From: Escherichia coli
GTDB taxonomy: Bacteria > Pseudomonadota > Gammaproteobacteria > Enterobacterales > Enterobacteriaceae
Reading direction: 5' to 3' (one strand)
Assembly: GCF_003334355.1 (NCBI RefSeq)
Contig: NZ_QOWP01000086.1
DNA: 1,550 bases
This document shows, piece by piece, positions 1-1,550 of the stretch. The notes beneath the pieces are model-generated. The model was not told the origin of the DNA. It worked only from the letters and a program-made list of their open reading frames with translations, and did not search any database. Within the stretch, counting starts at the first letter, position 1. The number at the start of each line of letters is the position of its first letter. The position numbers were made by a program, and so were the translations under genes.

Positions 1-1550
1 GATGGCCACGGGATTGGTGCGCCGACTGGGTAGCTTTCTGGTGGAAGATTTTTCGAGGTATAAACTTCTGCCCAGTCTTCCTCAAAACCATAGCCATCTC
101 TTGAGGAACGGTAGAACAGACCTCCATTTCTGTAATGTGCCTTCATCTGCAAGGTCCGGCAACTTCCGACTCCGGTATAGAAGTTAACCAGAATATAGGT
201 GTCGCCAGAGCGGGTGACATTGTAAGCGCCTGATTCGGCATTCCAGGGAACACCACCATCCGCATCGGCATATGTATCCGTTGCCCTTCTGGCAAAAGCA
301 GCCACATGCGCGGCGGTTAAAGTGATATCAGTAGAACCATCAAATGGAACACCGGATATTTTTCTTGCAGTCTGAAGTTTTGTAGCAGTTGCAGCATTAC
401 CAGTGGTGTTCTGATTACCCGTAGTGTTTACACCTGGAAGGTTAATATTTGCAGAACCGTCGAAAACAACTCCACCGATAGATCTTGCCGTCTGCAATTT
501 CGTGGCTGTACTTGCATTACCATTCAATGAACCAGTTAATCCACCTGTAACAGACAACGGACCTGAAACTGTTCCTCCGGTTGTTGGCAGTGCTCCAATA
601 TCTGATGGTGTAGGTTTCTGATGTGAGCTATACATCGTATAAACAACACCATAGGTAACGCTGGAAGGCTTACTCGCTGAATATGTTGGCGAGGTATAAA
701 CAGAAACTGACGCATTTGCAGTACAATCCCAATGGATATTTACACTCGTCGCATAATTGCCAATCTCAACGTAAATATCATATGTATCGCCGGATGTGTT
801 GATCCAGGCGAAATTCGTTAATCCGACGGCTGTACGCTTCCACAAAGCCCCGGTAATTCCTTTGGGGTTTCCATTGCCTGCTCGTAGAACCAGTTCTGAA
901 ATGCCTGCCTGATGTGGGGAACCGACGTTGTAACCAGCGCCACCAATCAATGCGATGTAAACGATGGAACTCGCTTGTGGCATGGTAACCGTAGCCAGTT
1001 TGAACCACCCAGCCCCGCCAGAGAAAGACATCGTTACTGAATTTAAAGTACCAATATCTTTCGGCGTTAATGTTATATCCGCAGTCAGTGCTTTTCCGTT
1101 AACTTTTCGGTTAGATGGCACCCTGCTATTCGCATTGTCATTGGCTGCTTTAACTGCTTTTGGCGTTGCGGCCAGCGATTCACTGGTGCTATCAACAGCA
1201 CTGCTAAGTTTCACAACACCTTTAGTTGTAAGGCTTGCGTCTTCCATCGCAACTGCACCGGCAATCTCTTCAGCACGATCAGCAGCAGCTTCCGCACGGG
1301 TCGCAGCGGATTCAGCAGTAGTTTTGCTCTGAGATGCTGCCGTCGCACTGCCTGCCGCCTCTGTTGCTTTCGTGGATGCCGTCGTGGCGCTGCCCCGCGC
1401 TGCTGACGCCTGTCTGGTCGCCTCATCTTTTGAAGCAGACGCCGATGATGCCGATGACGCCGCCGAACTGGCTGACGATGCGGCTGCCGTTTTTGAGGAT
1501 TCTGCACGGGTTTCCGACGCTTTCGCGTTCGTTTCGGATGTCTTCGCTGC
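1..1550 (-). CDS. Phage/prophage side tail fibre protein (lambdoid Stf-like), internal fragment; both ends lie outside the window
   Basis: Minus-strand frame with codons at + 1550..1548 down to + 5..3 is open for all 516 codons. This frame is absent from the ORF track, consistent with no in-window stop. Translation begins AAKTSETNAKASETRAESSKTAAASSASSAASSASSASASKDEATRQASAARGSATTASTKATEAAGSATAASQSKTTAESAATRAEAAADRAEEIAGAVAMEDASLTTKGVVKLSSAVDSTSESLAATPKAVKAANDNANSRVPSNRKVNGKALTADITLTPKDIG and ends ...SKNLPPESYPVGAPIPWP. The Ala/Ser-rich rod, the SESLAATPKAVKAA motif, the KLQTAR..FDGS..I.L repeats and the GAPIPWP motif are all characteristic of enterobacterial side tail fibre proteins as I recall them. 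Family assignment is from memory, not a search. Confidence 0.9.
3..23 (-). other. GAPIPWP junction motif at the window edge
   Basis: The last seven complete codons of the in-window translation read G A P I P W P (minus-strand GGC GCA CCA ATC CCG TGG CCA). As I recall it, this is the first part of the GAPIPWPSD motif shared by lambda Stf-type and other tail fibre proteins; the expected following residues lie beyond + position 1. Confidence 0.7.
318..398 (-). repeat. Tail-fibre repeat unit 2 (protein-level repeat NAATATKLQTARKISGVPFDGSTDITL)
   Basis: Residues 385-411 of the translation; same TATKLQTAR-x-I-x-GV-x-FDGS-x-x-I-x-L pattern as unit 1, 40 residues downstream of it. Confidence 0.8.
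438..518 (-). repeat. Tail-fibre repeat unit 1 (protein-level repeat NASTATKLQTARSIGGVVFDGSANINL)
   Basis: Residues 345-371 of the translation; matches unit 2 at 20 of 27 positions. Confidence 0.8.
531..1031 (-). other. Unassigned central domain of the fibre (about 165 aa), possibly a beta-rich module
   Basis: Residues 174-340: MSFSGGAGWFKLATVTMPQASSIVYIALIGGAGYNVGSPHQAGISELVLRAGNGNPKGITGALWKRTAVGLTNFAWINTSGDTYDIYVEIGNYATSVNIHWDCTANASVSVYTSPTYSASKPSSVTYGVVYTMYSSHQKPTPSDIGALPTTGGTVSGPLSVTGGLTGS. Composition is rich in G, T, S, V, Y and W with alternating hydrophobic residues; I cannot assign a named motif from sequence alone. Confidence 0.4.
1143..1172 (-). other. Conserved tail-fibre motif LAATPKAVKAA
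   Basis: Residues 126-136 of the translation (SESLAATPKAVKAAND). As I recall it, the (S/T)ETLAATPKAVK motif recurs in lambdoid and related enterobacterial tail fibre proteins. Confidence 0.7.
1248..1550 (-). other. Ala/Ser/Thr-rich low-complexity segment of the fibre (putative N-proximal shaft region)
   Basis: Residues 1-101 of the in-window translation are dominated by A, S, T with scattered K/E/R (e.g. KTAAASSASSAASSASSASAS, TRAEAAADRAEEIAGA). The DNA here is visibly more GC-rich than the rest of the window, about 65% in one hand-counted 60-nt block versus about 38-45% in blocks further 5' on the + strand. Confidence 0.75.
1440..1457 (-). repeat. Short tandem 9-nt repeat (2 units) encoding SSA-SSA within the Ala/Ser-rich segment
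   Basis: Minus-strand codons TCA TCG GCA / TCA TCG GCG; + strand reads cgccgatgatgccgatga at 1440..1457. Confidence 0.6.

Follow-up and report, generated by a model that had tools for sequence, protein, structure and literature searches.

The stretch of Escherichia coli DNA analysed here (1,550 nucleotides, referred to below as the window) is almost certainly the middle of stf, a tail fibre gene of a lambdoid E. coli prophage, and it encodes part of a modular fibre whose mechanism we infer in part. All of the window codes for part of one known gene, and it offers no regulatory or intergenic features for interpretation. Along the protein, the parts are arranged as a phage_tail_N domain, a rod, Phage_fiber_2, a knob, shaft repeats, a domain resembling Mu S', and a tip composed of Collar and His-x-His (HxH) repeats, and the gene is followed by tfa. 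The features of the window are listed here, with amino acid (aa) numbers that refer to its 516-residue translation.

3 to 1550, minus strand: internal segment of stf, 516 codons without start or stop, corresponding to residues 357-872 of WP_210833249
1251 to 1550, minus strand: rod rich in Ala, Ser and Thr, with degenerate short repeats, the distal end of a putative proximal coiled-coil shaft (aa 1-100)
1113 to 1235, minus strand: Phage_fiber_2 motif (aa 106-146; PF03406 at 1.1e-18), which includes ATPKAVK (aa 128)
36 to 1121, minus strand: cassette of modules (aa 144-505, 362 aa) in place of the hinge and distal coiled coil of lambda Stf (residues 395-528)
591 to 1058, minus strand: portable knob, predicted to be a beta-sandwich (aa ~165-320), without a Pfam family or a solved homologue
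315 to 533, minus strand: two shaft repeats of ~40 aa, NA[ST]TATKLQTAR...FDGS (aa 340-412)
36 to 302, minus strand: globular domain resembling Mu S' (aa 417-505)
3 to 23, minus strand: GAPIPWP, the first 7 residues of the Phage Tail Collar domain (aa 510-516), cut by the window edge

The initial annotation described a minus-strand frame open from edge to edge, and the statistics agree: the frame read from position 1550 contains no stop in 516 codons, where base composition predicts 25.4 (probability of zero stops, 4.8e-12), and the best of six frames always had at least 7 stops in 20,000 shuffled controls. The remaining five frames carry 14, 26, 20, 23 and 22 stops. Nei-Gojobori dN/dS values, calculated against five relatives with 74-99.7% nucleotide identity, are 0.04-0.22 in every module for the minus-strand frame and 0.83-5.6 for the two shifted frames, which shows that purifying selection acts on the fibre protein across lineages. 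All homology detected with Pfam, PHROG, PDB and BLAST, to families and structures alike, is confined to the minus-strand frame, and no best match falls in another frame or on the other strand. PHROG tail-fibre families match the translation with E values down to 6e-246; these matches, along with that to Phage_fiber_2 and those to the Mu fibre structures 5yvq and 8ju3, support the proposal of a minus-strand tail fibre gene. An NCBIfam scan of the 516-aa fragment returned no family. The tail-fibre hallmarks that had been pointed out, ATPKAVK, GAPIPWP and an N-terminal 100 aa rich in Ala, Ser and Thr, are all present.

The flanks of the gene (start, stop, tip and tfa) were taken from relatives that are 99.0-99.7% identical to the window, not from the window's own genome. 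Full-length matches with this range of identity were found by megablast among 5,426 complete E. coli genomes, and the closest is in E. coli EC2341 (locus L001; 99.7% identity), which differs at 5 nucleotides and one amino acid (R15S). In L001, the window corresponds to positions 8001-9550, inside a coding sequence at 6933-10160 of 3228 nucleotides (1075 aa), whose product WP_210833249 is annotated as 'prophage tail fiber N-terminal domain-containing protein'. The start codon lies 1068 nucleotides beyond window position 1550 and the stop lies 610 nucleotides beyond window position 1. A gene annotated 'tail fiber assembly protein' (tfa) comes directly after stf and has one base in common with its stop codon. 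These positions in the relatives support a gene far longer than 1.55 kb, with its receptor-binding C-terminus, represented in L001 by Collar and HxH repeats, and a Tfa-like chaperone gene beyond plus-strand position 1, all as the initial annotation had anticipated. Tfa of L001 and Tfa of lambda share 94% identity. Also in agreement with the absence of intergenic DNA, an annotated coding sequence covers the whole window in three near-identical genomes.

Assignment to the Stf type, likewise proposed earlier, rests on the locus and on both ends of the protein. The gene order is gpJ-lom-stf-tfa in two further relatives (loci L007 and L008) and L-K-I-lom remnant-stf-tfa in L001. Ur-lambda Stf occupies the same locus (J-lom-stf-tfa) and carries the same N-terminal domain, the same passage from rod to Phage_fiber_2, and a C-terminus with Collar and HxH repeats, but is 774 aa in length, versus 1075 aa for the L001 protein. 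For comparison with the full-length L001 protein, the 774-aa frame was rebuilt from lambda orf-401 and orf-314. The Pfam domain phage_tail_N (PF08400) is found at L001 residues 1-134, N-terminal to the window, with an E value of 1.5e-71, and residues 1-352 share 80% identity with lambda Stf (orf-401). Residues 216-499, which contain the rod and Phage_fiber_2, align with lambda residues 111-394 at 51% identity. The BLASTP alignment with orf-401 stops at residue 394, equivalent to window aa 143. Lambda homology restarts at L001 residue 862 (lambda 529, window aa 506) and extends at 68% identity to the C-terminus, where the final residues NIAFNYIVRLA are the same in both proteins.

The rod (66-74% Ala, Ser and Thr over window aa 1-100) is ~105 aa longer than that of lambda Stf; in Ur-lambda Stf, the proximal coiled coil comprises residues 102-393 (PMC12617516). 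Degenerate direct repeats are present in L001, and within the window TRF reports periods of 9 and 21. These tandem repeats form short, low-copy arrays in the rod only, and we found no evidence of a hypervariable repeat tract. At the other end of the window, the Collar domain (PF07484; L001 residues 866-913, E 1.6e-11) starts exactly at GAPIPWP, as residue 866 corresponds to window aa 510, and a Pfam search with the full-length protein finds weak HxH 'Phage_fiber' repeats at the C-terminus. The tip carries insertions and deletions relative to lambda (213 versus 246 aligned residues), and its receptor may differ from the OmpC used by lambda.

The initial annotation had looked to homology with Stf-type fibres across the rod, ATPKAVK and the GAPIPWP region; only the two ends of the window resemble lambda Stf, and the ~70% between them (aa 144-505) is absent from lambda Stf. 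No similarity to lambda Stf was detected between L001 residues 500 and 861. The gene has the lambda-type features of PF08400, locus position, rod with Phage_fiber_2, and a Collar and HxH C-terminus accompanied by tfa, whereas nothing similar to the hinge and distal coiled coil of lambda (residues 394-525) is present, and the cassette stands in their place. The hinge and distal coiled coil of lambda Stf are delimited in PMC12617516. They are not essential for membership in Stf, because they are exchangeable in functional chimeras (PMC11338833).

In the cassette, 134 aa of lambda Stf are swapped for 362 aa that contain the knob, the two shaft repeats and the Mu S'-like domain, modules that are common to T-even gp37, Mu S' and phage-plasmid fibres. 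Its junctions are at lambda residues 394 and 529, and so adjoin R393 and S528, the fusion points of functional Stf chimeras (lambda-P2, -K1F, -K5 and -KL106; PMC11338833). Each of the two shaft repeats contains TATKLQTAR (aa 348 and 388) and FDGS (aa 363 and 403), and similar stretches are ~60% identical in T-even gp37 and in fibres of Acinetobacter and Shewanella phages. The Mu S'-like domain is ~50% identical to residues 323-415 of chain 8ju3_A (phmmer i-Evalue 3.1e-20), which is titled 'Tail fiber protein S, Tail fiber protein S''.

The knob falls in PHROG families of unknown function, and a PDB sequence search with a knob profile gave no match. It is nevertheless widespread, with 370 representative clusters at E values up to 1e-3, and is found at any position in fibres of ~230-2700 aa, sometimes in multiple copies. 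It shares 41-49% identity with segments inside T-even gp37 and inside fibres of ~88-kb phages. AlphaFold2 produced a confident all-beta model (pLDDT 91, pTM 0.82) from a 39-sequence alignment, and the modelled fold is sandwich-like, in the manner of galectins, CBMs and tailspikes. In WceF of Pantoea stewartii, a jelly-roll sandwich follows a triple beta-helix (PMC7949094), and presumably this sandwich is the part that the knob matches. Sequence identity between the knob and WceF or tailspikes (6tgf, 6c72, 6e1r) is just 10-13%, and the beta-helix depolymerase domain of those proteins is absent here. The knob could be a lectin-like module that binds glycans, although we regard this role as rather improbable.

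Several parts of the fibre resemble those of Mu and T4-like phages, although in other arrangements. Residues 105-156 of Mu S (gp49; 5yvq and 8ju3) are homologous to window aa 98-149, in the Phage_fiber_2 region, and residues 323-415 of chain 8ju3_A, representing Mu S' (gp52), are homologous to window aa 417-510. The Mu S chain 5yvq contains nothing that matches the domain at aa 417-505. Mu fibres are ~500 aa in length, attach to the baseplate of a contractile tail and have their own distal part; in the fibre studied here, unlike in Mu, the S'-like domain lies inside the protein, with a lambda-type tip after it. T4-like gp37 shares an internal knob, shaft repeats (~60% identity over aa 325-371) and C-terminal HxH repeats of the same type, and the distal part of lambda Stf is structurally homologous to gp37 (PMC12617516). 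However, gp37 is joined to gp36 at its N-terminus, whereas the fibre studied here would be attached to the tail collar, and the two differ in length, in module order and in belonging to a myovirus or a siphovirus. We rejected a gp37-type distal subunit as the identity of the gene: only internal modules match (knob, aa 169-315; repeat, aa 325-371), and the N-terminus is of lambda type.

The modules differ in their distribution. Among the 5,426 E. coli genomes, the rod has a match in 3694, the Mu S'-like domain in 1848 (1814 at coverage of at least 80%) and the knob in 587, and 397 match the whole window at coverage of at least 80%. The megablast alignments with phi458 and Cyrano end at query nucleotides 1189-1232, and those with 9g and Ro157c2YLVW begin at query nucleotides 1087-1136. 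Both intervals are inside the shaft repeats, and these alignment ends place the apparent recombination joints between modules in the repeats. A 1341-aa fibre of ~107-kb phages has the same modules, and in it the knob or the S'-like domain is present a second time in diverged form. That phages exchange tail-fibre modules horizontally has been known for decades, and the pattern here is classic tail-fibre mosaicism in a gene that is already annotated.

By analogy with lambda, Mu and T4, the protein would form a homotrimeric side fibre, in which the N-terminal domain clamps the fibre to the tail at the junction of tube and tip, the rod serves as a coiled-coil proximal shaft, and Tfa assists folding of the tip. 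The Collar and HxH tip would bind an outer-membrane receptor reversibly, and in this way speed up adsorption before the central fibre J engages; the architecture of lambda Stf and its OmpC-dependent fast adsorption are described in PMC12617516. The cassette is built from modules that circulate among unrelated phages, with joints at short conserved linker motifs. Its most likely effect is a longer distal shaft that also bears knobs, and the knob may have a second, putative role in glycan binding.

One alternative source for the window is a phage of phage-plasmid size (~107 kb), such as CMS-2020a or Cyrano, whose 1341-aa fibre is described as a 'P1 S homologue'. The sequence would still come from a tail fibre gene, but one with another N-terminal anchor and another distal end. 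CMS-2020a aligns with 95% of the window (95.5% identity) and Cyrano with 77% (96% identity); about 5% of the E. coli places are on plasmids, and plasmids of ~110 kb match the rod at 98.7%. In Cyrano, moreover, the fibre gene follows a J gene and is the one annotated as a P1 S homologue. We consider this origin very unlikely, as the matches to phage-plasmids are less identical and miss the last 80-360 nucleotides of the window on the Collar side, whereas the best full-length matches (99.0-99.7% identity, 100% coverage) are without exception lambdoid stf genes on chromosomes. Another possibility concerns the state of this copy and not the identity of the gene: the frame could be intact and yet be a relic in a defective prophage, which yields no functional fibre and acts as a reservoir of modules for recombination. 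The L001 prophage is degraded, with truncations in terminase, tail assembly protein I and lom and a frameshifted recombinase, and in L007 stf is cut by an IS3 element 394 nucleotides past the window end. Acquisition of DNA from defective prophages by temperate phages through recombination is a topic addressed in PMC3945230. However, stf and tfa are themselves intact in L001 and L008 (stf in L008 again being 3228 nucleotides), dN/dS values of 0.08-0.22 reflect purifying selection on the protein across lineages, and the gpJ gene upstream in L007 and L008 bears no pseudogene flag, within the part of that gene that the stretch examined includes before its edge cuts it. We therefore view a relic as unlikely on balance, though the stf copy in the window may never enter a virion.

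Two further alternatives would add a function to the DNA itself. In Mu, Gin inverts the G segment and so switches the fibres, and the window could hold the crossover site of a comparable segment, of the Gin, Pin or Cin type found in Mu, P1 and e14. Such segments (Mu G, P1 C and e14 P) are defined by inverted 26-bp sites, an active invertase and alternative distal exons. A remnant of a recombinase or invertase gene downstream of tfa, in both L001 and phi458, and the homology of aa 417-505 to the Mu S' part of 8ju3 but not to Mu S are suggestive of this arrangement. In L001, however, the recombinase is a frameshifted remnant of 231 nucleotides, no long inverted repeats link stf to the region downstream of tfa, and there are no inverted alternative copies of stf' and tfa'. 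The crossover core AAACCNNGGTTT does not occur in the window (allowing up to 2 mismatches) or in the 17.5-kb L001 locus (allowing up to 1). We rejected an invertible tail-fibre segment on these grounds, and attach next to no probability to it. The plus strand of the rod region might instead encode a cis-antisense small RNA that resembles IsrG and regulates the fibre gene. The Rfam model isrG (RF01390) matches the plus strand at 1277-1495 with an E value of 0.001-0.005, a terminator-like hairpin with a T-run is located at the 3' end of this match (plus strand, 1469-1486), and in Salmonella, IsrG lies antisense to a tail fibre gene, with expression inverse to that of its target (PMC2330248). The match scores only 20.7 bits, far below the gathering threshold of 100, and it lacks 21 and 12 model positions in two deletions and has many non-canonical or broken pairs. 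Also, IsrG lies over the 5' end of the gene it targets, whereas the rod region here is mid-gene, and the plus strand has no promoter-like site. The match is explained by shared tail-fibre coding DNA, since Salmonella IsrG is itself antisense to a tail fibre gene, and we judge an antisense RNA of this kind to be extremely unlikely.

The only other Rfam match, to Mahella-1, has an E value of 0.64, and with neither match qualifying as a family member we rejected an embedded RNA gene. Internal promoters (1 versus 1.5 expected) and terminators (2 versus 1.8 expected) occur at chance level. A plus-strand ORF at 964-1332 (122 aa) was considered as an antisense gene like lambda orf206b and was rejected, as it has no significant similarity to orf206b (E 3.5); we read it as probably a by-product of GCN-rich rod codons. 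Nothing else is hidden in the window, and the fibre is an ordinary mosaic phage fibre.

The assignment to the middle of stf in a lambdoid prophage thus concerns known biology, and its importance beyond correct annotation is small. A useful by-product is a residue-level map of the modules in a long Stf variant. The correspondence of the natural joints to R393 and S528 supports the use of those positions as general splice points for retargeting lambda particles. The knob, a widespread but unannotated fibre domain, now has a confident structural model. If it does bind glycans, the fibre would have a second binding site along its shaft, for O-antigen or capsule, besides the porin-binding tip, and the presence of the knob in ~11% of E. 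coli genomes, versus 68% for the rod, would reflect tuning of host range.

Two antisense features lie opposite the Ala/Ser rod of the side tail fibre gene, stf:

Window 964-1332, + strand: 122-aa ORF, antisense to the rod
Window 1277-1495, + strand: Rfam isrG match, antisense to the rod and below threshold (20.7 bits, where the gathering score is 100, with E at 0.001-0.005)
Window 1469-1486: weak terminator-like hairpin and T-run, at the 3' end of the isrG match

The Salmonella RNA IsrG is cis-antisense to a tail fibre gene, and the isrG similarity is therefore most likely derived from fibre coding DNA common to both. The 122-aa ORF is comparable to orf206b of lambda and Orf45 of phage phi458, which are both annotated as antisense "hypothetical proteins"; its similarity to orf206b is not significant. 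This ORF appears to be a side effect of GCN-rich codons and a cause of spurious gene calls.

The modules of the window are also present in CMS-2020a and Cyrano, phages of ~107 kb, within a far longer fibre. Further along the same fibre gene is a second, diverged copy of either the beta-sandwich knob (75% nucleotide identity) or the Mu S'-like domain (74%), at L005 6394-6783 in CMS-2020a and L006 6038-6367 in Cyrano.

Features were also located in the prophage locus of the closest relative (L001) and in the locus of another near-identical relative (L007):

L001 2969-6868: partial genes for terminase large subunit, a frameshifted hypothetical protein, tail assembly protein I and lom
L001 10775-13414: recombinase remnant, reverse transcriptase WP_005025120 and DinI-like gene, downstream of tfa
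L007 5458-6620: IS3-family element inside the same stf gene, 394 nt past the end of the window region

These partial genes show degradation of the prophage in which the closest copy lies; stf and the tail fibre assembly gene, tfa, are still intact there. The IS3-family insertion splits stf, such that a Collar/HxH tip remnant and tfa are cut off from the remainder. The genes downstream of the L001 tfa, which include a frameshifted recombinase remnant of 231 nt and a TIR-domain anti-phage reverse transcriptase (WP_005025120), look like defence or moron cargo at the prophage end, adjoining prfC.

In several deposited phage genomes, the stf region is split into two to three separate CDSs with gaps, labelled "side tail fiber" or "tail protein":

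L004 1933-5326: split stf region, PhiR30_1
L003 4203-6421: split stf region, phi458

The stf gene of lambda PaPa carries a frameshift, and the split annotation suggests similar frameshifts or fragmented gene calls. The Pfam domain Phage_fiber_2 is found in the 516-aa window fragment (1.1e-18), but is unreported in a scan of the full 1075-aa protein (L001 6933-10160), a loss that likely reflects how HMMER handles composition or bias in the long Ala/Ser rod. Which domains are annotated in such fibres can thus vary with where the sequence is cut.

Follow-up and report, generated by a model that had tools for sequence, protein, structure and literature searches.

Why are two conserved motifs of a phage tail fibre, ATPKAVK and GAPIPWP, separated by 375 residues in the Escherichia coli locus studied here, when only 147 aa lie between them in the side tail fibre (Stf) of phage lambda, reconstructed as a protein of 774 aa? 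The locus is represented by a stretch of 1,550 nucleotides, analysed over its whole length and hereafter called the window. A previous sequence-only reading had estimated the interval between the motifs at about 370 aa (residues 137-509) and proposed a considerably shorter spacing in reference fibres. It took the interval for a possible inserted or exchanged module, perhaps an acquired cassette that changes fibre length or receptor specificity. The shorter reference spacing was right, and the estimated extent was off by no more than a few residues (aa 135-509, nt 24-1148). The content of the interval was also as described, comprising a domain not covered by Pfam, two repeats with a period of 40 aa, and an aromatic segment (Table 1).

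The analysis presented below indicates that the interval very probably forms the distal part of the shaft in a trimeric side tail fibre of the lambda type, organised as a chain of three modules (M2, M3, and M4) that was built by repeated recombination. The feature is a case of textbook tail fibre mosaicism, which is already known, and the protein itself is already present in RefSeq. The exchange of tail fibre modules at conserved joints has been on record since the early 1990s, and engineering makes use of it.

Identity of the gene and module map

Frame 0 of the minus strand is open over the whole window (516 codons without a stop), versus 14-26 stops in each of the remaining five frames. Plus-strand open reading frames (e.g., 964-1332, 122 aa) were taken for antisense artefacts of the Ala/Ser-rich frame. 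The window shows a 99.7% nucleotide match, with a single amino acid difference, to the gene of WP_210833249.1 from E. coli EC2341, a protein labelled in RefSeq as "prophage tail fiber N-terminal domain-containing protein". The Pfam domains precomputed on the full-length protein of 1075 aa are PF08400, PF07484, and PF03335, the last two being listed without coordinates. PF08400, the prophage tail fibre N-terminal domain, is located outside the window and is present in the matched 1075-aa protein; together with the position of the gene before tfa, and with PF07484 and the His-rich PF03335 repeats accompanied by GAPIPWP at the window edge, it identifies the protein as an Stf. The N-terminal region of the full-length protein (aa 1-135) is 90% identical to lambda Stf and 99% identical to StfR, the side tail fibre encoded by the Rac prophage of strain K-12 (b1372, 1120 aa). 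In EC2341, the locus consists of J-side genes, a lom remnant, stf (1075 aa), and tfa, whose start overlaps the stop of stf, and the order lom-stf-tfa is common to lambda, K-12 Rac (stfR-tfaR), and PhiR30_1.

Within the window, the Pfam scan detected Phage_fiber_2 alone and nothing for M2-M4, the NCBIfam scan of the 516 aa detected no family, and the Rfam scan of both strands gave no match. The Phage_fiber_2 unit, M1, aligns with positions 1-41 of the 42 in the model (i-E 1.1e-18); neither of the two M3 repeats matched this same PF03406 profile. The proximal shaft, M0, is 91-98% identical at the amino acid level in StfR and other Stf representatives, and 58% identical in lambda. Since the N-terminal shaft is Ala-rich, the difference in G+C content between the interval (41-52%) and the upstream region (58-66%) mostly tracks amino acid composition, and the low G+C of the interval was rejected as a sign of foreign origin.

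Table 1. Features of the window, with positions in nucleotides and in residues of the window's translation.
Feature	Window position	Strand	Residues	Description
ORF	3..1550	-		Open at both ends; residues 357-872 of the 1075-aa lambda-type side tail fibre (Stf)
M0	1254..1550	-	1-99	Ala/Ser/Thr-rich low-complexity proximal shaft, common to lambda Stf and StfR
M1	1113..1235	-	106-146	Phage_fiber_2 repeat unit (PF03406, Pfam), carries ATPKAVK
ATPKAVK	1149..1169	-	128-134	Left joint
M2	585..1112	-	147-322	Central all-beta domain, predicted beta-sandwich
M3	306..584	-	323-415	Gly/Thr-rich linker and two shaft repeats, 40-aa period
M3 repeat core 1	438-521	-	344-371	GNAsTATKLQTAR...
M3 repeat core 2	318-401	-	384-411	GNAsTATKLQTAR...
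M4	24..305	-	416-509	Aromatic-rich domain with homology to the penultimate Mu S' domain
GAPIPWP	3..23	-	510-516	Right joint and start of the C-terminal module

Spacing of the motifs and frequency in E. coli

The spacing of the motifs was surveyed after searching the Stf N-terminal domain against 1.84 billion cluster representatives and taking the best 150. Among these 150 relatives, many carry ATPKAVK and few also carry a GAPIPWP-type motif; therefore, the C-terminal half is itself exchangeable. In the fibres containing both motifs, the spacing ranges from 147 to 506 aa. Lambda Stf occupies the lower end, followed by P0134 (155 aa), P0129 (182 aa, counted from its third ATPKAVK), P0263 (261 aa), P0147 (263 aa), the window protein with its representative P0126 (375 aa), K-12 StfR (416 aa), and the fibre of the P1-like phage Ro157c2 (506 aa). 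The supposition that the window protein is unusual for its family is at odds with these values and with the organisation of StfR, in which ATPKAVK occupies exactly the position that it has in the full-length query (residue 484) and is followed in the same order by a variable central domain, a fibre repeat, an aromatic domain, and GAPIPWP.

Frequencies refer to 5426 complete E. coli genomes and to matches spanning no less than 80% of the query. The whole window was found in 397 genomes and the cassette containing M2 in 557, with 173 places on plasmids, while the StfR-type central cassette was present in 1315 genomes and the lambda-type short interval in 584. At an identity of at least 95%, the lambda-type interval was recovered in only 97 records. 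The window protein is present in approximately 7-10% of complete E. coli genomes, and the window architecture is about as common in this species as the lambda-type one. In line with this, a homologue search with the full-length protein was saturated by E. coli proteins of 1075 aa at 99% identity. Thus, both the genome counts and the spacings show that the short interval of lambda is not the norm and that the architecture of the window is a common variant. This carries little weight as a discovery, and its use is to put on record that the 147-aa interval does not represent the family.

The state of the prophage in EC2341 raises the question of whether the gene is a non-functional relic, whose architecture would have no present function. 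This prophage is decayed, as its genes for terminase, tail assembly, and lom are truncated and J is absent, and the fibre may therefore never be assembled in that host. However, the frame of 1075 codons shows no interruption and is conserved at the 99% level across more than 100 protein clusters and in hundreds of contigs, tfa is also intact, and the same modules appear in the INPHARED records of phages phi458, Cyrano, and CMS-2020a. Moreover, stf genes of defective prophages also act as donors to infecting phages by recombination (PMC3945230). A relic is, hence, quite unlikely.

Homology breakpoints at the joints

Homology between the window and its relatives breaks off sharply, the breakpoints delimit modules with definite boundaries, and these modules are distributed independently of one another. 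In the blastn comparison with lambda stf, homology stops at gene nt 1469 (window nt 1150), in the last codon of ATPKAVK, and is back at gene nt 2596 (window nt 23), in the first codon of GAPIPWP. Ungapped nucleotide comparisons anchored on the motifs gave the same picture, as identity to lambda changes from 44/60 to 19/60 across the left joint and from 14/60 to 53/60 across the right joint; at the right joint with stfR, it changes from 27/90 to 70/90. Lambda Stf (Ur-lambda; UniProt P03764, PMC11338833) shares with the window protein the Ala/Ser-rich shaft, the Phage_fiber_2 unit with ATPKAVK, and the C-terminal His-rich repeats. In contrast, its residues between the motifs (LDSPALTGTPTAPTA... 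plus a helical segment) are unrelated to those of the window and include no M2, M3, or M4. As lambda has its own unrelated sequence between the motifs, the interval is a replacement rather than an insertion. Of the two options initially considered, an exchanged segment, non-homologous to that of lambda and bounded exactly by the motifs, is thus borne out, whereas an inserted one is not.

A different pair of breakpoints was found with K-12 stfR and PhiR30_1, in which homology stops at gene nt 1487 (window nt 1132, aa 139) and is back at gene nt 2218 (window nt 401, aa 384), in the second repeat. Therefore, StfR shares with the window the last repeat, M4, and the junction, and differs in the central domain; neither M2 nor the first repeat of the window is related to its residues 496-780, and the first 95 aa past GAPIPWP are 99% identical. 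Altogether, internal breakpoints against relatives are located at window aa 139, 384, and ~397-404. The DNA extending from the second repeat across M4 up to the junction is 89-91% identical to that of the P1-like phage Ro157c2YLVW and the Nonagvirus 9g. Modules M0-M3, in turn, are 96-98% identical in nucleotide sequence in phi458 and in Cyrano, a phage of 108 kb, both of which have different downstream parts.

These data bear directly on the proposal that the whole interval is one cassette, gained in a single acquisition, that changes receptor specificity. When lambda alone is considered, the interval does behave as one block bounded by both motifs, and the alignment to the profile phrog_295 spreads 515 query residues over only 297 profile positions, which also speaks for a single cassette. 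Nevertheless, other relatives have their breakpoints within the interval, and M2, M3, and M4 each occur elsewhere without the others. Receptor recognition, moreover, maps past GAPIPWP, and there the full-length match of the window protein is 93% identical to lambda Stf over the first 95 aa after GAPIPWPSD. In fibres of the lambda Stf and T4 gp37 type, the main receptor determinant is C-terminal, downstream of GAPIPWP, and acts with Tfa or gp38; Montag in 1989, and Hendrix and Duda in 1992, both listed in the references of PMC3945230, are said to have placed receptor recognition in the C-terminal part of such fibres. A single acquisition with this effect is accordingly very unlikely.

The central domain M2

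M2 is characterised by a conserved NTSGDxYDIY motif and is followed by the linker KPTPSDIGALP. Matches to this module were obtained by tblastn in 296 phage records. Homologues were located in the middle of the fibre in the T4-like gp37 of vB_EQ1 (residues ~777-928 of 1177), the T5-like fibre of Kenya-K18 (residues 304-465 of 1071), the FelixO1-like fibre of HY02 (residues 485-624 of 847), Sb24 of ST64B (residues 131-292 of 520), and the SSU5 fibre (residues 471-599 of 1260). In the Stf representatives P0129 and P0146, as well as in vB_EQ1 gp37, M2 is found without M3 and M4 and is joined straight to P(P/V)GAPIPWPSD. Indeed, the M2 homologue of vB_EQ1 gp37, which is 48-49% identical, leads directly into PVGAPIPWPSD, the 95 aa past this junction are 80% identical to those of the window's protein, and a Tfa-type assembly gene comes next, but gp37 lacks the Stf N-terminal domain, M3, and M4.

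No meaningful match to M2 was found in PDB sequence searches, performed with the single sequence and with the profile of alignment A1. The AlphaFold2 model obtained from the nine sequences of A1 is all-beta over residues ~27-165 (mean pLDDT 69.9, pTM 0.67), and its top matches among predicted viral structures were gp37-type fibres, tail fibres, and EPS depolymerases. Likeness was also found to WceF of Pantoea stewartii (PDB 6tgf) and to Acinetobacter phage tailspikes (6c72, 6e1r, 8oq0, and 5w5p), at approximately 10-14% sequence identity; unlike fibres, all of these are beta-helix glycanases. WceF has an eight-stranded jelly-roll sandwich located C-terminal of the beta-helix (PMC7949094). Judging from size and strand content, this jelly-roll may be the domain that the M2 model matches, the match being given with no aligned ranges. 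M2 is a widespread building block of fibres and tailspikes that has no solved close relative.

M2 could be conceived as a lateral carbohydrate-binding knob making a second glycan contact with the O-antigen, the capsule, or the LPS core, although such a role seems unlikely. Somewhat less likely still is the wider notion of M2 as a portable glycan knob of lambda-, T4-, T5-, and FelixO1-type and phage-plasmid fibres, which would provide a second sugar contact independent of the tip. If this were true, the combination of M2, M3, and M4 would tune reach and dual-receptor specificity, beyond fibre length.

Shaft repeats and aromatic domain

The two repeat cores of M3 are identical in 21 of 28 aa, yet in only 53 of 84 nucleotides. 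No direct repeats exist at the DNA level in the window, and the fibre repeats are visible at the protein level only. A total of 384 phage records contain the repeat unit, among them T4-like phages infecting Escherichia or Acinetobacter as well as P2-like, P1-like, and Pseudomonas phages, and M3 occurs without M4 in P0143 and SSU5. The PDB sequence search for M3 gave no meaningful match.

M4 stands out by its content of W, Y, and F residues (16% versus 0-2% in M0, M1, and M3). Residues 417-510 of the window's translation match residues 323-415 of the solved Mu(-) fibre, PDB 8ju3 (76.1 bits, domain i-E 3.1e-20); no match to the collar/tip part of 8ju3 was seen. Mu S also contains a Phage_fiber_2 unit (PDB 5yvq, residues 105-156), with ATAKAVK in place of ATPKAVK. 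Relatives of M4 are present in 224 phage records. Identity amounts to 44-51% with P2-like H, Mu, and P1/P7 S, or to 42-51% when FelixO1-like fibres are counted too, and rises to 83% in Nonagvirus 9g, 96% in the fibre of P1-like Ro157c2, and 99% in StfR, the last three having M4 without M2. Mu S/S', P2 H, and P1/P7 S belong to contractile-tail phages, attach to the baseplate by other N-terminal parts, and have no M2. Thus, when the sub-segments of the interval were searched separately, their relatives were found in different phage lineages, as had been anticipated from the sequence.

Proposed assembly and origin of the interval

We propose that the protein trimerises, its N-terminal domain anchoring the fibre to the tail, and that the Ala/Ser-rich region, M1, M2, M3, and M4 would follow one another as segments of the shaft. 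Accordingly arranged between the conserved Phage_fiber_2 unit with ATPKAVK and the start of the C-terminal module at GAPIPWPSD, M2 would be a knob folded as a beta-sandwich, M3 would contribute two short repeats of the shaft, and M4 would act as a pre-tip domain of the Mu/P2/P1 type. The part past GAPIPWPSD, outside the window, would fold with the downstream Tfa chaperone and bind the receptor. By analogy with the build of lambda Stf, T4 gp37, Mu S, and P2 H, the interval would set the length and geometry of the fibre. M2-M4 would, in consequence, probably serve as spacers, although a contact of one or another of these modules with the cell surface is conceivable.

The combination of modules very probably arose as tail fibre genes from different phages recombined repeatedly, with crossovers presumably taking place at short conserved coding stretches, namely ATPKAVK, the GNAxTATKLQTxR repeats, and GAPIPWPSD. 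Conserved splice points of this kind would allow distal parts to be swapped, and homologous recombination is the probable mechanism. Ancient stf exchange between unrelated phages has been ascribed to invertases (PMC3945230), and in the present locus the joints could be the work of site-specific DNA invertases (Pin/Gin/Cin family) instead of homologous recombination at coding motifs. Such an origin is compatible with the frameshifted recombinase gene found just downstream of tfa in EC2341, the only gene of this type nearby, with the location of pinR downstream of tfaR in K-12 Rac, and with the presence of the M4 homologues of Mu, P1, and P7 inside an invertible segment (G/C). However, the breakpoints are situated at conserved coding motifs with 73-88% nucleotide identity on the shared flank, as homologous recombination predicts, and homologous recombination of lambda with Rac and Qin across stf-tfa has been demonstrated experimentally (PMC3945230). 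A gix/hix/cix-like pattern, a weak probe for crossover sites, had no match in the window with up to 3 mismatches, nor in the 13.5-kb locus with up to 2. The invertase origin is, therefore, highly improbable.

Engineered fibres also lend support to recombination at these joints as a process that works, since functional chimeric Stf proteins have been obtained by fusions at R393 and S528 of lambda Stf (PMC11338833). R393 is located 8 aa after ATPKAVK and S528 5 aa before GAPIPWP; thus, the engineered fusions use the same two joints. The module map obtained here locates one joint after ATPKAVK, one inside the GNAxTATKLQTxR repeat, one at KPTPSDIGALP, and one at GAPIPWPSD, and, as a map with exact joints, it could help in designing Stf chimeras.

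Fibre segments shared across phage types

The stretch running from the second shaft repeat through the aromatic-rich domain M4 into the junction shares 89-91% DNA identity among the prophage gene of the window, the P1-like phage Ro157c2YLVW and the Nonagvirus 9g, which looks like the product of a fairly recent exchange between phage types. For transfer between temperate and virulent phages, stf is the documented example that PMC3945230 highlights.

In gp37 of the T4-like Escherichia phage vB_EQ1, a homologue of the central all-beta domain M2 is joined without a gap to PVGAPIPWPSD, followed by a module with 80% identity to the Stf of the window over 95 aa, and the next gene is of the Tfa assembly type. 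In this arrangement, a T-even phage has a lambda-Stf-like distal half.

Coordinates of the features discussed
Feature	Source	Position	Strand
Second repeat-M4-junction stretch	P1-like Ro157c2YLVW	L012:3501-3915	
Second repeat-M4-junction stretch	Nonagvirus 9g	L013:3501-3894	
gp37 and the Tfa-type gene after it	vB_EQ1	L005:1161-5273	
M2 ending VVYTMYSSHQKP	window	aa 308-322, nt 585-629	
M4 ending EVYTSKNLPPESYP	window	aa 495-509, nt 24-68	
Antisense ORF, 122 aa	window	964-1332	+
orf206b, annotated 206-aa 'hypothetical protein'	lambda	L003:1248-1868	-
stf	PhiR30_1	L002:1933-5326	
'Side tail fiber protein' CDSs (annotation)	PhiR30_1	1933-3336, 3735-5096, 5099-5326	
Prophage with best-matching stf copy	E. 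coli EC2341	L001:969-4868	
TIR-reverse transcriptase gene	E. coli EC2341	L001:9190-10794	

Domain endings, repeat number and annotation

The C-terminal strings of M2 and M4 in the window are alike, and the M2 ending in other fibres (VYSLYTPSEQFYPP, QVYMMYSDAQIPYPV) abuts GAPIPWP directly. The final strand preceding this junction may be a structural element common to both domains.

The Stf representative P0129 (881 aa) carries three ATPKAVK motifs (residues 379, 423 and 467) within residues 379-473, N-terminal to M2, with a 44-aa spacing consistent with tandem Phage_fiber_2 units. Thus, the number of these units is likewise variable among Stf proteins.

Long antisense ORFs face the Ala/Ser-rich shaft in both the window and lambda; both are most likely side effects of a GC-rich frame of Ala codons, and not genes. 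The annotation of the PhiR30_1 stf is split into three CDSs, suggesting frameshifts or stops comparable to the frameshift present in the stf of lambda PaPa.

State and cargo of the EC2341 prophage

The EC2341 prophage has decayed. Truncations affect lom, the tail assembly gene, the terminase and a hypothetical gene that is also frameshifted, and J is wholly absent. Both stf (1075 codons) and tfa are still intact. Approximately 1 kb downstream of tfa, where the prophage ends, lies a gene annotated as 'TIR domain-containing anti-phage reverse transcriptase', with a frameshifted recombinase gene on one side and a DinI-like gene on the other. This defence gene thus occupies the place beside the tail fibre genes where cargo is usually found.

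Follow-up and report, generated by a model that had tools for sequence, protein, structure and literature searches.

The window, a 1,550-nucleotide stretch of an Escherichia coli contig (NZ_QOWP01000086.1), encodes a 40-residue phage tail-fibre repeat twice, in copies that are old and diverged; the repeat is very common, and the feature is real but ordinary. The overall explanation that we favour, and that we hold to be probable, combines an ancient and widespread 40-residue repeat, a mosaic stf gene, a recombination joint in the second of the two units, passive recoding of their DNA, and a role of the repeat as a trimeric beta segment of the fibre shaft.

The side tail fibre gene and its repeat units

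A single open frame of 516 codons spans the window on its minus strand; the initial annotation had described the repeats without a statement of strand. This uninterrupted frame and a match of 99.7% identity in NZ_CP072976 place the whole window (1..1550, minus strand) in the interior of the side tail fibre gene (stf) of a lambdoid prophage. The matching gene is annotated as a prophage tail fibre and sits between a Lom pseudogene and tfa, while the window frame corresponds to approximately residues 357-872 of a 1075-residue protein in E. coli EC2341. Judged in the 99.7% identical locus, the gene order (minor tail protein L, C40 peptidase, tail assembly pseudogene, Lom pseudogene, stf, tfa) is that of stf in a lambdoid tail cluster, after J/lom and before tfa. 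The full-length homologue also has both ends of an Stf protein, each outside the window: residues 1-94 match PDB 9E7M (E 2e-51) and represent the Stf N-terminal domain, and residues 861-1075 match PDB 2XGF (gp37; E 5e-88) and represent a T4 gp37-like C-terminal tip. An Rfam scan of the window gave 0 matches, and an NCBIfam search of the full protein and of the two-unit segment found nothing. Two short ORFs in other frames, both overlapping the units, 424-621 (+) and 428-523 (-), were considered as genes and dismissed as unsupported; both lie inside the fibre reading frame.

Read in the direction of translation, the minus strand encodes a Pfam Phage_fiber_2 repeat (PF03406, E 1.1e-18; residues 106-146, 1113..1235), then a globular middle domain (SVTMSFSGGAGWFKLATV..., 546..1112, delimited by BLAST boundaries), the two repeat units, and a domain akin to the S fibre of phage Mu (21..305). 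The last of these, recognised through a match of PDB 8JU3 to residues 772-866 of the full-length protein (E 5.5e-20), directly follows unit 2 and starts the distal module, which runs on beyond the window into the T4 gp37-like tip. The tail of the Phage_fiber_2 repeat, RKVNGKALTADITL, resembles the C-terminal half of a unit, though the match of the unit HMM is weak (iE 0.06-0.17).

The core of unit 1, NASTATKLQTARSIGGVVFDGSANINL (27 codons, residues 345-371), occupies 438..518 and that of unit 2, NAATATKLQTARKISGVPFDGSTDITL (27 codons, residues 385-411), 318..398; both are on the minus strand and match the unit HMM with E-values of 4e-24 and 1e-22, respectively. The 13-codon linker PGVNTTGNQNTTG (399..437, minus strand), identified by its conserved columns, fills out the 40-residue period, the two units being offset by 40 codons. 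Unit 1 is of the internal type because the LPGV...GNQ.T.G linker comes next; unit 2 is of the terminal type, ending in ITLTAA, after which the distal module begins. The two-unit segment of this fibre reads VTGGLTGSLNGNAS...ITLTAAHV. The middle-domain type of the window gene is seen again after terminal-type units in the proteins P0081, P0082 and P0093. The two units had initially been placed at 318-518 with 20 of 27 residues shared, and both the coordinates and the count proved correct, as did every codon pair quoted in support (ACG/ACA, TTG/CTT, ACG/ACT, GAC/GAT and TTC/TTT).

Age, ancestry and recoding of the two units

While the two units are identical at 20 of 27 amino acids (74%), only 50 of 81 nucleotides (62%) agree, and different codons are used at 12 of the 20 identical residues. 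A codon-aware alignment, which had been proposed as a check, gave a Nei-Gojobori pS of 0.83 (saturated, so that dS is undefinable) and a pN of 0.23. It is practically out of the question that the likeness reflects chance or the composition of a Gly/Thr/Asn-rich fibre: the sequence is indeed compositionally biased, but the best 27-mer self-match of the protein, 20 identities at lag 40, compares with a mean of 9.7 and a maximum of 12 in 500 shuffles, and unit HMM E-values of about 1e-23 together with thousands of homologous units refute such a reading. Nor do the units look like a recent tandem DNA duplication, their nucleotide identity being lower than their protein identity, and Tandem Repeats Finder and a direct-repeat search of the window DNA left the unit repeat undetected. 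With a pN of 0.23 against saturation at synonymous sites, the comparison supports the view that units 1 and 2 are ancient paralogues whose protein sequence has been kept by purifying selection.

The similarity of the gene to its relatives, however, changes partner inside unit 2. A codon-by-codon comparison puts the switch at about ...KLQTA|RKISG, with phi458/Cyrano-like sequence upstream of the joint and StfR/PhiR30_1/9g/Ro157c2-like sequence from the joint onward. In minus-strand nucleotides, BLAST similarity extends over 1-1214 for phi458, 1-1189 for Cyrano (megablast) and 1150-1550 for StfR and PhiR30_1. Mapped from about ten related sequences and sampled BLAST end points (E. coli matches total 5,853), the interval holding the joint is minus-strand query nt 1150-1214, that is, 337..401 of the window. 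In nucleotide identity, unit 1 is 96% identical to the first unit of Cyrano, and the 3' two-thirds of unit 2 are closest to 9g, PhiR30_1 and K-12 StfR. A cassette of ~730 nt, which includes the middle domain and unit 1, is common to phi458, Cyrano and P1-like plasmids and absent in K-12 StfR. Its left boundary is the end of the Phage_fiber_2 repeat, and the similarity to StfR and PhiR30_1 ends at minus-strand nt 419. Such a pattern shows the window gene to be a mosaic lambdoid side tail fibre with the unit pair at a module boundary, where a phi458/Cyrano-type middle cassette meets a StfR/9g/P1-type distal receptor-binding module within unit 2.

A single old tandem duplication within the window gene, diverged in place under purifying selection and without exchange, would also leave a conserved protein with saturated synonymous sites, and the pairing of two units across this linker is indeed ancient and widespread. 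We nevertheless judge this scenario rather unlikely. Unit 1 is 100% identical in nucleotide sequence to the first unit of phi458, yet identity between the second unit of phi458 and unit 2 of the window is only 75%; the nearest nucleotide relatives of unit 2 (PhiR30_1 and 9g, 88%) sit in fibres with unrelated upstream sequence; and the partner switch inside unit 2 contradicts it directly. As the similarity switches within the unit, part of the divergence between the units comes from different ancestries joined by recombination. The initial claim of an old duplication under purifying selection therefore stands as to ancient paralogy, but not as to one duplication in place. Judging from these sequence comparisons, we read the unit pair as ancient paralogy reshuffled by module exchange and not as in-place divergence of a simple duplication.

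Being common to many otherwise unrelated fibres, the motif may offer in-frame, structurally neutral exchange points, at which homologous or relaxed homologous recombination would swap distal modules or alter the number of units. Such exchange probably needs locally similar alleles. Recombination of lambda stf with the fibre genes of the Rac and Qin prophages has been shown experimentally, in a study that credits invertases with ancient stf exchange, citing Sandmeier 1994 (PMC3945230). This attribution speaks for module exchange at the unit by Pin/Cin/Gin-type invertases of stf loci instead of homologous recombination in motif DNA, as do recombinase genes of the neighbourhood: the EC2341 locus has a frameshifted one beyond tfa, and K-12 Rac and phi458 have pinR or Pin genes on the downstream side. 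Still, we grant this route only a slim chance: the joint lies in a stretch of about 11 codons that is near-identical in both parental types, which is the signature of homologous exchange. The Hin/Gin-type crossover is a 26-bp site with a AAACCnnGGTTT core. A scan for that core found none in the window or the compared loci, but the pattern also missed sites in the P1-like locus, which makes this negative a weak one.

The low nucleotide identity of the units had been expected to limit deletion by homologous recombination between them. As to substrate, this holds: the longest exact run common to both 27-codon cores is 6 nt, or 9 nt with flanks, which removes the substrate for homologous deletion, but there is no sign of selection for this. 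That synonymous recoding is an adaptation against deletion by homologous recombination or replication slippage is accordingly very improbable, even though, besides these short runs, nucleotide identity is 59-74% for each of the 24 unit pairs that lie within one gene in the 12 fibres compared first. The same codon is used at 8 of the 20 residues shared by units 1 and 2, against 7.7 +/- 2.0 expected from independent draws from the gene's own usage. Diverged unit pairs have a same-codon fraction of 0.386 within genes and 0.393 between genes, with 0.34-0.35 expected. Moreover, adjacent units agree at 80-81 of 81 nt in three other fibres, one of them P1-like and from E. coli, the other two metagenomic. 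We conclude that the low DNA identity of units 1 and 2 is a passive outcome of age and separate ancestry and not an adaptation; for this protein-conserved, DNA-recoded repeat, an adaptive explanation is unneeded. A search for extra synonymous conservation of the motif found none beyond expectation (0.39 vs 0.34-0.35), and the motif is therefore no signal for recombination at the DNA level.

Distribution and probable structure of the repeat

The consensus of the repeat is GNAATATKLqTARtIgGVsFDGSanInL, followed by the linker PGVNxxGNQxTx. Both units of the window have all 13 invariant or near-invariant positions (G3, N4, A5, A8, T9, L11, T13, I17, G19, F22, D23, G24 and I28), and the linker residues L38, P39, G40, V41, G45, Q47, T49 and G51 are invariant across 58 two-unit segments. 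Successive units are most commonly 40 aa apart (246 gaps in 150 proteins), and the lag of 40 and the linker found here conform to this period and to the pattern LPGV-x-x-x-G-x-Q-x-T-x-G. Profile A2, a profile of the 40-residue repeat that was built in this analysis and describes an uncurated family, matched 18,197 cluster representatives (clustered at 50% identity) with a threshold of E<=1e-3 and 6,161 with one of E<=1e-10; single proteins contained as many as 17 matched stretches. A tblastn search returned 450 phage records, covering Escherichia, Acinetobacter, Pseudomonas, Aeromonas, Yersinia and Synechococcus. The repeat ranges from coliphages to cyanophages, and the unit-linker-unit layout itself is also seen in phage fibres of Escherichia, Acinetobacter and Synechococcus.

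The number of tandem units (0, 1, 2, 3 or 4) varies freely among related fibres. Lambda Stf, unlike the Stf of the window, has no copy; K-12 StfR, T6 gp37, the P2-like H protein and PhiR30_1 have one each, phi458 and 9g two, the P1-like S protein four and Cyrano five, while P0085 has the upstream cassette of the window gene and then 4 tandem units. The initial suggestion to count units in homologous fibres was followed, and homologues do repeat the motif; across the fibres of many unrelated phages it is present 0 to 17 times. A homologue search with the 87-aa segment gave almost exclusively short partial proteins, unfit for units-per-fibre counts. Seen against this range, units 1 and 2 are an array of minimal length, built of a 40-residue fibre repeat that is ancient and very widespread.

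The two units had no Pfam match even at E<=10, the sole match in the protein being that to PF03406 at residues 106-146, and no Pfam family matched the 58 two-unit segments at E<=0.001. PF21446 (Gp34_trimer), seen in a relative, was rejected as the unit, for it covers a neighbouring domain instead. A literature search on motif strings found no relevant paper. In sequence and profile searches of the PDB, the unit matched only the tail of the Dec protein and the PhiM1 gp47 fibre (8VBX), and these searches found no solved structure with the unit; the paper on PhiM1 gp47 is silent on the fibre part that matches it.

The Dec match bears on structure. The unit profile matches residues 98-133 of phage L Dec (E 6.5e-4), where residues 99-134 form a trimeric spike that is unfolded in monomers, is required for the trimer and for capsid binding, and has antiparallel beta structure as indicated by CD (PMC11398494). 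Like the unit, this C-terminal spike (PDB 6E3C chain, residues ~98-134) has the motif NAeTAdKLsTARtI...sFDGSAnvtI, and it acts as a trimerisation element needed for stable capsid binding (PMC11398494; PMC6449081). Unlike the units of the window fibre, it occurs once, has an insertion of 7 residues, and ends a capsid decoration protein at the C-terminus instead of lying in a fibre shaft; the atomic structure of the spike is unsolved. An AF2 monomer model of the two-unit segment (mean pLDDT 78, pTM 0.39) has one beta-hairpin per unit at R-x-I/V-x-F, the 10-residue blocks of the hairpins averaging pLDDT 87-93; a Foldseek search of the PDB with this model returned nothing meaningful. By analogy with Dec, the unit is likely a trimerising beta-structure segment of the shaft. 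Its folding would depend on the trimer and yield a small segment of beta structure, to which each of the three chains would contribute a hairpin around ARxIxGVxFDG and one further strand, and arrays of units would set the length of the shaft.

Known fibre motifs and significance

Three studies, Haggard-Ljungquist 1992, Sandmeier 1992 and Sandmeier 1994, are said to have described conserved blocks common to the fibres of P1 (S), P2 (H), Mu, lambda (Stf) and T-even phages (gp37), and fibres reportedly evolve through gain and rearrangement of sequence motifs. The unit is present in this same circle of P1-like S, P2-like H, T6 gp37 and lambdoid Stf proteins, and, like the classic mosaic fibres, the window gene has module boundaries at conserved motifs. 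Tetart et al. 1998 reportedly found that His-box motifs of T-even gp37/gp38 are recombination points for adhesin swapping. The two cases are alike in concept, both being short conserved coding motifs of fibre genes at which receptor-binding modules are, or in the case of the unit would be, swapped by recombination; the His boxes are a different motif in another fibre part. Phage_fiber_2 (PF03406; the T4 gp34/gp12 alpha-beta repeat, PDB 4UXE/5NXF, PMC5537660) is also a short trimeric fibre repeat, and its copy in the window protein likewise marks a mosaic boundary. It differs from the unit in having a G-beta strand ... S/T-P-helix motif; the units do not belong to this family, and a PDB profile search with the unit gave no match to gp34 chains. 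The T4 gp34 repeat (PMC5537660), considered as the unit, proved to be a Phage_fiber_2-type motif.

For this window, the import is small: it adds one to the prophage tail fibres that are mosaic and carry a conserved repeat, and this pattern has been recognised since the early 1990s. The 40-residue unit may, as a tentative suggestion that we regard as possible but doubtful, be a formally undescribed major fibre-building repeat, a self-contained trimeric beta segment that would serve as a cross-family in-frame joint for module exchange and for tuning shaft length; if so, chimeric fibres could be engineered at splice points that it supplies ready-made. Despite being extremely abundant, the repeat has neither a Pfam or NCBIfam model nor a solved structure, and a curated profile together with a trimer structure would improve the annotation of fibres. 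The joint in unit 2 and the natural series of 0-4 tandem units behind the same cassette mark positions that tolerate module swaps and length changes, and such positions are useful in host-range engineering.

Units 1 and 2 and the gene that carries them

The two 27-codon peptides lie at the positions given in the initial annotation and are encoded on the minus strand: window 438-518 (-) for unit 1 and 318-398 (-) for unit 2, with a 13-codon linker, PGVNTTGNQNTTG (-), between them. They are identical at 20 of 27 residues and 50 of 81 nucleotides. Different codons encode 12 of the 20 conserved residues, with every codon pair quoted in that annotation among them, and a codon-aware comparison (Nei-Gojobori counts) gave pS = 0.83 and pN = 0.23. 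No exact nucleotide run common to both exceeds 6 nt in the cores, or 9 nt once the flanks are counted, and the repeat went undetected at the DNA level by DNA repeat tools run on the window. At lag 40, the protein self-match was 20/27, whereas none of 500 shuffles gave more than 12. The unit pair is a real feature, statistically solid and correctly described.

A single unbroken frame of 516 codons spans the reverse complement of the window; it is missing from the minus-strand ORF list because it runs off both window ends. By megablast, the window aligns at 99.7% identity within a gene of 3,228 nt in E. coli EC2341; dozens of further E. coli genomes match at ≥99%, and at least 80% of the window is present in 397 genomes. 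In EC2341, the gene order is minor tail protein L, C40 peptidase, tail-assembly and Lom pseudogenes, the fibre gene and a tail fibre assembly gene; therefore, the window gene is stf, the side tail fibre gene of a lambdoid prophage. Three parts of its 1075-aa product were recognised by homology to solved structures: the Stf N-terminal domain (9E7M, E 2e-51), a Mu S fibre-related domain at aa 772-866 (8JU3) and the T4 gp37 tip at aa 861-1075 (2XGF, E 5e-88).

By annotation, the EC2341 prophage is defective, its terminase, tail assembly and lom genes being truncated or frameshifted pseudogenes (969-4868 of L001, the near-identical stf locus in NZ_CP072976), while stf and tfa are intact. Directly downstream of stf-tfa (L001 8775-10794) lie a frameshifted pin-like recombinase gene and, by annotation, a TIR-domain anti-phage reverse transcriptase gene, so that the decayed prophage ends in a defence gene. 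In the window ORF, aa 1-105 (window 1236-1550 (-)) form a long low-complexity Ala/Ser/Thr/Glu-rich stretch (AAKTSETNAKASE...) in which TRF reports imperfect short periods of 21 and 9 nt; it is also here, at minus-strand nt 242-260 (reverse-complement numbering), that many partial E. coli matches stop.

Mosaic structure and the joint inside unit 2

Compared codon by codon, the window gene is nearly identical to the fibres of phi458 and Cyrano up to a point ~11 codons into unit 2, unit 1 and the linker included, and unrelated to them beyond it; for 9g, PhiR30_1 and Ro157c2YLVW the reverse holds, with no relatedness upstream and almost complete identity from about ARKISG. BLAST boundaries agree with this partner switch: in minus-strand nt, phi458 matches 1-1214 and Cyrano 1-1189 (megablast), K-12 StfR and PhiR30_1 match only 1-419 and 1150-1550, and sampled E. 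coli matches begin or end at 1087, 1150, 1189 and 1211. The gene thus carries a ~730-nt cassette consisting of the globular middle domain and unit 1, which begins on the left at the Phage_fiber_2 motif and ends on the right within unit 2; since StfR/PhiR30_1 similarity stops at nt 419 (window ~1132 (-)) and is found again from nt 1150, where unit 2 starts, conserved fibre motifs bound the cassette on both sides.

Unit 1 shares 100% nucleotide identity with the first phi458 unit, while unit 2 shares 75% with the second and 88% with units of fibres whose upstream parts are unrelated. Such differing nearest relatives indicate that the present pair was assembled, or at least half-replaced, by recombination. 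In this respect, the initial interpretation of an old duplication under purifying selection was correct only in part. The same motif also joins a further mosaic partner, an E. coli fibre fragment (P0035): its single unit, preceded by a Gp34_trimer (PF21446) domain, has the exact amino-acid sequence of unit 2, and the fragment carries the same distal module.

The joint falls where both parental types are nearly identical, which fits homologous or relaxed homologous recombination; modules would have been exchanged at this stretch. Such recombination has been demonstrated between lambda stf and the Rac/Qin fibre genes (PMC3945230). Alternatively, exchange might have been driven by invertases adjoining stf loci; no crossover-like site was found, but the pattern scan used is a weak test.

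Copy number and recoding

Among homologous fibres, no unit is present in lambda Stf, a single unit in K-12 StfR, PhiR30_1, T6 gp37 and a P2-like H protein, and a pair in phi458, 9g and the P1-like fibre Ro157c2YLVW; four units were counted in another P1-like S protein and five in Cyrano. In Cyrano, three of the five form a tandem array immediately behind upstream sequence shared with the window; in the fibre protein P0085, this shared sequence is followed by four tandem units, plus three further on.

The low nucleotide identity of units 1 and 2 leaves homologous recombination without a substrate within the gene. That part of the initial reading stands, but it is no evidence of selection for recoding: the missing substrate is a consequence of divergence. 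Three findings speak against adaptive recoding. The units have 8 codons in common versus 7.7 +/- 2.0 from independent draws on the gene's codon usage, that is, the random expectation. The same-codon fraction was 0.386 in 41 diverged within-gene pairs versus 0.393 in 536 diverged between-gene pairs (expected 0.34-0.35), and the motif halves do not differ in it. Moreover, neighbouring units are identical at 80/81 or 81/81 nt in an E. coli P1-like contig (L015) and two metagenomic contigs (L016, L017), so recent unit duplication or gene conversion evidently occurs and is tolerated. In L017, 40-residue and 37-residue unit variants alternate.

The 40-residue repeat and its likely function

Searched against 1.84 billion cluster representatives, a profile (A2) built from 23 real instances of the unit matched 18,197 proteins with a cut-off of E<=1e-3 and 6,161 with one of E<=1e-10; a single protein had up to 17 matching stretches. 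In the best 150 proteins, the commonest gap between successive units was exactly 40 residues (246 gaps), and the linker columns L-P-G-V...G.Q.T.G were invariant in 58 two-unit segments; therefore, the true repeat length is 40 residues. Internal units terminate in INLPGVNxxGNQxTxG and the last unit of an array in ITLT or ISLS, a pattern which the window pair fits, unit 1 being of the internal and unit 2 of the terminal type. By tblastn, the motif occurs in 450 phage records, including P1 S, P2-like H, T-even gp37, T4-like phages of Acinetobacter and Aeromonas, Pseudomonas PAK_P-like phages and cyanophages. The only Pfam match in the window protein was a Phage_fiber_2 repeat outside the units; none of the 58 segments matched any Pfam family, and NCBIfam gave no match.

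A long variant, often the final unit of an array, has a 7-residue insertion after TAR-T-I/L, e.g., TARTLAISGDATGSASFDGSANATI (fibre proteins P0080 and P0094; PDB 6E3C, 8VBX); both the PhiM1 gp47 fibre and the Dec spike have this form. In the window ORF, SNRKVNGKALTADITLTPKDIG (aa 127-146; window 1113-1172 (-)) resembles a degenerate C-terminal half of a unit, with a weak unit HMM match (iE 0.06-0.17), and is also the tail of the Phage_fiber_2 match; in other fibres, TARTINGVSFDGSKNIELTPRSIG stands before the same globular domain (SxTMSFSGGxGWFKLATV) as in this ORF.

Sequence, profile and structure searches found the unit in no solved structure. By analogy, the best lead to its function is Dec, the phage L decoration protein, in which the profile match (E 6.5e-4) covers residues 98-133 and includes a 7-residue insertion. 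Dec residues 99-134 form a trimeric spike that is unfolded in the monomer, and their deletion abolishes stable capsid binding; the spike has antiparallel beta structure by CD and, by AlphaFold2, three strands per chain around a hydrophobic core (PMC11398494). An earlier model, based on remote similarity to T4 gp34, proposed a triple beta-helix (PMC6449081). In our AF2 monomer model of the two-unit segment (mean pLDDT 78), each unit has a single beta-hairpin at R-x-I / V-x-F, and the blocks that hold the hairpins average pLDDT 87-93. We infer that every unit forms a trimer-dependent beta segment in the fibre shaft, the length of which would be set by arrays of units. Identity with the gp34/gp12 alpha-beta repeat of Granell et al. 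was rejected, since that solved repeat corresponds to the Phage_fiber_2 motif and differs from the 40-residue unit (PMC5537660).

The sole mildly new point is that so abundant a 40-residue repeat appears to have neither a curated family nor a solved structure. The unit pair itself is ordinary, conserved repeats and mosaicism in tail fibres being a known phenomenon.

Follow-up and report, generated by a model that had tools for sequence, protein, structure and literature searches.

The window, by which we mean the whole 1,550-nt stretch examined here, is an internal piece of an Escherichia coli lambdoid-prophage side tail fibre gene of the StfR/lambda-Stf type, and its content is the middle and distal shaft of the fibre. 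The minus strand forms a single open frame of 516 codons (reverse-complement frame 0) without a stop, which ends with ...ESYPVGAPIPWP (+ positions 23 to 3) and whose translation closes with ...NLPPESYPVGAPIPWP. Four relatives carry 5–15 mismatches to the window over 1550 nt (99.0–99.7% identity). The closest one, from E. coli EC2341, is 99.7% identical at positions 8001–9550 of its locus (L001), inside the CDS of WP_210833249.1, and with its 1075-codon gene as the measure the window comprises codons 357–872 and two bases of codon 873. The gene of WP_210833249.1 is located after J-type tail genes and lom; L001 itself lacks the J region and has stf-tfa after a lom remnant, and the stf gene comes after J-lom in three further loci (L008–L010). 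The prophage tail fibre N-terminal domain (PF08400, phage_tail_N) was identified at residues 1–134 of the relative (E=1.5e-71), outside the window, and the fibre protein matched PHROG tail-fibre families, while neither the fibre nor the chaperone matched any NCBIfam family. Open reading frames on the plus strand (e.g., 964–1332, 122 aa), which are antisense to the Ala/Ser-rich, GC-rich part of the fibre frame, were not taken as genes. The following features were identified:

1–1550, minus strand: internal part of a StfR/lambda-Stf-type side tail fibre gene, open at both window ends
1–2, minus strand: first two bases (TC) of a Ser codon; relatives read TCA GAT (S-D)
3–23, minus strand: codons of G-A-P-I-P-W-P, start of the Collar (D10) and of the exchangeable tip, equal to T4 gp37 G816–P822
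24–32, minus strand: Y-P-V, conserved lead-in of the tip module, where the conservation step is located
33–41, minus strand: P-E-S junction or linker (protein aa 860–862) joining the tip module to the domain upstream of it
42–299, minus strand: domain with homology to a section of the Mu S', P1 Sv', P2 H and Felixounavirus fibres (aa 774–859, ...YRNGGLFYRSSRDGYGFEEDWAEVYTSKNLP)
318–521, minus strand: two copies of the fibre repeat unit GNA.TATKLQTAR..GV.FDGS..., read from the translation
600–1040, minus strand: globular mid-fibre domain (SFSGGAGWFKL...YTMYSSHQKPTPSD)
1132–1137, minus strand: second mosaic junction, the end of the conserved lambdoid Stf N-terminal part, located by blastn

Residues L858-P859 were assigned to the upstream Mu S'-like domain and not to the P-E-S linker. 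The two fibre repeat units are alike only at the protein level, and no direct repeats were found in the DNA of the window. At the second mosaic junction, L008, L009 and L010 are about 93% identical to L001 up to 8413–8414 (= + position 1137) by blastn, and phage matches break at query 419.

The heptapeptide G-A-P-I-P-W-P is encoded in frame on the minus strand by + positions 23 to 3, followed by TC at +2 to +1, in exact agreement with the interval 1–23 given in a preliminary description of this DNA. Because the last two coding-strand bases of the window are TC, the next residue is forced to be Ser (TCN). The continuation S-D expected in that description agrees with the four closest relatives, all of which have Asp as the next residue and run on as SDTVPSGY... 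with no stop. The source of the window would probably continue likewise, judging from its 99.0–99.7% identity to these relatives. GAPIPWP is no chance 7-mer here, because it lies in frame within a 99.7%-identical tail-fibre ORF, aligns with the first position of the Pfam Collar model (PF07484), and is part of the 9-mer GAPIPWPSD, which stands verbatim in 86 of the top 150 representatives of 50%-identity clusters. A full-text search of the searchable papers found the string 'GAPIPWP' in none, and the motif name is not tied to a publication.

DNA and protein similarity to other fibres begins at the first base of the motif's Gly codon. Over the 90 nt upstream and downstream of this codon, identity to the reference was 0.32 and 0.99 for an O157:H7 prophage, 0.42 and 0.98 for O157:H16, 0.23 and 0.87 for lambda, and 0.37 and 0.70 for T4, and in lambda and the O157:H7 prophage the similarity starts at the same base (L001 9528). 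In a survey of E. coli with a 620-nt probe centred on the motif (motif at probe position 301), 3884 records matched, 1828 of them covering at least 80% of the probe; in a 60-row spread sample, 31 of 34 partial matches started at probe positions 292–313, with 86–98% identity. In about half of the ~3,900 matching E. coli records, the similarity is limited to sequence that begins no more than about 12 nt from the Gly base; this tip-only proportion of ~50% comes from one count (1828 of 3884) and the 60-row sample rather than from all rows.

At the protein level, the mean pairwise identity of 99 anchored cluster representatives was 0.10–0.26 from −60 to −4 (bar 0.34 at −13), rose to 0.57, 0.94 and 0.51 at −3, −2 and −1, and remained at 0.36–0.98 from the step at −3 to +69, in a sample that favours proteins having the downstream half in common, with a query spanning the motif and four columns fixed by construction through the anchor G..[IVL]PW. 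This profile was taken from a 50%-cluster search in place of a redundant homologue search consisting mostly of near-identical partial E. coli proteins, the same redundancy that inflates an HSP-start peak at −31 (53 matches). CMS-2020a diverges about 20 residues before the motif, and other junctions lie 14–31 residues upstream of it; the motif is one joint among others in the region and not the sole one. The same tip stands behind at least five unrelated upstream contexts. The O157:H7 FRIK944 prophage has a relative of the mid-fibre domain at 600–1040 fused directly to a GAPIPWPSD tip. The alignments of T4 and lambda begin at S862, and those of Mu S', P1 Sv' and P2 H end at 859; in other fibres, quite different modules come after the Mu S'-like domain.

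The tip, the chaperone and the hypervariable segment were read from the relatives, as the window itself stops at the motif. Pfam Collar PF07484 matched residues 866–913 of the closest relative (E=1.6e-11), with model position 1 on G866; only the first 7 Collar residues lie inside the window, and the remainder is seen in the relative. The structure of the T4 gp37 tip (PDB 2XGF) matched from 'pesyp' onward (E=1e-88), and by blastp residues 862–1075 were 70% identical to T4 gp37 812–1026 and 68% identical to lambda orf314 69–314. The window contains the first 10 tip residues, YPVGAPIPWP, and the forced Ser, and the full tip follows in the four relatives, although one of them, L013, is truncated by IS3. 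His-x-His repeats (GAHTHS/GAHAHT/GSHGHT), for which metal binding is predicted, were found in L001, L014 and L015 outside the window, and L001 and L015 have different sequence in the segment that separates the repeats. The next gene (L001 10160–10744, outside the window) matched phrog_105 'tail fiber assembly' (E=4e-99); it is a lambda-Tfa-type chaperone gene, 93% identical in DNA to lambda tfa. The cassette begins with the Gly codon and, in lambdoid relatives, includes all of tfa, whereas in T4 the shared part ends with gene 37. Additionally, we found the tip in T4 (Straboviridae), lambda (Lambdavirus), P2-like phages (Peduoviridae), lambdoid prophages and a 106-kb plasmid.

These comparisons bear on the remaining claims of the preliminary description. 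Its distal region proved to be the receptor-binding tip of T4 gp37 and lambda Stf, the following gene an assembly chaperone of the lambda Tfa type, and the module boundary was borne out in DNA and protein across phage families. The distal module had been placed beyond + position 1; the exchanged tip does lie there, but the boundary is the 5' edge of the motif (Y-P-V|G), so that the first residues of the module are inside the window. Likewise, the host-range-determining part lies distally as described, but not immediately after + position 1: the first ~105–120 aa beyond it are conserved collar/stem scaffold (PMC9659904; PMC6957217), and the hypervariable specificity segment comes ~120 aa past the motif.

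The T4 gp37 tip (811–1026; PDB 2XGF) has the same motif as the window gene at G816–D824, and shares with the relative the collar, the His-x-His repeats and the conserved C-terminal ...NTVKNIAFNYIVRLA. Upstream of residue 812, however, T4 gp37 is unrelated to the window gene, its hypervariable tip segment is unlike that of the relative, and the DNA similarity goes no further than gene 37, gp38 having no DNA-level similarity to the relative's Tfa. T4 is a virulent myovirus. In lambda (Ur-lambda) the gene order is J-lom-stf-tfa, which recurs, minus J, in the closest relative. The N-terminal part of lambda Stf is 72% identical to the relative over aa 1–404, and stfR of the K-12 Rac prophage matches the 620-nt probe, junction included, with 96.6% identity. 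The middle of the lambda fibre and its hypervariable tip are unlike those of the relative, and in place of a Mu-S'-like domain before the motif lambda Stf has a vestigial cix-like peptide (VLEYLGAGENSAFPA). The upstream side of the junction in the window gene (aa 774–859, 86 residues) is 43–53% identical to a domain of Mu S' (gp52, PDB 8JU3), P1 Sv' and P2 H, the similarity stopping at residue 859, 7 residues before the motif. In Mu and P1 the invertible segment contains this S'-type domain, and the C-terminus that comes after it is short, of another kind and without the GAPIPWPSD tip. In a P2-like phage from E. coli O157:H43 T22 (KC618326), a Collar-type tip (GVPVPWPSA...) and its chaperone are likewise the exchanged unit, and the exchange point lies a few codons before the first Gly of the collar; that tip shows only 35% identity and has no His-x-His needle, and its exchange is by a DNA invertase at 31-nt crossover repeats, whereas the present gene has no such site.

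Since downstream similarity starts at the Gly codon and the upstream residues match Mu S', P1 Sv' and P2 H, the motif is the leading edge of an exchanged tip-plus-chaperone cassette. We put at about 0.9 the probability that it marks the collar start of a gp37/lambda-Stf-type tip and Tfa cassette, with its left end fixed at the motif, in a lambdoid Stf gene. By this reading, (Y-P-V)-G-A-P-I-P-W-P-(S-D) opens the collar domain (T4 gp37 D10) and with it a ~210-residue C-terminal receptor-binding tip of the T4-gp37/lambda-Stf kind. After the collar this tip has a needle or stem whose His-x-His boxes are predicted to bind iron, then a hypervariable part, and a Tfa-type chaperone gene comes behind it. 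Tip and chaperone travel as one cassette among lambdoid prophages, and the tip itself also occurs in unrelated phage families. The sequences directly show the motif and its frame, the assignment of the domain, the sharp step in homology, the variety of upstream partners and how far the cassette reaches in relatives. According to the published structure, D10 of T4 gp37 is formed jointly by an initial stretch of ~70 residues of the module and its final ~17, and presumably only joints just before the first strand of D10 would give a fibre that folds. We infer that the junction is fixed by selection for foldable joints and not by a site-specific mechanism. The comparisons show the motif to be a module edge, and a crossover within the motif would go beyond the data.

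In lambda and the O157:H7 prophage the joint falls at an identical base before unrelated upstream sequences, and in others it lies no more than about 12 nt from that base. This raises the possibility that the motif-coding DNA (GGYGCRCCRATCCCGTGGCCATCAGAT) is itself a recombination site, with homologous or microhomology-mediated crossovers in the short shared sequence. The 27 nt of motif DNA are nearly invariant among lambdoid copies, and recombination between conserved motifs in T-even adhesin genes was reportedly described by Tetart et al. in 1998. We consider this very unlikely, as the conserved DNA runs ~280 nt past the motif at 87–99% identity. Because of this extended conservation, a crossover between motif-bearing genes may fall anywhere in the ~280 nt, and one within that stretch would leave no visible joint at the motif. 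T4, moreover, has the peptide in common but only about 70% of the DNA, and on the upstream side of the visible joints identity is random (0.23–0.43), which points to non-homologous joining followed by selection. That a dedicated or strongly biased joining mechanism acts on the motif-coding DNA, as opposed to selection alone on random joints, is highly improbable; if one did, it might be a cryptic hot spot descended from the invertase crossover sites found 7–13 codons upstream in P2-like phages and lambda.

Such sites also lead to the idea that site-specific inversion left the boundary behind as a relic, the tip and chaperone having once been the variable (Sv-U) part swapped by a Pin/Gin/Cin-type invertase, as in the Mu G, P1 C or e14 P invertible segments. 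Systems of this type, p15B Min among them, are characterised by a gix/cix/pix-like crossover site (...AAACC..GGTTT... core) within the fibre gene and by a second tip and chaperone in inverted orientation next to an intact invertase gene. A frameshifted 231-nt recombinase (invertase) remnant, 84% identical to the invertase gene of a P2-like phage, does lie right after tfa in L001, but it is a pseudogene, and between tfa and this remnant there is no inverted Sv'-U' cassette. In the T22 phage the 31-nt inverted crossover repeats encode GLLAYLGLGE, 7 codons before the collar start GVPVPWPSA, and lambda stf retains, 13 codons ahead of GAPIPWPSD, a cix-like sequence (EYLGAGE) with homology to cixR and the P1 Sc end; in the window gene, residues LPPESYPV stand before the motif in place of such a crossover peptide. 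No cix/gix/hix-like site was found in the relative's fibre gene or the window above chance level: four invertase crossover site models scanned against the L001 locus gave best matches of 17/28, 17/26, 16/26 and 20/26, none meaningfully placed, and the invertible-segment explanation was rejected for this gene on these grounds. With T4 having the same junction without an invertase, an origin by inversion is extremely unlikely.

The start of a tip at GAPIPWP is an ordinary feature that has already been described, and both the exchange between T4 and lambda and the ~215-aa shared tip are published. The swappable tip of ~215 residues, with its chaperone, has been known since the 1980s–90s to be common to T4 gp37, lambda Stf and numerous phages of enterobacteria. 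Magaziner & Salmond catalogued the shared tip in 2022, with homology confined to the last ~215 aa (T4 812–1026) in >200 phages and a specificity region at 932–965 (PMC9659904). D10 of T4 gp37 comprises 811–881 and 1010–1026 and has the gp12 collar fold (PMC6957217), gp37 814–860 resembles the gp12 collar (PMC3004832), and lambda-derived sequence has served as a replacement for the C-terminus of T4 g37 with g38 (PMC3157838). Binding of OmpC and/or LPS and a role in host range are known for T4 and lambda only (PMC6957217, PMC12617516); with these two as models, the receptor of the present tip may be of the OmpC/LPS type.

For annotation, the window is a side tail fibre fragment whose host-range-determining end lies just off it. 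Relatives 99% identical to it carry different hypervariable tips, and therefore the specificity of this copy is not inferable from the window. In addition, the sharp DNA step at the Gly codon offers a clean natural fusion point (Y-P-V|G) for the engineering of chimeric fibres.

The reverse complement of the window is open in frame 0 over all 516 codons, and the plus strand contains short ORFs only. From its start, this frame encodes an Ala/Ser-rich region, a 'KGVVKLSSAVDSTSESLAATPKAVKAANDNA' fibre unit, a globular domain, two 'TATKLQTAR..GV.FDGS' repeat units, and a domain ending '...YRNGGLFYRSSRDGYGFEEDWAEVYTSKNLPPESYPV', with GAPIPWP at the end. The presence and coordinates of this motif were exact in the preliminary description. 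The plus-strand ORFs, including that at + 964-1332 (up to 122 aa), are antisense to the Ala/Ser-rich, GC-rich part of the fibre frame; they most likely result from its codon composition and are not genes.

The window matched 4018 E. coli records. The top match was strain EC2341 (99.7% identity across the full 1550 nt), in which the window spans codons 357-872 of a 1075-codon gene annotated as 'prophage tail fiber N-terminal domain-containing protein', with differences at five nucleotides and one amino acid. Upstream of this gene are tail genes and a lom remnant; downstream are a tail fibre assembly gene, the frameshifted remnant of a recombinase, and a defence gene. Based on this gene context and on the match to K-12 Rac stfR (96.6% identity over the junction region), the gene of the window is identified as an StfR / lambda-Stf-type side tail fibre. 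The features of the window and the EC2341 locus (L001) are as follows:

Window + 23..3, coding strand minus: seven motif codons (GAPIPWP)
L001 10775-11005: frameshifted Pin-type DNA invertase remnant directly after tfa, 84% identical to P2-like phage invertase
L001 11190-12794: 'TIR domain-containing anti-phage reverse transcriptase' gene after the invertase remnant, at the prophage end

Four independent tests agreed that the motif site is a module boundary. The 110 residues after the first Gly of the motif (G866 of the EC2341 fibre) matched 480 phage records, including Tequatrovirus T4, lambda, Fels-1, P2-like, Yersinia, Klebsiella, and Acinetobacter phages. The preceding 110 residues had 224 matching records, from a different set (P2 H, Mu S', P1/P7 Sv or Sv', and Felixounavirus fibres), with alignments that stopped at residues 104-107 of the query; in blastp, similarity to Mu S', P1 Sv', and P2 H stopped at residue 859. 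Mutually unrelated peptides precede the tip ('...TPSEQFYPP', '...TSAHPPAEFYPV', '...GAGENSAFPA', '...KTDIMSSYPI', and, before GAAIPWPSD on a 106-kb plasmid, '...WTPQDSFPV'). At the DNA level, a step was measured as identity to the reference over 90 nt on either side of the Gly codon.

DNA identity to the reference in the 90 nt upstream and the 90 nt downstream of the Gly codon
O157:H7 prophage: upstream 0.32, downstream 0.99
O157:H16 prophage: upstream 0.42, downstream 0.98
lambda: upstream 0.23, downstream 0.87
T4: upstream 0.37, downstream 0.70

Additionally, 3884 E. coli records, including 1828 with probe coverage of at least 80%, were matched by a 620-nt probe with the motif at its centre (position 301); in a spread sample of 60 rows, 31 of 34 partial matches started at probe positions 292-313, with 86-98% identity. 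In a motif-anchored protein profile of 99 representatives of 50%-identity clusters, which were retrieved with a query spanning the motif and in which the anchor pattern fixes four columns, mean pairwise identity was 0.10-0.26 from -60 to -4 (except 0.34 at -13), rose to 0.57, 0.94, 0.51, and 1.0 at -3, -2, -1, and 0, and held at 0.36-0.98 to +69.

The Pfam Collar domain (PF07484) covers residues 866-913 of the EC2341 fibre, and its model position 1 is the motif Gly. A search of solved structures retrieved the T4 gp37 tip (2XGF, E=1e-88), in an alignment opening at 'pesyp/mssyp', immediately before GAPIPWPSD. Comparison of the distal region with known fibre C-termini, as had been proposed, thus identified a T4 gp37 / lambda Stf tip: residues 862-1075 aligned by blastp with T4 gp37 812-1026 (70% identity) and lambda orf314 69-314 (68% identity). 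In T4 gp37, D10 (residues 811-881 and 1010-1026) has the gp12 collar fold, and D11 (882-1009) is an insertion bearing the receptor-binding tip (PMC6957217); the likeness of residues 814-860 to the gp12 collar was observed earlier (PMC3004832). Since the published D10 begins at 811, the motif (T4 G816-D824) is the very start of D10. It is textbook knowledge that lambda-derived sequence replaced the g37 C-terminus and g38 of T4 (PMC3157838, citing George 1983, Hendrix & Duda 1992), and a 2022 study described a family of >200 phages sharing just the last ~215 residues, from T4 812 on (PMC9659904). The string GAPIPWP was found in no paper of the searchable literature. The motif finding is a correct reading of an already known feature, and its interest is therefore low.

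The motif is part of the distal module, which has its edge at Y-P-V|G. The claim that the motif is an exchange junction is supported as to the boundary; the data reveal the module edge and no crossover location. Conserved DNA extends ~280 nt past the motif, so exchanges between two motif-bearing genes would be possible anywhere there without a trace. The visible joints have no similarity on the upstream side; they may have arisen by non-homologous joining and subsequent selection for a foldable collar, which fits this absence. Additional joints occur close by, with a cluster of homology starts at -31 and, in the phage-plasmid CMS-2020a described below, a break ~20 codons before the motif.

A link to site-specific inversion was also examined. 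The fibre gene of the P2-like phage KC618326 (O157:H43 T22) has perfect 31-nt inverted repeats with an invertase crossover core (L004 2953-2983 and 4817-4847), encoding GLLAYLGLGE 7 codons upstream of the collar start GVPVPWPSA, together with an alternative inverted tip lacking the collar, a second chaperone, and an intact invertase. In lambda stf, a vestigial cix-like sequence, GTTCTTGAATACCTTGGGGCCGGTGAGAA (L003 2952-2988), encodes VLEYLGAGE 13 codons before GAPIPWPSD, in a protein context (GRDILAKNSVADVLEYLGAGE) with homology to the end of P1 Sc at cixR (GRDILAKTSILAVIQYLGLRE). Therefore, the tip is the invertible 'variable part' in some lineages. For the gene of the window this link was rejected: no invertase crossover site was found in it, and the EC2341 locus yielded no second inverted cassette and, as its sole invertase gene, the decayed one downstream.

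The predicted S-D continuation without a stop codon was confirmed. Ser follows GAPIPWP irrespective of later sequence because the two leftover bases are TC on the coding strand, and relatives 99.0-99.7% identical to the window supply the rest. The EC2341 fibre runs 203 residues past the window, with abundant GAHTHS-type repeats and the C-terminus ...NTVKNIAFNYIVRLA. In three more relatives (differing from the window at 6, 10, and 15 positions), the first ~105 residues past the motif are identical, bar one A/V substitution in two. The preliminary description had placed the host-range part directly beyond + position 1; the motif does open the distal module, but its first ~105-120 residues are a conserved scaffold and the specificity segment follows. 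In one of these three relatives, L015 (99.0% identical in the window), a different, longer segment than in EC2341 lies between His-x-His repeats ~120-180 codons past the motif, so that exchange of the distal specificity segment does not depend on the motif junction. This segment corresponds to T4 932-965, the specificity region of gp37 (PMC9659904). The specificity-bearing part of the window's own copy is not inferable from the window. In another of the three, strain 23CRST009 (99.6% identity to the window; L013 3444-4550), the fibre is cut within the hypervariable tip by an IS3 element, with loss of the C-terminus and tfa.

In lambdoid relatives, the shared DNA starts at the Gly codon, at L001 9528 for both lambda and FRIK944 and at 9487-9537 for the remainder, and stops at the end of tfa (10722-10749), with a low-similarity gap across the hypervariable segment in lambda; in T4 it stops at the gene 37 stop codon. 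The downstream chaperone gene, for which comparison with known systems had been suggested, is tfa in EC2341, whose product matches phrog_105, and lies within this shared cassette.

A second mosaic junction was found at + 1132-1137 (L001 ~8414-8419), right after ...ATPKAVKAANDNA; other lambdoid prophage fibres are ~93% identical to EC2341 until this junction and diverge beyond it, and phage matches also break at query position 419. The phage-plasmid CMS-2020a is 95.5% identical in DNA to positions 1-1469 of the window's reverse complement, ending ~20 codons before the motif:

L012 1942-6672: CMS-2020a fibre, 1576 residues, different end (107.6-kb unannotated Escherichia phage record)

Past the shared part, this fibre has ~770 further residues in which the same modules recur in part, and by eye its C-terminus looks like an intramolecular chaperone (S74-type). 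In the O157:H7 FRIK944 fibre (aa ~690-760), the GAPIPWPSD tip is joined directly to a domain that is related to the globular mid-fibre domain of the window; both fibre repeats and the Mu-S'-like domain are skipped, which makes the fibre ~100 residues shorter.

Follow-up and report, generated by a model that had tools for sequence, protein, structure and literature searches.

The Ala/Ser-rich tract of an Escherichia coli prophage side tail fibre gene is very probably the distal end of a heptad-based coiled-coil shaft

The Ala/Ser-rich tract in the 1,550-nucleotide stretch of Escherichia coli DNA analysed here (the window) is very probably the distal end of the proximal shaft, an alpha-helical coiled coil, in a lambda-type side tail fibre, and we hold the heptad-register explanation set out below, taken as a whole, with the same high confidence. 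The meaningful repeat in this tract is a 21-nt heptad, and a 9-nt duplication that an earlier sequence-only reading had pointed out is incidental. Features of this kind have already been described in the literature, and the finding is an ordinary one in which nothing departs from the published picture.

Frame 0 of the minus strand runs without a stop codon across all 1550 bases of the window, yielding 516 codons. A megablast search of complete E. coli genomes matched the window in 3,830 of 5,426 genomes, with the best match (99.7% identity) in EC2341, inside CDS WP_210833249.1, which is annotated as 'prophage tail fiber N-terminal domain-containing protein' and comprises 1075 codons. The EC2341 fibre gene lies in a decayed lambdoid prophage between an Ail/Lom (lom) gene and a tail fibre assembly gene (tfa). 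The order gpJ, Ail/Lom family protein, fibre gene and tail fibre assembly protein is annotated at three prophage loci (L001, L002 and L003), and corresponds to the J - lom - stf - tfa arrangement of lambdoid side tail fibres. In one of these prophages (L001), the terminase and tail genes are truncated. Most host prophages look defective, and selection may therefore have ceased to act on some alleles. Only short, overlapping open reading frames (ORFs) were listed in the other frames of the window. A plus-strand ORF at 964-1332 (122 aa) and an Arg-rich ORF in minus frame 1 at 1211-1507 (98 aa) were rejected as by-products of GC-rich low-complexity coding DNA; in all related genomes, the gene annotated here is the fibre in frame 0.

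Searches with the full-length EC2341 protein established the layout of domains around the tract. The Pfam family PF08400 (phage_tail_N), characteristic of side tail fibres, matches residues 1-134 (E = 1.5e-71), outside the window, while a Collar domain is found at residues 866-913 and Phage_fiber repeats are weakly matched at the C-terminal end. Sequence searches of the PDB align the Ur-lambda side-fibre collar structures 9E7M and 9MGH with residues 1-94 (E = 1.8e-51), and Mu tail fibre protein S with residues 454-505 (PDB 5yvq) and 772-866. The T4 gp37 tip (2XGF) matches residues 861-1075 (E = 5e-88), which places a gp37-like receptor-binding tip at the end of the protein; only its first 12 residues (861-872) fall in the window. 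PHROGs likewise returned tail fibre families. Coordinates of the features in the window are collected in Table 1.

Table 1. Features located in the window (coordinates in nucleotides; residue numbers refer to the full-length EC2341 protein).
Feature	Position	Strand	Remarks
Internal part of lambdoid prophage side tail fibre gene (StfR-like)	1..1550	-	Residues 357-872 of 1075; ORF open at both window ends
Conserved junction motif EDASLTTKGVVKLSSAVDSTSESLAATPKAVKAAND, predicted helix end and start of distal fibre	1137..1244	-	AlphaFold2 helix ends at residue 461; motif common to Mu tail fibre protein S (PDB 5yvq)
Very probable distal end of A-x-x-A-x-x-S alpha-helical coiled-coil shaft (PCoil / proximal coiled-coil domain)	1242..1550	-	Residues 357-459, the last 14.7 (~15) of 51 heptads; continues past window end
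Zone in which alignments between the window allele and most E. coli alleles end	1261..1306	-	Megablast alignments end at positions 242-245, 260 or 290 of the window 1180-1550 query
21-nt tandem period	1268..1317	-	TRF: period 21, 2.4 copies, 76% matches; heptad layout
Imperfect 9-nt tandem GCG TCA TCG / GCA TCA TCG / GCG TCT GCT (ASS-ASS-ASA)	1438..1462	-	TRF: period 9, 2.8 copies, 87% matches; rare slippage site

In the full protein, the tract is flanked by the PF08400 collar domain on one side and the distal fibre on the other, and consists of 51 heptads with the pattern A-x-x-A-x-x-S, whose register is unbroken from residue 103 to residue 459. Ala occupies the fourth heptad position in 47 of the 51 heptads and the first position in 35, the remainder carrying Lys or Glu, and Ser occupies the seventh position in 37. 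The Fourier power of the Ala positions exceeds that of all 2000 shuffles at periods 3.5 and 7 for the full tract, and at period 3.5 for the portion in the window. [quoted passage not shown] Because the window includes only the last 14.7 heptads, the tract flagged originally is the final section of a considerably longer one.

The same period is evident in the DNA. Base identity in the window portion of the tract is enriched at a lag of 21 nt (z = 3.3, reached by 2 of 3000 shuffles) and of 42 nt (z = 2.9), and near-repeats within the tract are in most cases spaced by a multiple of 21 nt. The protein near-repeats of the KTSETNA type noted previously are thus real, and their true period is 7 residues, or 21 nt. 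Exact direct DNA repeats in the window tract do not exceed 13 nt. When run on the whole gene, TRF reported only the 9-nt repeat and an unrelated 12-nt repeat; since the heptad array was not among its results, the array is too diverged for tandem-repeat detection.

Structure prediction with AlphaFold2 (monomer, residues 330-540, 30-sequence alignment) yielded a single uninterrupted helix spanning residues 331-461 with pLDDT values of 95-98, a predicted alpha-helical character that agrees with PCoil. The predicted helix stops at a conserved EDAS-L-T-T-KG-V-V-K-LSS junction, beyond which confidence falls; the columns of this motif are invariant in the 30-homologue alignment. An alpha-helix rises by approximately 0.148 nm per residue, and the 357 residues of the array compute to a rod of approximately 53 nm. 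The view that this sequence forms the rod of a fibre shaft is borne out in the form of a heptad coiled-coil rod.

A different explanation is that the tract is an intrinsically disordered low-complexity linker, serving as a flexible tether and not as a structured rod. Its composition is suggestive in this regard, as it is rich in Ala, Ser and Thr and has almost no large hydrophobic residues. The Ur-lambda cryo-EM models resolve only residues 1-94, a sequence search of the PDB gave no solved structure covering residues 95-453 or the tract, Pfam has no model over the tract in the full-length protein, and NCBIfam has neither a model for the tract nor a family for the full protein. However, a disordered tether is difficult to reconcile with a strict 51-heptad register maintained over 357 residues and conserved across alleles, with insertions and deletions that are quantised in heptads, or with the high-confidence AlphaFold2 helix. 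Moreover, a homologous PfN-PCoil fragment is alpha-helical by CD, melts cooperatively and reversibly near 50 C and appears as a stalk by EM (PMC3368898). We therefore give almost no credence to the disordered-linker explanation.

The domain in question was named PCoil by Ghosh et al. 2012 (PLoS One, PMC3368898), who studied the EHEC prophage collagen-like fibres EPclA and EPclB. Those authors described an Ala-x-x-Ala/Ser-x-x-Ser heptad with a predicted coiled coil, the CD, melting and EM properties given above, and PCoil length differences that are multiples of seven. Like the PCoil of EPclA and EPclB, the tract directly follows a PF08400 PfN domain, is Ala/Ser-rich and of low complexity, uses the same heptad and varies in length by multiples of seven. 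It differs in that the rod is much longer (51 heptads versus roughly 101-245 in EPclA), and in that it leads into a DAS-T-KG-V-LSS junction and a gp37-like fibre, whereas EPclA and EPclB carry a collagen triple helix and a PfC domain.

A second close precedent is gpStf of Ur-lambda, in which a collar domain (residues 1-91) and a linker (92-101) precede a trimeric proximal coiled coil (102-393) (Sci Adv 2025, PMC12617516). That shaft was modelled with AlphaFold3 and cryo-ET and not at atomic resolution (PMC12617516). The two proteins share a homologous N-terminal collar, a linker, a coiled-coil shaft from about residue 102 and a T4 gp37-like tip, but differ in rod length and middle modules. StfR of the E. 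coli K-12 Rac prophage is similar over the first 1487 nt, which span the N-domain and the whole tract and align gaplessly at 93% identity, and the matches carry the RefSeq label stfR; it diverges past the distal end of the rod (position ~290 of the window 1180-1550 query), where it carries other distal modules. Ala-rich heptad cores are also found in Plasmodium vivax MSP3 and honeybee silk, although these literature analogues are a resemblance only, being unrelated proteins with different oligomeric states. Among PCoil / proximal coiled-coil domains the tract is a long one, and a Mu-S-like junction and then a gp37-like tip come after it.

The sequence-only reading had placed a 9-nt tandem duplication at 1440..1457. 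The duplication is real, but it is imperfect and slightly offset: the plus-strand units gccgatgat and gccgatgac, which match at 8 of 9 bases, occupy 1441-1458, and the gene-strand units GCGTCATCG and GCATCATCG occupy 1443-1460. It lies inside heptads 383-396. When the codons of the tract were shuffled 5000 times, a period-9 tandem with at most one mismatch arose in 24.6% of cases; the duplication is therefore not beyond chance, and base identity at a lag of 9 nt is not enriched in the window tract (z = 0.2). Its 2.4-2.8 copies at 87-92% identity differ from the many near-perfect tandem copies of a contingency-type tract. The unit is in frame and its copies number fewer than three, and phase variation was rejected on these grounds.

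Alleles differing by exactly one repeat unit were sought in E. coli with queries from which one 9-nt unit had been removed or to which one had been added. Among the 3,100-3,400 records covering the query in this targeted search, the allele lacking 9 nt was found in two genomes that encode an identical protein (WP_106884276.1) and the allele with 9 additional nt in one genome (WP_249869005.1), all as an intact CDS. These counts are lower bounds, as a diverged allele carrying one of these indels would be ranked behind wild-type matches aligned with a gap. Slippage at the 9-nt site happens, but it is rare.

Length was then compared among close homologues. All of the 120 closest clusters of proteins (95-99% identical across the first 529 residues) have the same spacing between the N-domain end and the junction motif. 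The end-anchor TTKGVVKLSS misses 55 of these 120 homologues, which carry the variant TKKGIVQLSS, and a looser pattern covers all of them. In an evenly spaced megablast sample with the N-domain plus tract as query, all 31 tract-spanning E. coli matches were single alignments, down to 86.5% identity, with equal query and subject spans in 30 and a single-base difference in one. In a second E. coli sample, with window 1180-1550 as query, no gaps were present in 60 matches; across both samples, none of the 91 alignments contains an in-frame gap. Frequent copy-number polymorphism among close relatives, as expected of a contingency-type tract, was not observed, and the comparison of close prophage copies suggested in the sequence-only reading thus revealed no variation in tract length.

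These data bear on the proposal that the tract is a slippage-prone simple sequence whose short DNA repeats often expand or contract, tuning shaft length between strains. The one-unit losses and gains in intact, annotated coding sequences are what such a process would produce. However, variants amount to approximately 3 in 3,400 records, the close clusters and sampled alignments are uniform in length, and a repeat with so few imperfect copies is equalled in a quarter of codon shuffles. A 3-residue change alters the rod by only ~0.45 nm out of ~53 nm and breaks the heptad register, and across the family, large differences in length come in multiples of 7 aa and map away from the 9-nt repeat. We consider this proposal very unlikely. 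Alleles of the family do differ in shaft length, as had been suggested, but 9-nt slippage is not supported as the driver.

A 3-residue change of this type is reportedly what Brown, Cohen and Parry in 1996 called a 'stutter' or 'stammer' in coiled coils. Residues 383-396, the (Ala-Ser-Ser)n micro-repeat, might conceivably act as a hot-spot at which slippage is tolerated and a 3-residue stutter or stammer locally unwinds or overwinds the rod, but we regard this as highly improbable. If it were true, the distal receptor-binding part would be re-phased or hinged relative to the collar, giving small-step tuning of fibre geometry. The occurrence of the -9 and +9 alleles in intact genes is compatible with such a hot-spot.

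Larger differences in length are found among more distant alleles, nearly all of them in whole heptads (7 to 224 aa). With only the N-domain as query, 654 relatives were retrieved from 50%-identity representatives. For those with the motif and standard N-terminal numbering, the junction motif starts at residue 466, 361, 354, 263, 249 or 242, and all differences between these positions are multiples of 7. In a more distant subgroup the motif is at 416 and 318, a difference of 98 residues or 14 heptads. Pairwise gaps relative to the reference are 7, 35, 63, 70, 105, 112, 161, 217 and 224 aa, in agreement with the multiples of seven of PCoil, while one pairwise alignment splits a 98-residue difference into 32 + 66. 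The heptad register remains constant through the tract in most of the diverse members. Exceptions are the P0147 class (with two fragments), in which a 253-residue deletion equal to 36 heptads plus one residue is joined at a repeated TAAA, and the three alleles that differ by 3 aa. Both kinds of exception count against the heptad rule and indicate that off-register changes are not strictly forbidden. A 774-aa representative (P0153) was considered as lambda Stf and rejected, as only 82 of 94 residues are identical to the 9E7M chain.

Module exchange is also apparent among these alleles. In E. coli GPEC484-624 (L005), the first 25 heptads are common to both proteins and an in-register switch occurs directly after AAKTSETNA (residue 281), beyond which other heptads and then an unrelated distal domain follow. 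With the window 1180-1550 query, only 473 of 3813 megablast records cover at least 80% of the query, and the same alignment breaks recur at 1310-1328 and 1470-1487 of the N-domain plus tract query. This zone of alignment loss is the distal end of the rod, and most E. coli alleles share the tract itself. The tract is common but alignments break where the rod ends distally, and it therefore acts like a conserved shaft on which the distal modules are exchanged. It is also present in plasmid-borne fibres (H73, H74 and H147) and in phage genomes of ~108 kb. As judged from these sequence comparisons, real length variation appears almost always to consist of whole heptads together with in-register module exchange.

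The elevated GC content of the tract was confirmed, as was its richness in Ala and Ser. Codons 1-101 (window 1248-1550) encode 37 Ala, 21 Ser and 13 Thr, together 70% of residues, and the GC content of this region is 0.611 compared with 0.471 in the rest of the window. By codon position, GC1, GC2 and GC3 are 0.574, 0.782 and 0.475 in the tract versus 0.489, 0.542 and 0.381 elsewhere in the window, so that GC2 carries 57% of the excess, and the GC3 difference inside the window is not significant. For the whole gene, tract GC was predicted from the amino acids of the tract given non-tract synonymous usage. The observed value is 0.618, the predicted value 0.582 and the non-tract value 0.494. Amino-acid composition accounts for ~71% of the excess on this basis, with ~29% left over. 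GC3, which had been proposed as a separate measure, is not equal across the gene: it declines from 0.59 in the N-domain through 0.51 in the tract to 0.40 in the distal part, and differs between tract and non-tract codons of the whole gene (Fisher p = 0.011).

The high GC content stems mainly from GCN, TCN and ACN codons. The attribution of the GC step to Ala codons therefore holds in the main (~70% explained) once Ser and Thr are included, but the rest reflects the GC3 gradient. This remainder, the fall in GC3 along the gene and the T4 gp37-like nature of the distal tip would each fit a GC step that marks, beyond amino-acid composition, a boundary between DNA segments of different origin. We regard this as a tentative and rather unlikely reading, given that the step is mostly one of GC2 (0.78 versus 0.54) and that the GC3 difference within the window is not significant. 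Furthermore, any segment foreign to E. coli by composition would be the AT-richer distal part and not the tract. The compositional outlier is this AT-richer, T4-like distal part.

We propose that the N-terminal PF08400 collar domains would anchor three chains to the tail, and that residues 103-459 would wind into a parallel three-stranded coiled coil whose a and d core is almost all Ala, with Ser at g. The 51 unbroken heptads would thereby form a thin rod of ~53 nm that sets the T4 gp37-like receptor-binding tip, and the distal domains with it, at a distance from the tail. An all-Ala a/d core is unusual for a stable trimer, which counts against the coiled-coil explanation. Sequence of this type was also called unusual for a coiled coil by Ghosh et al. 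(PMC3368898). Trimeric parallel packing and the spacer function are inferred from the literature on homologues (PMC3368898, PMC12617516).

Because the structure depends on heptad register, surviving length changes would be whole heptads (multiples of 21 nt). These changes may arise by unequal or illegitimate recombination between diverged heptad-coding repeats, or alternatively length may change by in-register swaps, for example at the AAKTSETNA motif, that exchange distal modules. The ASS-ASS duplication of 9 nt would be a by-product of composition that rarely slips to create register breaks of three residues in either direction.

The result allows the tract to be annotated as the coiled-coil shaft in a side tail fibre and has little significance beyond this. 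The heptad-step rule for length changes is re-confirmed on a wider sample, and the AAKTSETNA and EDAS-T-KG-V-LSS junctions are natural in-register splice points for receptor-binding modules or fibre length in phage engineering. Within the gene, the GC3 gradient marks the border between a conserved anchor and rod and an exchangeable distal part.

GC3 was followed along the whole fibre gene in the E. coli EC2341 locus (L001:4933-8160), where it drops in steps from 0.59 in the N-domain to 0.51 in the Ala/Ser tract and 0.40 in the distal fibre. Such a profile fits a gene in which the anchor and rod are conserved and the distal modules joined to them came from a more AT-rich source.

Two relatives carrying the same N-domain, P0227 and P0228, have a collagen-like Gly-X-Y run (GPAGPAGPAG and GEKGEKGEPG) immediately before the DAS-T-x-KG-V-LSS junction at which the distal fibre starts. 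Because the run lies directly before this junction, a collagen triple helix is the occupant of the junction-adjacent position in these relatives. This placement matches the arrangement in the EPcl proteins (Ghosh et al., PMC3368898).

Within the distal fibre, the motif GNA-x-TATKLQTAR-x-I-x-GV-x-FDGS-x-[DN]I-x-L, roughly 28 residues long, is present twice, with the copies 40 residues apart. The DNA of the two copies is 63% identical, and the pair seems to stem from duplication of a repeat unit of the distal fibre that has no relation to the Ala/Ser tract.

Copies of the GNA-x-TATKLQTAR motif in the distal fibre
Feature	Window position	Strand	Full-protein residues
Motif copy	318-401	minus	740-767
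Motif copy	438-521	minus	700-727

The EC2341 prophage is decayed (L001:969-4868): the annotation lists its terminase, lom and a tail assembly gene as pseudogenes, either truncated or frameshifted, while its 1075-codon fibre gene is still intact. One sampled E. coli match, H38 (NZ_CP091673.1, 525167-526659), spans 1493 bases against 1494 query bases, a single-base indel that would frameshift the fibre gene and make this a possible pseudogene allele.

A Pin-type recombinase gene lies shortly 3' of the fibre and assembly genes both in the related locus L003 (pinQ, L003:6169-6759) and, frameshifted, in EC2341 (L001:8775-9005), a layout known from invertible tail-fibre segments. Adjoining the frameshifted recombinase, at the prophage end and approximately 1 kb beyond the 3' side of the tail fibre assembly gene, is a gene annotated as a 'TIR domain-containing anti-phage reverse transcriptase' (L001:9190-10794), which appears to be a defence gene borne as prophage cargo.
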